IMG/VR virus record: IMGVR_UViG_3300025660_000448
Span: 1-63,072 of that record
Length of the DNA stretch: 63,072 nt
Reading direction: 5' to 3' (one strand)
Origin: a virus
Taxonomy: Duplodnaviria; Caudoviricetes
Part shown: positions 1 to 63,072 of the stretch, piece after piece
Layout of the letters: every line of letters starts with the position of its first letter
Position numbering within the stretch: the stretch's first letter is position 1
The notes under the pieces: model-generated
Databases searched by the model: none
Told to the model about the DNA's origin: nothing
The model's input: the letters and a program-made list of their open reading frames with translations, nothing else
Translations under genes and position numbers: made by a program

Positions 1-978
1 TTATAACTTTTTAGCCATCACTTGTAATGCTTTACCAATAGCCTTTCCCATTAAAACTGGCACTGCATTTCCAAGTTGACGATATTTATCTCTAGTTTTT
101 CCTTCAATAATCCAATCATCAGGAAAACATTGTATACGTTTATACTCCTCTATACTCAGAGGTCTATTTTTTGATGGATGACAAAGTGTAGTTGCTCTTT
201 GCACTGGAGAAGTCAGCAATGTGGGGGACGGACGATTCCAACTAAGGCGTCGATAAAATGCTGTTAATCCACCGCTTTTAAGATTAGCATTACCCATTGC
301 TTTTTTATGGTCTTTTTTAGGTAAAGATTTCCAACATCCTCCTTCTGGTATTTTTGGCATAAACCTCCCTATCGAGTTGGGAAAATTTACCCATTCCCCT
401 TGGTCTTCAAGGTCAGCTATTGCATCTTCCAACGTTAGTAAACATGTATTTTTTATAGGAAATATCACATCACCATGTAAATTACCTATAAGCAAAAACC
501 GTTTTCTAGTCTGAGGCACACCATACTGTGAAGAATTGACTATTTCCCATTTACATTTATATCCGGCCTTCGTAAAACGACTAATCAACTCCCCTACTAT
601 CTTACTACTTCCATATGTAATTCCCGGTACGTTTTCCATGACGAAAAATGTAGGCTTTACATCTTCAACAATTTGTACAAAACCAAGCAATGCCGCTCCA
701 CGCTCATCATCTAAGAATTTCCTCTTCCCTATGGTACTAAATGACTGACAAGGAGGTCCGCCTACAATAACATTTACATGTTTTTCCCTTGCGAATTGCG
801 GCAAATTCTCTGAAAACACATTGTCAAAAATTATAGATTTTGGACGATTTGCCTGTATTGTTAGTTGGCATATTTTGTCTCGCTCCGCATATCCAACAAC
901 TTTAATTCCAGCCATCTCAAGTCCTAGGTCAAGCCCAAGACATCCAGAAAATAACGATAAAGCACGTAATTTAGGCAT
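1..978 (-). CDS. C5 DNA cytosine methyltransferase (M.SinI/M.EcoO109I-like)
   Basis: Motifs LFSGCLG (I), GGPPCQSFS (IV), MENVPG (VI), QTRKR (VIII), YRQLGNAVP (X). Confidence 0.93.
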   Translation of the reverse strand: MPKLRALSLFSGCLGLDLGLEMAGIKVVGYAERDKICQLTIQANRPKSIIFDNVFSENLPQFAREKHVNVIVGGPPCQSFSTIGKRKFLDDERGAALLGFVQIVEDVKPTFFVMENVPGITYGSSKIVGELISRFTKAGYKCKWEIVNSSQYGVPQTRKRFLLIGNLHGDVIFPIKNTCLLTLEDAIADLEDQGEWVNFPNSIGRFMPKIPEGGCWKSLPKKDHKKAMGNANLKSGGLTAFYRRLSWNRPSPTLLTSPVQRATTLCHPSKNRPLSIEEYKRIQCFPDDWIIEGKTRDKYRQLGNAVPVLMGKAIGKALQVMAKKL

Positions 979-1035
979 ATATGACCCTTTAAAGAACGAT
1001 TATCCAATTCAACGGGTCGTATATTACCAATTTTT

Positions 1036-1854
1036 TTACAACTGTTCAAGGTGTTTTTTAATTCTTTCTTGTGCTATCGCAGAATATTTTTCATCTAAAT
1101 CTATGCCAATATAATTCCTGCCAAGTTCTACCGCAGCAATCCCGGTCGTTCCGCCACCCTCAAATGGGTCAAGAACCAAGTCATCTTTGTCGGTGAATAA
1201 TTTAATAAAAAAAACTGGTAGGGATTTAGGGAACGCTGCTGGATGTTTTTTGTTTCCACATTCAGTAGCAAAATGCAACACATTAGTTGGATAAACTAGT
1301 TTCTTACCGACCCAATTTGACACATTTTTGCCAAACGAGCTACCAGATTTAGAATTATCTCTTTGTTTATCAGTCTTGCTTAAGTTTTTTAGACGACCTT
1401 CAGCCCAATCTCCAATTGGAACTCGCACGCTGTCTTGATTCATTTTGAATTTCTTTTGCAAATTAAACTGCAAACATCGTTCCCAAGAATCTCTAAAACG
1501 ATTAGGCCACTTTCCGGGGAAACAATTCTTCTTGTGCCACATCCATTCCTCCGTCCATAACCACTGTTTTTTTCGCATAGCTTGTATTAATTCTAAAACA
1601 TAAGTATGCCTTTCTCCAGAAACAACTTTTTCTTTGATGTTTATTATAAATGTGCCAGTAGGTTTTAAGACTCTTTTAATTTCTTCTGCTATAGGCAAAA
1701 ACCATTCTACATATTTATCAGCACATGGTCCAGAATATTGCTTTTTTCTTGCATCAGCGTATGGCGGAGATGTAATTACTAAATCTATAGTTTCTGAATC
1801 AACTCCTTTTAAAATTTGTAAGCAATCTCCAACATAATTTTCAATTTTATTCAT
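1036..1854 (-). CDS. N4-cytosine/N6-adenine DNA methyltransferase, beta class
   Basis: TSPPY catalytic motif near the N-terminus; HPAAFP and LDPFEGGGTT SAM-binding motif near the C-terminus. Confidence 0.92.
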   Translation of the reverse strand: MNKIENYVGDCLQILKGVDSETIDLVITSPPYADARKKQYSGPCADKYVEWFLPIAEEIKRVLKPTGTFIINIKEKVVSGERHTYVLELIQAMRKKQWLWTEEWMWHKKNCFPGKWPNRFRDSWERCLQFNLQKKFKMNQDSVRVPIGDWAEGRLKNLSKTDKQRDNSKSGSSFGKNVSNWVGKKLVYPTNVLHFATECGNKKHPAAFPKSLPVFFIKLFTDKDDLVLDPFEGGGTTGIAAVELGRNYIGIDLDEKYSAIAQERIKKHLEQL

Positions 1855-2624
1855 TTTATATCCATTATTTTTTTCATCCAGTTATCATTATCTTTTTTAT
1901 TTCCACAACTATTTTTTGCTATAGATTTCCATGCATCAATTGTTGATATAAAGATGTCACCACCATATACTTGCTCATATTCTTTCAATAATCTAACACA
2001 AGATAATTCAATCTCATTATTGAATATCTGTTCAAATTCTGTAGCTCCTACGGATGTTACATCTAAAATTTCTTGATAAAAATTCTCTTCACCATCAGTA
2101 ATAAGACACCAAAAATTCTGGCCACTAATTTGCACATCAGCATATTGAAGGTCTTTAGTTGGCGAATTACCACAACAAATACCCATAACTGATATTAAGT
2201 CATGGTTTGTGTCATTTTGATTTATAGTCTTTTTGGCCTTCTTAAATTGGTCTCCTTGCTTTGCTATACTTTGACTATTCCCCCATTTATCACTGCTTTT
2301 TATCGAAATTAGTAAACGACGTTTCCCTTTAAGTAAATCTAAATCAATGCCACTCATTCCTGTTTTTACATTTTCTCCATACGCCAAACTACAAACCTTA
2401 ATACTAATATCTTCAAAAAGCGAACCAAACTTAGTTTGGTTTGATTTTCCCATGAACCCATTAAGTGAATATTTTATTGCTTCTTTTGGACTACCACATA
2501 CAACAGAAGGAAGATATGGGTTTATCGTTAAATTTTTTATTCTTACCTCTTCTAATCGTTGCAATACTGATTTTCTAAATTTACATACTGCTACTCCGAT
2601 AAATTGTTTTATTTCGTTTTTCAT
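1851..2624 (-). CDS. Type II restriction endonuclease, EcoO109I/PmeII-like
   Basis: GIDL...ISIKSSDKWGNSQSI resembles the EcoO109I-family PD-(D/E)xK variant; 4-nt overlap with the downstream MTase. Confidence 0.65.
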   Translation of the reverse strand: MKNEIKQFIGVAVCKFRKSVLQRLEEVRIKNLTINPYLPSVVCGSPKEAIKYSLNGFMGKSNQTKFGSLFEDISIKVCSLAYGENVKTGMSGIDLDLLKGKRRLLISIKSSDKWGNSQSIAKQGDQFKKAKKTINQNDTNHDLISVMGICCGNSPTKDLQYADVQISGQNFWCLITDGEENFYQEILDVTSVGATEFEQIFNNEIELSCVRLLKEYEQVYGGDIFISTIDAWKSIAKNSCGNKKDNDNWMKKIMDIK

Positions 2625-2672
2625 ATAAAGTATTTTACTAAAAAAACATAATAAAGTCGAGAACTTAATTTT

Positions 2673-2795
2673 TCAATCATTAATTTTTATTTTTTTCTTT
2701 GGGACAAAATTAGAATAATCATTGTTTGGAAAATTTACAAAACAATTTTCAATACCAAATAAATTAATAGCATGATAATCATAATTCATAGCAGC
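2673..2795 (-). pseudogene. Displaced 3' end (AP2 domain C-terminal half) of the GIY-YIG endonuclease at 4116-4886
   Basis: Reads AAMNYDYHAINLFGIENCFVNFPNNDYSNFVPKKKIKIND*; joined to ...LGSFHDEVE it restores the AP2 pattern LGxFxxExEAAxxYDxxAxxLFG...NF. Confidence 0.85.
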
Positions 2796-2817
2796 AATGC
2801 TTTGTTATACATTTTTG

Positions 2818-3807
2818 TCAATTAGACTCAGTTTGTATCCTCTTATTTCTTATAAGTATTCTAAAATATGGGCACTTTCCATTGATCGACAAGTCCTTTT
2901 CATCATCCCCTTTTCTGAATTTAATTATTTCAAATTGATCGGGGTTAAATTTATGTAGGAATGTTATTGGTACCCCCATAGCTCCCTTGTAGTCTAATGG
3001 TATGTCTTTTGTCTTATTAACATTAATCCCATCATAATTATCATATTTCGGGTATTCAGTTTCGTTTCCAAAGTATTCCCTTGTAAGAACAATATCTTCG
3101 TGTCGTTTGTAAGTGTCTAAATTGGTTAGCCATAAGCAGTTATTAGGAGAAACTATTCTGTTTCCTAGACCATCAATCCGAGCCTCTGTTCCATAGAGTT
3201 CATAATGCTTAGGAACGATGAAACCAGAGACACCTCTACCAAGATTTATGCCCAACCACGCCTTATTTTCCTTGATTAGCTTGAAAATGTCTTTATAAGT
3301 TATCGCATTTACATTTCCAATTATTAAAAACTTTTTATCGTGTTTAACAAGTTGTTCAACATATTTCCTGAATAATGAAAACGGTGGATTAGTAACAACA
3401 ATATCTGACTTCTTCAGCAAATCAATGCTCTCCGAACTACGGAAATCCCCGTCTCCTTTAAAGTGCAAAATTTCAGGCACGCTTAGTTTATTTTTTTCAT
3501 CAGCTGTATTTCTATATTCAAAGAAAAAACCAGTTTCTTCACTCTCTTCACTAAATAAATCTCCCGATTGCTCTTTGTAGCAAGATGTTAATATCTTCTT
3601 GATTCCTAGATCTTCAAAGTTATCAGTAAAATATTTAAAGAAATTGCTTATTCTAGGGTCGTCACAATTGCAAAAAACAACTTTGTCTTTAAAGTGTGTT
3701 TTATAATGCTTCAATTCACTTTCAATATCGCAAAGCTGGGTGTAAAACTCATCACTTTTTGACTTCTTTGCTTTTTGCAATAATTGGTTTGTTGCGTTTC
3801 TTGCCAT
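2818..3807 (-). CDS. ecoRIM: EcoRI-family adenine methyltransferase (probably GAATTC)
   Basis: N-terminus MARNATNQLLQKAKKSKSDEFYTQ, GDGDFRSSESIDLLKKSDIVVTNPPFSLFR and C-terminal KDLSINGKCPYFRILI closely match M.EcoRI as I recall it. Confidence 0.93.
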   Translation of the reverse strand: MARNATNQLLQKAKKSKSDEFYTQLCDIESELKHYKTHFKDKVVFCNCDDPRISNFFKYFTDNFEDLGIKKILTSCYKEQSGDLFSEESEETGFFFEYRNTADEKNKLSVPEILHFKGDGDFRSSESIDLLKKSDIVVTNPPFSLFRKYVEQLVKHDKKFLIIGNVNAITYKDIFKLIKENKAWLGINLGRGVSGFIVPKHYELYGTEARIDGLGNRIVSPNNCLWLTNLDTYKRHEDIVLTREYFGNETEYPKYDNYDGINVNKTKDIPLDYKGAMGVPITFLHKFNPDQFEIIKFRKGDDEKDLSINGKCPYFRILIRNKRIQTESN

Positions 3808-3846
3808 TGATAACCTACCTCTATTTATGTCTTCGCTAACATTCGG

Positions 3847-4119
3847 TCACTTATTAGTTGTAATCTGGGTAAATAAATCACTTCCCAATGCTTTAAGGGA
3901 AGATATGGAAACCTCAATCATAATTTTAAACATTTCTTTGACATTCCACTTTTCTCCACACCCTTGAGAGTATATTGATGCCGCCTGAAGCATAATTGCT
4001 TTATCTTTATACTTGACGACTTTATTTACACATAAATTTTTATTTATTGGCATTCCATAATTTGCAGATGTCAATCTATCTAATCTGTTTAACATTCCTG
4101 AATTGTATTCAAGATTTAC
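3847..4119 (-). pseudogene. ecoRIR: 5'-truncated EcoRI-like restriction endonuclease (last ~90 codons only)
   Basis: Frame reads VNLEYNSGMLNRLDRLTSANYGMPINKNLC...IMLQAASIYSQG...SLKALGSDLF, matching the R.EcoRI C-terminus; catalytic N-terminal part absent. Confidence 0.88.
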
Positions 4120-4886
4120 ACTTCTACTTCATCATGAAACGAGCCTAAATTTATATCTTTATGATTAAAATTAATTCTAGATTGCCATGTTTTGCCTTTT
4201 CTTTTTTTAACTCCTTTATATTTATTTTTAGGAGGTTTTAATCTTATTGCTTTGTTTTTTTTACAAATAGATTCTTGAGATTGTTTTCGTCCCATTTGAC
4301 TACGAGATATTTTTCTTTTTGTTTCTTCAGTATGTTTTCTTTTACCACCACTCTTTTTGCCCAAATTTCCTTCCGATATTTTTCTTTTTGTTTCTTCAGT
4401 ATGTTTTCTTCCCAATTGAGCTTTTCTTCTAGCTTCTCTTACACTATTGGGTGTTCCAAATTTTAAATATCTTTCTTTTTGAGATTTGCTTAATTTTAAT
4501 TTAGATTCATATGTCCAAACTCTAATTCTATTTGCGTTTCCTATTTTGAGTTTTGCTTCTTCAGTATGCTTTCTTCCTCTTGGACTTCCGCCCGCTGTTG
4601 GTTGTATATTATACTGATGTCCCCATACTTGGTCTATCCAAAACTGCTCTCTTTCATCTAATTTATTTTCATCTAAAACTTCTTCTAATAAATAAAACAA
4701 AAAATTAATTTTCTCATATTTATTCCACGCTGCTTGCAAATGTTTATTATAATGTTTATTGTTTACAAGAAGTGATTTATGTTCCATAAACCTTTGGTTC
4801 ATTCCTTTATTTTTACAAACTTGTCCAACATATATCTTTCCATTAATCTTATTTTTAATCGCATATATTCCTTGAATTTTTTCCAT
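4116..4886 (-). pseudogene. GIY-YIG homing endonuclease with NUMOD3 repeats and AP2 domain, truncated by insertion
   Basis: GIYAIKNKINGKIYVG, EQFWID..YN, three KHTEE(T/A)K repeats, AP2 start KYKGV...W..RI...INLGSF cut at DEVE. Confidence 0.88.
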
Positions 4887-5037
4887 ATAATATTTTTTCC
4901 AAATCAGAAACATTGTATCTTCGATGCCCACCTAATGTTCTAACAGGGCAGAATTTACCAGACTTATCCCAATTCCTAAGTGTTGTTGTTGTTACTCCTA
5001 ATAATTCAGAAGCAGCTTTAATAGTTATAAGTTGCAT
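4855..5037 (-). CDS. Small MerR/excisionase-type winged HTH protein
   Basis: AASELLGVTTTTLRNWDKSGK..RTLGGHRRY, as in IS607-TnpA N-termini and BldC-like proteins. Confidence 0.8.
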   Translation of the reverse strand: MQLITIKAASELLGVTTTTLRNWDKSGKFCPVRTLGGHRRYNVSDLEKILYGKNSRNICD

Positions 5038-5057
5038 AATATTATATAGTAAATTTA

Positions 5058-6452
5058 TTATAATTTTTTATAAGATTTTATAATTTTATCAATAATTTTT
5101 GTTGTAGAAATTCCGTCAACAAGAGGAGCAAAGCATAGCTCATTAACATTTTCAGGTTTTTCCATTTTGCCTTGCCAATCCATTCCTTTTACTAAAACAT
5201 CAGGTTGAATTATTTTAATTATGTCATTCGGAGTATCTTCATAAAATGGTATAACATAATCAACAACATCCAATGCAGCTATCATTTTTATTCTTTGTTC
5301 TAATGGAATAATAGGTCTGGTGTTTCCTTTTAATCTTTTTACGCTTTCATCGGAATTAACCAACACCACAAGTTTATCTCCTTTGGATTTAGCAAACTCA
5401 AAGGTAGATATATGAGCAAAATGACAAAAATCATACACTCCATTTGTCATAACCAATTTAAAAGCCCTATCTTTCAAATCATAAGGGGATACAAATTTAG
5501 CTTTTATTGGGTCATCAATAGCTAATAATTCATAAGGAAGAACAGGCTTATTGTGTTTTTTCTGAACATATATCGACCCAGCCTTCCAAGCTAACTCTAC
5601 TGATTTTACGATATCTATACAATGAGTTTGGGTCATTGCTAAAAATGCCGCAAAACAATCACCAGCACCTATGACCGATTCACAGGGTACATGAAAATCA
5701 GGTGTGTATTGGAAATGACCATTAAGTGTCTTTCCAACAACACCTTTTTTGCCCTGAGTAATTACTACTGCTGGACACCCTAAAACAAACATAAAATAAT
5801 CACACTGCTTTTTCCAATCTTTCAATCCGCTAAGTTCATAGGCTTCTTTCTCATTTGGTTTGAATATGGAACATCCTTTCCACTTTTCTATCGGACCATT
5901 TTTAGGGTCTACAATAGTTAATAAATCTTCATTACACATCCAATTTAAATCACTATTAAACAATCCCTTTCCATAATCAGAAAAAATTACTACTCCAGAT
6001 GCCTCTTTACAGAATTTTTCATGCAACTCCCTTTGAAAATTTGTCAATGATTCATTCGATAGACCAAAATTATTAGATTCTATATCCCATCTACAAAGAG
6101 GGAAATTATCTTGATAAATTCTTTTTTTTACAGGATTTTTACCTTCCATTAAAATGCATGATTTAGAACTAATAGAAGATGAATTTAAAACGTCAAAACC
6201 ATGTGTGTCAATTAATGAATAGAACTCCACATCTACATTAAACTGTTCCATTTGACGACATACATTTCCTGCACCACCCGGAACTGCTATGTTTGGTGCA
6301 TTATTAGAAGATAGCATGACAGGTATAGGAAATTCAGGAGAAACCCTATCTGCCAGTACGTGAAAGTATTCATCTAATAAGTAATCTCCTACAACGGTTA
6401 TTTTAGACCTTGTAGAATCATTCATTTCCAAAAAGGTTTCTATATCTGTCAT
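5058..6452 (-). CDS. hldE: Bifunctional heptose-7-phosphate kinase / heptose-1-phosphate adenylyltransferase
   Basis: VGDYLLDEY, RVSPEFPIPV, GGAGNV, SDYGKG, GAGD (PfkB) followed by TNGVYDFCHFAH, NSDESVKRLKG..RPI, GISTTKII. Confidence 0.92.
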   Translation of the reverse strand: MTDIETFLEMNDSTRSKITVVGDYLLDEYFHVLADRVSPEFPIPVMLSSNNAPNIAVPGGAGNVCRQMEQFNVDVEFYSLIDTHGFDVLNSSSISSKSCILMEGKNPVKKRIYQDNFPLCRWDIESNNFGLSNESLTNFQRELHEKFCKEASGVVIFSDYGKGLFNSDLNWMCNEDLLTIVDPKNGPIEKWKGCSIFKPNEKEAYELSGLKDWKKQCDYFMFVLGCPAVVITQGKKGVVGKTLNGHFQYTPDFHVPCESVIGAGDCFAAFLAMTQTHCIDIVKSVELAWKAGSIYVQKKHNKPVLPYELLAIDDPIKAKFVSPYDLKDRAFKLVMTNGVYDFCHFAHISTFEFAKSKGDKLVVLVNSDESVKRLKGNTRPIIPLEQRIKMIAALDVVDYVIPFYEDTPNDIIKIIQPDVLVKGMDWQGKMEKPENVNELCFAPLVDGISTTKIIDKIIKSYKKL

Positions 6453-6491
6453 GCTATTATATTAGTAGTAAAGACTATATATTCCTGAACC

Positions 6492-9400
6492 ATGAGTAGA
6501 GAAATAAAGCAATCTAAAATCGAGAAAGATGGTAAAACAGTTATTGTTAATAAAATAGATGGGGCTATCGTTCCAAATGTTACAACCAATAATACATCTG
6601 AATCTTCCGCCACATCATCATCAGTAGCGGGGGGAACCCCAACAACTCCCATTCCTGTTTCTACCCCTACTGTGGCACAACCTACCACAACAAATAATAA
6701 TGGTATTCCAAAAACAAAAATAAAAGATGGCCTTGTTCCAAACATAACCGCACAATCTGAACTACCAGAGGCAACAGAAAATACAAATCTCCCCTCAATT
6801 TCTTCATCGGCCTCTACGGTTTCTGGAGCTTCTATACCAACAACTGATGAGGAAATAGAAAAAAAGAGACTTAGAAGTAAATTTGGTGTATATGACCAAA
6901 ATAAAATAAAAGATGGAATAATTCCACTTATCACAGCGGCCCAAGTTAATCCACCTAATGTTCCTCCACAAATATTACCACCAGATGTAAACCAATTTAC
7001 AGCCTTTACAAGTGCGTTAGCTGGAATACCTGAGCCATTAAGTATATTTGTTCCTTATATTGGTGCTTTAAAAGACGTTGATTTAGGGCCACAAAGTTTA
7101 AGCACCGATGTGTGTATAACAGCAGGATGTCTATCTGATGGAATTGTTACACTAACTGGCGGGGTATTTGATGTGTTCCCTCAAACGCCAACTGCTGCGC
7201 CATTCGCACAATACGATATAGCAAATAAAAAATATGTAGATGATGCTGTTTCTAGTGTGGATACATTCTTAGAGCTTACCGACACAATCAATTCTTACAC
7301 AAATACACGTATTCTTTTTGAATCCGGGGCGGCTGTAGTAGATTCTGCTAATCTTACATTTGATGGAACTACATTAACCGCTACGTCTTTATCTGATGGG
7401 ACTGCCACATTAACAAGTGGTGATTTAACAGGACTGACCTCTCTTGTTGTTGATAATATAACAATAGATGCAGCAACAATAACAAGTGATACAGGAACTA
7501 TCAGCTTAAATAATGATAATTTAACGACTACTGGTGCTATAGATTGTGCTGAAATATCCAACACTCTCGGAGATTTAAAGATAGAACCTGATATACAAGG
7601 TAACGTCATATTATTCTCGGATACTGACGTGGCCAGTGGAACAACAGATGGTAATCATCTGATTATCCATAGAAAAGCCGCTGAAGGCGATGCGTCTATG
7701 GATTTTTACGTTAATGAGTTTAATCAAGGAGTGTGGAGTGCGGGGGCTGGCATGGTGTTCACTCAGTCGTCTGGCATTATGTCTTTTGAAAATCAAACTG
7801 GTAACTACGCACATTTCCGATGTAAACAAGGCTATTATTTTGATATCTATAATACTACTGGCAATGATTTCTTTGTAATTAGGGATAGGGTTGGGTCTGC
7901 TGAAAGGTTTAAAGTATATCGTCAAGGACAAATCGAAATTCCTCAAGACAATGCTAAAATGGGATTTGGACTTACCACAACAGATTTAGAATTATATTCT
8001 GATGGAACTGATGGACACATTGACACAACTGGAGACTTGTTAATCTCTGGTAATATAACAACAACTGGCACAGGCACATTTGACGATGTTATCGTTAGTA
8101 ATCTAGCAATTGATTCAGCGGTTTATACTGATGGGTCTAGTCAACTAACAACAACCGCACCAACAAGTGGAACTATAGGATATTGGGATAGAACTGGAAC
8201 AATACTATCTCCTGCAAATGGTCCGGGCAGTGATGACATAACAACAAGTGGGGCTATAGGTATTGGTGCTATAGCTAGGATAGGCAACCTTGGCAGCGGT
8301 TACATAGAGGTGTATGATGATGCCAATACGTCTACTAGGAACTTCGGTGTCAGCGGTATCTATTTTGAGAATGCTATTGCTAGACTAAATAATTCTCACG
8401 TAAGAACAAGAACATTTAATTCTGCTTCAGACATTGACCTACAAGCTGGTAATGGTGCTGCATACGAGACTGTCGCTACCATACAATCAGAGACAGGCGG
8501 TGACCCAACATTCGATTTGTTAAAAGGAAGACTGATTGGTGATTTAAACGGTCAAAGCTATAATATAACAACAACTGGTATAGCAGGTGCTTCTTCTTTA
8601 GATTTAGGAGTTACAGGAGCAACGACTGGGGTTTTAAGAATGGATGGTTCTACTTCTGGAACCGTTACAATTCAGCCTGCTAATTCCGCAGGAACTTATA
8701 CATTAACTTTACCTACGGATGATGGTGACCCTGACGAATTTCTCCAGACTAACGGAAGTGGAGTCCTCACTTGGGCAGCAGGAGGGGGCATTACATTTGG
8801 CACAGATAATCAAATTCCTTATTGTAATGCCACTGGAGATGATTTCGATTACTCTGCGGATTTCACTTTCGATGGGTCGACTTTAACAACTACTGGCAGG
8901 CTGTCAGTGAGTTCTGGAACATTGGCTTTACCGGGAATATATTTTGATAATGATACTAATACCGGAATTTATAGAATCTCAGAAAATGCAATAGGATTAT
9001 CCGCCGGGGGAGTTGCATTAACTTGGAATGGAGGCAATTTAGAACTAACGAATGGCATATCTGCGTTTGTTGCTAGTGCTAGTGCTGCGTCAGCGGCAGA
9101 CCCTGCTTTCCAAATGAGTACACACACTTCAGGGATGTATAGAACAAACGATGGAACTTCTAATATACAGTTCGGGACTAGTGATTTAGGTAGATTATCA
9201 ATTGATGCTGCTGGCGACTTTGACTTCCAAGCTGGAGATATAACAACTTCTGGGACCATAACTTCTACAGATGGAACCGCTGGACAATCTTTAATAGCAA
9301 GTGGTTTAGTCGTTAACAATGATGGTAATGGTACAGATGATGATGATTTTAGAGCAGCCACAACAAGCGTATCAACTGCATTCGTTGTAGATGCTTCTGC

Positions 9401-10127
9401 TGACGAAATACTTGTCAATGTAGATATGCAAATAGCTTCAGACACCAAAAAGCTATTCTTTGGAGCAAGCGATGATGTCTCAGCATATTATGATGGAACA
9501 GATTTTATATTAACGACAGATTTACAAAATGCTTCTGATTTTGTTATTGATTGTGGCGCAAATAAAACATTAGAATTGACTGAAATTGTATGGGACGACC
9601 TTAAAATTGTACCGGGAGCCTTTCAATTTGGAGGAAGCACTGACCCAACAATCCGAAATTGGCAACCGACAGGAGCGGGGACAACATTTAAAGTCTATAA
9701 ATTTGACAAAAATGATGAAGTCTTTGCAACATGTCAGATGCCCCATATGTACAAAGAAGACTCAGACCTTGAATTCCACATACATTGGACTCCATGTGAT
9801 AGAGGAACTGCTGAAAGTGGAAGTCTCGTTGGTTGGAAAGTTGATTATACCGTAGCTAATGTTGACGGAACCTTCCCTGTTTCCGCAACTGTTGATTTAA
9901 GCGATGCTTGCACAGGAACCGACGATTATCACGAAGTAACTTCATCAGTAACAGTTTCGGGAACTGGATTAAATGTTTCTCATATATTAATGCTTAGGAT
10001 ATACAGAACTGATACTGGAGGGGATGATACTTGGAGCGGAACAACAACACAAGCTCCAGCATTATTAGAATTCGACATACATTACCAAAAAGATACAATG
10101 GGGTCAAGACAGGAGTATATTAAATAA
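6492..10127 (+). CDS. Large tail fibre / virion structural protein
   Basis: 1211 aa G/T/D-rich; fibre-type motifs VPYIGALKDVDLG, ANKKYVDD, YTLTLPTDDG..LQTNGSGVLTW, PGIYFDNDTNTGIY. Confidence 0.65.
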   Translation: MSREIKQSKIEKDGKTVIVNKIDGAIVPNVTTNNTSESSATSSSVAGGTPTTPIPVSTPTVAQPTTTNNNGIPKTKIKDGLVPNITAQSELPEATENTNLPSISSSASTVSGASIPTTDEEIEKKRLRSKFGVYDQNKIKDGIIPLITAAQVNPPNVPPQILPPDVNQFTAFTSALAGIPEPLSIFVPYIGALKDVDLGPQSLSTDVCITAGCLSDGIVTLTGGVFDVFPQTPTAAPFAQYDIANKKYVDDAVSSVDTFLELTDTINSYTNTRILFESGAAVVDSANLTFDGTTLTATSLSDGTATLTSGDLTGLTSLVVDNITIDAATITSDTGTISLNNDNLTTTGAIDCAEISNTLGDLKIEPDIQGNVILFSDTDVASGTTDGNHLIIHRKAAEGDASMDFYVNEFNQGVWSAGAGMVFTQSSGIMSFENQTGNYAHFRCKQGYYFDIYNTTGNDFFVIRDRVGSAERFKVYRQGQIEIPQDNAKMGFGLTTTDLELYSDGTDGHIDTTGDLLISGNITTTGTGTFDDVIVSNLAIDSAVYTDGSSQLTTTAPTSGTIGYWDRTGTILSPANGPGSDDITTSGAIGIGAIARIGNLGSGYIEVYDDANTSTRNFGVSGIYFENAIARLNNSHVRTRTFNSASDIDLQAGNGAAYETVATIQSETGGDPTFDLLKGRLIGDLNGQSYNITTTGIAGASSLDLGVTGATTGVLRMDGSTSGTVTIQPANSAGTYTLTLPTDDGDPDEFLQTNGSGVLTWAAGGGITFGTDNQIPYCNATGDDFDYSADFTFDGSTLTTTGRLSVSSGTLALPGIYFDNDTNTGIYRISENAIGLSAGGVALTWNGGNLELTNGISAFVASASAASAADPAFQMSTHTSGMYRTNDGTSNIQFGTSDLGRLSIDAAGDFDFQAGDITTSGTITSTDGTAGQSLIASGLVVNNDGNGTDDDDFRAATTSVSTAFVVDASADEILVNVDMQIASDTKKLFFGASDDVSAYYDGTDFILTTDLQNASDFVIDCGANKTLELTEIVWDDLKIVPGAFQFGGSTDPTIRNWQPTGAGTTFKVYKFDKNDEVFATCQMPHMYKEDSDLEFHIHWTPCDRGTAESGSLVGWKVDYTVANVDGTFPVSATVDLSDACTGTDDYHEVTSSVTVSGTGLNVSHILMLRIYRTDTGGDDTWSGTTTQAPALLEFDIHYQKDTMGSRQEYIK

Positions 10128-10390
10128 TGGCTAAAATAGAAAAAGAAAAAACAGATAAAGAAAAGCTTGAGGAATCAGAAGAAAAACTCAAGAAATCAGA
10201 AGAAAAACTTAAGAAATCAGAAGAAAAACTCAAGAAGTCAGAAGAAAAACTCAAGAAAGTGGACGACTATATAGAATTAGAACTAAGAGAAGAAGTAATA
10301 GACCCGGAAAACCCTCCAAATGAAATGGATTTGTTTGCTGATGATGTGACTAAGAATGTTCTTAGAGAAGTTAAGGAGAAAATGAAATAA
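10127..10390 (+). CDS. Small coiled-coil protein with heptad repeats
   Basis: SEEKLKK x4; TAATG coupling to the upstream fibre gene. Confidence 0.6.
   Translation: MAKIEKEKTDKEKLEESEEKLKKSEEKLKKSEEKLKKSEEKLKKVDDYIELELREEVIDPENPPNEMDLFADDVTKNVLREVKEKMK
10175..10258 (+). repeat. 21-bp tandem repeat x4 (TCAGAAGAAAAACTYAAGAAR)
   Basis: Directly visible, in frame. Confidence 0.9.
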
Positions 10391-12250
10391 ATGGCAACTT
10401 TTACGTTTGGTACACTTTCTACTTCAAGGATACAAATAGCTACTGGGACAGGAACAGTAGCCCAGCTATATACAGATTGCGAAGCTGCTTATCCAGCAGG
10501 GATGTCTAACCCCGGAGCGAATATTTATGCACTTGAGGGAAATCGTGAATTGTATTTCAATGCCGGAGTTAATCTTACTTTAAGCGCCGGGGATACTCTT
10601 AGGTGGGATAATCGAACAGCCAGTGATGTTTCAGTTACAATGGCAAGTGGTTCAGTTTTCAATGCAGAGGCAGGCTCAACAATAGATGGAGATTTTTCTG
10701 GTGATGGGACTAATGCTAGATATAGTTCTTTTACTTCCGTTGGAGCCACTAATATTATTGGGACTTTGGGGAATGAAGTTACAGTAAAGCACATTTATAG
10801 GTGGTTATTGTATGGTTACGAAGGAGAAAATCACACTTGGGACCATGTTATCGTTGAAGACGTTGCCTATGGCAATGGTGGTTTGCTTTATCTATTTGCT
10901 ACTCCCCTTCATAAACCATCCCATTCATTAACGAATATAACCTGCCGAGACACAAGAACAGAAACAAATGTTCGTGGTTATGGCTTATATTTCCGTGATG
11001 GGGACTACTCTGATTGTACTTTTGATAATTTTTATGTTGATGGGATAAATGCAACTTATGGCTGTACTTCTGGGACAATAGCAAAAATTACCAATAGCAC
11101 ATTTAGGAATTGTTATGGCTCAGGTGGAACTAAAAACGGCGGATTCTCTAGGCAATTTTACCACGTAAATTCATATGATGCTACTGAACCTTTTCTTAAT
11201 GGAATGAATCAGGGCAAAATGACATTAGAAAATTGCGTGTTCGAAAACAACTATAGGGCAAGGGCAGCTGGCTATTGGTTAGTATATCAAGTCTCTGGGG
11301 GCATAACTAAATTCAAAAATTGTACCTTCCAAGGAACTAGTGGAACGATAACAAGTACTGCACATGATACGTATTTTCAAGCTACTACTGGTTCAACTCA
11401 TTCTACTTGGGAAGTGGGAGATATTGTTCAGAATAATACTGGTGCTGGCGATGATTGGACTGGGACCATTTATTACATAACTAGCACTAAAATTTTTAAA
11501 ATTGCTTTAACTTCAGGCACATATACCACTGTTGACAATGCTGATGGCATACACAATGTTACCAAATCTCAGACTGATTCTTCTCTTACGAAAGCCGATA
11601 TGGTGGAAGCCACTTGTTCCGCATCGCACGGGCTTCTGGATAATATGTATGTGACTATTACTGATACAACAGACTATAATGGCAATGAAGAAATAACAGT
11701 AACAAGTGACACTACTTTTGCATTTGTTGATACTTATGTGTCAGACCAATCTGGTTCTTGGTACACGATTGTAACATATGGAGTGATGTCTTATTATCGT
11801 GCAGCAGTGTTATATGAAGGGACCACTACAAAGACACAGGTTTCAAGCCCATACTATCATTCAACTGGTGGGACTCATTACGACTGTAAAACTCTGACCT
11901 TAACCGTTAAAGACGGAGGCGGAACTGGCATTCAAGATGCCATAGTAAAGGTTAGAGAAACAGACGGAAAGCATCAAGATGTATTTATTACAAATTCATC
12001 TGGAGAGGTTAAAGATATGCTTGGGGATGACCCAGTATTCCCTTGGAGAGAAATTACGAATAATACTGGGACTTCATTTAATAACTGGAGTACTTATGAT
12101 ATTACAATAAGTAAAGCTGGTTATATCACTGACTCAACTACAGGGGTGGATATGACTAGTGACCAGACTTTTGTAAAAACACTCGGCGTAAATCCAGCGG
12201 GAACAACAACCATTCATGACAGTACAATTTATGGTTCAACAATATATTAA
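10391..12250 (+). CDS. Putative tailspike / beta-helix virion protein
   Basis: Recurrent CTFDN, STFRN, CVFEN, CTFQG beta-helix signatures; C-terminal LTVKD..IQDAIV..ITISKAGY Ig-like segment. Confidence 0.55.
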   Translation: MATFTFGTLSTSRIQIATGTGTVAQLYTDCEAAYPAGMSNPGANIYALEGNRELYFNAGVNLTLSAGDTLRWDNRTASDVSVTMASGSVFNAEAGSTIDGDFSGDGTNARYSSFTSVGATNIIGTLGNEVTVKHIYRWLLYGYEGENHTWDHVIVEDVAYGNGGLLYLFATPLHKPSHSLTNITCRDTRTETNVRGYGLYFRDGDYSDCTFDNFYVDGINATYGCTSGTIAKITNSTFRNCYGSGGTKNGGFSRQFYHVNSYDATEPFLNGMNQGKMTLENCVFENNYRARAAGYWLVYQVSGGITKFKNCTFQGTSGTITSTAHDTYFQATTGSTHSTWEVGDIVQNNTGAGDDWTGTIYYITSTKIFKIALTSGTYTTVDNADGIHNVTKSQTDSSLTKADMVEATCSASHGLLDNMYVTITDTTDYNGNEEITVTSDTTFAFVDTYVSDQSGSWYTIVTYGVMSYYRAAVLYEGTTTKTQVSSPYYHSTGGTHYDCKTLTLTVKDGGGTGIQDAIVKVRETDGKHQDVFITNSSGEVKDMLGDDPVFPWREITNNTGTSFNNWSTYDITISKAGYITDSTTGVDMTSDQTFVKTLGVNPAGTTTIHDSTIYGSTIY

Positions 12251-12261
12251 AAGGAAATTAA

Positions 12262-12504
12262 ATGGCAATATTAGAAATTAACATACCAGCCGATAAAGTA
12301 GACAGAGTGTTAGCTGCAATTAAAGGAATTTACCCAATACCACAAATAGAAGACCCGGAAAACCCCGGAGAATATATTAACGAATTTGGTGATTTAGCAT
12401 GGTCAAAAAAGATAGTTATCGACCATCTTAAACGTACTATCAATAGATATGAACGAAAAATAGCTCAAGATGCTATCGTTGTAGAAAATATTGACCTTAG
12501 TTAA
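12262..12504 (+). CDS. Hypothetical protein (tail-module associated)
   Basis: AAGGA RBS, continues the fibre operon. Confidence 0.6.
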   Translation: MAILEINIPADKVDRVLAAIKGIYPIPQIEDPENPGEYINEFGDLAWSKKIVIDHLKRTINRYERKIAQDAIVVENIDLS

Positions 12505-12535
12505 TTTTTTTTAAAAAATATACTATACTAATTTC

Positions 12536-12760
12536 ATGTTAAAAGAATTATACTCACAATACGGCGAAATAATGGTACAGATGGAAGTTCTTCAGGCTAG
12601 ATTGAATCAGGTAAAATCCGCAATCTTTGAGGAATTGAAACCTAAACAGGCAGAACAGGCAGAGCAGACTGAAGCAATGCTGGCACCACCCGAACGAGCA
12701 TCAGGATGTTGTCTTGAAACAAATGGTGTTTGCGGTGGCCCTCCAGCAGTAGAAAACTAA
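12536..12760 (+). CDS. Hypothetical small coiled-coil protein
   Basis: ORF preceded by TACTATAC motif. Confidence 0.5.
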   Translation: MLKELYSQYGEIMVQMEVLQARLNQVKSAIFEELKPKQAEQAEQTEAMLAPPERASGCCLETNGVCGGPPAVEN

Positions 12761-12788
12761 ATTATAGTCCAATCTGAATTTTTTTGAT

Positions 12789-12847
12789 ATTCCGCAATGG
12801 TTCTAGAGTTCATATAACTCATAGAACTTCTAAGACCATTGCGGAAT
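12789..12847. terminator. Long hairpin between convergent genes
   Basis: ATTCCGCAATGGT / ACCATTGCGGAAT 13-bp perfect arms with further imperfect inner pairing. Confidence 0.6.
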
Positions 12848-12855
12848 CGGTGTAA

Positions 12856-13431
12856 CTAAACTATACAAATTATGGCATTATTCCTATACTCATCTAAAGT
12901 TTTTGCATTTAGATAACTCATACTACTTCGCAGTCCATTAATAAATCTTTGTATAACTGAATTTATAGATGGGCCTAAATCTACAAGATATTCCATACCT
13001 TCAACGTAAGTCGGTTTTTCTCCTTTATAATCCAACTGAGTAGAGTAAGAGGCCGCACCTCTAAACACTTTTTTAAGACGCCCATCTATTTTTACAACTC
13101 TTGCAGGACTTTGTGGACATTGAGCGAAGACGCCCCCTAGCATAGTTATATCAGACCACATAAGTGCTTTATTCATATCGGCAGGAGTTTTTATCCCTCC
13201 ATCAGATATCACAATAGCATCCCCAATTTTATTTTCATAAACCTCCATTAATGTACTTACCATTGGACGATAAATTCCCGTTTCAAATCTTGTCGTACAA
13301 GCAGAATTATGGACAACAATTTCATCTTCCACACAGAAAGAATGGTTGTTTTCTACTTCTAAATCATAAACGATTTCGCCTGTTGTGTTATATGAATCTA
13401 TTTTTTCTATTGGTATCAAGTCAAATTGCAT
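12856..13431 (-). CDS. IMPDH/GMP reductase C-terminal half preceded by 42-aa C-intein
   Basis: VYDLEVENNHSF...VVHN then SACTTR, ISDGGI, MLGGVFA, FRGAAS, GLRSSMSY. Confidence 0.93.
   Translation of the reverse strand: MQFDLIPIEKIDSYNTTGEIVYDLEVENNHSFCVEDEIVVHNSACTTRFETGIYRPMVSTLMEVYENKIGDAIVISDGGIKTPADMNKALMWSDITMLGGVFAQCPQSPARVVKIDGRLKKVFRGAASYSTQLDYKGEKPTYVEGMEYLVDLGPSINSVIQRFINGLRSSMSYLNAKTLDEYRNNAIICIV
13306..13431 (-). mobile_element. Split intein, C-fragment (42 aa)
   Basis: Block F VYDLEV, block G HN, +1 Ser. Confidence 0.93.
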
Positions 13432-14353
13432 TGTAATATTCCTGTAAACTATCTAAAACTCGTAAGTTTCCTTCTTTGACATCTTTTTCCCATATATGAA
13501 ACAATTTAAAATTATGTTTTTCTGCAAATTCAATCTTAGTCTTATCTTTATTTTTGTTTTTCATTTGCATGTCATTAAATTCTTTATATATCTTCGGATT
13601 ACCATGCCAATAATCACCTTGAACTTCCAATAAGATTCTTTTAGATTTACACCCGAAATCATATTGTTTATAATCTAATATAACAGAATATTCAAAATCA
13701 TTCAAGCCTCTTTTGATTAATTCATCTTTTACAATTTTTTCTAATTTGTTAATTTTATATTTCTCATGTTTAGTAGCTGCAACCTTTCCTGCTTTAGACC
13801 TTAATGCCTTATATTTTTCCGGGTCTTTTCTAAACAGTTTTTTTTGACTATTAGAAAATAATTTAGAACGAACGACCTTTTCTTCTTTAGTTAAAGACGC
13901 CTGATATACTCTATTTTTTTCTGCTATTCTATCTAAAATACATTGAGGATGCTTTTTGCCATAAAAAGGATTTTTTTCACCTTTAAATTTCCCCTTTAAA
14001 CTTTCAGATAGCTTTCTCAAAGATTCCTTCGTATGTTTTTTACCATAAAAAGGGCTTATGTTACCTTTATTTTTACTTCCTATTTTATCTTTTGTTTCTT
14101 GTGTATGTTTTTTACCATAAAAAGGGTTTCTGTTACCTAAGCTATTGCAATGGCAACATCTAGGAATTTTATTTATTAAATACCAACTAAGAGTTTTTAC
14201 AAAACGAAGCTTTTTACAATCTGGACATTCTGCCTCTATTTTTTTTATATCTTTAAATGTTATTTCAACACCATTTTCTAACAAATAAACATTTTCCCTT
14301 TTTCTAGAATTTTTACTTACAACTCTTGAACCGTTTAAAAATATATGATGCAT
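13421..14353 (-). CDS. Free-standing homing endonuclease (Zn ribbon + NUMOD3 + Vsr/DUF559-like nuclease)
   Basis: NPFYGKKH repeats x3; YDF...LLEVQGDYWHG..D..K...IWE. Confidence 0.88.
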   Translation of the reverse strand: MHHIFLNGSRVVSKNSRKRENVYLLENGVEITFKDIKKIEAECPDCKKLRFVKTLSWYLINKIPRCCHCNSLGNRNPFYGKKHTQETKDKIGSKNKGNISPFYGKKHTKESLRKLSESLKGKFKGEKNPFYGKKHPQCILDRIAEKNRVYQASLTKEEKVVRSKLFSNSQKKLFRKDPEKYKALRSKAGKVAATKHEKYKINKLEKIVKDELIKRGLNDFEYSVILDYKQYDFGCKSKRILLEVQGDYWHGNPKIYKEFNDMQMKNKNKDKTKIEFAEKHNFKLFHIWEKDVKEGNLRVLDSLQEYYNAI

Positions 14354-14384
14354 AAATTTCTCCTATATAAATATTTATGCATCA
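14346..14384 (-). promoter_or_regulatory. Start-codon-masking hairpin with late-promoter-like motif
   Basis: TGATGCATAAAT / ATTTATGCATCA 12-bp stem; 15-nt loop with TATATA and GGAG; ATG 14353 lies in the 3' arm. Confidence 0.8.
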
Positions 14385-14402
14385 AATCAGGATTAACCAT
14401 GG

Positions 14403-14708
14403 CTATTCTTTGATTTTTACAAGAAAAAAGTCTTCAGACAAGTCCTCTGCTGACACCCATTTTGCGTACTTTTCTAAATTAATTTTATTGACTTTATCTT
14501 TATCATTTTTATGAACAACATAAAACTCATGATTTTTTGTACATTTAATTCCATTTACATCTATTATTGTTTCAATTTCTTCCCTTGAAGAAACTCCGAC
14601 CACCTTTTGGTAACTTGAATCATGAGTTAAAACTTCTTCTCCTATCTTAATTTTTTCAATTGATTTTCTACCATTTTTAGTTTTTACTTTTGTACCACTG
14701 ATAAAACA
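14403..14708 (-). mobile_element. Split intein, N-fragment (101 aa)
   Basis: Block A CFISGTKVKT, block B CTKNHEF, ends at a stop codon. Confidence 0.93.
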
Positions 14709-15221
14709 CCCGCCAGCTATTCCTACTCTAATGGCGTGAACACCCAATTGAGATAATTCATTAAACATTTTCGATGAATGCACATTGCCAACTGTCAAAT
14801 AACAATCCCCAACTATCTCTTTGGCTACATTTATCACCCTTCTGGAAGCGCCATTAGCACAATCAATTAAAAAAGAATTACAACCATGTTTTTTTAAAGA
14901 TGTATACCTTTCTTCCCAGTCATTTAGTGGAATAGCACATCCGGCATACCCACCATTTTCAACTACATGATTATAATCTTTAATTTGTTCTTTTACAGAT
15001 TGAAAACGATGTATAAATCCATAACATTTCAATCTAGATAATTCTAAAGCCATTTTGCCATCACACACATCTGGCATAGGGCTTCCAATCATTGGGTAAA
15101 CATAGTGTCCACAAAATTCTACTAGAGGCTCTATATCAGAACGACTGTTTATTTCTGATATTACGTCAGATACAATTCCAATATCATCATACGACAATGA
15201 ACTTTTTTTTTCTATACGCAT
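14403..15221 (-). CDS. IMPDH/GMP reductase N-terminal half fused to 101-aa N-intein
   Basis: LSYDDI, SRSDI, SPMPDV, FIHRF, IDCANG, VGNV, IRVGIAGG then CFISGTKV...CTKNHEFYV. Confidence 0.93.
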   Translation of the reverse strand: MRIEKKSSLSYDDIGIVSDVISEINSRSDIEPLVEFCGHYVYPMIGSPMPDVCDGKMALELSRLKCYGFIHRFQSVKEQIKDYNHVVENGGYAGCAIPLNDWEERYTSLKKHGCNSFLIDCANGASRRVINVAKEIVGDCYLTVGNVHSSKMFNELSQLGVHAIRVGIAGGCFISGTKVKTKNGRKSIEKIKIGEEVLTHDSSYQKVVGVSSREEIETIIDVNGIKCTKNHEFYVVHKNDKDKVNKINLEKYAKWVSAEDLSEDFFLVKIKE

Positions 15222-15667
15222 TCTATATCTCCGTCATCCTCAGACTCATAAATATAAAAACTATCACAATCAAAATCTGTATCTTCGCAATCCTTAAACT
15301 CACTAGAGAGGCTATCATAATCCAACTCTGAAAATGGGGTATACTCTGCCTTATATCCCGCAGTATTTAACTTTTCTACCATGGACTGAGCAGCATCATA
15401 GTTAAAAGAATGAACAACAAATCTTTGGACATCAGGTTTGTTTTTAACTATCCACCTAACAACTTCCATGCCCGTTTCTTTGTTGGATGGGTCAACGTAA
15501 ACTAGCCCTCCCAAATCATGGTCTAAAAACACACATTTAGCAGTTTCTTCTAATTCAAAAAGCAATTGTATCATTTCTTCCGCTGTTGCCGCTAAAACAG
15601 CAGATGGTATATTACTTTTAAACTCGAACAGACGTTTAGGGTTATCATCTAAAAATAAAACTTTCAT
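15212..15667 (-). CDS. Cyclic-phosphate-processing receiver-domain protein
   Basis: LFLDD, LDHDLG, TGMEVVRWI, VHSFN motif series. Confidence 0.75.
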   Translation of the reverse strand: MKVLFLDDNPKRLFEFKSNIPSAVLAATAEEMIQLLFELEETAKCVFLDHDLGGLVYVDPSNKETGMEVVRWIVKNKPDVQRFVVHSFNYDAAQSMVEKLNTAGYKAEYTPFSELDYDSLSSEFKDCEDTDFDCDSFYIYESEDDGDIECV

Positions 15668-15670
15668 TTA

Positions 15671-16222
15671 TTAAGCCTCAATAGGAAATTTTTTTCTTAT
15701 AAGTTTTACAATAACTTCAGCATCTTCTAACGCTGTATGTGCTGGTTCGCCTTCTATCCCCGCTCTCTTCATACATTCTAAAGTATCTGGTATCTTTATG
15801 TCCCCCGGTTCCCAATAAAGGATTGCAGGGTCTAAAACACGACTTGATATATGTAGATTAAAACGAGGAAGCTTTCTGAGGAATTGTAAATCAAAAGCGC
15901 CAAAACATTTTCCGGCTGCTGTTATTGACCCTTTTACCCCATTTTCTTCCAACCAACCTACAAACTTTTTTCCAAAATGTTTAGGTTCAATATATGAATA
16001 TGGCTTTTCTTTTGTAGCAATACGACGAAGAATAACAGGGTGCATAGACAATGCATATGGATGTCCTATAAGTTCGTCATAAGTAAAATAAGTATGAAAC
16101 CTAGGTAATTCTTCAATGGGCTTCTGGTCCATAAGGTCATCTATAATTGCCCCAACTTCCAAAATCTGGTGAGTGTCGTGGTCAATTCCTGTTGTTTCAA
16201 TATCTATCGAAATTATTTTCAT
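15671..16222 (-). CDS. DEDDh 3'-5' exonuclease
   Basis: SIDIETTG, FDLQFL, HTALEDA. Confidence 0.88.
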   Translation of the reverse strand: MKIISIDIETTGIDHDTHQILEVGAIIDDLMDQKPIEELPRFHTYFTYDELIGHPYALSMHPVILRRIATKEKPYSYIEPKHFGKKFVGWLEENGVKGSITAAGKCFGAFDLQFLRKLPRFNLHISSRVLDPAILYWEPGDIKIPDTLECMKRAGIEGEPAHTALEDAEVIVKLIRKKFPIEA

Positions 16223-16231
16223 AGGTTATCC

Positions 16232-17068
16232 TTAGTAATCAGTAGTAATAGTCAAATGGAAATTATTATCACATGATTTCCTGTTTAGCCACAGCCAATA
16301 ATCTACAACACTTGGATTCTTTCCAGATTTTTCACAGAGCGTTTTACACGCAGCAATCATAGATGCTCGTATCTCACACTCCATAAGAGAACCAGAAGGA
16401 ATTAATATTCCTTCATCTATAATATTTTTCAATTCATCACTATACTGCAAAATCCCCATGTGTTCTAACATCTTGGGAATCTGATAATCGGCGGGAACTG
16501 GCAGCATGTCAACTTGTGATTTAAACATGTCAGATTTTCTTGCAACTTGCATAAAGAATAATGATGCTCGTTTCAAAAACATATCATTTGCATAACCCGG
16601 ATAAACAAGAACACTTTCTAAACAGTCCTCTAAATCATCTCGGGCATCATATAATTGGACCGCTACCATTTTGTAATCTGTATATAATAACTCCATCAAA
16701 TGAGATGAACGTTCGCTCATAAGAGGGAACCTACTTAAAGATAATGCTGAGATAAGGTTCGGTATAACATCTACTCCACTCGGGTCATATACCTCATTTA
16801 AAACGTCATACATAGCCCATGCGTTAGCACCACATGGTCTTATCTTAGAAGACCCATACCAATAACAATAATTAATTGCACCAGCTATAAGTTCATATTC
16901 TAACAACTCAATATCATTACTGACTTTCGGAGGAAGAGCTTCATTTTTTATTTCCACTTCCTTCAATTTGTCAATCCAAGATTCAATTGCTAAATTACTA
17001 ATTTCTACATATTTTGGATTCTTAGTAAACTGACCGACTAAATCCCATACGTTTTCTAGAGCTTTCAT
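16232..17068 (-). CDS. Queuosine salvage N-glycosylase-like protein (Qng1/DUF2419)
   Basis: INYCYW, LKRASLF, ADYQIPKML..MGILQYS, ECEIRA, DYWLW, C-terminal HLTITTDY. Confidence 0.85.
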   Translation of the reverse strand: MKALENVWDLVGQFTKNPKYVEISNLAIESWIDKLKEVEIKNEALPPKVSNDIELLEYELIAGAINYCYWYGSSKIRPCGANAWAMYDVLNEVYDPSGVDVIPNLISALSLSRFPLMSERSSHLMELLYTDYKMVAVQLYDARDDLEDCLESVLVYPGYANDMFLKRASLFFMQVARKSDMFKSQVDMLPVPADYQIPKMLEHMGILQYSDELKNIIDEGILIPSGSLMECEIRASMIAACKTLCEKSGKNPSVVDYWLWLNRKSCDNNFHLTITTDY

Positions 17069-17325
17069 ATTTGTGCCTTATATCCTAAACATTCTTGTTT
17101 ATCACTCACATTAACTCGATAGCTAACCCCACAATAAGGAGAAGAGATAAGAATAAATCCTCTTTTGGCTCGTTCTTTGTCATATGTTTCTGTGGTCATA
17201 TCACCAACTGGCATTGGTTCATCACAAAAGGGAACAAGTTCTTCTTTGGCTTTTTCAATTGCTGCTAAAAGCTCATGTAATAGTTGTTCTGATATTTGTA
17301 TTTCGGCATTCTTAACATGTATCAT
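17065..17325 (-). CDS. Hypothetical protein
   Basis: ATGA overlaps with both neighbours (start moved to 17325). Confidence 0.6.
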   Translation of the reverse strand: MIHVKNAEIQISEQLLHELLAAIEKAKEELVPFCDEPMPVGDMTTETYDKERAKRGFILISSPYCGVSYRVNVSDKQECLGYKAQI

Positions 17326-17501
17326 TTTTGCTCCCACTCACCATAATGCATATCAAGTTCTTTAAATAGCTCTTGAGCCTCTTCCCAAGATATGTTACCA
17401 GATTTATTTTCTTCATTGATACGATTTATGGCTTCATCTATTCCTATTGTTTCATTATTCAGATTTTCCCATAATTCATTTTTTAAATCTTCTATGTTCA
17501 T
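17322..17501 (-). CDS. Small acidic hypothetical protein (59 aa, not in ORF track)
   Basis: MNIEDLKNELWENLNNETIGIDEAIN...GEWEQK*, GGAG RBS, ATGA coupling to the next gene. Confidence 0.7.
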   Translation of the reverse strand: MNIEDLKNELWENLNNETIGIDEAINRINEENKSGNISWEEAQELFKELDMHYGEWEQK

Positions 17502-17602
17502 TTTATTTCTCCATCTTAATTTTAGAAAATTATACTTACAATTACATAATTATAAAAAATAACACAAAAAAAGCAACTATATTTTCATAAAAATATCAAA
17601 CA

Positions 17603-17655
17603 TACTCATATATAATGAGGGATAATAAAAGATAACAAAGGATAATATATGATAA
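17603..17655 (+). promoter_or_regulatory. Endonuclease-locus leader: TCATATAT/ATATATGA stem plus four GATAA repeats at 10-bp period
   Basis: GATAA at 17621, 17631, 17641, 17651; stem 17606-17613 / 17645-17652 covers ATG 17649. Confidence 0.65.
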
Positions 17656-17831
17656 AAATAAAATGTGAAAAATACTATACTCCACAAGAAGTAGCTGAAA
17701 AATTTAACGTGAGCACAAATACCGTTGCTAGGTGGAGAAAAAATGGAAAATTATCTGCCCATAACATTAGCGAAAGAAAATTTATGTATTCTGAAACAAG
17801 TATAGAAAAATTCATCACGGGGAACAAATGA
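17649..17831 (+). CDS. Small excisionase/MerR-type HTH protein
   Basis: YYTPQEVAEKFNVSTNTVARWRKNGKL. Confidence 0.8.
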   Translation: MIKIKCEKYYTPQEVAEKFNVSTNTVARWRKNGKLSAHNISERKFMYSETSIEKFITGNK

Positions 17832-18934
17832 TAATAAATGGAAAAGAATACTTAAAACCTAAAGAAGAGCACCGTCTGACAAAAAGCAGTATAAACAAAA
17901 GAATCCTATCTAAAAATATACAACTAATAGGCAGCTTCAAAGGGGTCCATACAACATCTACATTCAAATGTTTAGTTTGCGGACATACAAGAAATATGGC
18001 AACAGTAAATGTTTTATATGAAAATTACAAATGCAAACAATGCAAACTAAACAAAGAAAAAGAAAATGTTAATAATAAACTTATGTCCAAGTCATTTAAA
18101 TTAACAGAAACATTTAAAGGAAACACAAAAAAACAAAATATAACATGTATGAAATGTAATTATATATTTCATGTAGCTCCAAGGAGAATTTTAGAAAGCG
18201 ACAGAAAATGTCCTAAATGCTCTACAAGGGCTGCTAGAACTCAAAAACGATTTGAAAATAAAATAAAAAAATTAAAAATAATAATGCTGTCTGCTTATAA
18301 AAATGGAAAAACTAAAGTAAAAATAAAATGCACAAAATGTAACACAATATCACAACCTACCCCAACTAACCTATTAAGACCGGGAGCCGGTTGTCGCCAT
18401 TGCTCGATAATTATACCATTAAATATTGCTAAAAAAAGATTATCGAAAAAGAAAATAGACATTCTCCAATATATTAGCTTCTCTGAAAAAGCTCTGTTGC
18501 GATGTGAGAAATGTCAATATATTTGGAAAGCGTCCCCAGACCAAATCTTTCATACCTCTGGATGCCCTGTGTGTAACGCTAGAAAAAACGAGAAATTGAC
18601 ACTTAAATACCTAAAAGAAATGTTAAAAAATATTACTATTGAATATCAATATAGCGTAAAATATGATATTAAAAAAAGATTTATTATAGATTATGCTTTT
18701 AAAACAAAAAATAAACAATATTACGTAGAATACAATGGGGTACAACACTATAAACCAGTTAAATTTTTTGGTGGCGAAAAAAGATTTAAAAAACAAAAAT
18801 CAAGAGATGAAAATCTTATGAAATATTGTATAAATAATAATATAATATTGATAGAAATAGATGGAAGAAAATATACAGATGATAAAATTAAGACTTACTT
18901 AAAAAATAAACTTTCTTCCTATAATTTAATCTAA
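17828..18934 (+). CDS. Putative homing endonuclease: CxxC zinc-ribbon repeats + C-terminal PD-(D/E)xK/Vsr-like nuclease
   Basis: Eight CxxC pairs; IDYAF...YVEYNGVQHY...RD..K.YC..NNI.LIEI; opposite strand to flanking genes. Confidence 0.8.
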   Translation: MIINGKEYLKPKEEHRLTKSSINKRILSKNIQLIGSFKGVHTTSTFKCLVCGHTRNMATVNVLYENYKCKQCKLNKEKENVNNKLMSKSFKLTETFKGNTKKQNITCMKCNYIFHVAPRRILESDRKCPKCSTRAARTQKRFENKIKKLKIIMLSAYKNGKTKVKIKCTKCNTISQPTPTNLLRPGAGCRHCSIIIPLNIAKKRLSKKKIDILQYISFSEKALLRCEKCQYIWKASPDQIFHTSGCPVCNARKNEKLTLKYLKEMLKNITIEYQYSVKYDIKKRFIIDYAFKTKNKQYYVEYNGVQHYKPVKFFGGEKRFKKQKSRDENLMKYCINNNIILIEIDGRKYTDDKIKTYLKNKLSSYNLI

Positions 18935-19827
18935 AGTAAACTTTCTAAATATGCCTTGCGTTGACGAACCTTTTCTTTTTTGCCTTCTGGCATATCTTCC
19001 TCTGCCAATAAGGTGTCACAAGCTTGCACAAAGAAAGGTAAGGCATCTTCGGTATTATAAACTAAATCTTCAGGATTTCTATTTTTTGTCATATTAATAA
19101 AACCCTTAAATTCATCAAAACAACTTCCGTAAATATGAAAACTAGAAGCTATATGAATGTATTCTCCAACATCAACACCGACCTGTTCCGCTACCATTTT
19201 TTGAAGTTCGGTTAGAGCAAATGCATTAAAGAAGGCACCACGATATGCGTCATTACTTCTAAAATCGACTGTCATGTTAAGTTTATCTTTTCCGTTTTCT
19301 CTTTGAACCCTAAACCATACCCTTTGAAGACATGCTGGGTCAGAAATGCCTAAATCTTTCCATACTTTCCACGTTACAGCCTGAGCACGTCTAGTATATC
19401 CATTTTGTTTAAGCAAATCTACACATTTATCTATTTGATTAATTATCGTTTCTTTAGGAGAAGAACTTCCAGTTAGAGCACCATATTCTACATCAGCAAT
19501 AGTCTCAGTTACATTATATTCAAATAATCTTTCGTGATAAGTGTATTCCCATTTTCCAGCATCAGGGTCTATCCAATGGTTATGAACTCCGTACAACATT
19601 TCTGAGCGGTATTTTTCTAAATCGTCCAAAGAACCGGGAAATGCACGATGTATTCTAGGTTCTGCCATTGGGTTTTTAACATGAATAAGGGCGGTAACGT
19701 CCCGGCTATTTGGGTCGTTTTCTTTATCATATTCAGTAGGGAAATTCTCGCCCTCTTCCCAACAAGCTAAAACAGCCTTTTCCCATGCTACAGGTAATGT
19801 ATCTTCTACAATGTGTATTGATTTCAT
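18931..19827 (-). CDS. thyA: Thymidylate synthase (archaeal-like ThyA family)
   Basis: YTYHERL, TRRA, PACLQ, FRSND, FFN (Asn = dUMP specificity), SFHIY; start reassigned to 19827. Confidence 0.85.
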   Translation of the reverse strand: MKSIHIVEDTLPVAWEKAVLACWEEGENFPTEYDKENDPNSRDVTALIHVKNPMAEPRIHRAFPGSLDDLEKYRSEMLYGVHNHWIDPDAGKWEYTYHERLFEYNVTETIADVEYGALTGSSSPKETIINQIDKCVDLLKQNGYTRRAQAVTWKVWKDLGISDPACLQRVWFRVQRENGKDKLNMTVDFRSNDAYRGAFFNAFALTELQKMVAEQVGVDVGEYIHIASSFHIYGSCFDEFKGFINMTKNRNPEDLVYNTEDALPFFVQACDTLLAEEDMPEGKKEKVRQRKAYLESLL

Positions 19828-19833
19828 AAAAAG

Positions 19834-19862
19834 ATTATATCTTAAACCAAATTGAATTACAA
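19834..19862 (-). promoter_or_regulatory. Sigma70-type promoter, likely leaderless thyA mRNA
   Basis: TTGTAA-17 nt-TATAAT-6 nt-ATG. Confidence 0.7.
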
Positions 19863-19866
19863 AACA

Positions 19867-19902
19867 AAAACCCACTTAAATCATTTTTTAAGTGGGTTTT
19901 TT
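19867..19902. terminator. Intrinsic terminator
   Basis: AAAACCCACTTAAA / TTTAAGTGGGTTTT with A/T tails. Confidence 0.8.
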
Positions 19903-19966
19903 ATTTTTTTAGGAATTTCATCTTTGCCTCAGTATAGTCTTCAGCATCAACTTTAAAATTTTCCAT
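19901..19966 (-). CDS. Possible 21-aa small ORF
   Basis: MENFKVDAEDYTEAKMKFLKK*, AGGA RBS, directly followed by the terminator. Confidence 0.4.
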   Translation of the reverse strand: MENFKVDAEDYTEAKMKFLKK

Positions 19967-20088
19967 TTATCCTATTCACTTGTAAAATACTGCAACAAAA
20001 GTCGGCTTCCACAACCGCTGACACGGGTATGCCAAGTTTAGTGTTGGTGCTGTTATCCAAACACTGCTTGTATAATAGCCTATTTTAT

Positions 20089-20787
20089 TCAACTATTCTT
20101 CTTTTTCTTCTTGAAAAACGGGTCTTCGTCCCCCCAAGGAGGGAATTGCCTCTTAATTTGTCCGGGTATAGTCATTCTCTTAAAAGCCGCTACATCACCT
20201 GTGCTTGTTCCTACTTCTTGTAACTTCACGAACTGCTTGAAACTTAAACCTTCTTCCCACTCGCTTCCGTGCATATCTTTTGCAATCTCAAACTCATCCA
20301 TAGGCTCTTTGCTTTTAGAAGGAACAACCTTTGTAGCACTTATTGACCAATAAAAATTATGTGGGCCATCTCCCTCTAGCTCTGCCTCTTGATGCGTGTT
20401 GTTAAGAACATGATAATAATGATTGCCACTATCAGGTTTCACAATAACATAAGGAAAAGCACTTGTGGGGTCGTCAACATAAACAATCCTCCCTGAAATA
20501 GAATTTTCTGCTTCGTTGCCTAAATCATAAGCCACCTTTATGCGTTGTCCTTTTTTAAGACCACCCTCCCACTGCTTATCATGAGCATCGTCTTTCCAAT
20601 TAGAAAACTTTCTTTTTCTATCGGCATCGGCGAACTTCAAACGTCGCTCTCTGTCTTTCATGTGTCTTTGGAAATCAGCCTGAGCTTTCCCTGTTAAAGG
20701 ATTTGGTGCTCTTTTTTTTAAAGCCTCAAGTTCTTCTGGTGATGCGAATTCCGGCTTTTCTCTAGGTATGTCTACATACTCTCTCAT
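20089..20787 (-). CDS. Hypothetical protein
   Basis: ORF; internal LSFKQFVKLQE motif. Confidence 0.6.
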   Translation of the reverse strand: MREYVDIPREKPEFASPEELEALKKRAPNPLTGKAQADFQRHMKDRERRLKFADADRKRKFSNWKDDAHDKQWEGGLKKGQRIKVAYDLGNEAENSISGRIVYVDDPTSAFPYVIVKPDSGNHYYHVLNNTHQEAELEGDGPHNFYWSISATKVVPSKSKEPMDEFEIAKDMHGSEWEEGLSFKQFVKLQEVGTSTGDVAAFKRMTIPGQIKRQFPPWGDEDPFFKKKKKNS

Positions 20788-21224
20788 TACATCATTCCTC
20801 CGGGCATTCCTCCGGGCATACCACCCGCTTGCTGTTGTGGTTGGTTCATCCCTTGCGTCATCATGTCGTTTAAGGTTTTTCTATCTACAGTAATTTCTCT
20901 TCCCTCTTCTGGGTCATTATCAGGGGTGCGAATAGTATGACCGTCTTTATCTTGATAATACGCACGCTGGGTATTTGCTGCTGGCATTGCAACTAAAACA
21001 GCACCAGTTATTTCATCATCAGATTTTGGGTCTTCAGGAAGGAAATTTTTAATTCTATATGTCATCCCATTATAATAAAAACTACCGAATTGGGCTGCTC
21101 CGAGCCATAGTGGGGCCGCTTTAAAGCTCTTAGGGTCTATAGCTAACTCATCTGCGGTCTTACTTAGAAAATCTGGCTCGACCTTCTCTAATTCTATAAA
21201 CTTTCTAAACGATAGCTGTCTCAT
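20787..21224 (-). CDS. Hypothetical protein, possible head-internal protein
   Basis: N-terminal LSFRKFIELE; ACTATATA + GAGG upstream. Confidence 0.65.
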   Translation of the reverse strand: MRQLSFRKFIELEKVEPDFLSKTADELAIDPKSFKAAPLWLGAAQFGSFYYNGMTYRIKNFLPEDPKSDDEITGAVLVAMPAANTQRAYYQDKDGHTIRTPDNDPEEGREITVDRKTLNDMMTQGMNQPQQQAGGMPGGMPGGMM

Positions 21225-21271
21225 ACCTCTATATAGTTTTTATTTTTATTAAAAACCTCAATATATAAGAT

Positions 21272-22246
21272 ATGAGATTTAAAAAATATCTTCTGGAGCA
21301 AGAATATAAAAAAAGCTTATCCGATTCTGCTCTGTTAATGCTGGAAAAGGATATTTCCCCTGATGCGTTAAACGAATTATCCGTAATTTTACGTGAGGGT
21401 ATTTTAGGTACGGCTGGTGCCATAGGTGGTGCTATGCTTGGTGGGCCACTAGGTGCTGTTGGAGGGGGAATGGTCGGACAAAAAGTTGGACAAAAAGTTG
21501 GAAATTGGTTCAAATCAGCCCAAGCAACACAAATAACCCCGCTTTTCCAACAAGCACAAAGTTCTGTTGATAATTTAGTAAAAGCTTTAGCTTCGATTCA
21601 GCAACAACCTCAAGGCCAACAACCTCAACCTCAACAAGGCCAAAGTCAACAGCCTCCCCAACAGCATCAACCCAAAAAGCCCGGATTCTTCCAAAGCATA
21701 AAACAAGGATTTAACCAAAGTAGAAAAAATTATAATAAGAGCGAATCCATTGTTAACGAAGAAGGTATTCCGCTTCAAGATTTACTACAACAAGCCCAAC
21801 AATTACAAACTACTTTGACTAAACTTGAGCCTAGTATTACACAAGTAGATTCACAATTATCATCACAACATGCACAACAATCTGGTAGTAAAGGCGGGAT
21901 TCGAAGAGCAGTTGCTAATACGGGAGATAAAATAAAAGGCTGGGCTAAAAAACACCCAACTTTAGCAAAAGGTTTAGCTACTGGAGCTACTGTCGGAGCC
22001 GCTTATGGATTAGGTCAACTTATGGGCGGCGGCGGTGGAGAAGGTGGCGAAGGTGGAGAAGCGGGAGCAGAAACCGGACAACAACCAACTGGAGCACAAG
22101 GTGACCCAGTACCAGATTATGGTACAGAAGCAAACCCAGCAAACACAGGAGCAACAGCCGCACCTGATTATGGACCGGGCGACTCAGGCTATCAACAAAG
22201 AGCACTGGGCATAAAACAAAGACTAAACCAGCGATGGAACAAATAA
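21272..22246 (+). CDS. Gln/Gly-rich putative virion (ejected) protein
   Basis: N-terminal MRFKKYLLEQE, glycine-zipper segments. Confidence 0.6.
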   Translation: MRFKKYLLEQEYKKSLSDSALLMLEKDISPDALNELSVILREGILGTAGAIGGAMLGGPLGAVGGGMVGQKVGQKVGNWFKSAQATQITPLFQQAQSSVDNLVKALASIQQQPQGQQPQPQQGQSQQPPQQHQPKKPGFFQSIKQGFNQSRKNYNKSESIVNEEGIPLQDLLQQAQQLQTTLTKLEPSITQVDSQLSSQHAQQSGSKGGIRRAVANTGDKIKGWAKKHPTLAKGLATGATVGAAYGLGQLMGGGGGEGGEGGEAGAETGQQPTGAQGDPVPDYGTEANPANTGATAAPDYGPGDSGYQQRALGIKQRLNQRWNK

Positions 22247-22596
22247 TGAGTAAAAAAACGTCACCATATTTCTCGTCTTTTCGTGAACTACTCGATAAGT
22301 GGGATGAGAATATTGAAAAAGATAAAAAATTAGAAAAGATGGCTGATGATGATAATATCTCTTTCTTCTTTACATTAGACGATAATGTATATGGGGGAAC
22401 AGAAGATAGCCGACTAGCTTTTGCACGAATGAAATCTCCTGAAGAGGAAGATGAATCATGGGTTAAAGATGCCACGTTCATTGGGATTAATCTTGAAAAA
22501 TTAGAACAAGGCCATAAAGAACAAAAGATTTTTTCTAAATCTGATTTAAAAAAAATAAAACCTATTTCTAAAGAAAATGCATTTAGAGACCTTTAA
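22234..22596 (+). CDS. Hypothetical protein
   Basis: Coupled ORF in operon. Confidence 0.6.
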   Translation: MEQIMSKKTSPYFSSFRELLDKWDENIEKDKKLEKMADDDNISFFFTLDDNVYGGTEDSRLAFARMKSPEEEDESWVKDATFIGINLEKLEQGHKEQKIFSKSDLKKIKPISKENAFRDL

Positions 22597-23267
22597 TGCC
22601 ACTACCATTCGATATCCCAAATAAAAACAAACGCAAATATTCTTGTTTTATATGTGGTGTTAAATTTGAAACATTTAAAGAGTTTCAAAGCCACATCATA
22701 GAAGAACATGAAGAGGGTAGAGACTACATTATATGCCCTCTAAAACGTTGCCAAGCTCCTGTGCGTTGTCTTCGAAGCCATTTCAAGTGCAAACACCCTA
22801 GTGAAAAAATTCCTAAAATAGGGATGATGAAATCTATTGTGTGGCATGATATAGCAGCAAAAAAAAGAAAAAAAACTCGTAAACCCAAATTTAGAGAAGG
22901 GTATCACCAATCTTCTAAAATGAACAAGCCTCTCCATTATCGTTCAGGATATGAAAAAACAATATATGAATGCCTAGATGTAGATGCTGAAGTAAATGCC
23001 TTCAATGTAGAACCCTTTAAGATTTCCTATCTTCACAAAGGAAAAGAGCATAAATATATCCCAGATTTAATTGTGCAATTCATAGACGGTAGTACTGAAG
23101 TTTGGGAAATTAAACCAGCTAATCAAACTTTTCTAGAAGTGAATCAAAACAAATGGCGTGCTGCTAATAAAGCATGTCAAAATAGAGGGTGGAAATTTAT
23201 AGTGATAACCGAAACTGGAATCGACAAACTAAAGAAAAAGATTAGGAATCAAAAGAACAATCTTTAA
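22596..23267 (+). CDS. C2H2 zinc finger + TnsA-N/T4 gp4-like head-completion endonuclease
   Basis: CFICG..F..H...H; YRSGYE, YIPD, EIKP, KWRAA, WKFIVITE. Confidence 0.78.
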   Translation: MPLPFDIPNKNKRKYSCFICGVKFETFKEFQSHIIEEHEEGRDYIICPLKRCQAPVRCLRSHFKCKHPSEKIPKIGMMKSIVWHDIAAKKRKKTRKPKFREGYHQSSKMNKPLHYRSGYEKTIYECLDVDAEVNAFNVEPFKISYLHKGKEHKYIPDLIVQFIDGSTEVWEIKPANQTFLEVNQNKWRAANKACQNRGWKFIVITETGIDKLKKKIRNQKNNL

Positions 23268-23710
23268 GTTTTGAAGTGATTCGGCTCCTGAACGTGCCAA
23301 TAATCAGCCTTCTTTGGAATCACCCATCTAATCCCACCTTTCGGGTCAGGAACGTCACCTTTATATCGTGGAATCACATGTATATGAGCATGAGGGACAG
23401 TTTGCCCAGCAGCCCATCCATCGTTAACGCCAATATTGAAAGAATCTGGATGTAATTCTACGGAAATATTATGACGTATTTCAGTCACGAAGGCCCATAT
23501 AGATTGCTGAATTTCTGAGGACAAACTAAACAAACTGACTACATGCTGTTTTGGAACAATTAGCGTGTGCCCTTTAGAAACAGGAAATCGGTCTCTAAAA
23601 GCAATAGCGTATTCATTCTGGTGTAACACATCTATTTCTCCAAAATTACAAAATGGACAACTTATTATAACTTCTTTATGACCTACTACAATTTCTTCTT
23701 TATTAATCAT
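23264..23710 (-). CDS. HIT-family nucleotide hydrolase
   Basis: CPFC, GHTLIVPK, GQTVPHAHIHVIPR. Confidence 0.92.
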   Translation of the reverse strand: MINKEEIVVGHKEVIISCPFCNFGEIDVLHQNEYAIAFRDRFPVSKGHTLIVPKQHVVSLFSLSSEIQQSIWAFVTEIRHNISVELHPDSFNIGVNDGWAAGQTVPHAHIHVIPRYKGDVPDPKGGIRWVIPKKADYWHVQEPNHFKT

Positions 23711-23885
23711 GATATTTGGGTGTCCAACCTTGTCCTTTGAATATGACTGCTGGTGGTGAAGTAATAATACGAACCAATTGTTTCTTGCCACATTTAGGAC
23801 ATTTCTTTTTTGGTTTATCCATCATTGAGTGAAATATTTCCAAATCTTCCTCACAGGATTTACAACGATATTGATAAGTTGGCAT
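23703..23885 (-). CDS. FmdB-family zinc-ribbon protein
   Basis: MPTYQYRCKSC...CPKCG...FKGQGW. Confidence 0.88.
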   Translation of the reverse strand: MPTYQYRCKSCEEDLEIFHSMMDKPKKKCPKCGKKQLVRIITSPPAVIFKGQGWTPKYHD

Positions 23886-23886
23886 A

Positions 23887-24375
23887 TTATGGACTCCAAA
23901 TTTGACCAGAATGACGTACTTCCGGCCCACCTATTTTTCCGTGATAATCTAATACTTCCACCCCTGCTTCTTTTAACTGTTGATTCGCAACTCGTATCTC
24001 TTCAGCCCAAAATTCTGGAGACCTTTTCTCTGCATCTTTATGCCTAACTAAACATTTTATTCCAGCTTGTATAATAGCTCTGGCACAATTAGTACAGGGT
24101 GCCCACGGAGAAACCATTGTTAATCCATCAGTAGCAATCCCTTGTTTCGCTGCTTTATAAATTAAATTTCTCTCTGCATGTTCCACAAATTGATACTTAA
24201 GAGGTCTTTCCCATCTTTCTTCTGTATATAATACGCCAACCGGGAACTCGTTAATAGCTGCTAAAATAATAGACCCATCATCTATCAATAAAGCCGCATT
24301 TTGAGTTGATGGGTCTGGGCTATTTGTAGATTCCTCATATGCTACTTTTAATAATTCTTTCCAACTACTTCTCAT
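23887..24375 (-). CDS. dCMP deaminase
   Basis: SPDPSTQ, HAERN, PCTNCARAIIQAGI. Confidence 0.9.
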   Translation of the reverse strand: MRSSWKELLKVAYEESTNSPDPSTQNAALLIDDGSIILAAINEFPVGVLYTEERWERPLKYQFVEHAERNLIYKAAKQGIATDGLTMVSPWAPCTNCARAIIQAGIKCLVRHKDAEKRSPEFWAEEIRVANQQLKEAGVEVLDYHGKIGGPEVRHSGQIWSP

Positions 24376-24376
24376 A

Positions 24377-24817
24377 TTATCCTTTTTTCTTCTTATTGTT
24401 CTTTTTCTTATCGGTTTTCTTGGAGGGCGTAACCTTCTTTGTTTTTTTATCATTTAAACCTTCTGTAGAAAATGTTTGTAAATCATCTAACTCTTTAGGT
24501 AAAACCCCTCTTTTAATCATTTCTTCATAATGAATAATAGCCATGGCATTAAACATAACTGCCGAAAGATGGTCTTCATCCTTCTTTCCTTGTTTAAACC
24601 ACATTAAATGTCTATTTAAAGAAGCGAGAGTGCGAGACATAGGCATCCCCTTTTCCCAATTCCTCTCAGCATATCGTTTGGCCCCTAATCGCAACCACTC
24701 CCCCAACCGTTCTTCAGCGAACGGGGAAATTAAATCAGGTCTTGGTTTGGTCTCGGCTACATCCCGAACAGCACCAGTTTCAAATTGTTCATCACTACCA
24801 GATTGTTTAAGTTTCAT
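24377..24817 (-). CDS. dATP/dGTP diphosphohydrolase-domain protein (DUF5664)
   Basis: FETGAVRD, KPRPDLI, GAKRY..RNWEKG, RH, EDHL.A..FN. Confidence 0.82.
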   Translation of the reverse strand: MKLKQSGSDEQFETGAVRDVAETKPRPDLISPFAEERLGEWLRLGAKRYAERNWEKGMPMSRTLASLNRHLMWFKQGKKDEDHLSAVMFNAMAIIHYEEMIKRGVLPKELDDLQTFSTEGLNDKKTKKVTPSKKTDKKKNNKKKKG

Positions 24818-24885
24818 ATTTCTCCTAAAATCTCTTTTACATTACTCAATTAGTTTAACATAAAATAAAATATGTTTCTATAAAA

Positions 24886-25233
24886 ATGCAAAAGAAAATA
24901 ATAAAAATAAAAGAAATCTTCAGTAAAGAAAAAGAAATAAAACCTATATGTGGAAAATGCAGATTATTTGATTCAAAAGAAAATATCTGTCGTGTAATTA
25001 TTCTCCATGAGGGAGAAAAAATTAATCTACCTGTAGCGAAGAATGATTCTTGCTTCTTTGAAAACGAATTTCTGGCTTTGAACGAAGAAGGATATAAAGA
25101 ATCATTTAAACCAGAAGTTCAGCAAGTCAAATTTTGGGTAGAAGATAAAAAAGGAAAAAAAACAAAAGGGGACGGGACTGTTAAAATTGAATATCCAGAG
25201 GGGTTTTTCGGAAACGGAGACAAACAATCATAA
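24886..25233 (+). CDS. Hypothetical protein
   Basis: ORF with CGKC. Confidence 0.55.
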   Translation: MQKKIIKIKEIFSKEKEIKPICGKCRLFDSKENICRVIILHEGEKINLPVAKNDSCFFENEFLALNEEGYKESFKPEVQQVKFWVEDKKGKKTKGDGTVKIEYPEGFFGNGDKQS

Positions 25234-25240
25234 ATAAAAT

Positions 25241-26347
25241 ATGGCACTTATTCCTATCACTAACGGGGCGGCAATTGGAAACGCTATCAAAGCATGTTTA
25301 CTTCAAGACCCATGCTGGACCATGCTGTGTGAATGTTGCGATTGTGGGGAATTATTAATCAATGGAGGGTTTGAACAAGGATATGATGGAGGTGATTTTG
25401 CGTGGATAGACGATTCGCTTGTAAATGGTTGGAGTACAGCCACCCCCGGAACCAATGCGGGAGAGACAGACATAGAATTTTGGCATACCGGGAAAACGAC
25501 TCCAGTGGACCCGTCTGGTGTTGATGCTTATGAAGGTAGTTATTTCATAGAACAACAAGGTCACAACAACCACGGGTGGGGCGTCACCCAAGATGTCACA
25601 CTCTCAGTTGGAACCGAATATACTTTAGATTTTTATTATAGGTCTAGGACTGAAACTGCGTCGAATGAAGAATTTACAGTGGATATTACCGGAGAGTCTA
25701 CAACCACTATAAGCGACTCTTCAACTGGTTCATGGACAGCAGGACAGATAGTATTTACAGCATCGGCCTCTACAACAACAATAACGTTTGACCCTACCAA
25801 TCAGGTTAGTACAGGTTGTTTTTTAGATGGTGTTAGTCTAAAAGGCCCATGTTGTGAAAACGGACCACCAGCAGAAGAAATACTAGATATGCTCGCTCTC
25901 TCTTTGTCAAAGATAAAAAATCATTATATTCCAATTGAAATAGGGGATGATGTATTTAAAGCTAAAGCAAATGTAAATATTATTGACCCAGAAGATACCA
26001 TCCAAAGAAATGATAATTTAATAAACTGGGATAGCAACTCTGTAGACCATTTTGTGTTCACAAGTACTAAAAACCCTATAGTGTTTAAAAAAGATAAACA
26101 TATTTTTCAATATAAAGATAAGTGGATTGCTTTATTGCTTATTAATCTAGAACAAATACCATGTCCTATCTGTACTTACGAATATGTATTAAATACTAGA
26201 AAAACAAACGAGAACAAACCCAGTGGGTTTATTCTCGTTGTAAAAGATGGAATTTATAAATCGTCCGACTTCACGCTTAAAAACCTATCCAATGCGGAAA
26301 AGCTTGAAAACGTGAACCTAGTAAGCTCACCAAATAACATCTTCTAA
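25241..26347 (+). CDS. Protein with carbohydrate-binding jelly-roll (DUF642-like) domain
   Basis: LLINGGFE, YTLDF, FTASASTTTITF, GCFLDGVSL; Cys-rich ends. Confidence 0.6.
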   Translation: MALIPITNGAAIGNAIKACLLQDPCWTMLCECCDCGELLINGGFEQGYDGGDFAWIDDSLVNGWSTATPGTNAGETDIEFWHTGKTTPVDPSGVDAYEGSYFIEQQGHNNHGWGVTQDVTLSVGTEYTLDFYYRSRTETASNEEFTVDITGESTTTISDSSTGSWTAGQIVFTASASTTTITFDPTNQVSTGCFLDGVSLKGPCCENGPPAEEILDMLALSLSKIKNHYIPIEIGDDVFKAKANVNIIDPEDTIQRNDNLINWDSNSVDHFVFTSTKNPIVFKKDKHIFQYKDKWIALLLINLEQIPCPICTYEYVLNTRKTNENKPSGFILVVKDGIYKSSDFTLKNLSNAEKLENVNLVSSPNNIF

Positions 26348-26589
26348 CGGTCTAGCTTCCTGCTTTTGTATGATTCAGCAATTATTTTTGCCAACTTTTC
26401 AAACATCACATCCCATTCATCATAACTTTTTGCTGATGCTAACCACCTATCTACTTCTCTGCTTCTAGCCAAAACTTGGCTAATTTCTTCTGTGTCACCA
26501 CCTAAACGCTGTTGAAAACGAATGTACAAAAAAGAAACATCCGTATCAGATAAAGTTTTTGCATACTCTCTTAAATTCGAATCATTCAT
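26344..26589 (-). CDS. Hypothetical protein
   Basis: GAGGA RBS. Confidence 0.65.
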   Translation of the reverse strand: MNDSNLREYAKTLSDTDVSFLYIRFQQRLGGDTEEISQVLARSREVDRWLASAKSYDEWDVMFEKLAKIIAESYKSRKLDR

Positions 26590-26601
26590 AGGTAAATCCT
26601 C

Positions 26602-26874
26602 TTGCTACTTAACCTAGACAAAATTGAAAACTTATTATTAACTTCTTGGACTCAGTTCACGAACTATCGTGAATTACTCTCTCTTTGTGCCGAGTCTTCT
26701 CATGAACACCTTGATATACAAGGAACTATACATACTCTTAAGATGACAAGATTTGAACTCACATCTAAGGGATTTATATTATGGGTTGAGTATTCTATAG
26801 ACAACAAAAACATAACTAGCGAATTTATGCTATCTGATTCAGAATTTACTCATCTACAAACTAAAGAAGCCTAA
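26602..26874 (+). CDS. Hypothetical protein
   Basis: ORF filling the gap, TTG start. Confidence 0.45.
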   Translation: MLLNLDKIENLLLTSWTQFTNYRELLSLCAESSHEHLDIQGTIHTLKMTRFELTSKGFILWVEYSIDNKNITSEFMLSDSEFTHLQTKEA

Positions 26875-27170
26875 CAAGCTTGTAGGGCCATTATAGGTAT
26901 CCCTTCTTTTTCAAACTTATCTTCGATTAACATTTTACCACTTTGTTCAGGGTATTGCAAATATAAATTATTATATGAATCTATATTTACTGAATTATTA
27001 TTTTGATTAGCTGTCACCCAGCAATAATCGTCGGTATTCTGGAGACCGTGTTTTCCCTCTTGAAGTATTCCTACTTCTACAGACATTCCTCCCGGTAACA
27101 ATAAAGATATTTGTCCTTTTTCCAGAAGATGGTCGATTAAAAGATGTTGAATCTTAGTGACTTTATCCAT
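26871..27170 (-). CDS. Hypothetical protein
   Basis: GGAGG RBS. Confidence 0.65.
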   Translation of the reverse strand: MDKVTKIQHLLIDHLLEKGQISLLLPGGMSVEVGILQEGKHGLQNTDDYCWVTANQNNNSVNIDSYNNLYLQYPEQSGKMLIEDKFEKEGIPIMALQAC

Positions 27171-27243
27171 AACTTTTCCTCCCGTATAGATTAAACTCTA
27201 AAGATATCTACGTCAAATAATCAGTTAAAACATATAAAAAATA

Positions 27244-27699
27244 TTAATAAAAATTTATAAATTGAGCATCTATGTATGCGTATTCAAAACCCTCAAACTC
27301 AAGAAATTTAGCTTCTTCATGGGCTGAAGGAAGTGGATGACCCTCCGCATCCACAGTTATAGTCCAGCAATAAATTTTCCTATTATCTCTTAATATCTCA
27401 GATAAGGATAAATGGTGAGACCCCAAAAACTTCTTAGCCAATTTGACAACTAGGTTAAAAGGAAGAAACGGAACCTTCTTCCCTAATATCTGTAAAGTTT
27501 CTAAATAATAGTCATTATGAAAAGCTTTACTAAAATGTATGATTACATGATATCCATCCACACATAACTCTTGCGTCTTCAAGATGCCCATCTCATCTTC
27601 AAGTTGAGGGTCTGCTTGGGGGAAATTATATGGAACTAATTGTTCCCCTACATTCCTTATATGTTCTATAGCAACGTCTAATTCTTTATACTCTGTCAC
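27244..27699 (-). CDS. Hypothetical protein
   Basis: ORF preceded by TATATAAA. Confidence 0.6.
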   Translation of the reverse strand: MTEYKELDVAIEHIRNVGEQLVPYNFPQADPQLEDEMGILKTQELCVDGYHVIIHFSKAFHNDYYLETLQILGKKVPFLPFNLVVKLAKKFLGSHHLSLSEILRDNRKIYCWTITVDAEGHPLPSAHEEAKFLEFEGFEYAYIDAQFINFY

Positions 27700-27725
27700 A
27701 ATTTATATACGATTATGAACGTCCT

Positions 27726-28757
27726 TTATAAAGCAGTTTCTTTTGAATATAATGCCTCTTCCAAATTTTCTGGCACAAGCCATTTTGAAAGGTCGCCAAG
27801 TCCTTGTTGAGATATAAAATCTTCAACCTGTTGAGCACAAATGCCTCGTGCTTTTTCAGATAAAGAACCAGATAAATTTTCACGTATATTTTTCTGTATT
27901 CTGGCGATAAACCAGTTTCTTGTTTCTTCCAACCCTTTTGACAAAGGTTTGTCAAATCCTAGAAACTTCATTACATCACTAAAATCTAACCATAAATATC
28001 CAGTCCAAGGATTGCCTTCTTTATATTTTTTAGGCCATGGTGCGTTTTTAGCCATCTCTATAAAATGAATGAGTAACCTCATCCAATTTTTTATCAGATA
28101 AGAATCAAGACATCCTTCGCCCTCAATAATTCGGAACTCTATAGTCTTTCTTTTACCTTTGCATAAGTGATACGTGTTGATGGTGTAATACTTCATTACA
28201 CCTAACAATTCGACAAGCCACTCTCCATCAATTTTTGTATCATGTTGGAATTCTGCACTCAGCCCCACCTGTTCACAATACTTGTTTCTTTTTCTTCTCG
28301 CTGGAACGGAATCCATAAACACAGATTCGCATTTAACAAACCAAGCAAGGGCTTTGCCTAAACTTCTGTTGTCAAAATCGGCCACTTCAACATGGATATG
28401 AAATCCACATTTATCATCAACAGCTACTTCAGGGTTCGTTTTCATCAATTCGACGGCTGTGCATACATCTCTGATGCCACGCCATCCTTTAATGACAGGA
28501 GAACAGACCTCAATACCAGCCGATGAATCGGGCTTCAATACCCATGATTCATTATTATGGGTATGTTCCCACTTATTGACGACAACCTGAGCGTTCAACC
28601 CTTCCATTAGGGTTTCTGCAACTTCGTCAATACCCACAGGCATTTCGTTACCTTGAAGAGGGTTAGTTTTGAAATCCCGATGGTCAAAAGAGCATATTTC
28701 TATTTCCGCTCCAAACCTACGGCACGAATCGAACTTTAGAACATTTTCTGAATCCAT
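27726..28757 (-). CDS. Putative amidoligase-family enzyme
   Basis: FGAEIE, KPDSS..IEVCSP, CGFHIHV, TIEFR. Confidence 0.82.
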   Translation of the reverse strand: MDSENVLKFDSCRRFGAEIEICSFDHRDFKTNPLQGNEMPVGIDEVAETLMEGLNAQVVVNKWEHTHNNESWVLKPDSSAGIEVCSPVIKGWRGIRDVCTAVELMKTNPEVAVDDKCGFHIHVEVADFDNRSLGKALAWFVKCESVFMDSVPARRKRNKYCEQVGLSAEFQHDTKIDGEWLVELLGVMKYYTINTYHLCKGKRKTIEFRIIEGEGCLDSYLIKNWMRLLIHFIEMAKNAPWPKKYKEGNPWTGYLWLDFSDVMKFLGFDKPLSKGLEETRNWFIARIQKNIRENLSGSLSEKARGICAQQVEDFISQQGLGDLSKWLVPENLEEALYSKETAL

Positions 28758-28774
28758 TTATCTAATTCCTAATT

Positions 28775-29503
28775 TTGAGCTTTCATTCTACTCGATATTG
28801 TGTAGAATGCAATACAGAAATAAGGAGTTTCACCTTGAAAACTAAAAAATGTATGATGATTGAAGATTGCGATGGCTATAAGTATTTCACGTTTGTCAAA
28901 AATTACCGACAGCTTATAGAATTCGCAAATAAACTAAACGCAGAAATATCTATGGTGACTGTAGCTGCCGACGTTATGCCACCACTGCTCGACCTTGTTG
29001 ACCTAGCTAAAGCGTTAACAAACCAAGATTATAAGGTCGATGTTCCTTATACTGTAATCGAAACTAAAATCAAAAAGCATCTTCGTAACAAAACTAAAAC
29101 CGCCACAGCCGAAAAAACAAGAAAAGCAGAAACCATTAGGAACCATATTAGAGAACTATTTTTATGCCAAAAACATGTTTCTGCTACCGATGTCGCCTAC
29201 CATTTTAAGACATATGACTTCCTTCTTGCAACTTATAAAAACCATATTTTGGCAGTGCGAAAAGAATTATCAGAAAAAGGCTATAATGTAGCGAAGACTT
29301 CACCGGGACGTTATAGGATAATCGAAGATGATAAACCGAAAAAAAGAACATTGTCCGTGATGGATTGCATCAAAAAGAAACAGTTAGCTAAAAAACCAAA
29401 GAAGAAGAAGAATAAGTTAAGTGAATCGACTGTAAGAAGACTAAAGAGAGCAACCAGTGCAACCCGTAAGAAAAGAAAGTACCCTGAAGATAGATGGGAA
29501 TAG
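28775..29503 (+). CDS. Hypothetical basic protein (possible DNA binding)
   Basis: Long ORF, Lys-rich tail; true start uncertain. Confidence 0.55.
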   Translation: MSFHSTRYCVECNTEIRSFTLKTKKCMMIEDCDGYKYFTFVKNYRQLIEFANKLNAEISMVTVAADVMPPLLDLVDLAKALTNQDYKVDVPYTVIETKIKKHLRNKTKTATAEKTRKAETIRNHIRELFLCQKHVSATDVAYHFKTYDFLLATYKNHILAVRKELSEKGYNVAKTSPGRYRIIEDDKPKKRTLSVMDCIKKKQLAKKPKKKKNKLSESTVRRLKRATSATRKKRKYPEDRWE

Positions 29504-29513
29504 TGTTACCAAT

Positions 29514-29545
29514 AAAAAAGCCCACCTTTTGGTGGGCTTTTTTTT
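29514..29545. terminator. Bidirectional intrinsic terminator
   Basis: AAAAAAGCCCACC-TTTT-GGTGGGCTTTTTTTT between convergent genes. Confidence 0.92.
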
Positions 29546-29558
29546 ATAGGCAGATAAA

Positions 29559-30764
29559 TTATGAAAGGTCTAATATTTCATCTATATCTGGTTCGTCAGC
29601 AGAATTATCATTTGCCATATCTTTTTCCACTAAATCATCCGACATAGATAATTTGTATGCATCAGAATAAACAGCTAAATAATCTTCTACCTCTTTTTTT
29701 GAATCAGCATCTACTAAAGCTGGGCATCTTAAAATCAAATCCATTGGCACATCATTTCTTTCCTTCGATGCTTTGAATTTAATTTCTTCACCTCCAGCCC
29801 AAGGCTGTTGAACTGTATACGTACCTTTTCCAACTACTCGACCAGCGCCTATCAATACTTCTAAAAGACCACCAAGAGGGTTAATTCCACTCGCAAAATA
29901 TAGCTGTACGTTAGTTGTCCCTAAAAACGGACAAAACGAACGACTCTTCTTATTTTTTAAGTTAATATTAACTCCAATTGGAATTTTTCTTTCTTTATGT
30001 TCAATTTGTTTTCTTGGCCAAGTTCTAACACGACAATTGGCATAGAACGGAAGTGCCTTACCACCGCCTGCTGTAACTTCAGGGTCACCATATGCACCTA
30101 TCGCAACTCTAGTTTGGTTGATAACAAACAAAGTAGCATTGTTTTCATCCAAGAACGGATTTACTTTTCTTAACAATCGACCCGCTGCTTTCGCACGTTC
30201 TCCGGGCTGTTCTTTTCCACCAACAATCTTTTTGAATTGTTCTTGGGTATATTCTTCAGGAAGGTTTGTCTCTTTCCATTCCCGTTCACAAGAAGATACT
30301 CCAATAGAATCCCATGCAAAAAATATTGGAATGTCATCACCTTTTTTATCCCTAATAAGTTTTGTCATGCTATAAATCTTTCTCTCCACCTCTTCAATAA
30401 AAAGTGGTGTTTGAATAATTAATTGATTTTCATCTACATGACCAGCACTAACGGCAAACCTTTCATTTGCTGCACGCTCACAGTCCAAGAGAATAGATAT
30501 TCCTCCCATTCTCTGGCAAGCCCCCAATGCTGCATAAGCAAATAAACTTTTTGCGGATGCAGGAGGACCAAAAATCTCTATAATTCCTGTAGGCCAGCCA
30601 CCACCCATAAAACGCCCCGAATTAATATAATTCAAAGCTAAATTGCCACTATCTACAAAATATCTACTATCACCCAATCCTTTTAAAACACGACCACCTG
30701 TATGTTCTGCTAAATCAGCAAAAAAATCCGTATCTTTTTCTTTTTCTTTCTTTTTCTTTGGCAT
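29559..30764 (-). CDS. uvsX: RecA/UvsX recombinase
   Basis: GPPASAKS Walker A variant, DCERA, WDS, INQTR, GGKALPFYA. Confidence 0.88.
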   Translation of the reverse strand: MPKKKKEKEKDTDFFADLAEHTGGRVLKGLGDSRYFVDSGNLALNYINSGRFMGGGWPTGIIEIFGPPASAKSLFAYAALGACQRMGGISILLDCERAANERFAVSAGHVDENQLIIQTPLFIEEVERKIYSMTKLIRDKKGDDIPIFFAWDSIGVSSCEREWKETNLPEEYTQEQFKKIVGGKEQPGERAKAAGRLLRKVNPFLDENNATLFVINQTRVAIGAYGDPEVTAGGGKALPFYANCRVRTWPRKQIEHKERKIPIGVNINLKNKKSRSFCPFLGTTNVQLYFASGINPLGGLLEVLIGAGRVVGKGTYTVQQPWAGGEEIKFKASKERNDVPMDLILRCPALVDADSKKEVEDYLAVYSDAYKLSMSDDLVEKDMANDNSADEPDIDEILDLS

Positions 30765-30798
30765 ATTTTTCCTTTTTATTTTCAATACATTCATTCAG

Positions 30799-30832
30799 AA
30801 AAAGGGCCATGGGCTTCCGTTCCCATGGCCCT
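30799..30832 (-). terminator. Intrinsic terminator after ssb
   Basis: AGGGCCATGGG / CCCATGGCCCT stem followed by U tract on the minus strand. Confidence 0.85.
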
Positions 30833-30856
30833 CATGTTAGCATTCACAAAACACTA

Positions 30857-31819
30857 TTACATGTTTTTCAACGCTTCAATGAACTCATCTCCATCTAACG
30901 CATCATCTTCCGGCTCCGGTGTTGCTGGCGTTGCCGCTTCCGGCTGTGCCGCTGGCTCCGGTGTTGGCTCCGGTGTTTTAGCTTCTGTTACAACAGGAGC
31001 TTCTTCAGCGGGTGCCTTCTTCTGGAATTCCGAAGGGTCGAAATCATCATCAACATCCTTCTCAAGTCCTAGATGAACCTTAAGCTCATGCTTCAACTCT
31101 TCTTCACCCTTAAGAACACGAAGAAGTGAGAGGTCGTGAAGACCATTCAACCATTTTTCTACATCTTCACCCTCTCCCAATGGAGATTCGTCAAGGAATT
31201 TAGAATCACTATAGTTTGGATAACTATTTTGACCCGACTGCCTCATCGTCTTCATCAGTTTGAAATCACGACCACCCTTGACATCCGTAACATCGCCAAG
31301 AGGCTTTTCCTCAAGTTCCTTATCACCGCAAATAGCTCTAACAATCATTCCGTAAAGAGTCTTGCCGCAACTGAAAATCTTAGGACCAACATTCTGCTCT
31401 ACTGCCTGCTTTTCTTCATTAAACTGAGAACGCACTAATACATTGTAGTAATAACGCTCAATTGGCTTAATGTCCCTTGCTTTTGCCTGCATTGCTTCTG
31501 CCTCAGATGGGTCTTTCTTCTTCGACTCATTCCAAAGCCAATGGTAATAACGACAAATCGGGCATTCTCCAACCCAACGTCTACCATCCAACTCTTTTGG
31601 ACAATGCAAACTCTTACCATTTACACGGTGAATTCTTGTTCTTACAACGAAAGGATTCGTCTCTTTCTCAAACATGCCATCGTCAGCGGGGGGAAGAAGG
31701 CGAAGTGTTAAATGTCCATTACCATCAGGCATTCTTACGAAATTCTCTAGGAATTCATTCTTACCGCCTGCTGCCAGTCTCTCTTTCTCGTTTTGTATTT
31801 CTGCTAAATTTAGTCCCAT
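30857..31819 (-). CDS. T4 gp32-like single-stranded DNA-binding protein
   Basis: LRLLP, CPIC, YYNVLV, GRDFKL, YPNYSDSKF, acidic tail. Confidence 0.85.
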   Translation of the reverse strand: MGLNLAEIQNEKERLAAGGKNEFLENFVRMPDGNGHLTLRLLPPADDGMFEKETNPFVVRTRIHRVNGKSLHCPKELDGRRWVGECPICRYYHWLWNESKKKDPSEAEAMQAKARDIKPIERYYYNVLVRSQFNEEKQAVEQNVGPKIFSCGKTLYGMIVRAICGDKELEEKPLGDVTDVKGGRDFKLMKTMRQSGQNSYPNYSDSKFLDESPLGEGEDVEKWLNGLHDLSLLRVLKGEEELKHELKVHLGLEKDVDDDFDPSEFQKKAPAEEAPVVTEAKTPEPTPEPAAQPEAATPATPEPEDDALDGDEFIEALKNM

Positions 31820-31945
31820 TTTTTTGTTTCTCCTTGTTAAAAGTTAAGTTAATGGTTTACTTGTTTACTATAACTATAATCGTTTAAAATGCAAGTTAAT
31901 TAAGCTAAAAATAAAATTAATAAAAAAAAAGTAAATTATTATTAC

Positions 31946-32359
31946 TTATTTTTCTACCTCTTCTACTTCAGCTTCGGCAATATTTTCAGCATTAGCAGCG
32001 TTCTTTTTAGCTATTGCTTTCAACTTCTCTTGTATAGTTACATTTCCTTGGTCTTCAAGTTCTTTGTTTAATTCTTCTCTTTTTGCCTTTTCCGCATCAT
32101 ATTCTTTTTCAAGGGCTTCTAGAACTTCAAGATTATGTTGCAACTTAGCCTTAATTTTTTCATCCTTCTCCGCTTGTTTTTCCGGTGTCAAAGGATGACG
32201 GAATGGCTCTCTTTTGGGTTCAGCATCCCTTATTCTTTTTTCGATATCTCGTTCCTTCTTTTTTTCAGCACGGTCTTTCATTCTCTTTTTAAGAAACATA
32301 GATTTATTTTTCTTTGTTCTATCTTTTTTCTTCTTATCTTTTTTTCTTGTTTTATTCAT
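31946..32359 (-). CDS. Hypothetical charged coiled-coil protein
   Basis: K/E-rich ORF in operon. Confidence 0.6.
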   Translation of the reverse strand: MNKTRKKDKKKKDRTKKNKSMFLKKRMKDRAEKKKERDIEKRIRDAEPKREPFRHPLTPEKQAEKDEKIKAKLQHNLEVLEALEKEYDAEKAKREELNKELEDQGNVTIQEKLKAIAKKNAANAENIAEAEVEEVEK

Positions 32360-32365
32360 TTTTTT

Positions 32366-33121
32366 TTACCTTAAAGCTGGGATATTATCATTTTGGGCAC
32401 CAGACCAAACCAACCCTGAATCAGATAATCCTCCGTCTGTTTTTCCTGTTAAATCTCCTCTTGGTATTACCATCGAAAACAACTTATCAACACACCACAT
32501 CAAGCTGCCCTTATCATCTCTAGTTTTATATAAAATATTACGACCTTCTGCCTCATTTTTTTCAGCATATATAGGATACGCTTTTTTTAGAGTAAATGAC
32601 ATATTAGGATTAGTACCTCTAGCATAGTTCACCCAACTCTCATCATCAGGCCAATAATATTCACGTCTTATAGGCTGTTCACTGGTTTTATGGGGGGCTG
32701 ACACCACTTTCTCATTAGAGTGGCTTACAGCCTGTTGTGGGGCTGCTGTAGGGACTACTGCAACCCCTTCTAAGAACTCTGGATGGGCCTTAATAATGGC
32801 TTGAAGCTGTTCTTTTACATCATTCTCTTCGGAGCATTGAACAGGTGGTCCATCATCAAACTTAAATTTTTTATTCTTAATCTTGATTCCATTTTCCTCT
32901 TCCGAAAAACTTATTTTTTTCTTTTTATATTCATAAGTTTCTATTTCTGTAACCAAGATGTTTCTTCGAGCAAGAAGGGACATAACCTTTCCAGCTAGAT
33001 TATCCAGTGGTAAATCTTCATAAGGAGAACCTACTTTAATGCTTCCTTCTTTAGTCTCATCTGTATCATATTCACCATCTTCATCTTTGGTGTAATATTT
33101 ATATTTTACTTCGTATCCCAT
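32366..33121 (-). CDS. Hypothetical protein
   Basis: GAGG RBS, 251 aa. Confidence 0.65.
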   Translation of the reverse strand: MGYEVKYKYYTKDEDGEYDTDETKEGSIKVGSPYEDLPLDNLAGKVMSLLARRNILVTEIETYEYKKKKISFSEEENGIKIKNKKFKFDDGPPVQCSEENDVKEQLQAIIKAHPEFLEGVAVVPTAAPQQAVSHSNEKVVSAPHKTSEQPIRREYYWPDDESWVNYARGTNPNMSFTLKKAYPIYAEKNEAEGRNILYKTRDDKGSLMWCVDKLFSMVIPRGDLTGKTDGGLSDSGLVWSGAQNDNIPALR

Positions 33122-33158
33122 TTTATTACCTCAAAATAACTTAGTATAAAAAACATGT

Positions 33159-33761
33159 TTATTTTTGAATTATTCCAATTCCATATCTTGTATTAAAAAT
33201 AATAGGCACACGATTTTTTATATGACAAAAATCATCAAATCCACAATTAGACCCTATGTAATCAACTACTATTAACCCATCTAATTTAATGTGCTCCCAT
33301 AAAATATCTAATCTGGCTATTTGCTCTTCACTAGAAACTTCCCCGTTTACAATAGCAATATCCCATGAATCTTTAGATAATCCCTCTTGAACTTCCTCGA
33401 TAGTTCCTTCACAGATATCAAATTTTTTATGATAATTATTCTTTATGTTGGAAACCCCCATACGTGAAGAATAAAACTTCTCTGTATTCTCATGAAATAC
33501 AAACATATTCTCCACTGTATTATTTCCCTTCAAAAAACAACCACTATAAAGACCCAAATTAAAATTCCACTCAATCAAACTCTTAGCATCTACTCTTTTC
33601 CCTAAATGATAATATAAAGGAAAATATAAAGGGTCTTGATAAGCTCCGGTTAATCTAGGTTTGTCTGAAAGTAATCGAAAATTACCAAGCAAAACGCTGG
33701 AACTTATTGTTTGTTTTTTCAGGTCTTCCTGTAATTCGAGTTGTAACGATTGTATATCCAT
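33159..33761 (-). CDS. Degenerate class I SAM methyltransferase-like protein
   Basis: WDIAIVNG, IKLDGLIVVD resemble the Methyltransf_24 C-terminal part; no clear GxGxG. Confidence 0.45.
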   Translation of the reverse strand: MDIQSLQLELQEDLKKQTISSSVLLGNFRLLSDKPRLTGAYQDPLYFPLYYHLGKRVDAKSLIEWNFNLGLYSGCFLKGNNTVENMFVFHENTEKFYSSRMGVSNIKNNYHKKFDICEGTIEEVQEGLSKDSWDIAIVNGEVSSEEQIARLDILWEHIKLDGLIVVDYIGSNCGFDDFCHIKNRVPIIFNTRYGIGIIQK

Positions 33762-33973
33762 AAAAAAAGGGAACCCAAAAGAAACAATCTTTTGAACCCC
33801 CTTACCTCGGCCCGAGATTTTGTATATCTCTTTGCGATTCCATTGAGTTGTGCCTTACAAAGCATCCAACCCTCGTGTTAACTTCTCGCTGCCCTAACAA
33901 AACGATGTGCCATCCACACGAACAGGCACATTCGCCTTCTTTATTAAAGCTGAAGACGAAACTAACCAAGGCA
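33762..33973 (-). ncRNA. Candidate ~210-nt structured RNA with possible pseudoknot and 3' terminator
   Basis: Closing stem GCCUUGGUU/GGCCGAGGU, several internal hairpins, terminator GGGGUUCAAAAGA/UCUUUUGGGUUCCC + U7. Confidence 0.6.
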
Positions 33974-34002
33974 TATTATATATTCTTAATACTATAATTT
34001 TT

Positions 34003-34518
34003 TTAATCATCTTTTGAAGAAGCTATAATTTCATCTACTTCTTGGTCTAAACTGCCATCCATCTTATTTTTTGCAAAGGTATCACGATTTAACTTATCTA
34101 TTTCTTTTCTAAGCATGTGTCCTCTACTTTGTGCATTTTCATGGCATTTATCCCACGCACGTAAATGCTGCTGTAATACCTTAACTTTATGTCGAGCAGC
34201 AATTTCATGGTCCTTGGCCTTCTTGACTTCATCATCACTTTTTACCCGTGCCTCAACAAATTTATCTGAGCCACCTTCTGATTTGAATTGGGCAAACTTT
34301 TCTGAACTCATTTGGTCATGTTTAGCAGAAAAAACCTGCCACTCCGCATCAGCGTCCGCAAGCCGTTGGCCAAAATAATTATACCACACACCTTCTTCTT
34401 CTGTGTATTTGGTAAGTGTTACCTCTGAAAACGTGAGCTTTTTAGGGTCTATAACCACGTCCTGCCCAGCCACTTTTATTGTTCGTAATCCATCTAAAAT
34501 ATCATCTAATTTTGTCAT
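34003..34518 (-). CDS. UvsY-like recombination mediator
   Basis: Helical 171-aa protein, SDKFVEARVKSD, position between helicase and ssb/uvsX. Confidence 0.6.
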   Translation of the reverse strand: MTKLDDILDGLRTIKVAGQDVVIDPKKLTFSEVTLTKYTEEEGVWYNYFGQRLADADAEWQVFSAKHDQMSSEKFAQFKSEGGSDKFVEARVKSDDEVKKAKDHEIAARHKVKVLQQHLRAWDKCHENAQSRGHMLRKEIDKLNRDTFAKNKMDGSLDQEVDEIIASSKDD

Positions 34519-34520
34519 TT

Positions 34521-36104
34521 TTATCCTTCCATTCTAAAATTCACTTCCCTCTGATTGTTATCTATAAAACTTCTTACTTTCTGGTCATCATTCATTACAC
34601 TTGTTGTAGTTTCTTCTTTAGTATTACGATATTCTTTCAATATCTTTGAGTATTTCTCATAACTAATTTCTTTAATTGCTAACGTGTCATAATTAATTTC
34701 CACATGGAAAGAAAACCTACTCTTTCCTGACCTATGTTTAGCCACATATATTCGAGCAAGACCGCAATCTTTCTCTTCTTGCAATTGGTTTATGGTCCAC
34801 ATAGCGTCAAGAGGTTTTATCTGTGCATAAGAATCGCCTAGATTTTCATCGTCAATCAACTGACCACTTCTAATAACTTCTTTAGCAGACCTATTCGGCT
34901 GCATTGCTGTCAAAACTAAAACATTTTCTTCTACAGCAAACCCACGTAAATCTCTTGTCATTCTATATCTTGATTCATGCGTCGGAATCCCGGCATAATC
35001 TTTCATTTCTCCAATATAATCAATTATGACTAAATCAGGATGAAACCCACGTAACCCTAGCTGAGAGTGATATGCACGAAATGAAGCCATATCCATCTGA
35101 CCACCGGGGAACTGTTTAATTACCAACATTCGTTCTTCTTCGCAAACATCATCTTGGTATTCTTTAACAAAATCAAAAACAAGTTGTTTTTTATCAAGTA
35201 AATTATTTATCGTAATTTTATCTTCTTCCCCAACATCGGGATTTTGAATCATACTAGATAATTCAGCATCAAATCTTTCTGCGACACCATCTTGGTCAAT
35301 CTCAAGTGAAATATATAATACCTTTTTCTTCTTAGTGATATTAGCAATTGCCGCCACTTTTAAAGCTAAAGATTTACCAGTCCCACTTAATCCAACCCAA
35401 GAACCAATTTCTCCTCGCTTCATCCCTTCACCAGCAAGAGCCATGTCAATAGCTGGGAACCCAGAAGTAAATCGGTCTTGCATTTCCACATCTTTATTCA
35501 TCCTATCATATCTTTCTTCTATCGTCTGAAAATAATCTAAACCAAAATCAAAATTATGTTCAACAGTCAATGCTTCTCTAAGCACATCGTGAATAGTTTC
35601 CCATGTATCATCTGATTCTGGGTCTTCTTTGATGGCCTGTAAAGATTCACGAAATGCTTGCTTTAAAGCTTGTGTCTTTGCAAAATTAACAATCTTATCC
35701 CTATAATAATCTCTCGACTCCATACCGGGAAGATAATCTAAGATAATTTCGTTATATCCTCCAATATGAAGAACTTTAATCTCGTCTGCTTTACCATCAA
35801 GCTTCCCGTTAAGCTCATTAATCATTTGAACTCTACTGGGAAGCGTTTGATACTTATCAAAATGTTTGAAAAGAATTTCACAAATATGACGATGATTTTC
35901 ATTTATGAAATAATTAGGTTTTATAATAGCTAAACTTTCTAATAAGAAATTTCGGTCATGCAAAAGAAGACCGAGTAATTCTTTTTGAAAATCCTCATCC
36001 CATTTATAGGCATTAGTTTTCTCTGCATCAGGATTAACTAGTTTAGATAATTCTGCCGCTTCTTCTTTAGTTAACTCTATGGGTAATTGTTCAATTCCAT
36101 CCAT
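34521..36104 (-). CDS. DnaB/gp41-like replicative helicase
   Basis: GLSGTGKS, YISLE, IIDYI, TAMQPNR, AKHRSG. Confidence 0.92.
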   Translation of the reverse strand: MDGIEQLPIELTKEEAAELSKLVNPDAEKTNAYKWDEDFQKELLGLLLHDRNFLLESLAIIKPNYFINENHRHICEILFKHFDKYQTLPSRVQMINELNGKLDGKADEIKVLHIGGYNEIILDYLPGMESRDYYRDKIVNFAKTQALKQAFRESLQAIKEDPESDDTWETIHDVLREALTVEHNFDFGLDYFQTIEERYDRMNKDVEMQDRFTSGFPAIDMALAGEGMKRGEIGSWVGLSGTGKSLALKVAAIANITKKKKVLYISLEIDQDGVAERFDAELSSMIQNPDVGEEDKITINNLLDKKQLVFDFVKEYQDDVCEEERMLVIKQFPGGQMDMASFRAYHSQLGLRGFHPDLVIIDYIGEMKDYAGIPTHESRYRMTRDLRGFAVEENVLVLTAMQPNRSAKEVIRSGQLIDDENLGDSYAQIKPLDAMWTINQLQEEKDCGLARIYVAKHRSGKSRFSFHVEINYDTLAIKEISYEKYSKILKEYRNTKEETTTSVMNDDQKVRSFIDNNQREVNFRMEG

Positions 36105-36161
36105 ACGATTTATTTTACCTTATTTTTATAAATAATCAAACAATTAATTCTAATTTTGATA

Positions 36162-36839
36162 CTAATTTTGATGTTTTGAAACCATATGACACATGTTAAT
36201 GAAATATTCCTGAGCATATCTGTGTTTCATTATGTTTATATGCTTGTGTACCCATTGAATATTTTCTTTTGTATATCCTTTTTCATTTTCAATACGGTCA
36301 ATAGAGGCAGTCATTATTGGTTTAAAAGTTAATTCTATGCCCGTTAAAGTGCATTTATAATTCTGTTTCTCCAACACTTCTATAGCATCTTCTTCTGTAA
36401 TAGACCATTCTCTTTTTCTTGTTTGTGCCTGTTTCATCGTTTTGTACCACCAACTTGACGGTATGATTTCTGTTTCTACGGTTTTATTGTGACCACATTC
36501 AAAACAACACTTAGATGAATGTCGTATTAAATTATTCCCACCTACACTTCGTTCATTCCCACATTTACATCTACATAACCACATGCTCTTCCCATGTCTA
36601 TCATTTGGAAGCCTTTTTAATACTGTCCAATCACAAATCTGTTCTCCTTGGAGTTTTAATGCTCGACAATTTTTACATCTCTTTGTTTTTCCATGAAATA
36701 CCCTCGATGCCACTAAGCTTGTTTCATAACCACATTCACATTGACAAATATAGCGACGACGCCGCCTTTCATCTACTTTATCAAAAGAAATAATTAACCA
36801 ATCATTATATTTCTTTCCTACCTCTAAAATTGTTCTCAT
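36162..36839 (-). CDS. HNH-like homing endonuclease
   Basis: Repeated (Y/W)xCxCxCG modules; CTLTG, SIDRIENEKGYTKENIQWVHKHINIMK. Confidence 0.82.
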   Translation of the reverse strand: MRTILEVGKKYNDWLIISFDKVDERRRRRYICQCECGYETSLVASRVFHGKTKRCKNCRALKLQGEQICDWTVLKRLPNDRHGKSMWLCRCKCGNERSVGGNNLIRHSSKCCFECGHNKTVETEIIPSSWWYKTMKQAQTRKREWSITEEDAIEVLEKQNYKCTLTGIELTFKPIMTASIDRIENEKGYTKENIQWVHKHINIMKHRYAQEYFINMCHMVSKHQN

Positions 36840-36869
36840 ATATTATCCCTTTGTTATCATATATGAGTA
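36835..36869 (-). promoter_or_regulatory. Start-codon-masking hairpin leader
   Basis: CTCATATAT / ATATATGAG 9-bp stem, 15-nt loop with AAAGGGA, ATG 36839 in the 3' arm. Confidence 0.75.
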
Positions 36870-37444
36870 CGAGTGGTTAATTTTGAAGAAGAAAGATAAT
36901 CAAATTCAGAAAGCGAGACCATTGCTTGTCTAATTCCTTTTTCCCTTGTTATCTTTTTTCCCATAGATTTCTGGGCATTCCACGTAATAGCCTTACAATA
37001 TGTGGTAAATTTCCCATCAATCTCCAAAGGCGCTTTTCTGGAAGGTCTCTCCTTAGCTGGGACCACCTTCCTAAGAATTTTATTTAGAATTTTTTCTTGA
37101 TATGGTCCGAATTTTTGACGACTAGCACCATGACGTGTTTTATTAGCCCAAAGGTCTTTTAATTCTAAAACAATTAGCGTCAACAATTCATCTTCATCTT
37201 TTACAAATTTATAACATAAATCAAGAGACTTTTCGATATAAATTTGTCTTTTGTAATATGACCCTGCTCGGATTAATGCTATTGTTAGCTCCTGAGCGAT
37301 GTCTTCTTGTTCATCCGTATGATTATTTCTGCTATTTTTTTTATAAAGCTGCCAAGCAATATAATGATTCAAATCACCGAACTTTTTGTGCAACGTCGAA
37401 TACTCTTCCTCTCCTATTGGGAAGGACTTACATATTTCATTCAT
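36857..37444 (-). CDS. Sigma-factor-like protein (region 2 only; possible late sigma)
   Basis: EDIAQE...ALIRA and KFTTY...TWN resemble sigma70 regions 2.2-2.4; no region 4. Confidence 0.55.
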   Translation of the reverse strand: MNEICKSFPIGEEEYSTLHKKFGDLNHYIAWQLYKKNSRNNHTDEQEDIAQELTIALIRAGSYYKRQIYIEKSLDLCYKFVKDEDELLTLIVLELKDLWANKTRHGASRQKFGPYQEKILNKILRKVVPAKERPSRKAPLEIDGKFTTYCKAITWNAQKSMGKKITREKGIRQAMVSLSEFDYLSSSKLTTRTHI

Positions 37445-38744
37445 CTATCCTCATTTCTTTTAATTCGTCTAAATTATCTCCAATTTTACATGAAACTTTT
37501 AACCTGAGACCTTTGAAAAATCTGTCCTCAGATTCCAATACTTCTTTAGCTCGTCTCGCTACTTTCATACTATTTTCTTTTGGCACATATAAAACATAAC
37601 CATCATGAATATGAAAAGCAACCTCGGCAAGCCCTCTCATTGCATCATATAACTCAACCAACTTGTGCAAACACAATAATGCTGCTGGGGATTGTACGAT
37701 AAAATTACGCACCTTATACGTTTGGTCAAATTCTCGGCATCTTCCGTGTATATCAATCCCCACTCCATCTACTAATAAGTTTTGTTGTGCTTGTATCCAA
37801 TCCATCGCCATTGGTAAGCGAGCATAGATTCTCTCCACCAATTTTTTTGCTGTTTCTTCCGATATTTTGTTAGCCTTTGCTACAGAAGCAACCCCTTGTC
37901 CATATACTACAGGAAGAAATAACCCTTTACATTTTTCACGAAACTTTGGTGTACTTTCCAATGCCGTGATAATCGTCCATACGGCCTCATAAATATCTTT
38001 CCCTGAATCTAATATACTTCCTAAAACTTCATCATCACTTAACCACTGGAGAACTGAGACCTCCATGTGTTTATAATCTAAATACATAAACGTTCGGTCA
38101 AAACCAATTGGTCTTAATGCTCGTCTGTCTTCAAGGCCCATTGAATGTGGGTTAAAACCATCTTGAAGAATTTTTGAGCATTTCATTCGGCCATTGACTT
38201 GGCCGTTTATTTCATAATGACTATGAAGCCGTTTTTTAAGTCCCCGGTGATTAACACCGATAGTCTCCATAGCCGGGACGACTCGTGTTATCAAAGGTAT
38301 ATATATCCCCTCATAAACTTTTTGAAGCTTTTCCCAAGAAGAATGTTGTACCACTTTAGCAAGTCTATCTTTTGCTTCTTTTAAGGATGTGGGGGCATTT
38401 TTTTCAATCCCCAAATACCATTCAAGAATTTTTAAATCATATATTTTCGAATTAAGCTCAAATGGGGCTTTTGTTTTACCTAGAATATAACTGAACAATT
38501 CTTTAAGATTCCACCCAATAATTACATTTGGTTTATCTTTACCGGAAATGTAAGTTAAGATTTGTGCTCGTATCTTCTTGAGTCCATTAAGAGCAGAAGG
38601 CCATGGAAGCTTAATATTCCCATCACCAGCCCAATGTATGTTGATGTGTGTAGGTTTATCACCTGTAAAATCACCGACATCAGGCTGAAACTCAACAAAG
38701 AGTGTTTGGCCCCATATTTTATTTAAAGCAGACGCAAAAGACAT
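37437..38744 (-). CDS. Compact family A DNA polymerase
   Basis: Motif A LDYKHMEV, motif B REKCKGLFLPVVYG, NFIVQSPAA, motif C IHDG; start reassigned to 38744. Confidence 0.85.
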   Translation of the reverse strand: MSFASALNKIWGQTLFVEFQPDVGDFTGDKPTHINIHWAGDGNIKLPWPSALNGLKKIRAQILTYISGKDKPNVIIGWNLKELFSYILGKTKAPFELNSKIYDLKILEWYLGIEKNAPTSLKEAKDRLAKVVQHSSWEKLQKVYEGIYIPLITRVVPAMETIGVNHRGLKKRLHSHYEINGQVNGRMKCSKILQDGFNPHSMGLEDRRALRPIGFDRTFMYLDYKHMEVSVLQWLSDDEVLGSILDSGKDIYEAVWTIITALESTPKFREKCKGLFLPVVYGQGVASVAKANKISEETAKKLVERIYARLPMAMDWIQAQQNLLVDGVGIDIHGRCREFDQTYKVRNFIVQSPAALLCLHKLVELYDAMRGLAEVAFHIHDGYVLYVPKENSMKVARRAKEVLESEDRFFKGLRLKVSCKIGDNLDELKEMRIDE

Positions 38745-38805
38745 TAAGAAATTATAACAAAAATGAAACTGATAATCAACCCCTTTAATTGAAAAATAAA
38801 ACTTT

Positions 38806-39237
38806 TTACTTTCGCCTCTTTCTGACCAACATGTGACCGACCTGTTTATTCCCTGCAAATGATTTGGGGAAATATCTTTTAAACAGATTCAAACTCCACC
38901 GACAAGCACCTTTTTCATTTCGGCCCATAGCATGAGCAAACTCATGTAAATATGTAACTACAGAACAATCCTCTAATACAATTAAATTCAGACTAGGTTT
39001 ATAACAACTTGGAGTTTGCCTGTTGAATACTATCCTGACATTTATTCCATATATTCCACATAACTGGCGATTTAAATATCTAAGTTTGGCCCTTCTTTCC
39101 CGTACAGTTCCCCTCCAAGGGAGAAACCTTTTAAACCTGTTAATCTCATTAATAGTGTCTTTGCGAAATTTCAGTGTGTCATCAATACACTCTTCTACCG
39201 TATCTGGATAGACTGGTTTTTTCCGTCTCTTTTTCAT
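38806..39237 (-). CDS. Basic HExxH metallopeptidase-like protein
   Basis: YLHEFAHA; paralogue of 39250-39807. Confidence 0.7.
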   Translation of the reverse strand: MKKRRKKPVYPDTVEECIDDTLKFRKDTINEINRFKRFLPWRGTVRERRAKLRYLNRQLCGIYGINVRIVFNRQTPSCYKPSLNLIVLEDCSVVTYLHEFAHAMGRNEKGACRWSLNLFKRYFPKSFAGNKQVGHMLVRKRRK

Positions 39238-39249
39238 GTTTTTGTTTGT

Positions 39250-39807
39250 TTACTTTTCGACACTATCATTAAAGATGTCAAAAGCAACGGCGGCATTCAT
39301 GACAACTGGTGAGATTGGTTTTTTTATTATGACAGGCAAGTTCTTTTTAACAAGTGCTTGTCTAATTTGGTTATTTTTTTCAAAAGATTTAGGGAAACAT
39401 CTTTTGAATAGATTTAAACTCCAACGATTCGCACCCTTTTCATCTCTTCCCCTTGCGTGAGCGAACTCGTGCAAGAACGCCAAAACAGAACAACTCTTTA
39501 ATACAATTAAGTTTTCATCGGGAAGATACACGTTTTTCTTTACAGCAATATCAAATGTTATACCAATATCTATTCCATATATTTCACAAAGATGTCGGTG
39601 TAAATATACTAGCTTGCTTCTTCTCTCTCGTATCGTTCCCCTCCAAGGCTTCATAGTTTTAAATTCATTTATAGCATTAAGAGTATCTTTGCAAAACTTC
39701 AACGTGTCATCAATGTGGTCATCTATCTTAGGATAGATGACTACCTTGCTTTTCTGTTTCTTCTTTTTGTTCTTGTTTTTATTTTTATTTTTGTTTTTCT
39801 TACTCAT
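39250..39807 (-). CDS. Basic HExxH metallopeptidase-like protein
   Basis: FLHEFAHA; shares IDDTLKF, PWRGT.RERR, RWSLNLFKR.FPKSF with 38806-39237. Confidence 0.7.
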   Translation of the reverse strand: MSKKNKNKNKNKNKKKKQKSKVVIYPKIDDHIDDTLKFCKDTLNAINEFKTMKPWRGTIRERRSKLVYLHRHLCEIYGIDIGITFDIAVKKNVYLPDENLIVLKSCSVLAFLHEFAHARGRDEKGANRWSLNLFKRCFPKSFEKNNQIRQALVKKNLPVIIKKPISPVVMNAAVAFDIFNDSVEK

Positions 39808-39818
39808 CTTCGAAAAAC

Positions 39819-40301
39819 CTATTTTTCACTTCTAATTTCAGCAATTATTCTTTTTGTCTCATTTCCGGCCATAACGTCACATTCTTCATTCTCTTGATGT
39901 CCAGTGTGCCCTCGAACCCAAGATGTTTCCACATCATGTTTTAATATAAGGAGGTGCAATCTTTTCCACAAATCCTTATTAGCAACCTCTTCTAATTCCT
40001 TGGTTTTATAATTTCTCTTTTTCCAACCCGCACGAACCCATTTAGGTAACCACTCAGAAATACCCTTGGTCACATACTGGCTGTCAGATGTTAGTATGAT
40101 ATTAAGCGATTTACCCACAAAAGACAAGTCTTCTAAGGCTTTTATTGGCCCCATTAACTCCATTCTATTGTTTGTAGTGCGACGTTCCCCTCCCGCACTT
40201 CTCTTTTCAGCCCCTTTGATTCGCATAATATAAGCCCACCCACCACAACTTCCGGGGATAGGGCATGACCCATCTGTAAAAATTTCTACTCTAGGCTTCA
40301 T
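39819..40301 (-). CDS. rnhA: Ribonuclease HI
   Basis: FTDGSC, TTNNRMEL, SDSQYV, NKDLW, WVRGHTG..ENEECD. Confidence 0.95.
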   Translation of the reverse strand: MKPRVEIFTDGSCPIPGSCGGWAYIMRIKGAEKRSAGGERRTTNNRMELMGPIKALEDLSFVGKSLNIILTSDSQYVTKGISEWLPKWVRAGWKKRNYKTKELEEVANKDLWKRLHLLILKHDVETSWVRGHTGHQENEECDVMAGNETKRIIAEIRSEK

Positions 40302-40920
40302 ATCGCTCCTTAAACTCATTGAAATAATTAGAGAACACCTTGGGAATATACCAACTCTTCTTAAAATCATATTCTGAAAGGGTTTCTCTATCTGATGTAG
40401 CTAAGTATGCCTGTATTTCATCTACGACAACACTTTTATCATACCCCATATCTCGTATCCACTTTGCCACTTCATTCTTTCTTTTGTAATTCTTAACCAA
40501 CTTCCTCATTGTTTTACGATATGCAGGAGAAAGTGAAAAATATGCATGTGCTTCTTCGTGAATAATATCTTCATCCTCAAATGTGCCTATTAAATAAAAA
40601 TCATCCTCCCCGTGTTTTATCACCTTTTCTACAAGGGCAATCATCTTCTTTTCTTTATCAAGTAAATCTAAAGAAAACATCTTTATAAATTTTTGATACA
40701 CTTTTCCGGGGACATTAAAACCGGACCAATCAGAACAATAAGTAAAATCACCTGTCATAAAAGCATATTCATCCATAAACTGCTCTAATGTGAAGTATTT
40801 ACCTCGTATCTTTTTAGAAGGAGATTCGTTAAACTCTTGTAATCTCATAAAAGTTGATGTTACTTGATACCTTGAATCAAATGAAATATAAATAATTTTA
40901 TCTTTTCTTTCAATTTTCAT
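40291..40920 (-). CDS. Hypothetical HExxH protein
   Basis: IIHEEAHA ... DEIQAY. Confidence 0.65.
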   Translation of the reverse strand: MKIERKDKIIYISFDSRYQVTSTFMRLQEFNESPSKKIRGKYFTLEQFMDEYAFMTGDFTYCSDWSGFNVPGKVYQKFIKMFSLDLLDKEKKMIALVEKVIKHGEDDFYLIGTFEDEDIIHEEAHAYFSLSPAYRKTMRKLVKNYKRKNEVAKWIRDMGYDKSVVVDEIQAYLATSDRETLSEYDFKKSWYIPKVFSNYFNEFKERYEA

Positions 40921-40982
40921 TAACTTATCATAACATTAAGAAAATAATTTTCAAGTAATAAAGAAATGATAAAAAAAAGCGC

Positions 40983-41011
40983 TTGAAATACTATACTGTT
41001 TCTGATATAAC
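40983..41011 (+). promoter_or_regulatory. Sigma70-type promoter
   Basis: TTGAAA-17 nt-TATAAC with TGn extension. Confidence 0.65.
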
Positions 41012-41059
41012 TTTCTCTAACATTAATTAACTAAATTTGGGTATGCGAAAGATGAAAAA

Positions 41060-41307
41060 CTCCCGTCCATACCTACTATTAACCAATTTCAACTAACCAC
41101 TAATTCACAAAGCAATGGGATAAGAATGACTCCCCGACACATTGCATAACATTTTGTGGTATAGACGTGGGAGATGCAAGGCCGCTTGCATAGTTTATTC
41201 GTCTAAAAAAAATAAACATCGAGTAAAAGGGATAAAGAAAAACTTATTCCAGAGATTCCCCTCTTGTTATTTCTTCGTTTAAAGCGTGGAACAAGGGGAG
41301 TCTCCGG
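41060..41307 (+). ncRNA. Candidate structured RNA / long 5' leader
   Basis: Nested long hairpin 41060-41173, tetraloop hairpin 41174-41191, long hairpin 41249-41307. Confidence 0.5.
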
Positions 41308-41372
41308 GGATTTAACCTACTGTAAGATTAATAGAAATAAGTAGATACTAAGTAAATACGAGAGATTTCAAA

Positions 41373-41891
41373 ATGTCAGATAAAGTGTTACTAACGCAAG
41401 CTATTCTCGAATCTCTAAGAACTCAATCTGGTGGTTTCAATAGAGATACTCTGATGCTAATAGGTGTTGGATGGCCACCATATAAAAAATGGAAAAAGAA
41501 GTTAGTCGGCACAGAAATAGATTCTGAGTTACTATCTTTAGCATTACGCTCATCTGAAAACATAGTTTCTGAAGAAATACTTTATAAATCTGCTAAGGCT
41601 CTTAGTCCTCCTTCTTATCCACAACAAGAATCTAAATTTGAAATTCAATCATTCATATATTCTTCTTTAAAAGACCATTTTGATATTAGAGGGGAAGTGT
41701 ACTTAGGTTACAATACTCTTGACCTTGTAATAATATTTTCTGATGATAAAGCAGTAATGATTATCAATGTTCTAAGAGAAGGAGAAGAAGTTGTGTATCA
41801 TGGTCGGCTTCCTATTCGAATAATCCGAAATATGGTAGATGCCGAAAAACTTATTAGTGTTTTTATGAAGAAAAGCCTAGGTTTAATCTAA
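41373..41891 (+). CDS. Hypothetical protein
   Basis: ORF; C-terminal half faintly nuclease-like (RGEV...DLVI). Confidence 0.6.
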   Translation: MSDKVLLTQAILESLRTQSGGFNRDTLMLIGVGWPPYKKWKKKLVGTEIDSELLSLALRSSENIVSEEILYKSAKALSPPSYPQQESKFEIQSFIYSSLKDHFDIRGEVYLGYNTLDLVIIFSDDKAVMIINVLREGEEVVYHGRLPIRIIRNMVDAEKLISVFMKKSLGLI

Positions 41892-41913
41892 GGTTTATGG
41901 TATCATCTCCGAA

Positions 41914-42618
41914 ATGAATCCGGCAGAACAAATTATCAAGTACAAAATGACCCAAGACGAGATTTCTGCATATAAACTGTGCATCTTATGGGATTCAATT
42001 TGTGAAAAAGAACTACCTCGTTACAAACGTATCAAATCAAAACAAACGGGCGACCCTCGAAAATCACTTTTATTCAGATATTGTTATAAACTTCTTAAAG
42101 AAACTCGTGGGTTGATAGAATATAAGAATTATAGGTTGTATATCACCGCACAAATACATGTTTTACGGAATATTAGTGATGGTAATGTACATGCGTTAAT
42201 TGAACCGGGGTGTTTAACTGGAGATGGTGCGTGGCGAAGATGGAAATTGTGGAAAAAACGTTATGATAAAGCGAAGATTGCACAAGCCGTTCCACATAGT
42301 GATGGAAAATCTAGTTTTTCCCAAATTCAATCTGCCCTTATACGTACAAAGAAGTTTCTGTTCGAAAAGTTTGATGGACCACCTAGTTCAGACCAAATAC
42401 ACGCAGCAGTACAGGAATTTTTGATTGTAAAGTGGTTAACTCTCGGTAAAATCTCACCTTACTACGTTTTATTATCGCCATTTGTGGCTAACTCTATTGA
42501 CAAAAAGAGTTTTGAAGAGTATTTTATGTTCGACCTCAGTATTTACAAATCTTCTGTGACGGACGAAGTTAATAATTTGTTTTTGAAAGAATTTGATTAT
42601 GAGTATGACAAAAAGTAA
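41914..42618 (+). CDS. Hypothetical protein
   Basis: 234-aa ORF. Confidence 0.65.
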   Translation: MNPAEQIIKYKMTQDEISAYKLCILWDSICEKELPRYKRIKSKQTGDPRKSLLFRYCYKLLKETRGLIEYKNYRLYITAQIHVLRNISDGNVHALIEPGCLTGDGAWRRWKLWKKRYDKAKIAQAVPHSDGKSSFSQIQSALIRTKKFLFEKFDGPPSSDQIHAAVQEFLIVKWLTLGKISPYYVLLSPFVANSIDKKSFEEYFMFDLSIYKSSVTDEVNNLFLKEFDYEYDKK

Positions 42619-43834
42619 ACAGCTTAAGAAACCAATGAGTATTGAATTCACTGCATGGAATCGTGATGGAGAATTTGGCATTGTTTCAAAGCATCCTGTA
42701 GCTAACACGCTAACACACCAAGTTCTGAATACTTACACTTGTAGGGAAACATTTGCGACTCAATGGGGCCGAGCCGTTAGGAATGGCTCGGGCAAAATGA
42801 GTCTAACAGCTTCTACGAAGAATCGTGAAAAAATAGTAAAATTTTTCGAAAAACTAGAAGATAAACTGGAGCTTAAAGACCGAACTACTTTTCATTGTAT
42901 TGCCAATCGCTCCACTGGTTTGATAATAGAACCATCTAAGTGGTGGCTTAGGTCAGCGATGAGACGTTCTATTTTTACGATTTTTCTCCGAGCAGGAAAA
43001 CATTATACAAGTAATTTTGATGCAGCAATACAGTCACAACAATATTTCCAACGAACCAAAAATGCTGTGGACCGATTTTTAGACGGCCATACTTACTATA
43101 GGGGAAGAAGTGGTGGTTGGGTAAATGTATTTAATTATGCTGGAAAGGCAAAAGTGAAGCAACAATTAAAATCAGAAGCCGAAAAACAACCAAGAGTTCC
43201 TATTTTCGGAAAACAAATAGACATCACTTTTCATTCTTTAAGCAGGGCAGAGGCAGGAAATTATGCTCCTTTAAAGTTAAACAAAAGAAAACCACCAACT
43301 CGTCACAGAACAGAATACTGGTCTTATTGTAGAGAAAAAATGGATGGTCGTAAATGGACTTCCATTGTGTTTTGTCATAAAAGAGCAGAAGGAAAACACG
43401 TCGCAGCTTTTATTCGACGTATAGAAAAAAAACTACAAATTCCAAAACTCTCAACATGTGGTCCAACTAATAGAAAAGGGGTTATGTGGATTAAAGTATC
43501 TCCATTTTGGCGTAGCACAAAGATGCGAAAATCTTTTTTCACTGCTATGCTTCGGGCTTCTCTAGTCTACAATCCAAACAAATTAGGAACATGGACAAAA
43601 GCACTAACAAAAACTAAGTATTTCAAACCAACCGCATTTGCGGTAAAACGATTTTTACAAGGGTATACTGGGTGGAATGGTAAAGCAGTAACACGGCGTC
43701 GGCGATTTGGCCAACGTGTGCAGAAAAAAGCCCCTCGCAGAAACAAGTCGTTTTCAGGATGGGTTGATGAGTTTTCAGACAACAAGAGACACAATGAAGA
43801 TATTAAACAAATGATGAAGAGAGTCGTAATATGA
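42593..43834 (+). CDS. Basic protein with two tandem copies of an unknown domain
   Basis: CRE...E.KL...W..S.MR.S.FT..LRA...YF..T..AV.RFL.G...GWV..F occurs twice. Confidence 0.75.
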   Translation: MIMSMTKSKQLKKPMSIEFTAWNRDGEFGIVSKHPVANTLTHQVLNTYTCRETFATQWGRAVRNGSGKMSLTASTKNREKIVKFFEKLEDKLELKDRTTFHCIANRSTGLIIEPSKWWLRSAMRRSIFTIFLRAGKHYTSNFDAAIQSQQYFQRTKNAVDRFLDGHTYYRGRSGGWVNVFNYAGKAKVKQQLKSEAEKQPRVPIFGKQIDITFHSLSRAEAGNYAPLKLNKRKPPTRHRTEYWSYCREKMDGRKWTSIVFCHKRAEGKHVAAFIRRIEKKLQIPKLSTCGPTNRKGVMWIKVSPFWRSTKMRKSFFTAMLRASLVYNPNKLGTWTKALTKTKYFKPTAFAVKRFLQGYTGWNGKAVTRRRRFGQRVQKKAPRRNKSFSGWVDEFSDNKRHNEDIKQMMKRVVI

Positions 43835-44325
43835 GCGAGAATAATCTTTATCTAATCATTGAAGATTTAATGTCTAATCACTTAGCTATAAGTTTAGAAC
43901 GTAATTCTATTACGGCATTTGTTGATTTTGATGCACCGGAGTTAATTTTTAGTATATCTAATTTGTGCGACCTTAAAAACTTTTTGGCGGAAGCAATCTT
44001 GGTATTACGTTCACGCATGAAAGGTATTGTTATTGAGCCAAGACGACATAAGATTAAAACAGGGAATACTACTCTTAATTGGGCACAACTTAAATTATCT
44101 CCATCACCGCCACCGATGTCGGCCCCAGCATCTCCAAATTCTGTTTATATGTCTTTGAAAAATCTCATGCAATCTAAACGAAACATTACAAATTGTATTG
44201 TAGAAATGATGTTAAACAAAAAAAAAGAAGATGCGTATCGAAAAAGATTAAAAGCACTTGATGATGGTCTGGCAGGTTGTGGGCATAAAATTCGCAGGGC
44301 TTCCGGTATAGGCTGGGGTGGTTAA
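43831..44325 (+). CDS. Hypothetical protein
   Basis: ATGA-coupled ORF. Confidence 0.6.
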   Translation: MSENNLYLIIEDLMSNHLAISLERNSITAFVDFDAPELIFSISNLCDLKNFLAEAILVLRSRMKGIVIEPRRHKIKTGNTTLNWAQLKLSPSPPPMSAPASPNSVYMSLKNLMQSKRNITNCIVEMMLNKKKEDAYRKRLKALDDGLAGCGHKIRRASGIGWGG

Positions 44326-44531
44326 TTATTTTGAACCCATTCTTTGAATGATAATTTTCTTACTCTATTTAATGGTTTATTAGGGTGAAGTAATAAATCA
44401 TCTAGCGTTTTATGTCCTTTATCTGTCATTAAACCATGCCAAGCTCTTTTACGAGTTATAAGAGGATATTTTTTGAAAACAGTTGTTAATGCTTTCACCA
44501 TATCTTGTGCTGCTTTTTTAGCTGTTGCCAT
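44322..44531 (-). CDS. Hypothetical protein
   Basis: GAGG RBS; C-terminal LSFKEWV. Confidence 0.6.
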   Translation of the reverse strand: MATAKKAAQDMVKALTTVFKKYPLITRKRAWHGLMTDKGHKTLDDLLLHPNKPLNRVRKLSFKEWVQNN

Positions 44532-44540
44532 ATCTACCTC

Positions 44541-45323
44541 TTAGTACATCTCGAACATTACCACATTAGCTTTTACAATTTCATCAATAGATTGTGATGG
44601 AACAAAATGCATATCCCACTCACTTGGACGTATTTTCCAATCATAACCCCGGCCAGCTTCGGAACCTATATCAGAGGCCCAACATCTGATTAATCCTTTT
44701 TCTGGATAATATGTTGTATTTAAACTGAATTGTTCTACTCTTCTTTGAGATGGTGCCTCGACACCCATTCCAGCCATTTGCCAACTTGTCAGATAACTAT
44801 TTTCTTTTACCTTTTTCACACCCTTAAAAATGAATTTTTCTTGGGCATTAAGTCTCATATAATAACTTATTTTTGATACTAAGTTTTCAATTTTCGTGAA
44901 ATCTTTTGATGGCATATCAACCATTTCGTTATCAATTTTTTTACATTCATCTATCATCCCATTTGCTATTTCTGATTCTTGCCCTTTTTTAGTTTCAAGA
45001 ATAGAAACTACTCGCTTTGTAATCCACACAGGACTTCCTTCTAAATCTTCAATTTTTCTTTTTACCACTAAAGAAAAAGAAGCAGGATAAGATTCTACTT
45101 TGATAGCACCTGTGAAATAACCCCATTCAACAATATTAGACCAATTTTGACGACCAGCCTTTATCCCTAGGTCGAACTTTGTGATTTCTTTAAGTACATC
45201 ATCCACACGTAAATTGTCCGCAGGGTCTTGAAGCTTTTTCCATTTAATTGGTTCTATTTTCTTATCAAAACCAAATATGTCAGCTTTTTCGTTAAACAAC
45301 CAAGATTTAAAACTTTTATGCAT
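44541..45323 (-). CDS. Hypothetical protein, possible head protein
   Basis: N-terminal KSFKSWLFNE. Confidence 0.65.
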   Translation of the reverse strand: MHKSFKSWLFNEKADIFGFDKKIEPIKWKKLQDPADNLRVDDVLKEITKFDLGIKAGRQNWSNIVEWGYFTGAIKVESYPASFSLVVKRKIEDLEGSPVWITKRVVSILETKKGQESEIANGMIDECKKIDNEMVDMPSKDFTKIENLVSKISYYMRLNAQEKFIFKGVKKVKENSYLTSWQMAGMGVEAPSQRRVEQFSLNTTYYPEKGLIRCWASDIGSEAGRGYDWKIRPSEWDMHFVPSQSIDEIVKANVVMFEMY

Positions 45324-45356
45324 TATATTATTTAGGCCTCACTAAATAGATTTGTT

Positions 45357-45632
45357 ATGATGAAATTTAAGACATGGGTAGAAGAGAGAAATTCAGAGCA
45401 ATCTGGGATACAAAGTGGGCTTCTAGAATTTTTGAAATCAAAGACGGGAATTGACGATGATGAGCAACTTCTTTCTATGAATACGAGTGAATTTACGCCC
45501 GAATTAATATCCGATTTACAACAATGGGGACCAGTAAACACGGCGGCTGACCCAGAAATACTTGATAGAATTAAGAATGGGATAGAAATCAAAGAATTGG
45601 CTGATGCATTAAGCGGAATTCATGGTATTTAA
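45357..45632 (+). CDS. Hypothetical protein, possible head-internal protein
   Basis: MKFKTWVEE; CTAAATA upstream. Confidence 0.65.
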   Translation: MMKFKTWVEERNSEQSGIQSGLLEFLKSKTGIDDDEQLLSMNTSEFTPELISDLQQWGPVNTAADPEILDRIKNGIEIKELADALSGIHGI

Positions 45633-46027
45633 TTCGCAAATACTGAAGATTTACCTTCTTTACTTACACCAATTATCATTTGATTATTAAAAGTCCGTTC
45701 ACCGGGTTTTGCAAAATATGGTCTTTGTGTTAATCTTTCATCTGGAATCTCATCATTAGCTTTTTCTATATATTTTATTGTTACTTCATAGATAAAATCA
45801 CCCTCAACTTTAGATTTTTTCCAATCGCTTCCATATCCTGAAATTTTTACAATTTTCAAAATCTCGGCTGATTTTCTCACTTGTTGTACGTGTGCAATTC
45901 CTTCTGGAGTACTACATGGACCCAAACCTTGTGTTTCGCATGAGATAATATCATCTAATTCAAATGGAAACTCCTCAATGTTGATTTGCTCTTCTTGTTC
46001 CACTATAAATTGTGTAAATGTTTTCAT
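45629..46027 (-). CDS. Putative head-internal protein
   Basis: MKTFTQFIVE resembles the T4 capsid-targeting sequence MKTYQEFIAE. Confidence 0.65.
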   Translation of the reverse strand: MKTFTQFIVEQEEQINIEEFPFELDDIISCETQGLGPCSTPEGIAHVQQVRKSAEILKIVKISGYGSDWKKSKVEGDFIYEVTIKYIEKANDEIPDERLTQRPYFAKPGERTFNNQMIIGVSKEGKSSVFAN

Positions 46028-46031
46028 ACAA

Positions 46032-46469
46032 TTATATACGCTTTTTTCTTAATAATGGCACGAACAAAACAGAAAATAGAATTAAAGTAGCTGGTTCTGG
46101 AATTGGCTCTATTTCAAATGGAGTTATTTCTTGATTGTAATATGCTTTAAATCTTACTCTATACCAAGAAGCTCTTAATCCATTTTCTATCTCTAAGTCC
46201 ATATCTTCGTAAAAACTTAAAGTATATAATTCTGATATACCATAATATTCATCTGGTAAAATAGATATTGAATCAAATCTTTTGTACGTGTGCGTAAGAA
46301 AAATATTCACATGAAGTGGTGATGTTAAATTTCTATTTATCTCAGTATTTCCGTCTGCTTGCCATGGAATTACAAATTCTTTTCTAGGTCGAAAGTCATT
46401 TCTAATGACATCAGCATTTATAACTGAGCAAAAACATAAAATAGACAATATGAATAATATTTTCATCAT
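46032..46469 (-). CDS. PEP-CTERM sorting-domain protein
   Basis: N-terminal signal peptide; C-terminal IPEPATLILFSVLFVPLLRKKRI. Confidence 0.82.
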   Translation of the reverse strand: MMKILFILSILCFCSVINADVIRNDFRPRKEFVIPWQADGNTEINRNLTSPLHVNIFLTHTYKRFDSISILPDEYYGISELYTLSFYEDMDLEIENGLRASWYRVRFKAYYNQEITPFEIEPIPEPATLILFSVLFVPLLRKKRI

Positions 46470-46500
46470 TATATTATACTAAAATTACTCTAATAATGAA

Positions 46501-47361
46501 ATGATTAATCAACTTAACATACCAAAAAAACTTAGAAAAAGAATGGGTGTGGACTCTCTTTCTATATCATTTAATGAAAATGAAGGTAAAATTGAGCGGT
46601 CGATAAAAGATACTCAGCAATGGGAACCTCATATTCAAAATGTTTTAGGAAATATACTTAAACCAGAGGATATATTTTTAGATATTGGTGCAAATATTGG
46701 AATTCATAGTGTTTTTGCATCTAAATTAGCCAAAGAAGTTATTGCTTTTGAACCTAGCAAAAAAACTTTTAAACACTTATTAAAAACTGTTGAATTAAAT
46801 AATTGTGATAATATAACTTGTCACAACATAGGCTTATGGGACCAAGATGAAACTAGATTGTTTTGTCACCTTAAAGATGACCATGGTGGAAGTCATTTTA
46901 CTACTGTCGATTATCATGAATCTAACGCTATAAAAAGTGATGTTGAGGTAAAAAGATTAGATAATTTAAAAATTCCTCATGTAGATGTAGTAAAAATAGA
47001 CGTAGAAGGTGTTGAAAAATTTGTTTTAAGAGGCGGCGGAAAACTCTTTGACGAATGCCCAATCTTATTCATCGAATTCAATGGGAAGGCATGTTTAAAA
47101 CATACAGGTAAAGACCTACTTGATACTTTATATCAAATAATGTCATTTGGTTATAGAAACATCTATTATATGGCGCAAGGAAACAGTGATAAATCAATAA
47201 TAATTCCGCCCCACCCAGATTCTACACCCAGCACTTTTTGGAAAAAAACAAATTTTGATTATTTCCAAACAGTGATAAAAAACAATGCCGCTCACGGTAA
47301 TTTAATTTTCACCGATGTTATATTTTTGCCACCCGAAAAAGTTATATCAGGATTAGTATAA
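46501..47361 (+). CDS. FkbM-family methyltransferase
   Basis: FLDIGANIG, AFEP, VKIDVEG. Confidence 0.9.
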   Translation: MINQLNIPKKLRKRMGVDSLSISFNENEGKIERSIKDTQQWEPHIQNVLGNILKPEDIFLDIGANIGIHSVFASKLAKEVIAFEPSKKTFKHLLKTVELNNCDNITCHNIGLWDQDETRLFCHLKDDHGGSHFTTVDYHESNAIKSDVEVKRLDNLKIPHVDVVKIDVEGVEKFVLRGGGKLFDECPILFIEFNGKACLKHTGKDLLDTLYQIMSFGYRNIYYMAQGNSDKSIIIPPHPDSTPSTFWKKTNFDYFQTVIKNNAAHGNLIFTDVIFLPPEKVISGLV

Positions 47362-47413
47362 ACAAATATAAATAATATTTGAAAATAGTTGTTTTTTATT
47401 GTAAACTAATGAT

Positions 47414-48088
47414 ATGGAATTATTGATAATTAGACACGCAGAAAGTCGCCGTAATATGGGGGTTACTTATAACCTAGATAGCACTATAACAGATGAAGGA
47501 ATGTCCCAAGCTTGTAGAACAGCAGCTTGGTTGTATGAAAATTTCAAATTTGAGGGTTACAAAGGGCTTGTTAGCCCCTATCATAGGACTTTACAGACCG
47601 CATCTGTTTTATCTGAAGTATTGGAAACTGAATTTTGTATAGATGATAGATTAGCTGAATATAGATTTCAAAATCCAGATGTTGTTAATATCCCAAATAG
47701 GTCTTTACTTTTTCAAAATATTGGTTGGCCTAATGATTGGCTCGATGAGAAGGAAAGACCATTTGCCCCAGAAGCTATTGATTTATTCATAGACCGTTCT
47801 CTTGAATTACTTCTTGACCTAAAAAAATCTGGACATGATAAATATATATTGGTGACACACGGTGCTCCATCTGTTATGCTTTCTAAGCTGGCAATTGGAA
47901 ATACCAGAGAAGAAATAAAGCAAGAATGTGAGAGAGCCAATAAAATACTGGAATCTCATGAAGTAAAGGATTTTTTAGAAGAAGTAGCAAAACAAAGTAG
48001 TGCATTCATAAGCGGTATGAAAAATTGTGGAATGACTTGGATTGTTGAGGAAGAACCTATGTGGTTCTCAAAAGTGGTGTATAAATGA
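47414..48088 (+). CDS. Histidine phosphatase superfamily protein
   Basis: IRHAES, SPYHRTLQTA, LVTHG. Confidence 0.88.
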   Translation: MELLIIRHAESRRNMGVTYNLDSTITDEGMSQACRTAAWLYENFKFEGYKGLVSPYHRTLQTASVLSEVLETEFCIDDRLAEYRFQNPDVVNIPNRSLLFQNIGWPNDWLDEKERPFAPEAIDLFIDRSLELLLDLKKSGHDKYILVTHGAPSVMLSKLAIGNTREEIKQECERANKILESHEVKDFLEEVAKQSSAFISGMKNCGMTWIVEEEPMWFSKVVYK

Positions 48089-48774
48089 GCAAAAGTAAAA
48101 TGAGATTTGTAAATTATGTAGACAGAAAAGAACAAAAAGTCTGCGTTATGATGAGAGGTATTTCAGGAAGCGGCAAAAGCTATACTGCCAAACAAGTTTT
48201 AAAACAGTATGGCGAAGACCTAATCCCTGCGAATCACATCTTTGGCTCGGATGATTTTTTCATATCTGATATCCTTAAAGAAAAACAGGGAAAGCGTGAC
48301 CGTGGTGAAGAAATTGATGATGAATACTACGCAGAGCTAGAACCAGAAACTTATAAGGATAATTGGAGTGCAGATAAATTACGCACTGCTCATATGTGGA
48401 ATTTCCGTAGATTTGAAGATGCTTTATCTCGTGATGTCACTCCTGTTATCATTGATAATACTAATGTTCAAGCATGGGAAATGGAAAATTATATTAAAAC
48501 CGCTAAAAAAGCGGGATATAAGATTTATATACAAGAACCAACTTCTCCTTGGTGGCAAGACCATGCTCATATGTTTGCTGATAAAAAGAAATATGGGAAA
48601 CAATTAGAAGATTTTGCAAGATTCTTAGCAGGACATCATCATGGGATGGCTGATAAATATGGAGTTAAAGGTGGAAATCAACATAGTGTCCCTCTTCATA
48701 CTCTCAGAAAAAAAATCAGACAATGGCAACCCAATTTGACTCCAGAAGAAGTTTTGGAAAAGAAGAAGAGATGA
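48085..48774 (+). CDS. P-loop kinase (AAA_33 / polynucleotide-kinase-like)
   Basis: MRGISGSGKS, SDDFF, IIDNTN, NQHSVP. Confidence 0.82.
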   Translation: MSKSKMRFVNYVDRKEQKVCVMMRGISGSGKSYTAKQVLKQYGEDLIPANHIFGSDDFFISDILKEKQGKRDRGEEIDDEYYAELEPETYKDNWSADKLRTAHMWNFRRFEDALSRDVTPVIIDNTNVQAWEMENYIKTAKKAGYKIYIQEPTSPWWQDHAHMFADKKKYGKQLEDFARFLAGHHHGMADKYGVKGGNQHSVPLHTLRKKIRQWQPNLTPEEVLEKKKR

Positions 48775-48775
48775 G

Positions 48776-49969
48776 TTAAATCAACCCGCTCATCTTCACA
48801 GCGATTGTCCCTTGTTTTGCTTCAACTTTGATTATAGTGGGAGTATTTGAATCTGGTGCAGTGATGTATATGTTTATATAACTTTTTGTTCTTCTTACGC
48901 CAATTTCTGAATTTGGTTTAATAAGTATTTTATTTCCATCTTGATAAGAAATTCTAAAGTTTTTACGAATTGCAGGAGCAAAACCAGCTTCTCCTTTTCC
49001 TCTAATATAATTCCTAAATGCAGGAACCGTATTAGAAATTTCTCCGGTTTCTTCTGCACCAAGAAGAAGTTTGTTAATTACATAATTCAATTTAACTGGT
49101 TTATCAACAAGTTTCTTAATCAAACCTTCCAAACTATCTAATACAAATTTTGATTCTTCTTTGCTGCCTTCTTCATATTCTTTTAATTTGTCTGAGAATG
49201 TGACTATCTTTTTCCCACCAAACATGATGTAAGATTGTTTGTTCCACAGATGAGCTATTGTAGGCATTGTCTCACTTGTAAATTTAAGAGAATGACCTAC
49301 ACTTTTTTTGCTACAACCTAGAATCATATCAGCAGTTTGCCTATGGGTTCCATATGTTTTAAAGAACTCCCCACCACTAAAAACAATATAATTTACTTCA
49401 CAATCCTTAAGCATTTGTTGTGTACGTTTCAACATACTTGTGGCTAATTCTTTGGCATGATGTCTTATTAACATTACAAGTTGGTCAGCAAGAGTTTTAC
49501 TTGTTTTCTTTTTTATTGTTTCGTATTGAACCGCATTTTGTGTTCTTACCCAACCCGGACCACGTTCGCCTCTAGGTTGAAGATTAGATATCTCAACTAA
49601 ATATAAATAAACTTCTAATTCAAAAAGAAGTCCCATTTCTTTTCCGACTACTTTAGGACTTTGTTGCATTCTTTTTTGAAACATATCAGCTTGTTGAGCA
49701 TCCAAATCTGGAAACACTTGTCCTTGGACAGCTTTAAAAGCTAAAGTCCCTTTTCCATATTTTCCTTGTTGTCCATATCCCTCGTATAAAATATTTCCTT
49801 TTGGTTTATGGTTAGCAGCAAGAGCTATTGGTTGTGATTCAGAAGATGGAAAATTAAATGATACCTTTCCATCTTCCATTTTAATGGAATTTAATACAGA
49901 ACGTTTAATGCCATCTAGAAAAGAAACGACATCATTATTCTCTAACCATATTTTGAATTCAACCATCAT
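48776..49969 (-). CDS. Hypothetical protein, possible virion-packaged
   Basis: Start reassigned to MMVEFKIWLEN after ATAAATA; ADM...HSLK could be a degenerate PD-(D/E)xK motif. Confidence 0.6.
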   Translation of the reverse strand: MMVEFKIWLENNDVVSFLDGIKRSVLNSIKMEDGKVSFNFPSSESQPIALAANHKPKGNILYEGYGQQGKYGKGTLAFKAVQGQVFPDLDAQQADMFQKRMQQSPKVVGKEMGLLFELEVYLYLVEISNLQPRGERGPGWVRTQNAVQYETIKKKTSKTLADQLVMLIRHHAKELATSMLKRTQQMLKDCEVNYIVFSGGEFFKTYGTHRQTADMILGCSKKSVGHSLKFTSETMPTIAHLWNKQSYIMFGGKKIVTFSDKLKEYEEGSKEESKFVLDSLEGLIKKLVDKPVKLNYVINKLLLGAEETGEISNTVPAFRNYIRGKGEAGFAPAIRKNFRISYQDGNKILIKPNSEIGVRRTKSYINIYITAPDSNTPTIIKVEAKQGTIAVKMSGLI

Positions 49970-50003
49970 TACAGTATTTATGCTTATATGAATATATATT
50001 TGC

Positions 50004-50498
50004 ATGAGATTTAGGATGTGGCTAGAAGGAGAGGTAACAGAGGACACCAAGAGTGCTATTTATAAGAAAGCAACTACAACTGGTATCCCTGCTCGTCATG
50101 GTGAAAGTCCTAATAGACATAACCGACCTTATTCTACTGACCCCGGAGATTTTGGACGTGGAATTTATTATGACACCAGTTATCACCGTGCAGCATCATA
50201 TGGCCGTGATGTTGAAAAAATAATTCTTAAATTTAAAAATCCTCTAGTTGTTACAGCAGATGAAGCCTATAAATTATCTGATAAATTCGAAACAGTAAGA
50301 TTATCAGATGAAAAATGGGACAAATTAGCAGGCGTAGGAGTTGAAAGAAAACATGATATGATTAGCGAACAGTTACTAAAAAACGCAGAAGCTATGACTA
50401 AAAATATGTTATCAAATGGAAATGATGGATTAATTGTAATCCATATCCGTGGGAACTTAGAAATGGTGGATTATAGACCTTATGAAAACACTACTTGA
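50004..50498 (+). CDS. ADP-ribosyltransferase-like protein (ART-PolyVal-like)
   Basis: RHG, FGRGIYY, AASYG, KNPL, GNDGLI, E.V pattern; N-terminal MRFRMWLE. Confidence 0.55.
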   Translation: MRFRMWLEGEVTEDTKSAIYKKATTTGIPARHGESPNRHNRPYSTDPGDFGRGIYYDTSYHRAASYGRDVEKIILKFKNPLVVTADEAYKLSDKFETVRLSDEKWDKLAGVGVERKHDMISEQLLKNAEAMTKNMLSNGNDGLIVIHIRGNLEMVDYRPYENTT

Positions 50499-50853
50499 AT
50501 ATAACATAGAAAAAGAAGCAGGCTTATGGTCAGACCAATATGAAAAGGGGCATCCCGGTCATGGAGAAGCTTCTGAATTTAAATGGACATTTCATCCAGC
50601 TTTTCCACTTTCTGAATTAGGAAATCCAAAAAATTGGTCTGATTGGATGAAAGATGAATTAAAATGGGCTGAAGAGGATGGGTTTGGATATAGATATAAA
50701 TCATTAATGGAAGACCCTAAAATTTTGGAACCTGTATTTATAGTTCAAGGCGTCGATGGGGAATATCATATCTGGGATGGACATCACCGAGTGGGAGCAT
50801 CTTTTTTAAGAGGATTTAAAACAATTCCGGCTAACGTAGGAATTAGATTGTAA
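50482..50853 (+). CDS. ParB/Sulfiredoxin-like domain protein
   Basis: PVFI...IWDGHHRV.A. Confidence 0.72.
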   Translation: MKTLLEYNIEKEAGLWSDQYEKGHPGHGEASEFKWTFHPAFPLSELGNPKNWSDWMKDELKWAEEDGFGYRYKSLMEDPKILEPVFIVQGVDGEYHIWDGHHRVGASFLRGFKTIPANVGIRL

Positions 50854-50929
50854 AAGAATTCTATATGACTTTATTTCTCTTTCATAGGAGCATACATATC
50901 TTTAGGGAACAAATAAGTGAGGGTAAAAT

Positions 50930-52543
50930 ATGCCTGATAATGCGTATACAGAAAATGATATTAGTTCGGTAACATTAGACAAAATTGCTAGTGATAATAG
51001 TGTTGATGATATGTCTCTGGCTCAAGGAACGGGAGTTACCGCAACGGGGATACAAGGCTCTTTCGCTCAAGGAAGTAATGCTACGGCATCAGGACGCCTT
51101 GGCTCTTTCGCTCAAGGAAGTAATGCGATAGCATCAGGTACAGGAGGGGCTTTTGCCCAAGGTGCCGGAGCACATGCATTAGGAATAAAAGGTTCTTTTG
51201 CCCAAGGCTTGTCAACTACGGCATCGGGTACGGCAGGGGCTTTTGCTCAAGGAAGTGGTGCTGTGGCTACTGGGCACCATGGTTCTTTTGCTCAGGGAGC
51301 GACTGTTACAGCGGGTTCAGGTATAGCGGGTGAGATTTCCGGTGCTTTTGCTCAAGGAAAAAGTGCTACGGCATCAGGAATAAAAGGTTCTTTTGCACAA
51401 GGCACAGGAGTTACAGCATCAGGTACAGCAGGAACTTTTGCTCAAGGAAGTCAGGCGACAACAACAGGAAACATAGGTTCTTTTGCTCAAGGTGCTGTTG
51501 TCGCTGCGGGAAGTAACGGTTCTTTTGCTCAAGGTAATAGTGCTATAGTATCATCAGGCAATGGTGCTTTTGCTCAAGGTGTTAGTGTTGCGGCAGCAGG
51601 AAACGGTTCTTTTGCTCAAGGTGCCTACGTTATAGCATCGGGAATAAAAGGTTCTTTTGCTCAAGGTTCGTCTACGAAAGCCTATGGTACAGCAGGGTGT
51701 TTCGCTCAAGGAAGCGAAACTCAGGCATACGGAAATTTAGGTTCTTTTGCTCAAGGAGAAGCTGCTCAGGCATCAGGAAGTGTAGGTTCTTTTGCTCAAG
51801 GAAATACGGTCACAGCGTGGGGACATATTGGTTGTTTTGCTCAAGGGCAGAATATCTACAGCGGCCAGAACAACAGTGATTCTTTTGGTTGTTTTGCTCA
51901 AGGAGTCTCCTTAGAAGCTTCAGGGACTAAAGGTAGTTTTGCTCAAGGAAGTAATGCTACAGCAAGCGGTAATTACGGTAGTTTTGCGCAAGGTGGAGCC
52001 TGCAGCGCATCAGGTGTCGGCAGTTTCGCTCAAGGTAAAAATTGTACTGCAACTGGTAACTACGGCACTTTTGCTTCAGGAACTAACGCATACGCACTTA
52101 ATACCCCCTCTTTCGCTCTAGGTTATAATGTTAATGCGTCCGGTTCGGGTTCTTTTGCTTTAGGAAAGAATTGTGTGTCGTCTGGTGATTATTCATTTAC
52201 TCTTGGTTTAGATTGCAAAGCGTTAAACACGACTTCCTTTGCTCAAGGCTCTGGGGCGTCAGCATACGGTTCAAGCTCTTTTGCTTTTGGCAATGGAGCC
52301 ACAGCCTCGGCTGACTACTCTATACAATTCGGAAATGGCCAAAATAGTAATAGTAATAGTTTATATTGTTCAACTATAAATGCTGCTACTTTATATGGTA
52401 GTTATGTGAAATGTGGTAGCAGTGGCTTCAGCGCAAATGGCACTTCAGGGGCCTTTGGCACGTCTTTTTGGGTGGCTGGGACTGCCGGAGGTTCGTATTA
52501 TATGACTATAAAATACGGTATTGTTACCGGGGTGTCAAACTAG
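50930..52543 (+). CDS. YadA-head-like repeat fibre/adhesin
   Basis: About 30 14-15-aa repeats with (S/A/C)FAQG core; C-terminal IKYGIVTGV. Confidence 0.8.
   Translation: MPDNAYTENDISSVTLDKIASDNSVDDMSLAQGTGVTATGIQGSFAQGSNATASGRLGSFAQGSNAIASGTGGAFAQGAGAHALGIKGSFAQGLSTTASGTAGAFAQGSGAVATGHHGSFAQGATVTAGSGIAGEISGAFAQGKSATASGIKGSFAQGTGVTASGTAGTFAQGSQATTTGNIGSFAQGAVVAAGSNGSFAQGNSAIVSSGNGAFAQGVSVAAAGNGSFAQGAYVIASGIKGSFAQGSSTKAYGTAGCFAQGSETQAYGNLGSFAQGEAAQASGSVGSFAQGNTVTAWGHIGCFAQGQNIYSGQNNSDSFGCFAQGVSLEASGTKGSFAQGSNATASGNYGSFAQGGACSASGVGSFAQGKNCTATGNYGTFASGTNAYALNTPSFALGYNVNASGSGSFALGKNCVSSGDYSFTLGLDCKALNTTSFAQGSGASAYGSSSFAFGNGATASADYSIQFGNGQNSNSNSLYCSTINAATLYGSYVKCGSSGFSANGTSGAFGTSFWVAGTAGGSYYMTIKYGIVTGVSN
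51018..52290 (+). repeat. Degenerate 42-45-bp coding repeats centred on TTTGCTCAAGG
   Basis: Visible periodic motif encoding FAQG. Confidence 0.85.
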
Positions 52544-52577
52544 TTTCAATTAAAAAAGAATAAATAAGGAGAAAAAA

Positions 52578-52853
52578 ATGGCAGAAGGAAACGTTTTATT
52601 AGATTTTGAGGTTGAAAGAGCTGTAGATATAACTGCGGGTGCAGACCAGCTAGTGAAAAACTCTCAAAGATTGTTAAAAGGAGCAGAGAACTATCTTAAA
52701 AATGTAAGAGATGCTGTGGCTAAATATGGCAAACCTGAATTGGTAGCAGTTTTAGGAGGCCCAGTGGTGACAGAAATGCAAGCGTTGTATAATAGAACTA
52801 AAGCTTTTATCGAAGCAACATCGACCTTAGTAGTTGTACCAGATATGGAATAA
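52578..52853 (+). CDS. Hypothetical protein, paralogue of 62000-62287 (possible fibre chaperone)
   Basis: GNVLLD.E, ENYL..VR, YGK.EL, TEMQ.LYNR..AFIE shared. Confidence 0.75.
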   Translation: MAEGNVLLDFEVERAVDITAGADQLVKNSQRLLKGAENYLKNVRDAVAKYGKPELVAVLGGPVVTEMQALYNRTKAFIEATSTLVVVPDME

Positions 52854-52858
52854 TAATA

Positions 52859-52903
52859 AAATAAAACCTCATTGATAACTAAGTTATCAATGAGGTTTTA
52901 TTT
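52859..52903. repeat. Perfect inverted repeat, 22-bp arms with 1-nt centre
   Basis: AAATAAAACCTCATTGATAACT-A-AGTTATCAATGAGGTTTTATTT, abutting ATG 52904. Confidence 0.9.
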
Positions 52904-53860
52904 ATGAAAGAAATAATATATTTATCAGGTCTTCCGAGAAGTGGTTCAACCCTACTTTGCAATTTATTAAATAAACATTCTAAAATTTTATCTACTCCAT
53001 CTTCTCCTTTATGCGAATTAATTAACAATTTACGAAGGATTTGGAGTGATGACCCTTTTCTTTTGGCTCAATTAGATTCTAATTTTGAAGTTGTTTATGA
53101 CCGTCTTCAACGGTCTATTAAAGCTTTTATAGAAGAATGGTCTGCTAATGATGGTCCTATTACTATAGATAAAAATAGAGGATGGTGTAATGCTGCTCCT
53201 ACATTACAACATCTTTATCCTGATTTTAAAATGATAATATGCCTCAGAGATTTAAGAGGTGTATTTTCAAGTATAGAAAAAAGACATAGAGAAACACTTC
53301 TTTTAGATTTCCCTGACCATACTGAACATCACATTGTAGATAATAGAGCCAACACACTCTTTGATGATAATGGGGTGGTGGGTAGTTCATTAAAGGCAAT
53401 TTATAATCTTGGTGATATCCCTGATATAATGAAACATATCTATTTTTGGAGGTTTGAAGATTTTCTAAAAGAGCCTCAAAAATCCATGGACGAATTATTC
53501 ACATGGATTGGAGTTAGTCCTCAAAAGATGGATTTTGACAATATTAAACAAACAACTCAAGAATCAGATTCTTATTATCGTTTTAAATATACTCATAAAA
53601 TCAAACCTAAACTAGAGATACCAGAAACATTAGAAGATAGGAAAATATCTCCACGCATAATAAATTCTATTTTGGAAAGATTTAAATGGTATTACGAAGC
53701 TTATTACCCAGAGCTTTTCGTCCAGAGGGGTCTGGGTAATGATGTTGAGAAACAAGTTAAGAGTGAAATTGATGAAGAACTTTCTAAGAATAATATTGTA
53801 AAAGAAGAAGTTATAAGCGATAATGATATTATTATCCCACCTAGAAAGAGAGTAAGATAA
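52904..53860 (+). CDS. Sulfotransferase-family protein
   Basis: SGLPRSGSTLL 5'-PSB motif, IDKNR.W, RD..GVFSS, RFEDF. Confidence 0.88.
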   Translation: MKEIIYLSGLPRSGSTLLCNLLNKHSKILSTPSSPLCELINNLRRIWSDDPFLLAQLDSNFEVVYDRLQRSIKAFIEEWSANDGPITIDKNRGWCNAAPTLQHLYPDFKMIICLRDLRGVFSSIEKRHRETLLLDFPDHTEHHIVDNRANTLFDDNGVVGSSLKAIYNLGDIPDIMKHIYFWRFEDFLKEPQKSMDELFTWIGVSPQKMDFDNIKQTTQESDSYYRFKYTHKIKPKLEIPETLEDRKISPRIINSILERFKWYYEAYYPELFVQRGLGNDVEKQVKSEIDEELSKNNIVKEEVISDNDIIIPPRKRVR

Positions 53861-53863
53861 TTT

Positions 53864-55009
53864 ATGTTCTGGACGTGGACAAAAAAGGAAGACCAAAAAA
53901 AATACATAAGTTGGGGTAAGCCTCGTTCAATACCCTCAGACAGCTTTAGCGAAGAAGCTCCAGATTTTGAGGTTCCAATATATTCTGGATGTCCTATAAA
54001 ACCAGAAGAGTCAGTCGTGTATATGATGCAAGGTGATGCCACTCTTGGCATGGGCGATTCTATCTGGCTCATCTCTTTTTTGAGAGATGTATATAGACTT
54101 AAAGGTAGAGGGCGATGTAGATTGGACATATGTTCTTCTACCTCTATTAATAAATTTTATTCTAACTTTCTTCCTTCAAGTATGAATCTTAGAGAAGAGT
54201 ATATCACGAAAGAAGAATTTGATACGTTTACATATAAACTACCTGCCATGTATTATTGGAAAGATGAAGATGGGGCCGACAGGTCTTGGGTAGATAATCA
54301 AAGTATTATACAACGTTTATATAATAATGTAGGTATGGAATATAAAGGTCTTCCTGATTTCGGAGATTTCACAAATGAAGAGATATTATATCCAAACAAA
54401 AATTATTATGAAAGACTTAGTATAGACAATAATGATAAGTATGTTTTATTCCAATGGCATTCAAGTGGAGAGTGTAAAAACCTTCCTCCTAAAACAAATA
54501 TAAAACTAATTAAACATATATTAAAACAATATGGATTAAAAGTTTACGTTTTTGGTCGTTTAAACTGTTTAGATAGATTAGAAGAAATAGAAGGAGTAAA
54601 AAATCTTTCTGGAAAAATAAATGCAGAAGATGTTTTCTCTTTAGCCTATCATTCAGAATTTATTGTATCTCCTGATTCTGCTGGAATACATCTTGGAGAA
54701 GCATTTAGAATCCCATCTGTTGGTATTATGTCTACTCTCCCTCCTAAATATATTGCTCATAAATATAAAATACCAAGCTTCATGTTTGGTGCTGGATTTT
54801 GCGAACATAAGCCATGTGGTGTTGTAGCAAAACTTCCTTTAAATAAATGTCCAAAAGGAACAAAAAAATATTGTGCTGTTTTACAAGACATTGACTTAGA
54901 GTTATTCGATATGTGTGTGAGAAGGAGTGAAAGAAATAGATACCTATATCGCAGAACACCTGAAGTTCCTTTTTATTGTTCACAGAAATTACCTATAACA
55001 ATACATTAA
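53864..55009 (+). CDS. Glycosyltransferase family 9 (heptosyltransferase-like)
   Basis: LGMGD, SPDSAGIHLGEAF.IP, C-terminal C...PC...C...C cluster. Confidence 0.82.
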   Translation: MFWTWTKKEDQKKYISWGKPRSIPSDSFSEEAPDFEVPIYSGCPIKPEESVVYMMQGDATLGMGDSIWLISFLRDVYRLKGRGRCRLDICSSTSINKFYSNFLPSSMNLREEYITKEEFDTFTYKLPAMYYWKDEDGADRSWVDNQSIIQRLYNNVGMEYKGLPDFGDFTNEEILYPNKNYYERLSIDNNDKYVLFQWHSSGECKNLPPKTNIKLIKHILKQYGLKVYVFGRLNCLDRLEEIEGVKNLSGKINAEDVFSLAYHSEFIVSPDSAGIHLGEAFRIPSVGIMSTLPPKYIAHKYKIPSFMFGAGFCEHKPCGVVAKLPLNKCPKGTKKYCAVLQDIDLELFDMCVRRSERNRYLYRRTPEVPFYCSQKLPITIH

Positions 55010-55689
55010 AAATCAATTTTGTATATCACACCATCTGACCATATAGTAAATATTTCTTCTGTGCCATTAGCATCTATTCTTTTTTCCATTCTTTTATCAA
55101 ACCCATCTATTAAAGAATGCCCACGGTGCTGATTTGTTATTCGTTGTTTCACAACAGCTAGTTTACCATTTTTCCCCAATACTTGACTCAACCACCTATC
55201 ATAAGGTTGCCAATCTTCATTTTGGAATAATTCTAAAATAGCTTTTTTATGTTTAGATGAATATAACATACATTGGGTACAAACTATTTCTTCACAAATG
55301 TATAACTCTTTTGTTTCTTTTTTTACTATATTGCAAAAAGAACCAATCCCTAAACATGCAATATTATTCTCTTCCATATCTTTGATATAAAATGGTAATA
55401 TATCAACAAATTGTTTCGGTGGAACAGATATCATACAATCACATTCACACACCAAAAGATAGTCTGTATCAAACTCATTAAAAGATTTTTTGTGAGAATC
55501 ATAACACCCATATGCCGCCTTATTTAACGGACCTTCACATGATGGCCATTTGCTTTGTGGGGACTCGCCAGTAAATACTGGGTTTACATGTTGAATGTAA
55601 GGAATATCCAATTTATTTATAGAATAAATAGAATTAACTTCCCTTTCTTCTTCAGGGTGTGAAAGAAGATGTACTATTTTAATATTCAT
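55006..55689 (-). CDS. Glycosyltransferase, GT25-like
   Basis: YGCYDSH, LVCECD, CTQCMLY, D.WL. Confidence 0.55.
   Translation of the reverse strand: MNIKIVHLLSHPEEEREVNSIYSINKLDIPYIQHVNPVFTGESPQSKWPSCEGPLNKAAYGCYDSHKKSFNEFDTDYLLVCECDCMISVPPKQFVDILPFYIKDMEENNIACLGIGSFCNIVKKETKELYICEEIVCTQCMLYSSKHKKAILELFQNEDWQPYDRWLSQVLGKNGKLAVVKQRITNQHRGHSLIDGFDKRMEKRIDANGTEEIFTIWSDGVIYKIDF
55401..55479. repeat. 79-bp dispersed repeat, copy 1
   Basis: 73/79 identical to 62335-62413. Confidence 0.92.
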
Positions 55690-55720
55690 CTTTCTTAATA
55701 GAGAAAGTGGAATTTAATTA

Positions 55721-56536
55721 TTACACATCAAGTAAAGTGCCTCTAATTATGAAGTATCCAGAATGAGTTGTTGCTGTGCTACCAACAGTTATTCCTCCAG
55801 AGATAGTGGTTCCAGCTATAATACCATGTTGCGGATTACCAACAACATGTCTGAAATTCAAAGAGTTAGATGTGGTTACTGTTGGTCCCCAATTCTTGTC
55901 TCTATCTACACTACTTCCGAATCTTACAGTTGGTGCAGTGCCAGCACCCGTGATGGCAGTAGTAATTATTTCCATTGAATCAATTAAAAATATTTTATCG
56001 GCTGGAACAACATATAATGTATAATCTGCAACCGTCTTAAAGTTTAGTGCAGAGGACATAATTGCTTTATAAGCAGATGACTCGCTACTTTCGTCAGGAT
56101 GATACCACGCAGTAATTGCCCATTCTGCTCCCGTGGACATTACTTGAACCCCAATTCTAGATTGTACAGTTTGCCAGCTAGACGCACCTTCTATAGTGTA
56201 TCCTACAGGTGGGGTTAAAGTAAGTGAGCTAGTAGCACTATTTATTCTTTTAACAATAAATCCCCTACCAGTATGGGTTGTAGGGTCAGGAAGAGAAACA
56301 GTTACATCGCTAGTAGCTGTTACAATAATAAGAGCATCATCATCTTCGGCTGTTATTGAAGTACTAGAGGTGGTTCTGGTTTCTAACACTTCTTTTTGGA
56401 ATTGTGCGCCATTATTTGTAGTAGAGGGAGTTTGACCATCAGAAGCAAGTACTCTATGTAAATTATCTAGAGTAAGACCTCTTAATGCACCTGCTGCCGA
56501 ACCAGCGCCCGACCCCTCTGTTGTTGTAGCTCCCAT
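55721..56536 (-). CDS. Putative virion structural / fibre-associated protein
   Basis: T/S/G-rich; VTVSLP...GRGFIVKR...TIEG module. Confidence 0.55.
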   Translation of the reverse strand: MGATTTEGSGAGSAAGALRGLTLDNLHRVLASDGQTPSTTNNGAQFQKEVLETRTTSSTSITAEDDDALIIVTATSDVTVSLPDPTTHTGRGFIVKRINSATSSLTLTPPVGYTIEGASSWQTVQSRIGVQVMSTGAEWAITAWYHPDESSESSAYKAIMSSALNFKTVADYTLYVVPADKIFLIDSMEIITTAITGAGTAPTVRFGSSVDRDKNWGPTVTTSNSLNFRHVVGNPQHGIIAGTTISGGITVGSTATTHSGYFIIRGTLLDV

Positions 56537-56564
56537 ACAGAATATATATGACTTATTTATTATA

Positions 56565-56600
56565 AAAAAAGAGACACTATTTAAATAGTATCTCTTTTTT
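56565..56600. terminator. AT-rich hairpin, probable terminator after uvsW
   Basis: AAAAAAGAGAcACTATTT / AAATAGTaTCTCTTTTTT. Confidence 0.6.
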
Positions 56601-56616
56601 ACACCAATTGTATGGG

Positions 56617-58053
56617 TTAAACCATAAAAGAATCTTTTATGGTTATTTCGTGACCTTCCTTCTTTAATATTTTGATTCTATTTCTACTATGTCCTTCTAA
56701 GTAATCATTAATTTTAAACACAAAATCATAATAATCTAAATATTCTTTATCATCAGCAATTCTCAATCCTCTGCCAAATCTTTGAATAATAATATGTTCG
56801 GCTTGGCCACCTGCGGCATTGATAAGATTGTGTATTTTAAAGTTAAGACCAGTATTAAGGATTCCCTGAGTAGCAATTGCAATTACATCATCTTGAAATT
56901 CCTGCAATCTATCAATAACTATCTTTCTAGTTTTTAGGTTATCTTTTCCTTGAATCCATAAGGATTCCTGCATGAGATTATGTAACAAATCTCCATGAGG
57001 TAATCTCTCAACCAGAACAAGAGTTCTTCCCTTCAAACTTCTTGCAAGTTTACAAACCATATTGTTAAAAGATAAATTTTGTGAAATTCCTTTTTCAACT
57101 GCGTCCATATAAATTGCATATGGAATTTGAGGTTCTGTAACTGGGAAGAAGGTGCATTTTGTTTTTGATAGCCTTCCATGCTCTTGCAATTTTTTTGTAG
57201 TCAATACACCATTTTCGGAAACTGCTGACTTAGTTTTCATAACAGGGCCAAAATATCCCTTCACAGAATATTTCTGTGGCTTATCTTTCCCACCAAATTT
57301 AAATGGCGTTGCACTAACTGCTACTCTCACACATGCTCCTTTGAGTTTATTATAAAACTTTTTAGGACCATTAGACATCATTTCATGAATTTCATCCACG
57401 ATAACAACACGCACATAAGGAAGTAATTTCTCTAATCTATGTAACGATTGCCATGTGGCACAAGTAATAATATTAGGTTTCTTACAGTCTGAATGTAATA
57501 CACCAGCCCGTTCGATTCCAAGCTCTTGCATTTCTTCATAGTTTTGTTGAGCAAGACCTTTTTTATTTGTTAAAACTAAAGCGGGTGTTTTTTCATTAAG
57601 ACATTTGAGAATGCACATCATCACCAGAGTTTTTCCACTAGCAGTTGGTGCTAGTATAATTCCCCGTCTGTGCTTTAGAATTTGATTGGTATAATCTACT
57701 TGATAATCTTCAAGCTCAATAGGACGACCACCCTTACTAAAATCACCTAAGAAATTTTTATCTATTTCATTATGTTTTAGAGATATAGTGTTTCGTTCGT
57801 CTCCAATTTTATATGAAACACCCAAATATTTTAATGCTGCTTTTACTTCTGGAAGTAATCCCGTAAGAAATCTACCACTAATTTTCTTGTAGAATTCAGT
57901 ATAACCATCCCATTTTCTTTGTTTATACAACCTACTATGGAAAAAGTTTTTCTCTCTGAATCGCAATGCTTTCCAAAGAACAGTACTTACTTCATCACTA
58001 TTGGTGGTTAACCATGAATAGGTGTTTTGAGTTTTAATAAAAGCTTTTTTCAC
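56617..58053 (-). CDS. uvsW: UvsW-like SF2 helicase
   Basis: APTASGKT, DEIH, SAT, QRFGRGLR. Confidence 0.88.
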   Translation of the reverse strand: MKKAFIKTQNTYSWLTTNSDEVSTVLWKALRFREKNFFHSRLYKQRKWDGYTEFYKKISGRFLTGLLPEVKAALKYLGVSYKIGDERNTISLKHNEIDKNFLGDFSKGGRPIELEDYQVDYTNQILKHRRGIILAPTASGKTLVMMCILKCLNEKTPALVLTNKKGLAQQNYEEMQELGIERAGVLHSDCKKPNIITCATWQSLHRLEKLLPYVRVVIVDEIHEMMSNGPKKFYNKLKGACVRVAVSATPFKFGGKDKPQKYSVKGYFGPVMKTKSAVSENGVLTTKKLQEHGRLSKTKCTFFPVTEPQIPYAIYMDAVEKGISQNLSFNNMVCKLARSLKGRTLVLVERLPHGDLLHNLMQESLWIQGKDNLKTRKIVIDRLQEFQDDVIAIATQGILNTGLNFKIHNLINAAGGQAEHIIIQRFGRGLRIADDKEYLDYYDFVFKINDYLEGHSRNRIKILKKEGHEITIKDSFMV

Positions 58054-58060
58054 AAGGTTA

Positions 58061-58342
58061 TTATATACTAAATTGTTTATTTTTTAAATCTTCATTAGCT
58101 ATTTTATAAAGAAAATCTCCATGACAACGTTTTGGAGAACAGAAGCAGCCTAGAATTTTTCCATGTAATTCTTGCTTACATTCTTCAACTAATTCGGGTT
58201 GTTTAAGAAACCATTCTTCAAACTTGTCACAAACTTCATCTCTTGTTCCATCTCGACCAATAGTGAAGGGGTTACCCCATTTTGAAGGACGACCAATATA
58301 AACATCATATTCACTTTTTCTACAATTTACTACCATTTTCAT
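58061..58342 (-). CDS. DUF4326 protein
   Basis: YIGRPSKWGNPF, LGCFCSPKRCHGD. Confidence 0.9.
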   Translation of the reverse strand: MKMVVNCRKSEYDVYIGRPSKWGNPFTIGRDGTRDEVCDKFEEWFLKQPELVEECKQELHGKILGCFCSPKRCHGDFLYKIANEDLKNKQFSI

Positions 58343-58349
58343 TTGTATA

Positions 58350-58378
58350 ATTATAAACTATTTAGTATAAAATGTCAA
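58350..58378 (-). promoter_or_regulatory. Consensus sigma70 promoter, likely leaderless transcript
   Basis: TTGACA-17 nt-TATAAT-7 nt-ATG 58342. Confidence 0.85.
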
Positions 58379-58390
58379 GTATATATTTGT

Positions 58391-58852
58391 ATGGGGAAAT
58401 TTATAATAATTAGTTCAGCATTTGTTCTCTTAATGTTTTGTGTTAACACATCTTCCAAATCTGTTTTGACTATATTCCAAGAATGTACACAAATCAAATA
58501 CATAGAAGAAGATTTCAAGAAGGATGAATGGCAAAGTCCTGAAAAACACAAAAAATAAAAAAAGGAGATTGTGAAGATATTTCTATACTTTTTGCTTTCT
58601 TTATTACGCCAAAATGGGTATGATGCTAATGTTGTCTTTGGATTGACACATGTAAAATCCAAAAAATTTCATGCGTGGGTAGAACTTAAGTTCAAAGGCA
58701 ACGTTTATGTTATGGACCCCACAGTAGGGTTTATCGCTCAGAGAAATGGAATGCCGAACCAAACATATATTCAAGTTTTAGGAATTCCTAAACTCTTAGA
58801 AAAAATAACCGAATATGAAAAACGAACTGGGATGAAAATAAGAAATCCCTAA
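58391..58852 (+). pseudogene. Transglutaminase-like cysteine peptidase interrupted by two compensating frameshifts
   Basis: Signal peptide + DEWQSPE in frame 0, KKGDCED in the -1 frame, HAWV and VMDP back in frame 0. Confidence 0.8.
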
Positions 58853-58905
58853 GAAAAAAACGGGAAAATGCTAGTTTTCCCCTAGTAAAACAGGTATACT
58901 ATCAC

Positions 58906-59754
58906 ATGGCTAAATATCGACAAGGCGGCTGGAACAAGACGCCGAAACCAACTGGATATAAAATGAATTCATTCAAGCACAATTTTCTTAAATGCTCTTG
59001 TGGAAAAAAGCATTGTAGGGTTTGTTCTAAACAAATAGAAAATGTTTGTACTAAATGCGGATTATCAAAGGAAACACTAACCACAAGTTGCTGCGGCAGT
59101 CCTTTAACTAAGGAAAGTTTTGAAAGCGTTCAAAACGGCACTTTAGATTATCACGTAGAAAAAGGAGGGTGGATACACATCAATAAAGATGGCGAATCAG
59201 ATGGCACAGCAATCGAACCGTCTGAAGCTGGGATTCCTGAAGTTGGGACTCCTGAAGCTGGGAATCCTGAAGCTGGGAATCCTGCTGGCAGAATTACAAC
59301 TGGTAGAATTATTTCAACGAATCCTTGCGGTGAACAACCACTAACTGTAAATGGCGGCTATAGCGCATGGAGAGCTAATCGGGCTTCAAATCAAAATTCA
59401 GTCTATGTAAGTAATGAGTCAGATTATCCTCAAGGGAACCTAGGTAGCATTCAGGAAGAAATAGGTGGCGGTCCTTATGATTCTGTAGATGAATATGATG
59501 GATGTGATGATGAATATGATGGATGTGATGATGAAACTGATGATGTTGTTGCAATAAATGAAATCAAAAGAAAAGTCATTAAAAAAGTTAGGAAATCGAA
59601 ATCTCTCCACGGCCTCAATGAAGCTAAAAATAAAGACTTATATGGTTATAATCCTATCTCGGCAGAACCAGACCCACGCCGAAGAAGACGCTCAAAATCT
59701 CCTAAATTAGAAAAACCTAAAAAGATAAAAATAAAACCAAGGAAAAAGGCATGA
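58906..59754 (+). CDS. Hypothetical protein, Cys-rich N-terminus and short repeats
   Basis: PEAG(N/I/T)-like 15-bp repeats, DEYDGCD x2. Confidence 0.6.
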   Translation: MAKYRQGGWNKTPKPTGYKMNSFKHNFLKCSCGKKHCRVCSKQIENVCTKCGLSKETLTTSCCGSPLTKESFESVQNGTLDYHVEKGGWIHINKDGESDGTAIEPSEAGIPEVGTPEAGNPEAGNPAGRITTGRIISTNPCGEQPLTVNGGYSAWRANRASNQNSVYVSNESDYPQGNLGSIQEEIGGGPYDSVDEYDGCDDEYDGCDDETDDVVAINEIKRKVIKKVRKSKSLHGLNEAKNKDLYGYNPISAEPDPRRRRRSKSPKLEKPKKIKIKPRKKA

Positions 59755-60194
59755 CCTTATCTAACACAATACGAGAACAAATTATTCAAGCAATGAAGTC
59801 GGGGGATACATTTGCTAGGGATGTTCTAAAATATGCAGTTAGCGAAATACAAGCGGCTCAGAGCAGGGCCAAGAATGGAATTTCCGAAGAAGACGAACAA
59901 AGAATTATTCGTAAAATAATTATTATGAATGAGGCAAATTTTGAGTATGCTGATTCTGAAGAAAAATTAGATACACTCAAAAAAGAGAATGAAATACTTA
60001 CAGCATTTCTTCCCGCTATGATGGACGCAGAAGAAATAATTGAACTTCTTAATCCACACCACCCAGACATAAAAAATTGTCCTTCAGATGGACAAGCAAT
60101 AGGGATTGCAATGAAGGCTTTAAAAGGTGGTGATAAAAAAGCTGATGGTAATATGGTCGTTAAAATTGTTAAAGAAATTAGAAGTGATATTTAG
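59751..60194 (+). CDS. GatB/YqeY-domain protein
   Basis: AMKSGD, E.EIL..FLP, G.AMK.LKG..ADG..V. Confidence 0.85.
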   Translation: MTLSNTIREQIIQAMKSGDTFARDVLKYAVSEIQAAQSRAKNGISEEDEQRIIRKIIIMNEANFEYADSEEKLDTLKKENEILTAFLPAMMDAEEIIELLNPHHPDIKNCPSDGQAIGIAMKALKGGDKKADGNMVVKIVKEIRSDI

Positions 60195-60225
60195 AGGAAA
60201 GTTTTTACAAAAAATATACTCCGAA

Positions 60226-60261
60226 ATACTATATAATTACAAGAAAGGAATTGTATAGTAT
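60226..60261 (+). promoter_or_regulatory. Start-codon-masking hairpin leader
   Basis: ATACTATATAATT / AATTGTATAGTAT 13-bp stem (one U-G), AAGG in loop, ATG 60260. Confidence 0.75.
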
Positions 60262-60841
60262 GCCAAGTAATTCTAAAGAATGGAGACGTAAAAAACTAGA
60301 AAAAGGATTATGTTATACATGTGGGAAAAACCCACATAATCCTAATAGAAAAGAATGTGAATCTTGTCGAAAAAAAAGAAACAAAAGACAAAGAGAAGAT
60401 TATCACAAAGGGACCAAAAGTACTAAAACAAAAAAAGCTTTATCTGACAAATATCAAAAGTTGAAAAAACAAGGATTATGTACTAAATGTGGCAAAAAAG
60501 AAACGATAAAAAATAAGACAACATGTAAACTATGTTCAGAAAGAGTGAAAATTCGTTATAACGAATTAAAAGATACTGTATTTGAAGGATATGGCGGTTA
60601 TTCTTGTAAATGTTGTGGAGAAACTATTAAAGAATTCCTCACATTAGACCATATCAATAATGATGGGGCTGAACATAGAAGAAAAATTTTTGGCGAAAAT
60701 GGTCGTCGGTGTGGGTCTGGAAGAACCTTATATCTTTGGATAATTCGAAATAACTTTCCTCCAATTTTTCAAGTATTGTGTTCTAATTGCAATTGGGGAA
60801 AAAGAATGAATGATGGTATATGCCCCCATGAATCGTATTGA
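60260..60841 (+). CDS. HNH homing endonuclease with zinc-finger repeats
   Basis: GLC..CG repeats; CKCCGE...LTLDHINNDG...LCSNCN. Confidence 0.85.
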   Translation: MPSNSKEWRRKKLEKGLCYTCGKNPHNPNRKECESCRKKRNKRQREDYHKGTKSTKTKKALSDKYQKLKKQGLCTKCGKKETIKNKTTCKLCSERVKIRYNELKDTVFEGYGGYSCKCCGETIKEFLTLDHINNDGAEHRRKIFGENGRRCGSGRTLYLWIIRNNFPPIFQVLCSNCNWGKRMNDGICPHESY

Positions 60842-61817
60842 AATAACAAAAACAGGAATCAACTTCCTTTATCACGATGATGTGATTTTAAAAGAAACTG
60901 GAAATTGGTTCTATAGAACAACAGAAATAAAAAATGCATGGCCTTACTTCCGTGAGCTATGCACAATTGCCAATGGGGTAACATGGGAAGATTTGTTGAA
61001 TGTCATTTTAACAAACGAGTCTCTTAAGTATTTTGTAGAAACATGCTATCCACATTATCTTTTCGTCGCCCCTCTTAATGTTATTTCAAGAAATGTAATT
61101 GTTAAAAATCACAGCATTAGAATAGAACCCGTTTTATGCCCATCATCCGCAACAGATAAACCACTTATATTAGATGATAAAATAACAGTAAAAAACAATG
61201 ATAGAACCCCACTCCCAGCTTCTATGAAATGGACTCTTCTTGAAATTCTTGATATTTTATTCTCAAGTGCCAAATCTACATACTCCTGTTTTCTTTCTTA
61301 TGACGGTCTTAGGGATGAAGGCTATAATTTAATTCCCCATTCCGACACAATGACGTGTCTTATGTCTCATTGTGCAATATCTTCACAAACTACTCTGGGT
61401 GATATTTTTAGATTTGTAAATAACAATAAAATGTTAAAAGCTTTCATGAGCGAATATTCGTTATGCAACATAGCCCAGTTCCATAAAGCAGCCAAAACAA
61501 AACCTAATAGATTTTCTACCGATGTTAGATATTTACAAATAGGTTTATATGGGGAATTTTTCAGCAAAAAATTCTATATTGGAAGCAAATTTTATGGCGT
61601 AGCAAAGAAGCCAACCGGAACAGAAATAAGCGTTACAACAACTCCTTTGAATGAATTGGTCCATCTTCCCGTTTTAACAGATAATAAATTTACGATTAGA
61701 TTCGCTAGAAATTCCAAAACATTTGCTAGTTGTTTTAAAGATTTCACCATTCTAGATATTCTTCACGCCATTTATTGGGACATTGGATTACTATCCCCCG
61801 AAAGGTGCAGCAGATAA
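60828..61817 (+). CDS. Hypothetical protein with degenerate internal duplication
   Basis: TWEDLL/TLGDIF and WTLLEILDILF/FTILDILHAIY pairs. Confidence 0.6.
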   Translation: MNRIEITKTGINFLYHDDVILKETGNWFYRTTEIKNAWPYFRELCTIANGVTWEDLLNVILTNESLKYFVETCYPHYLFVAPLNVISRNVIVKNHSIRIEPVLCPSSATDKPLILDDKITVKNNDRTPLPASMKWTLLEILDILFSSAKSTYSCFLSYDGLRDEGYNLIPHSDTMTCLMSHCAISSQTTLGDIFRFVNNNKMLKAFMSEYSLCNIAQFHKAAKTKPNRFSTDVRYLQIGLYGEFFSKKFYIGSKFYGVAKKPTGTEISVTTTPLNELVHLPVLTDNKFTIRFARNSKTFASCFKDFTILDILHAIYWDIGLLSPERCSR

Positions 61818-61895
61818 GGATTAGCTTATCTGCTGCATAAGAGGCCCGTTTCAATTATTGTGGTCATCCACACCCGTTCGTGTTGGGCCTCTTTT
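61806..61895. terminator. Tandem hairpins after 60828-61817
   Basis: TGCAGCAGATAAG / CTTATCTGCTGCA and AAGAGGCCC / GGGCCTCTT. Confidence 0.55.
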
Positions 61896-61999
61896 GGTTT
61901 CCTTAAAGAAAACGCTTTATTTATAAACATCAAAGGTGGCTTTTAATTCAAAAAATAATAATAATCTATATATACATTTAAGTTAAGGAGAAACCAAAA

Positions 62000-62287
62000 A
62001 TGGCAGACAAAGGCAATGTTTTATTAGATTATGAAATTACCGATAATGAAATGGCATTCATCGGGGCAAACCGTCTTATAAAAGTATCAAATACAATGTT
62101 AGAGCAAGTTGAAAATTATCTTAGAGAGGTGAGAAAGATAGTTTCAACTTACGGTAAAGCCGAATTAATATTAGCTTTAGGGGCTACAGCGGCAACAGAA
62201 ATGCAAGGTCTATATAATAGAAGTACCGCTTTCATAGAAGGAACAGCGGCCGAAATAGTAGTGCCGCCAATAGAACCTGTTGTTTAA
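62000..62287 (+). CDS. Hypothetical protein, paralogue of 52578-52853
   Basis: AAGGAG RBS, TATATA upstream, clear sequence similarity. Confidence 0.75.
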   Translation: MADKGNVLLDYEITDNEMAFIGANRLIKVSNTMLEQVENYLREVRKIVSTYGKAELILALGATAATEMQGLYNRSTAFIEGTAAEIVVPPIEPVV

Positions 62288-62334
62288 AGTTTATGTGATT
62301 CCCATACATAAAAACAAAAACTATTATGTGCGTC

Positions 62335-62413
62335 TATCAACAAATTGTTTCGGTGGGACAGATATAATGCAATCACACTCACACACCATGAGATAGTCTG
62401 TATCAAACTCATT
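62335..62413 (-). pseudogene. 79-bp remnant of a GT25-like glycosyltransferase gene (repeat copy 2)
   Basis: Encodes NEFDTDYLMVCECDCIISVPPKQFVD versus NEFDTDYLLVCECDCMISVPPKQFVD in 55006-55689. Confidence 0.85.
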
Positions 62414-63072
62414 TACCAATCTACACCTTTTAATTCTACTCTTTGATTAATGCCAACACACTGAAACCTCGTTTTACCAATATCAGCATGTTTAGTGAGG
62501 TGGTAATGTCCAAAGTACCATCGTTCCGGTTGCCATTTATCAAAGGCACATTCCAAAGCAAATTGGGTAGTTGTTTGCCAATGCCTTTTTGTCGAACGTG
62601 GAAATAGAGTGTATTGAGCAGTTGAGGGACACTCATGAGAAACCACAATGCGTGGTTTTATGTCTGCAAACATTTCAATCATTTTAAGAAGAGCTTTATA
62701 TTTAAGCTGCTCATAGTCCCACCAATCTATACCAATAGTTCTTCGCTCAAAATCAATAGAAAAAGCCCCGCTGATATAAAAGATTCCCGAATTCTCATCA
62801 TATCCATAATCTCCAACATAGTTGGGATGATTAGCAACAAACTTCCTATCGTCATGATTTCCGCATAAAAACTTGTGTTGTGGCATTGCAGGAATAGATT
62901 CTAAATCTTTACTCATTAGAGATTCCGCCAGAACTTTTCCCCGCTTGTTTTTTTCTGGAGGAAATCCCCAACCAAAATCACCAAGCTGAATAGAGCTACT
63001 AGCAGCCTTGATTCCTTTAGCCAAGTACCAATTAAAAGCACCGTGTATGTCACCTATAAAATACATAATCAT
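62413..63072 (-). CDS. Calcineurin-like metallophosphoesterase
   Basis: GDIHG, GDFG, GNHD, SHECP, GHYH. Confidence 0.9.
   Translation of the reverse strand: MIMYFIGDIHGAFNWYLAKGIKAASSSIQLGDFGWGFPPEKNKRGKVLAESLMSKDLESIPAMPQHKFLCGNHDDRKFVANHPNYVGDYGYDENSGIFYISGAFSIDFERRTIGIDWWDYEQLKYKALLKMIEMFADIKPRIVVSHECPSTAQYTLFPRSTKRHWQTTTQFALECAFDKWQPERWYFGHYHLTKHADIGKTRFQCVGINQRVELKGVDW

Follow-up and report, generated by a model that had tools for sequence, protein, structure and literature searches.

The DNA analysed here, referred to as the window, is the whole 63,072-nt stretch of the viral record IMGVR_UViG_3300025660_000448 (Duplodnaviria; Caudoviricetes). Near its left end, on the minus strand, a homing endonuclease gene (HEG) is interrupted by a fragment of an EcoRI-family restriction-modification (R-M) operon that carries the 3′ stub of the endonuclease gene (R) followed by a complete methyltransferase gene (M). 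The anatomy of the locus is as follows:

4116–4886, minus strand: 5′ part of the HEG, with a GIY-YIG domain, three NUMOD3 repeats and three AP2 beta-strands (from the ORF, Pfam, PHROG and the predicted P0003 fold)
2796–4121, minus strand: insert, a 1326-bp EcoRI-family R-M operon fragment (from comparison with P0003 and codon-level comparison with 12 intact R genes)
4091–4121, minus strand: first 31 nt of the R stub, with counterparts of three of the four PM1,M2 promoter hexamers of E. coli EcoRI (from homology to ecoRIR)
3847–4121, minus strand: 3′ end of an EcoRI-family endonuclease gene (the R stub), corresponding to R.EcoRI residues ~188–277 (PF02963, 1ckq alignment)
2818–3807, minus strand: complete EcoRI-family N6-adenine DNA methyltransferase gene, 329 aa (PF13651)
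2796–2817, minus strand: 22 nt of donor sequence past the M stop, forming the 3′ end of the insert (read from the sequence)
2673–2795, minus strand: orphaned 3′ part of the HEG, with the AP2 alpha-helix and C-terminal tail (AAMNYDYHAINLFG...IND*), 90.6% identical to P0003 residues 260–291

A homing endonuclease gene split in its AP2-type region

The 5′ part of the HEG matches the Pfam GIY-YIG domain (27.4 bits, cut-off 22.6) and NUMOD3 (53.3 bits in three stretches), as well as the PHROG homing endonuclease family phrog_314 (E 3.8e-27). Its ORF ends in ...LGSFHDEVEV, with the TAA at 4118–4116 supplied by the insert, and the HEG frame ...AAMNYDYHAINLFGIENCFVNF...IND* picks up again at 2795, being open from 2804. 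Both halves border the insert in frame and in order on the minus strand, and a contiguous AP2 domain of three strands plus helix is absent from the window copy, where the insert splits it. Pfam scans gave no AP2 match at E ≤ 1 in the 5′ part and no match of any kind for the orphaned tail alone. The product of the split gene would be without the AP2 helix and tail. The truncated form recurs in metagenomic data: P0001 (256 aa, starting at the ATG at 4886) is 100% identical to the truncated HEG and is encoded on 28 contigs, and a repeat-number variant with the same truncated end is found on three more.

Uninterrupted homologues define the earlier state of the gene. The closest, P0003 (a metagenomic homologue of 301 aa), reads ...LGSFHDEIEAAMNYDYYAINLFGIENCFVNF... 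unbroken across the junction position and is 88.1% identical to the window HEG over residues 1–260 and 90.6% over residues 260–291 (32 aa). The more distant homologues P0004 (54%), P0005, P0006 and P0032 also have unbroken, contiguous AP2-type regions. Since the gene is uninterrupted both in P0003 (88%) and in these more distant relatives, the interrupted HEG is the derived state. The same comparison dates the gain of the methylase no more closely than to some time after the P0003 lineage had diverged (88% amino acid identity).

The first-pass annotation had described the GIY-YIG ORF as stopping inside an AP2 domain, with the remainder resuming at 2795 after an insert of 1326 bp (2796–4121) that left no obvious target-site duplication. 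Comparison with P0003 confirmed the minus-strand split, as well as the extent of the insert to within 1 nt, and no direct or inverted repeat was found at the junctions. The assignment to AP2 held in part. Intact homologues were scanned against Pfam as a proxy for the rejoined protein, and their full-length AP2 matches scored 22.0 (P0003), 32.3 (P0004) and 33.7 bits (P0032) against a Pfam cut-off of 33.3, so that the AP2 membership of the closest intact relative is sub-threshold. The part that stood is a contiguous AP2-type domain in the intact relatives, together with the predicted fold of P0003 (mean pLDDT 85.3), which places strands at residues 230–233, 237–244 and 247–254, a helix at 257–272 and the junction at 259/260. 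On this model, the insertion is predicted to have cut the AP2 domain at the start of its alpha-helix. Magnani et al. are said to have associated AP2-type DNA-binding domains with phage and cyanobacterial homing endonucleases in 2004. Intact relatives of the window's HEG share the GIY-YIG, NUMOD3 and C-terminal AP2 order of GIY-YIG/NUMOD3 homing endonucleases (I-TevI/Seg-like); the window's copy differs in being split, in a phage otherwise rich in homing endonucleases.

The empty site is seen as protein alone, from one 6187-nt contig that encodes P0003. A protein search of viral contigs with the HEG returned two pattern matches and no relative, and a search of metagenome contigs with P0003 returned six loci, all distant (30–52% identity), with P0003's own contig not among them. 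Megablast of positions 1000–6500 against 50,697 phage records gave no match.

An endonuclease stub and a complete methylase in native order

The family assignments follow directly from profile and structure matches. The frame at 4128–3850 matches PF02963 (EcoRI) with E 7.9e-41, at profile positions 171–257 of 257 only, and the stub aligns to residues 186–275 of the R.EcoRI structure 1ckq (E 6.8e-38). It comprises the last ~90 codons of R in a frame that is still open, including an 82-codon ATG ORF at 4095–3847, and its closest full-length relatives (278 aa) are 89% identical. The adjoining M matches PF13651 (EcoRI_methylase) with E 7.7e-131 and 436.9 bits (cut-off 26.4) over profile positions 2–344 of 345. 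These matches bear out the earlier description of an EcoRI-like R fragment followed by a full M in native order, and of an 82-aa ORF that aligns to R.EcoRI. The residues D91, E111 and K113, which we take to be the catalytic PD...(D/E)XK residues of R.EcoRI, had been assigned to the missing part, and this proved correct: in the E. coli R.EcoRI sequence they are found well ahead of residue ~188, the starting point of the stub, and they are absent from the window. Without the catalytic PD...EXK region, the stub is a gene fragment and not a member enzyme of the family, and it is predicted to be inert as a nuclease. A dominant-negative peptide from the 82-codon ORF was considered and rejected, as the C-terminal portion of a single-domain enzyme would probably not fold and the ATG is without a spaced ribosome-binding site.

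The stub identifies the source of the insert as an R-M operon. Compared with the EcoRI operon of E. coli plasmids (ecoRIR-ecoRIM), the R-then-M order is shared. M and the M gene that adjoins the annotated R.EcoRI are 73.9% identical (241/326), and the stub is 70.4% identical at the nucleotide level to ecoRIR nt 565–834, with protein identity also ~70%. Unlike that operon, the phage locus has only the last third of R, without its catalytic residues, in a phage gene rather than on a plasmid. No relative of M above 88% identity was found, so its donor appears to be unsampled.

A survey of EcoRI-family loci places the window in a broader pattern. A complete R stood beside M in 56 of 69 evaluable bacterial loci, and M was found without a complete R in 41 of 44 evaluable viral loci. 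An intact M with only a 3′ R remnant upstream, the arrangement of the window, was recovered at four of the 69 bacterial and three of the 44 viral loci. According to the available part of Seshasayee et al. 2012 (PMC3424554), an orphan methyltransferase of this kind is an intact M adjoining a non-functional cognate R remnant, and the window locus falls within that definition.

Junctions and order of events

The insert contains the R stub and M only, in the same orientation as the HEG. Its boundary is ambiguous by 1 nt (alternative 2795–4120), and the junction overlap is accordingly at most 1 nt. HEG sequence abuts R codon ~188 directly, with no HEG base lost or duplicated. Insertion by a transposable element or an integrase has left none of its marks: no target-site duplication, terminal repeats, or direct or inverted repeats (terminal inverted repeats included) are present at 2795/2796 and 4121/4122, and ORF and Pfam searches found no recombinase gene within the insert. 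Given this absence and the overlap of at most 1 nt, the piece probably went in already truncated, and the donor fragment is, as judged from the junction sequences, one that lost the 5′ part of R before insertion.

The other order of events, with a complete R-M operon arriving first and losing the 5′ two-thirds of R only once it was in the phage, is very unlikely. Complete EcoRI-family pairs do occur in viral contigs (3/44 evaluable loci, L088–L090), and 5′ truncation of the family's R genes has reached different points, the breakpoints falling at residues 83, 158, 187, 202, 213, 217 and 224. However, such a deletion would have needed one end exactly at the insertion junction, where there is no extra donor sequence and no HEG base is missing, and an active nuclease would have been hazardous in unmethylated phage DNA with 19 GAATTC sites in 63 kb.

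Three further candidates at the junctions were rejected. A 19-nt, 79% match between 4102–4120 and 2721–2739 was judged a chance AT-rich match rather than a flanking repeat, since it does not coincide with the right junction. A break at a restriction cut in the AGCT that spans the junction was dropped, AGCT not being avoided (194 vs. 228 expected) and the empty site being known as protein only. Capture via RNA, from an M transcript, was discarded as well: the start of the insert lies upstream of the homologous −10 hexamers, and thus upstream of any such transcript start.

Presence in independent assemblies

Mismatch-free contigs bridge both junctions (2795/2796 and 4121/4122) in three of the four seawater runs examined (X7, X9 and X10), which come from three studies and none of which is flagged as a possible source of the window; the bridging evidence consists of assembled contigs, not raw reads. 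Among the pieces listed for the fourth run (X8), none crosses either junction. The first-pass annotation had raised the possibility of an assembly chimera, here of a phage contig with a bacterial R-M fragment. Insert GC is slightly above that of the immediate flanks and metagenome assemblies can mis-join, but the bridging in contigs of three independent runs excludes this for practical purposes and leaves it a negligible probability. The truncated HEG end carried on 28 + 3 contigs also argues against a chimera, and the HEG halves lie in frame and in order around the insert, unlike the outcome of a random mis-join.

Runs from 2016–2019, belonging to several studies, contain the same sequence at ≥99% identity. 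A contig joint that skips 2796–4121, as expected of an empty allele, was absent among those listed in the four runs, contigs being prone to drop rare variants, and no RNA run containing the stretch was listed among 20 runs.

The methylase and its predicted target

M looks functional, as judged from its full-length ORF, a motif IV NPPF that, like that of the E. coli enzyme, lies at residue 140, and the retention of 170 of the 172 columns conserved at ≥97% among 119 relatives. The two exceptions are E148K and E173D. E148 is invariant in the 119 relatives and lies eight residues after NPPF, and its replacement by K could impair the methylase. A ribosome-binding-like stretch (GAGG/AGGT) lies upstream of the gene, and a protein identical to M is encoded on 31 contigs.

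From the 74% identity to M.EcoRI and the conserved motifs we infer methylation of GAATTC and protection at this site. GAATTC has not been purged from the 63-kb window, with 19 sites observed against 21.4 expected from composition and 30.2 from a Markov model. Other sites are strongly depleted (GATC, 3 vs. 174 expected; CCWGG, 0; RGGNCCY, 1 vs. 15). The GAATTC ratio of 0.63 (Markov) is unremarkable and many other AT-rich palindromes are equally tolerated, so these counts fit the protection idea without supporting it.

That the insertion is real but neutral or decaying, with M inactive or unexpressed (for example through E148K) and hitch-hiking in a dispensable gene, is conceivable, if unlikely. 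E148K affects an invariant column, the GAATTC frequency is not distinctive, and neither promoter-like sites (13 vs. 17.2 ± 4.3 in shuffles) nor terminator-like sites (2 vs. 0.9) exceed chance in a scan of positions 2300–5400. In addition, the divergence of the stub relative to that of M is somewhat greater than intact operons show (ratio 1.22, exceeded in only 1 of 44 intact loci), which indicates that constraint has relaxed on some of the insert at least. Against this, the 329-codon frame has stayed open although random frames are soon closed at the 35% GC of this genome, nearly all conserved columns of M are kept, and essentially the same sequence (≥99% identity) is found across several studies' runs over 2016–2019. 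The spread of EcoRI-family orphan methylases over 41/44 evaluable viral loci also speaks against a purely passive insert.

Genomic context

From 5037 down to 1, genes run in one direction with little space between them, and the left 5 kb form an island in which methylases are found together with a restriction enzyme and an excisionase-like HTH protein. The neighbours of the interrupted HEG include an EcoO109I-like R-M system, an HTH gene and an HldE-like gene. IMG/VR classes the record as a provirus with an estimated completeness of 13%. Elsewhere, the window encodes a replication module (family A polymerase, DnaB-like helicase, RecA/UvsX-like protein, gp32-like SSB of phrog_1192, and thymidylate synthase) and two further homing endonucleases. 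A PHROGs scan of 19 larger ORFs found no capsid, portal or clear terminase, and a tRNA scan found no tRNA genes in the window.

The left end could in principle be bacterial DNA, either provirus flank or cargo, in which case M would serve the cell and not the phage. The provirus class and low completeness, the composition of the left island and the lack of capsid, portal and clear terminase genes among the scanned ORFs all lean this way. We nevertheless regard it as quite improbable, given the phage-type replication module and additional homing endonucleases in the same window, the co-directional, closely spaced genes at the left end, and an interrupted gene that falls in phage homing-endonuclease families with 353 matching phage records. 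The extreme avoidance of GATC and CCWGG also points to a phage, as measured over the whole 63-kb window, left-end island and remainder together.

A probable route to a solitary phage methylase

Together these results support the core reading of an EcoRI-type operon fragment, with R truncated and M intact, inserted in the AP2-type domain of a HEG. In the explanation that we favour, and to which we assign a probability of about 0.78 as a whole, the truncated R and whole M were captured into the HEG, and M is expressed and protective. A linear DNA fragment of ~1.33 kb, running from codon ~188 of an EcoRI-family R to 22 nt past the stop of the adjacent M, would have been joined by illegitimate (non-homologous) recombination into a dispensable, free-standing HEG of a large marine phage. 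M would most likely be expressed during infection, either by read-through from the co-directional upstream HTH and HEG genes or from the stretch of promoter homology with which the stub begins. The enzyme would then methylate adenine in GAATTC of the phage DNA, making the 19 sites in the window resistant to EcoRI-family nucleases, which are common in bacteria. What is observed is the anatomy of the locus, the families of its parts, its clean junctions, its recurrence across independent assemblies and the derived nature of the insertion; how the fragment was joined, and whether M is expressed, active, specific for GAATTC and of benefit to the phage, are matters of inference.

As a kind, this route to an orphan methylase is already known, with bacterial cases described in the available part of PMC3424554 and further phage-contig cases recovered here. 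That source counts 174 bacterial orphan methyltransferases (24%) beside degraded restriction endonucleases and reads an intact M beside a non-functional cognate R remnant as an intermediate towards a solitary methylase. The window shares this arrangement and differs in lying in a phage, in having arisen by insertion of an already truncated fragment rather than by decay in situ, and in having a known pre-insertion allele.

Among lactococcal phages, the available text of PMC4190342 reports that the phi50 methylase was acquired from the LlaI system of plasmid pTR2030 and that orphan methyltransferases of 936-type phages protect against restriction. As here, a lytic-type phage took up the methylase of a host R-M system and not its nuclease; unlike here, the methylase is of another family, the donor has been identified and protection has been proven experimentally. 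The same text places either a methylase or an HNH homing endonuclease in one genomic slot of 936 phages, whereas M in the window lies inside a HEG rather than in place of one, and a nuclease stub came along with it. For giant viruses, the orphan methylases in the available part of PMC7253447 are proposed to serve self-defence against R-M systems of co-infecting organisms. A solitary viral methylase is thus read in the same way there, as protection against cognate nucleases, although virus type and methylase families are different and those methylases were verified by SMRT methylomes; that part of the source describes neither an insertion scar nor an empty site.

Solitary methylases of phages are a major counter-defence against restriction, and their origin is usually inferred from phylogeny alone. 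The locus described here keeps the whole record of an acquisition: both HEG halves can still be read, a close relative has the uninterrupted allele, the junctions are free of scars, which argues for capture of a pre-truncated DNA fragment, and a stub of the cognate nuclease is still present. It suggests that a HEG can act as a harmless landing pad, and its value is that of a clean natural example of a known route of methylase gain, not of a discovery.

A promoter-homologous stretch at the start of the stub

In E. coli EcoRI, according to the available part of PMC3141266, internal PM1,M2 promoters for M and the ecoRIA antisense RNA gene lie inside the 3′ part of ecoRIR, and the antisense RNA, which acts in trans, reduces restriction gene expression. 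The hexamers named there were located by exact string in ecoRIR of the E. coli plasmid locus L144, at nt 555, 563, 577 and 588; TTGTTA occurs twice (nt 376 and 563), and the copy beside the other three hexamers was used. Three of them have counterparts in the stub, with GTGTAA for TTGTTA, TACAAT for TATAAT and AATGTT for TATATT, and the position of the fourth (TGGAAG) falls just outside the insert. The 5′ end of the captured piece lies within a few bases of the position of the E. coli internal methylase promoters, and the stub spans the counterpart of the promoter and antisense block at ecoRIR nt 563–699, ecoRIA included. The putative phage hexamers are degenerate versions of the E. coli promoter elements, and the insert does not include one of the −35 positions. 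Of eight loci with only an R remnant, the window among them, four keep the promoter-bearing part of the stub.

By analogy with E. coli, the captured piece may be a self-contained M transcription unit with its own promoter, perhaps together with an antisense RNA by which an EcoRI-type nuclease gene of the host would be damped, an idea that we hold as rather doubtful. If these elements work, early expression of the methylase from its own promoter combined with damping of the host nuclease would make the insert a two-pronged anti-restriction cassette, and a self-contained unit of this kind would account for the 3′ R stubs kept beside EcoRI-family orphan methylases.

An EcoRI-family fragment splits a homing endonuclease gene

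All features of the split gene and its insert lie on the minus strand:

5037-4855, minus, MerR/excisionase-type HTH gene (60 aa), the upstream neighbour of the homing endonuclease gene
4886-4116, minus, 5′ part of the GIY-YIG/NUMOD3 homing endonuclease gene
4128-3850, minus, open frame of the EcoRI-family restriction nuclease (R) stub, distinct from the homing endonuclease frame; PF02963, E 7.9e-41, only profile positions 171-257 of 257
3807-2818, minus, EcoRI-family methylase (M) gene, 329 codons; PF13651 end to end, E 7.7e-131
2795-2673, minus, resumed homing endonuclease frame, AAMNYDYHAINLFGIENCFVNFPNNDYSNFVPKKKIKIND*, read from sequence

The homing endonuclease gene starts at the ATG at 4886, as does the identical database protein P0001. 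Its 5′ part encodes a GIY-YIG domain (27.4 bits; Pfam cut-off 22.6) and three NUMOD3 stretches (53.3 bits), yields no AP2 match at E ≤ 1 in a Pfam scan, and terminates in ...NLGSFHDEVEV with TAA at 4118-4116. A search of 5.8 billion proteins recovered relatives of two forms. P0001 (256 aa, 100% identity; 28 contigs, the longest 163,640 nt) and P0002 (233 aa; 3 contigs) are truncated, the latter ending as P0001 does with one NUMOD3 repeat fewer, while P0003 (301 aa, 88% identity; one contig of 6187 nt) is uninterrupted and reads ...NLGSFHDEIEAAMNYDYYAINLFGIENCFVNFPNNDYSDF... across the break point. Since P0003 matches both parts by tblastn (residues 1-260 with the 5′ part, 88.1% identity; residues 260-291 with the 3′ part, 90.6%), the break falls at its residue 259/260 and 2796-4121 (1326 bp, ±1 nt) is extra. 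The distant homologues P0004 (54% identity), P0005, P0006, and P0032 are contiguous at this point as well. Relatives with the empty site therefore exist, and the coordinates of the first-pass annotation, which had reported a methylase captured within an AP2 domain, proved correct wherever checked. The interrupted gene is the derived state.

All five intact homologues give full-length Pfam AP2 alignments (P0003 22.0 bits, P0004 32.3, P0032 33.7, P0005 18.3, and P0006 17.0), in line with an interrupted AP2 domain, although only P0032 exceeds the cut-off of 33.3 bits and P0003, the natural stand-in for the rejoined protein, does not. An AlphaFold model of P0003 (30-sequence alignment, mean pLDDT 85.3) predicts three strands (230-233, 237-244, 247-254) and, after them, a helix (257-272), which we take to be the AP2 topology; with the break at 259/260, the insert deprives the endonuclease of this helix and of the tail. 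The NUMOD3 repeats (4311-4460) show copy-number polymorphism, P0002 lacking one 23-aa unit of an otherwise identical truncated protein. In the public seawater run X7, a contig joint (4399 to 4456) lies within these repeats, which are near-identical at the DNA level.

Independent assemblies span both junctions

Twenty public runs, marine or from seawater, contain words of 2300-5300; 10 of them contain half or more of these words, and seven, from four studies, contain 0.92-0.99. Four of the 20 run rows are flagged as possible sources. The junctions were examined in runs X7-X10, which belong to four other studies and carry no such flag. Mismatch-free contigs bridge the right junction (2795/2796) in X7 (2300-3178), X9 (2675-2911), and X10 (2700-2850), and the left junction (4121/4122) in X7 (3182-4335), X9 (3767-4327), and X10 (3737-4317); among the pieces listed for X8, none bridges. 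The bridging pieces are contigs, not reads, and the samples are distinct and were assembled separately. The insertion is not an assembly artefact.

Junctions and route of insertion

For the left junction, 12 intact R genes served as the codon-by-codon reference. Donor-type sequence there reads ...GGA AGR GTT GTA AAT CTT GAA TAC..., and the window reads ...GAT GAA GTA GAA G|TG TAA ATC TTG AAT AC..., with homing endonuclease sequence up to 4121 or 4122 and R homology from 4120 or 4121. At neither junction were homing endonuclease bases found duplicated or lost, in agreement with the earlier remark that no target-site duplication is obvious; no direct or inverted repeats flank the junctions, and no recombinase gene was found within the insert. 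Together these features point to probable illegitimate end-joining of a pre-existing fragment. Had a whole R-M operon been inserted and R been deleted later, the deletion endpoint would have to coincide exactly with the original junction, which makes this route very improbable. The insert is oriented like the HTH and homing endonuclease genes and the downstream genes, so read-through transcription would be possible; a promoter/terminator scan around the insert returned nothing convincing.

The insert carries an R stub and a complete methylase

The stub aligns to residues 186-275 of the R.EcoRI chain 1ckq (E 6.8e-38), and the Pfam and 1ckq E-values rule out chance. It is separated from the methylase gene by 39 nt, and 22 nt lie between the methylase stop and the resumed frame. 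The methylase is 73.9% identical (241/326) to that of the E. coli plasmid locus L144 (annotated 'type-2 restriction enzyme EcoRI' and 'EcoRI family methyltransferase'), with NPPF at residue 140 in both, and keeps 170 of 172 columns conserved at ≥97% among 119 relatives, the two departures being E148K and E173D. The proposed EcoRI-type operon fragment with truncated R and intact M is thus borne out by the profile matches; the observation is confirmed and its interpretation supported in its structural core, function being inferred. Codon 148 (3366-3364) encodes K, against E in all 119 aligned relatives, eight residues past NPPF; this could reflect a change of specificity or activity, or be harmless.

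Methylases 80-88% identical come from sources named Synechocystis, Halopseudomonas, Vibrio cholerae, Shewanella, and Yersinia, usually with a full-length R adjoining. Because these bacteria are so different and R usually lies alongside, conserved specificity is likely, with GAATTC as the probable target.

In E. coli EcoRI, the methylase promoters PM1,M2 (−35 TGGAAG, TTGTTA; −10 TATAAT, TATATT) are described as lying inside the restriction gene, which also houses the reverse promoter PREV0 (TATGAT, TTGTAG) and the 88-nt antisense RNA gene ecoRIA (PMC3141266). The stub aligns gaplessly with the L144 R gene from nt 565 to the stop (70.4% identity), so the captured piece starts within ~3 bases of the promoter block.

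Table. Promoter hexamers in the L144 R gene and homologous window positions (minus strand)
TGGAAG, nt 555: position outside the insert
TTGTTA, nt 563: GTGTAA, 4121-4116
TATAAT, nt 577: TACAAT, 4107-4102
TATATT, nt 588: AATGTT, 4096-4091
PREV0 TATGAT, ending at nt 676: TATACT, 4013-4008
PREV0 TTGTAG, ending at nt 699: CTGAAG, 3990-3985

As all hexamers lie within coding sequence, constraint on the protein is by itself enough to predict their similarity. The coincidence of the stub start with the promoter block is a lead towards a putative promoter. On the boldest reading, the stub owes its retention to a methylase promoter and an antisense regulator within it, which is doubtful.

Age and donor

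The protein search found no M relative above 88% identity (best, P0122-P0125), and over the stub the closest full-length R relatives reach 89% identity. Several of these M and R matches have longest contigs of equal size (for example, 3433 and 2077 nt), a sign that the two genes probably sit together there as intact operons. In X8, a 301-nt seawater contig is ~88% identical to M (2830-3072) with differences almost only at every third base, so this habitat also harbours a related methylase gene that is kept by selection. The ratio of stub to M divergence is 1.22; across 44 loci in which R and M are each full length in a single HSP, the median is 0.97, and only one locus lies higher than the window. 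This is a mild hint that constraint on the stub has eased, although working genes also reach such values. Neither the stub frame nor that of the orphaned AP2 tail has closed. The insertion happened after the P0003 lineage had branched off and is not of ancient date; the claim of a recent gain holds to that extent, although 'recent' is not quantifiable.

Recognition sites

Table. Sites in the whole window
GAATTC: 19 observed; 21.4 (composition) or 30.2 (Markov) expected
GATC: 3 observed; 174 expected
CGCG: 0 observed; 26 expected
CCWGG: 0 observed
RGGNCCY: 1 observed; 15 expected

Some sites are purged yet GAATTC is tolerated, which is compatible with protection by methylation. This is weak evidence because many other AT-rich palindromes are near expectation too; many GC-containing 6-bp palindromes are at zero (ATCGAT 0 vs. 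7.5 expected, TCCGGA 0 vs. 8.1).

Recurrence and precedent

Loci were sorted by a tblastn script according to the R sequence upstream of an EcoRI-family M.

Table. R upstream of EcoRI-family methylases
Bacterial: 80 loci, 11 set aside (short flank), 69 evaluable; full R 56, 3′ R remnant only 4, other R fragments 3, no R 6
Viral contigs: 56 loci, 4 (short flank) and 8 (partial M) set aside, 44 evaluable; full R 3, 3′ R remnant only 3, other R fragments 0, no R 38

Solitary EcoRI-family methylases are thus common in viral contigs, and a whole M plus 3′ R stub recurs. Remnant-only breakpoints lie at residues ~224 (L017), ~213 (L038), ~187 (L048), and ~202 (L076) in bacteria and at ~217 (L092), ~158 (L094), and ~83 (L095) in viral contigs, where the 5′-truncated R and the full M behind it are located at 3705-5044, 534-1882, and 3401-4972, respectively. 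Two of the six bacterial loci without upstream R have R elsewhere in the locus. The L095 remnant retains the catalytic PD...EAK stretch. Ahead of the L092 stub lies a 71-aa ORF starting MKLTFVGDVHGK, presumably, from its motif, the beginning of a metallophosphatase, and another gene may have been interrupted there. Three other viral loci, L089 and L090 (5495-6163) and L107 (2731-3414), encode a GIY-YIG relative of the homing endonuclease (29-33% identity to P0003/P0004) within ~0.5-1.3 kb of an EcoRI-family methylase gene, a hint that variable slots are often common to both kinds of gene.

In bacteria, 174 orphan methylases (24% of orphans) are reported beside degraded nuclease genes (PMC3424554), and methylase acquisition from host R-M systems is described as established for lactococcal phages (PMC4190342). 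The present case adds a known target (a homing endonuclease AP2 domain), an intact pre-insertion allele, and scar-free junctions. A few word searches of the open-access literature, which cannot show absence, did not retrieve any description of a homing endonuclease gene that had taken up a methylase. The locus is a well-preserved example, not a new mechanism.

Neighbouring genes

IMG/VR assigns the record to the provirus class at 13% estimated completeness. The window codes for a family A DNA polymerase, DnaB-like helicase, RecA-like protein, DEAD/ResIII helicase, gp32-like SSB, thymidylate synthase, and two further homing endonucleases. A scan found no tRNA, and among 19 ORFs scanned with PHROGs (of 43 listed ORFs of ≥200 aa) there was one weak, partial terminase-family match and no capsid or portal match. 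We read the window as part of a large marine phage; a cellular left end is quite unlikely. Further features are:

2624-1851, minus, EcoO109I-type endonuclease; PF14511, E 3.5e-35
1854-1036, minus, N6/N4 methylase; PF01555, E 2.5e-43; 4-nt overlap with the EcoO109I-type gene
978-1, minus, C5 cytosine methylase; PF00145, E 1e-63
5058-6452, HldE-like bifunctional heptose kinase/adenylyltransferase; phrog_7878
13421-14353 and 17828-18934, HNH-type homing-endonuclease-like genes; phrog_559
53864-55009, family 9 heptosyltransferase

Together, the first three look like a complete second R-M system (minus strand, 1-2624), which follows immediately after the split gene. RGGNCCY, which we take to be the EcoO109I site, is depleted while GGNCC as a whole is not avoided (69 vs. 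60 expected), which suggests that exactly the RGGNCCY specificity acts on this genome. Thymidylate synthase genes are a classic homing site in T4-like phages; here, the homing-endonuclease-like gene at 17828-18934 adjoins one (18931-19875). The HldE-like gene and the family 9 heptosyltransferase suggest that the virus modifies heptose-containing glycans.

What the first reader, a model, noticed from the sequence alone, without database searches (positions are those of the whole stretch)
33762..33982. Candidate novel ~210-nt multi-stem RNA with a pseudoknot inside the replication cluster
Seen (minus strand, plus coordinates): closing stem 33964-72/33804-12; hairpins 33952-60/33931-39 (9 bp), 33925-31/33905-11 (7 bp), 33867-72/33845-50 with an inner stem, and 33826-30/33814-18. 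The loop UUCGUGU (33916-22) is complementary to ACACGAG (33872-78), a possible pseudoknot, and UGUGCC has a second partner near 33850-56, a possible switch. TATATA lies just upstream; a terminator ends exactly at the next ATG (33761). Many pairs are G-U on this strand, which favours RNA-level structure. I do not recognise tRNA, tmRNA, RNase P or SAM-riboswitch signatures. Inference: an undescribed phage ncRNA or an attenuator of the MTase-like gene.
Basis: partly seen in the sequence, partly recalled or inferred. Interest (0 to 1): 0.7.

Follow-up and report, generated by a model that had tools for sequence, protein, structure and literature searches.

The report
New structured RNA gene in huge phages
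The gap between two replication-cluster genes of this very large phage holds a real, evolutionarily conserved folded RNA of about 175 bases with a pseudoknot, matching no catalogued RNA family and of unknown function.

Summary
The 241-nt gap 34002..33762 (minus strand) carries a -10-like box, a ~170-nt multi-helix RNA and an intrinsic terminator. Covariance models built here found it in 29 loci (24 distinct sequences, GC 0.35-0.70) of uncultured large-phage contigs. Across them 91% of proposed pairs are standard pairs, against 60% in shuffles and 34-40% in slid controls. It still pairs in 23 of 23 sequences, with changes on both sides at 6 of 6 positions. The fold is P1, a long hairpin P3, a probable helix P6 enclosing the pseudoknot strand and P4, and P5, which gives a four-way junction. 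Rfam gives no match. The RNA lies within 1.3 kb of an O-methyltransferase-like gene in all 21 untruncated members. In two loci the next gene downstream is convergent, and seven loci have a second promoter-like box before the methyltransferase gene. The terminator loop is conserved too. I therefore read it as an independent non-coding RNA gene (about 0.55) rather than a leader or riboswitch (about 0.25). Its function is unknown and no transcript data were found.

The parts
33975..33982 (-). -10-like promoter box TATATAAT (TATAAT = 33980-33975), ending 2 nt before P1
   Evidence: Sequence. It is invariant in the 6 closest sequences. By my reading, a TA-rich hexamer (TATATA, TAAATA or TATAAT) ends 3-9 nt before P1 in about 16 of 22 family members, with weaker matches in the rest. 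No statistical test was done, and the 9-mer is not enriched in the window.
33966..33972 (-). P1, 5' strand GCCUUGG (pairs with 33810-33804)
   Evidence: 7 pairs, all with changes on both sides somewhere in the family, 91% of cells paired.
33951..33962 (-). Junction J1/3, GUUUCGUCUUCA; the core GUCUUCA (33957-33951) is conserved and unpaired
   Evidence: Alignments A11 and A12. No consistent partner was found.
33891..33950 (-). P3 long hairpin. Base helix GCUUUAAUAAA 33950-33940 / UUUGUUAGGGC 33901-33891. Internal loop GAAG 33939-33936. Upper helix GCGAAUGUGCC 33935-33925 / GGCACAUCGU 33911-33902. Loop L3 UGUUCGUGUGGAU 33924-33912.
   Evidence: 21 pairs, all with changes on both sides, 86-87% of cells paired.
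33916..33921 (-). Pseudoknot 5' strand UCGUGU, inside loop L3
   Evidence: Pairs with 33878-33873. It is paired in 23 of 23 sequences, and 6 of 6 pairs show changes on both sides. It was not part of the covariance model.
33873..33878 (-). Pseudoknot 3' strand ACACGA
33880..33889 (-). P6 5' strand (probable): GCGA 33889-33886 and GUU 33882-33880
   Evidence: Pairs with UCGC 33837-33834 and AAU 33844-33842. There are exact compensations in L003 (GCAA/UUGC) and L004 (GUGA/UCAC). Helices of 6-9 bp occur in L158, L173, L150 and L153. This is my own script. Only 7 of 24 sequences clearly beat shuffles (at most 8 of 300), and 5 do not beat them at all.
33845..33872 (-). P4. Outer helix GGGUUG 33872-33867 / CAACUC 33850-33845. 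Conserved bulge GA 33866-33865. Inner helix UGCUU 33864-33860 / AGGCA 33855-33851. Loop UGUA.
   Evidence: 9 modelled pairs, 97% of cells paired, 8 with changes on both sides. The U-A pair of the inner helix is invariant in 24 of 24.
33834..33844 (-). P6 3' strand (probable): AAU 33844-33842 and UCGC 33837-33834, followed by a conserved AAA 33833-33831
33814..33830 (-). P5 hairpin: GAGAU 33830-33826, loop AUACAAA, AUCUC 33818-33814
   Evidence: 5 pairs, all with changes on both sides, 88% of cells paired.
33804..33810 (-). P1, 3' strand CCGAGGU
33762..33803 (-). Intrinsic terminator: stem 33801-33788 / 33782-33769, loop UUGUU 33787-33783, T-run 33768-33762. It abuts the ATG at 33761.
   Evidence: By eye, a hairpin plus U-run follows P1 within 2-4 nt in 22 of 22 members. 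The loop holds YGU(U/G) in about 16 of 20 members, but in none of the window's 8 other terminator hairpins.
33159..33761 (-). Neighbouring gene: 200-aa O-methyltransferase-like protein
   Evidence: Pfam Methyltransf_24 at E 7.7e-4, below the curated cut-off. The model (pLDDT 83.9) matches cation-dependent O-MTases and TrmR, TM 0.5-0.6, E down to 7e-7. The gene lies within 1.3 kb of the RNA in all 21 members not cut by a contig end.
34003..34518 (-). Neighbouring gene: 171-aa UvsY-like protein
   Evidence: No Pfam, PHROG or NCBIfam family. The model (pLDDT 80.6) has T4 UvsY (4zwt, 4zwq) as its top 9 matches, TM by target 0.7-0.8, but E is only 0.03-0.2.

Best explanation
This is an independent gene for a structured non-coding RNA of a previously uncatalogued family, carried in the replication-recombination cluster of very large uncultured phages.

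Transcription is inferred to start 2-3 nt before P1, from a -10-type box. It ends at an intrinsic terminator 2 nt after P1, giving an RNA of about 210 nt including the terminator hairpin.

The RNA folds into a four-way junction of P1, P3, P6/P4 and P5. The loop of P3 docks by a 6-bp pseudoknot onto the strand between P6 and P4. That leaves a conserved unpaired GUCUUCA, a conserved GA bulge with U-A and G-C pairs in P4, and a conserved terminator loop exposed.

I infer that the folded RNA acts in trans as a specific binding partner (scaffold, decoy or cofactor) of a phage protein. The most persistent neighbour, the O-methyltransferase-like protein, is the first candidate.

Shown: the conserved structure, the gene-like boundaries and the gene neighbourhood. 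Inferred: transcription, action in trans and the partner.
For: Homologues and structure
- Models R1 and R2 find full-length homologues in 29 of 86 loci scanned, 24 of them distinct, with GC 0.35-0.70.
- 91.3% of 1009 cells are paired, against 60.5% in shuffles (0 of 500 shuffles reach it) and 34-40% when partners are slid. 47 of 48 pairs show changes on both sides.
- The pseudoknot, which the model did not contain, is 100% paired and covaries at 6 of 6 pairs.
- The gap is as conserved as its coding neighbours: 61% nucleotide identity to L005, against 66% and 63% for the flanking genes.
- Insertions and deletions are not multiples of three, and the RNA is GC-richer (0.45) than its surroundings (0.35).

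Gene-like boundaries
- A -10-like box lies before P1 and a terminator after it throughout the family.
- The terminator loop motif is family-specific.

Against a 5' leader
- In L155 and L152 the RNA lies between a divergent upstream gene and a convergent Glf-like gene.
- In L024 it is inverted relative to the MTase gene.
- In L025, L186, L187, L151, L170, L159 and L173 a second TATATA-type box lies between the RNA's terminator and the next gene. In L025, L186, L187, L151 and L173 a separate leader hairpin follows that box.
- The genes immediately downstream differ between loci.

Copy number and novelty
- There is one copy in the 225-kb record G004.
- No Rfam family matches.
Against: - There is no evidence of a transcript.
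- The RNA is on the same strand as the MTase gene and upstream of it in all but one lineage (L024). That is also what a cis element would show.
- In the window's own clade, and in L005, L021 and L016, the MTase start codon follows the terminator's U-run directly or within about 6 nt, with no promoter or Shine-Dalgarno sequence of its own. There the terminator must affect MTase expression in cis.
- A convergent downstream gene does not exclude a riboswitch, because riboswitch-controlled antisense transcripts are known (recalled, not checked here).
- Linkage to the MTase gene is partly built into the sampling: 75 of the 86 loci were fetched with that protein.
- Large records that carry the MTase gene lack the RNA (G001-G003; LR756511), so the protein does not need it.
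- No partner or target was identified.
Confidence: 0.55

Rival explanations
1. It is a cis-acting leader: a riboswitch or protein-responsive attenuator. The folded domain senses a metabolite or a phage protein and sets how often RNA polymerase stops at the adjoining terminator. That controls the O-methyltransferase-like gene and the genes behind it, or an antisense transcript where the next gene is convergent.
For: - The architecture is that of a large aptamer: a closing P1, a multi-helix junction, a pseudoknot, invariant junction nucleotides, and a terminator 2-4 nt after P1 in all 22 members.
- It is co-oriented with and upstream of the MTase gene in all but one lineage.
- In the window, L005, L021 and L016 the ATG follows the U-run directly.
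- In L016 P1 can be extended by 4 G-C pairs into the terminator's 5' arm, an ON-switch layout (my reading).
Against: - No conserved antiterminator or competing pairing was seen.
- The terminator loop is conserved, which expression platforms do not need.
- The downstream genes differ: MTase-like, two unnamed ORFs with no NCBIfam match, an Hsp20-like ORF (my reading of its sequence), or a convergent Glf-like gene.
- Seven loci have a second promoter-like box before the next gene, and five of them also have a separate leader hairpin.
Confidence: 0.25
2. It is a replication-origin transcript, as at T4 oriF = ori(uvsY). A promoter next to the uvsY-like gene would make an RNA that stays hybridised to the DNA, is cut by the phage RNase H, and primes leading-strand synthesis.
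For: - The element lies beside a UvsY-like gene.
- The cluster also holds DnaB, family-A DNA polymerase, RNase H, gp32 and a RecA/UvsX-like protein.
- T4 oriF consists of a promoter with a sigma-70-type -10 box plus a downstream unwinding element, and its R-loop is probably processed by RNase H (PMC3016281, passages read).
Against: - T4 origins need an A+T-rich unwinding element of no specific sequence (PMC3016281). Here the transcribed part is GC-richer than its surroundings (0.45 against 0.35) and is constrained at the level of RNA base pairs.
- A strong intrinsic terminator releases the RNA.
- Cumulative GC skew shows no turn at 34 kb. Its turn at 41-45 kb follows the change of gene orientation.
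Confidence: 0.05
3. The signal is a chance fold, a small protein-coding gene, or a DNA-level element.
For: - A 55-codon ORF (33802-33969, TTG start) overlaps the region.
- The plus strand also folds better than shuffles, z = -2.85.
Against: - Frame-breaking insertions and deletions occur among close relatives.
- Substitutions are compensatory in helices.
- Many pairs are G-U on the minus strand and become C-A on the other strand.
- The strand is fixed relative to a promoter-like box and a terminator.
Confidence: 0.02

Closest known systems
Orphan structured non-coding RNAs found by comparative genomics, some linked to phages (GOLLD, ROOL; named from recall and from the abstract of PMC12286853 in the listing)
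   Same: Complex conserved folds supported by covariation, found in uncultured or phage sequence, free-standing, and of unknown function.
   Different: This RNA is much smaller (about 175 nt against more than 500). It has no sequence or model similarity to them: Rfam gives no match. It is tied to one gene neighbourhood in very large phages.
Transcription-terminating riboswitch aptamers with a pseudoknot and a multi-helix junction
   Same: A closing P1, a junction with invariant nucleotides, a pseudoknot between a loop and a junction strand, and an intrinsic terminator immediately after P1.
   Different: No conserved alternative pairing was found. The terminator loop is conserved. Downstream genes vary, and the next gene is convergent in two loci. 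No known class matches.
Candidate structured RNAs of viruses from IMG/VR (Fremin, Bhatt and Kyrpides 2023, PMC10690425; I read the outline and passages)
   Same: The same data source and the same kind of evidence. That catalogue of 10,006 unnamed candidates may already hold this motif.
   Different: The main text describes candidates upstream of GP20, GP32 and N-6-adenine methyltransferase, not this one. The supplementary tables are closed, so presence or absence there could not be checked.
T4 oriF / ori(uvsY) origin transcript (PMC3016281)
   Same: A promoter-driven RNA next to a uvsY-type gene, in a cluster that encodes RNase H.
   Different: T4 needs only an A+T-rich unwinding element of no specific sequence or structure and forms an R-loop. 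Here there is a GC-richer, structure-constrained RNA with a terminator.
phi29 packaging RNA (pRNA; recalled)
   Same: A phage-encoded RNA of about 120-174 nt with several helices, in which loop-loop pairing covaries among relatives that share little sequence.
   Different: No match to Rfam's library, which I recall includes a pRNA model. Here the pseudoknot partners lie in one molecule, and the RNA sits in a replication-recombination cluster, not at a genome end.

Membership tests
Any Rfam 15 family (4227 models) | Covariance-model score at or above the family's gathering score | tested here: not met
   0 matches in the whole window at gathering score. Nothing inside the gap at E<=10. Nothing on the RNA at E<=1 in 9 diverse homologous loci.
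tRNA / tmRNA | Cloverleaf or tRNA-like domain detected by ARAGORN | tested here: not met
   0 genes in the window.
Transcription-terminating riboswitch | Conserved aptamer followed by an intrinsic terminator on the same transcript | tested here: met
   Conserved fold. A terminator follows P1 within 2-4 nt in 22 of 22 members by eye.
Transcription-terminating riboswitch | Conserved mutually exclusive pairing (antiterminator, or P1 overlapping the terminator) | tested here: not met
None is conserved. Only L016 shows P1 overlapping the terminator. This was judged by inspection, not by a formal scan.
Transcription-terminating riboswitch | Consistent position in the 5' leader of functionally related genes | tested here: inconclusive
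   It is upstream of and on the same strand as the MTase-like gene in all but one lineage. However, other genes or a convergent gene intervene in L152, L155, L156 and L157, and it is inverted in L024.
Transcription-terminating riboswitch | Ligand-dependent change of structure or termination | not testable with these tools
   Needs in-line probing or transcription assays.
T4-type R-loop origin (oriF/oriG) | Promoter with a sigma-70-type -10 box | tested here: met
   TATAAT at 33980-33975. The definition is taken from PMC3016281.
T4-type R-loop origin (oriF/oriG) | [quoted passage not shown] | tested here: not met
   The transcribed part has GC 0.45 against 0.35 around it and is constrained by base pairing.
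Free-standing small RNA gene | Own promoter and own terminator, with position independent of the flanking genes' orientation | tested here: met
   The promoter is a sequence match only.
Free-standing small RNA gene | A discrete transcript of the predicted size | not testable with these tools
   No RNA run was listed as holding the stretch.

The most novel reading that the evidence does not exclude
The RNA is the dedicated RNA subunit or substrate of the neighbouring TrmR/COMT-like O-methyltransferase. That would make a phage ribonucleoprotein in which a ~175-nt pseudoknotted four-way-junction RNA either guides, activates or sequesters the enzyme, or is itself the methylated product. The conserved GUCUUCA strand and the GA-bulged P4 would be the recognition surface. 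Such a particle could bear on nucleic-acid modification in genomes of the 0.5-Mb size class. RNA-dependent methyltransferase particles are so far known mainly from archaeal and eukaryotic box C/D RNPs (recalled).
Probability: 0.12. Interest if true: 0.85.

Novelty: new variant of a known kind. Interest (0 to 1): 0.62.

Why it matters
Very large phages are known almost only from metagenomes, and their non-coding content is largely unread. This is a compact RNA whose fold is retained from 35% to 70% GC. It has a four-way junction, a loop-to-internal-loop pseudoknot and invariant unpaired nucleotides, the marks of an RNA that binds something specific.

It sits in the core replication-recombination cluster: DnaB, a UvsY-like protein, gp32 and a UvsX-like protein. 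It stays next to one methyltransferase-like gene while other neighbours change.

That gives a concrete molecule that can be synthesised for structure determination. It can also be used for ligand and protein pull-downs and for termination assays. The covariance model built here can seed an Rfam family.

Tried and rejected
- Known families. Rfam at gathering score and at lax E-values, and ARAGORN, found nothing.
- GenBank phages. blastn of 2 kb around the RNA gave no match. tblastn with the MTase-like protein found one record, LR756511 (595 kb), and R2 finds no RNA within 5 kb of that gene.
- Pattern scans of viral contigs.
  - One search was unspecific. It gave 117 stretches. Of the 100 scanned with R1, one (L062) was a true hit. 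It comes from the same contig as L161, whose RNA matches that of L021 in score, length and GC.
  - One search gave 54 stretches, of which 3 hold the RNA, all from contigs already in hand.
  - An unbiased census of the RNA's neighbourhood was therefore not achieved.
- Expression. No RNA holder was listed. Three metatranscriptome runs of the same study laid 0 contigs.
- A helix between GUCUUCA and the segment after P3 has no consistent register.
- Antisense pairing of J1/3 with the start of the MTase mRNA.
  - The window has GAAGAC at +33, and L005 has GAAAAC opposite its own GUUUUC.
  - Across 22 loci the best matches sit at different places and do not beat shuffles.
  - L024's 12 bp is trivial, because there the RNA overlaps the gene start on the other strand.
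- The terminator loop as a competitor for the pseudoknot strand: it does not covary with L3 (my reading).
- Origin of replication by GC skew: there is no turn at 34 kb.
- RNase P-like reading. 'GGAAAGUCC' occurs in L016 only, and there is no Rfam match.
- The 9-mer ATATATAAT as a general phage promoter: 72 matches against 57.6 expected, so it is not enriched.

Full report
**Where it lies.** The finding sits in a 241-nt gap with no long ORF, on the minus strand at 34002..33762. The gap lies between a 171-aa ORF (34003-34518) and a 200-aa ORF (33159-33761).
- The minus-strand cluster around it encodes RNase H (39819-40370), a family-A DNA polymerase (37437-38858), a DnaB-type helicase (34521-36104), a gp32-type SSB (30857-31819) and a RecA/UvsX-like protein (29559-30794).
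- The window is a virus record estimated to be 13% complete. By simple extrapolation the genome would be near 0.5 Mb.
- The closest long relative is a 225-kb contig estimated to be 44% complete.

**Check of the observation.** The terminator has 16 pairs, the loop UUGUU and a T7 run that ends at the ATG at 33761. The minus strand folds to -73.9 kcal/mol, z = -3.71, and the plus strand gives z = -2.85. That is suggestive but not decisive. Rfam has no match in the window at gathering score and none in the gap at E<=10. ARAGORN finds no tRNA or tmRNA.

**Relatives.**
- Searches with the two flanking proteins brought in related loci from viral and metagenome contigs.
- In the closest ones the gap is alignable and shows compensatory changes.
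- A covariance model of the core (R1, 173 positions) then found full-length matches in much more distant loci. These are L021, L016 (GC 0.70), L024 (opposite strand) and L025.
- An alignment of the 200-aa protein retrieved 80 further viral loci and one MAG contig. R1 hit 18 of the 75 scanned.
- A second model, R2, was built from 19 sequences. It hit 29 of 86 sources, 24 of them distinct sequences.

**Structure.**
- On the 24 distinct sequences, 91.3% of 1009 cells form standard pairs. Column shuffles give 60.5% (0 of 500 reach the observed value), and sliding the partners by 1-3 columns gives 34-40%. 47 of 48 pairs show changes on both sides (the 19-row set gave the same picture).
- The nested helices were fitted by the model, which biases their counts upward. 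The pseudoknot was not in the model. UCGUGU (33921-33916) pairs with ACACGA (33878-33873) in 23 of 23 sequences, and all six pairs change on both sides. Examples are CCGUAU:AUACGG, CCAUGC:GCAUGG, CUGUGC:GCACAG and CCCAUGA:UCAUGGG.
- My own script adds a probable helix, P6, between the segment after P3 and the segment after P4. In the window it is GCGA/UCGC plus GUU/AAU. L003 (GCAA/UUGC) and L004 (GUGA/UCAC) compensate exactly, and L158, L173, L150 and L153 have 6-9 bp.
- The test for P6 is crude. Only 7 of 24 sequences clearly beat shuffles, and 5 do not beat them at all.
- The resulting picture is a four-way junction of P1, P3, P6 (continuing into P4) and P5. The P3 loop docks on the strand between P6 and P4.
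- Unpaired but conserved elements are GUCUUCA (33957-33951), the flanks of the pseudoknot in L3 (UG...GGAU), the GA bulge with U-A and G-C pairs in P4, and AAA before P5.

**Coding is excluded.** Close relatives differ by insertions and deletions of 1 and 4 nt, and substitutions follow base pairs. The gap is as conserved as the flanking genes. Nucleotide identity to the window is 61.3% for the RNA in L005, against 66.2% and 62.6% for the genes. In L016 the figures are 55.7% against 54.7% and 52.8%.

**Boundaries.**
- In the 22 members I inspected, a TA-rich -10-like hexamer ends a few bases before P1. It is clear in about 16 and weaker in the rest. This is my reading and was not tested statistically.
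- A hairpin plus U-run follows P1 within 2-4 nt in 22 of 22.
- The terminator loop carries YGU(U/G), such as UCGUU, UUGUU, GUGUU or CGUGU, in about 16 of 20 members. None of the window's eight other terminator hairpins has it. The terminator hairpin therefore looks like part of the functional RNA.

**Neighbourhood.**
- The 200-aa protein models well (pLDDT 83.9) as a cation-dependent O-methyltransferase of the COMT/CCoAOMT/TrmR class.
- The 171-aa protein's model has T4 UvsY as its nine best matches. TM by target is up to 0.80, but E is only 0.03-0.2.
- The common order is helicase, UvsY-like gene, RNA, MTase-like gene.
- Extra genes occur on either side of the RNA. L016 has them between the UvsY-like gene and the RNA. 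L156 and L157 have them between the RNA and the MTase-like gene.
- In L024 the RNA is inverted, overlaps the MTase start on the other strand, and precedes an Hsp20-like ORF.
- In L155 and L152 it lies between a divergent gene and a convergent Glf-like gene, about 1.2 kb before the MTase gene.
- Among the 11 lineages fetched through the UvsY-like protein, 8 have both RNA and MTase gene. Two (L022, L023/L027) have neither within the locus, one (L026) has the MTase gene only, and none has the RNA only.
- Of the 75 MTase-anchored loci, 21 have the RNA.
- The large records G001-G003 and LR756511 carry the MTase gene without the RNA, while G004 has one copy.

**Free-standing gene or leader?**
- For a leader: the aptamer-like design, the adjoining terminator, the shared strand with the MTase gene, and, in the window's clade, an ATG that touches the U-run.
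- Against a leader:
  - the convergent and inverted cases;
  - the varied downstream genes;
  - a second TATATA-type box between the RNA's terminator and the MTase gene in seven loci, followed in five of them by a separate, covarying leader hairpin;
  - the conserved terminator loop;
  - the lack of any conserved alternative pairing.
- I put the free-standing, trans-acting reading at about 0.55, the leader or riboswitch at about 0.25, and a T4-oriF-like origin transcript at about 0.05. The origin reading is weak. T4 needs an A+T-rich unwinding element of no specific sequence (PMC3016281). This RNA is GC-richer than its surroundings and ends at a terminator, and GC skew does not turn here.

**What it does is not known.** No target pairing for GUCUUCA stood up, and no RNA-seq holder was listed.

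**Comparison with what is known.** No Rfam family matches. Four literature searches turned up no description of it.
- The IMG/VR-wide catalogue of 10,006 unnamed candidate RNAs (PMC10690425; outline and passages read) may contain it.
- The kind, an orphan structured phage ncRNA, is known. The family and its architecture are, as far as these searches reach, new.

Noticed in passing
L186 1918-1975; L187 from 1884; L158 from 1922; L173 from 1923; L151 from 1914; L025 from 1021; L026 from 2895 (not in the window): A second small conserved RNA-like motif lies directly upstream of the MTase-like gene. In 5 of the 7 loci it has its own TATATA-type box. It has a covarying outer stem of 9-10 bp, an asymmetric internal loop (UCAA / GAUAGG), and an inner hairpin GUCU...AGGC that also covaries. 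A U-run often follows. It has no Rfam match. It may be the real cis leader of that gene.
   Followed up: partly
window 33159-33761 (-), alignment A10: In the window's clade, motif I of the O-MTase-like protein reads IEWNFNLG where relatives have VE(V/F/W)GFxLG, so the first glycine is replaced by Asn. The acidic residue after strand 2 is not invariant (E, R or Q). SAM binding may be weakened in some members.
   Followed up: no
window 33759-33768 (-): The MTase-like ORF starts at the last base after the terminator's U-run, with no Shine-Dalgarno sequence and no promoter of its own. In this clade its expression must depend on read-through of the RNA's terminator.
   Followed up: partly
window 34003-34518 (-): The 171-aa protein has no sequence family in Pfam, PHROGs or NCBIfam. 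Its predicted fold matches the T4 recombination mediator UvsY best.
   Followed up: yes
window 2818-3807 (-): A full-length EcoRI-type adenine methyltransferase (Pfam E 7.7e-131).
   Followed up: no
window 5058-6452 (-) and 53864-55009 (+): A fused PfkB kinase and cytidylyltransferase-like protein, and a family-9 (heptosyl-type) glycosyltransferase-like protein. These are sugar-nucleotide or LPS-type genes in a phage fragment.
   Followed up: no
window 27726-28757 (-): An Amidoligase_2 domain protein next to the RecA/UvsX-like gene.
   Followed up: no
window about 19870-19904 and 29519-29538: Two hairpins that read as terminators on both strands, between convergent genes.
   Followed up: no
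L225 (MAG contig titled Chloracidobacterium sp., 42 kb): One family member, cut by the contig end, lies on a contig binned into a bacterial MAG. This may be a mis-binned phage contig or a hint at a host.
   Followed up: no
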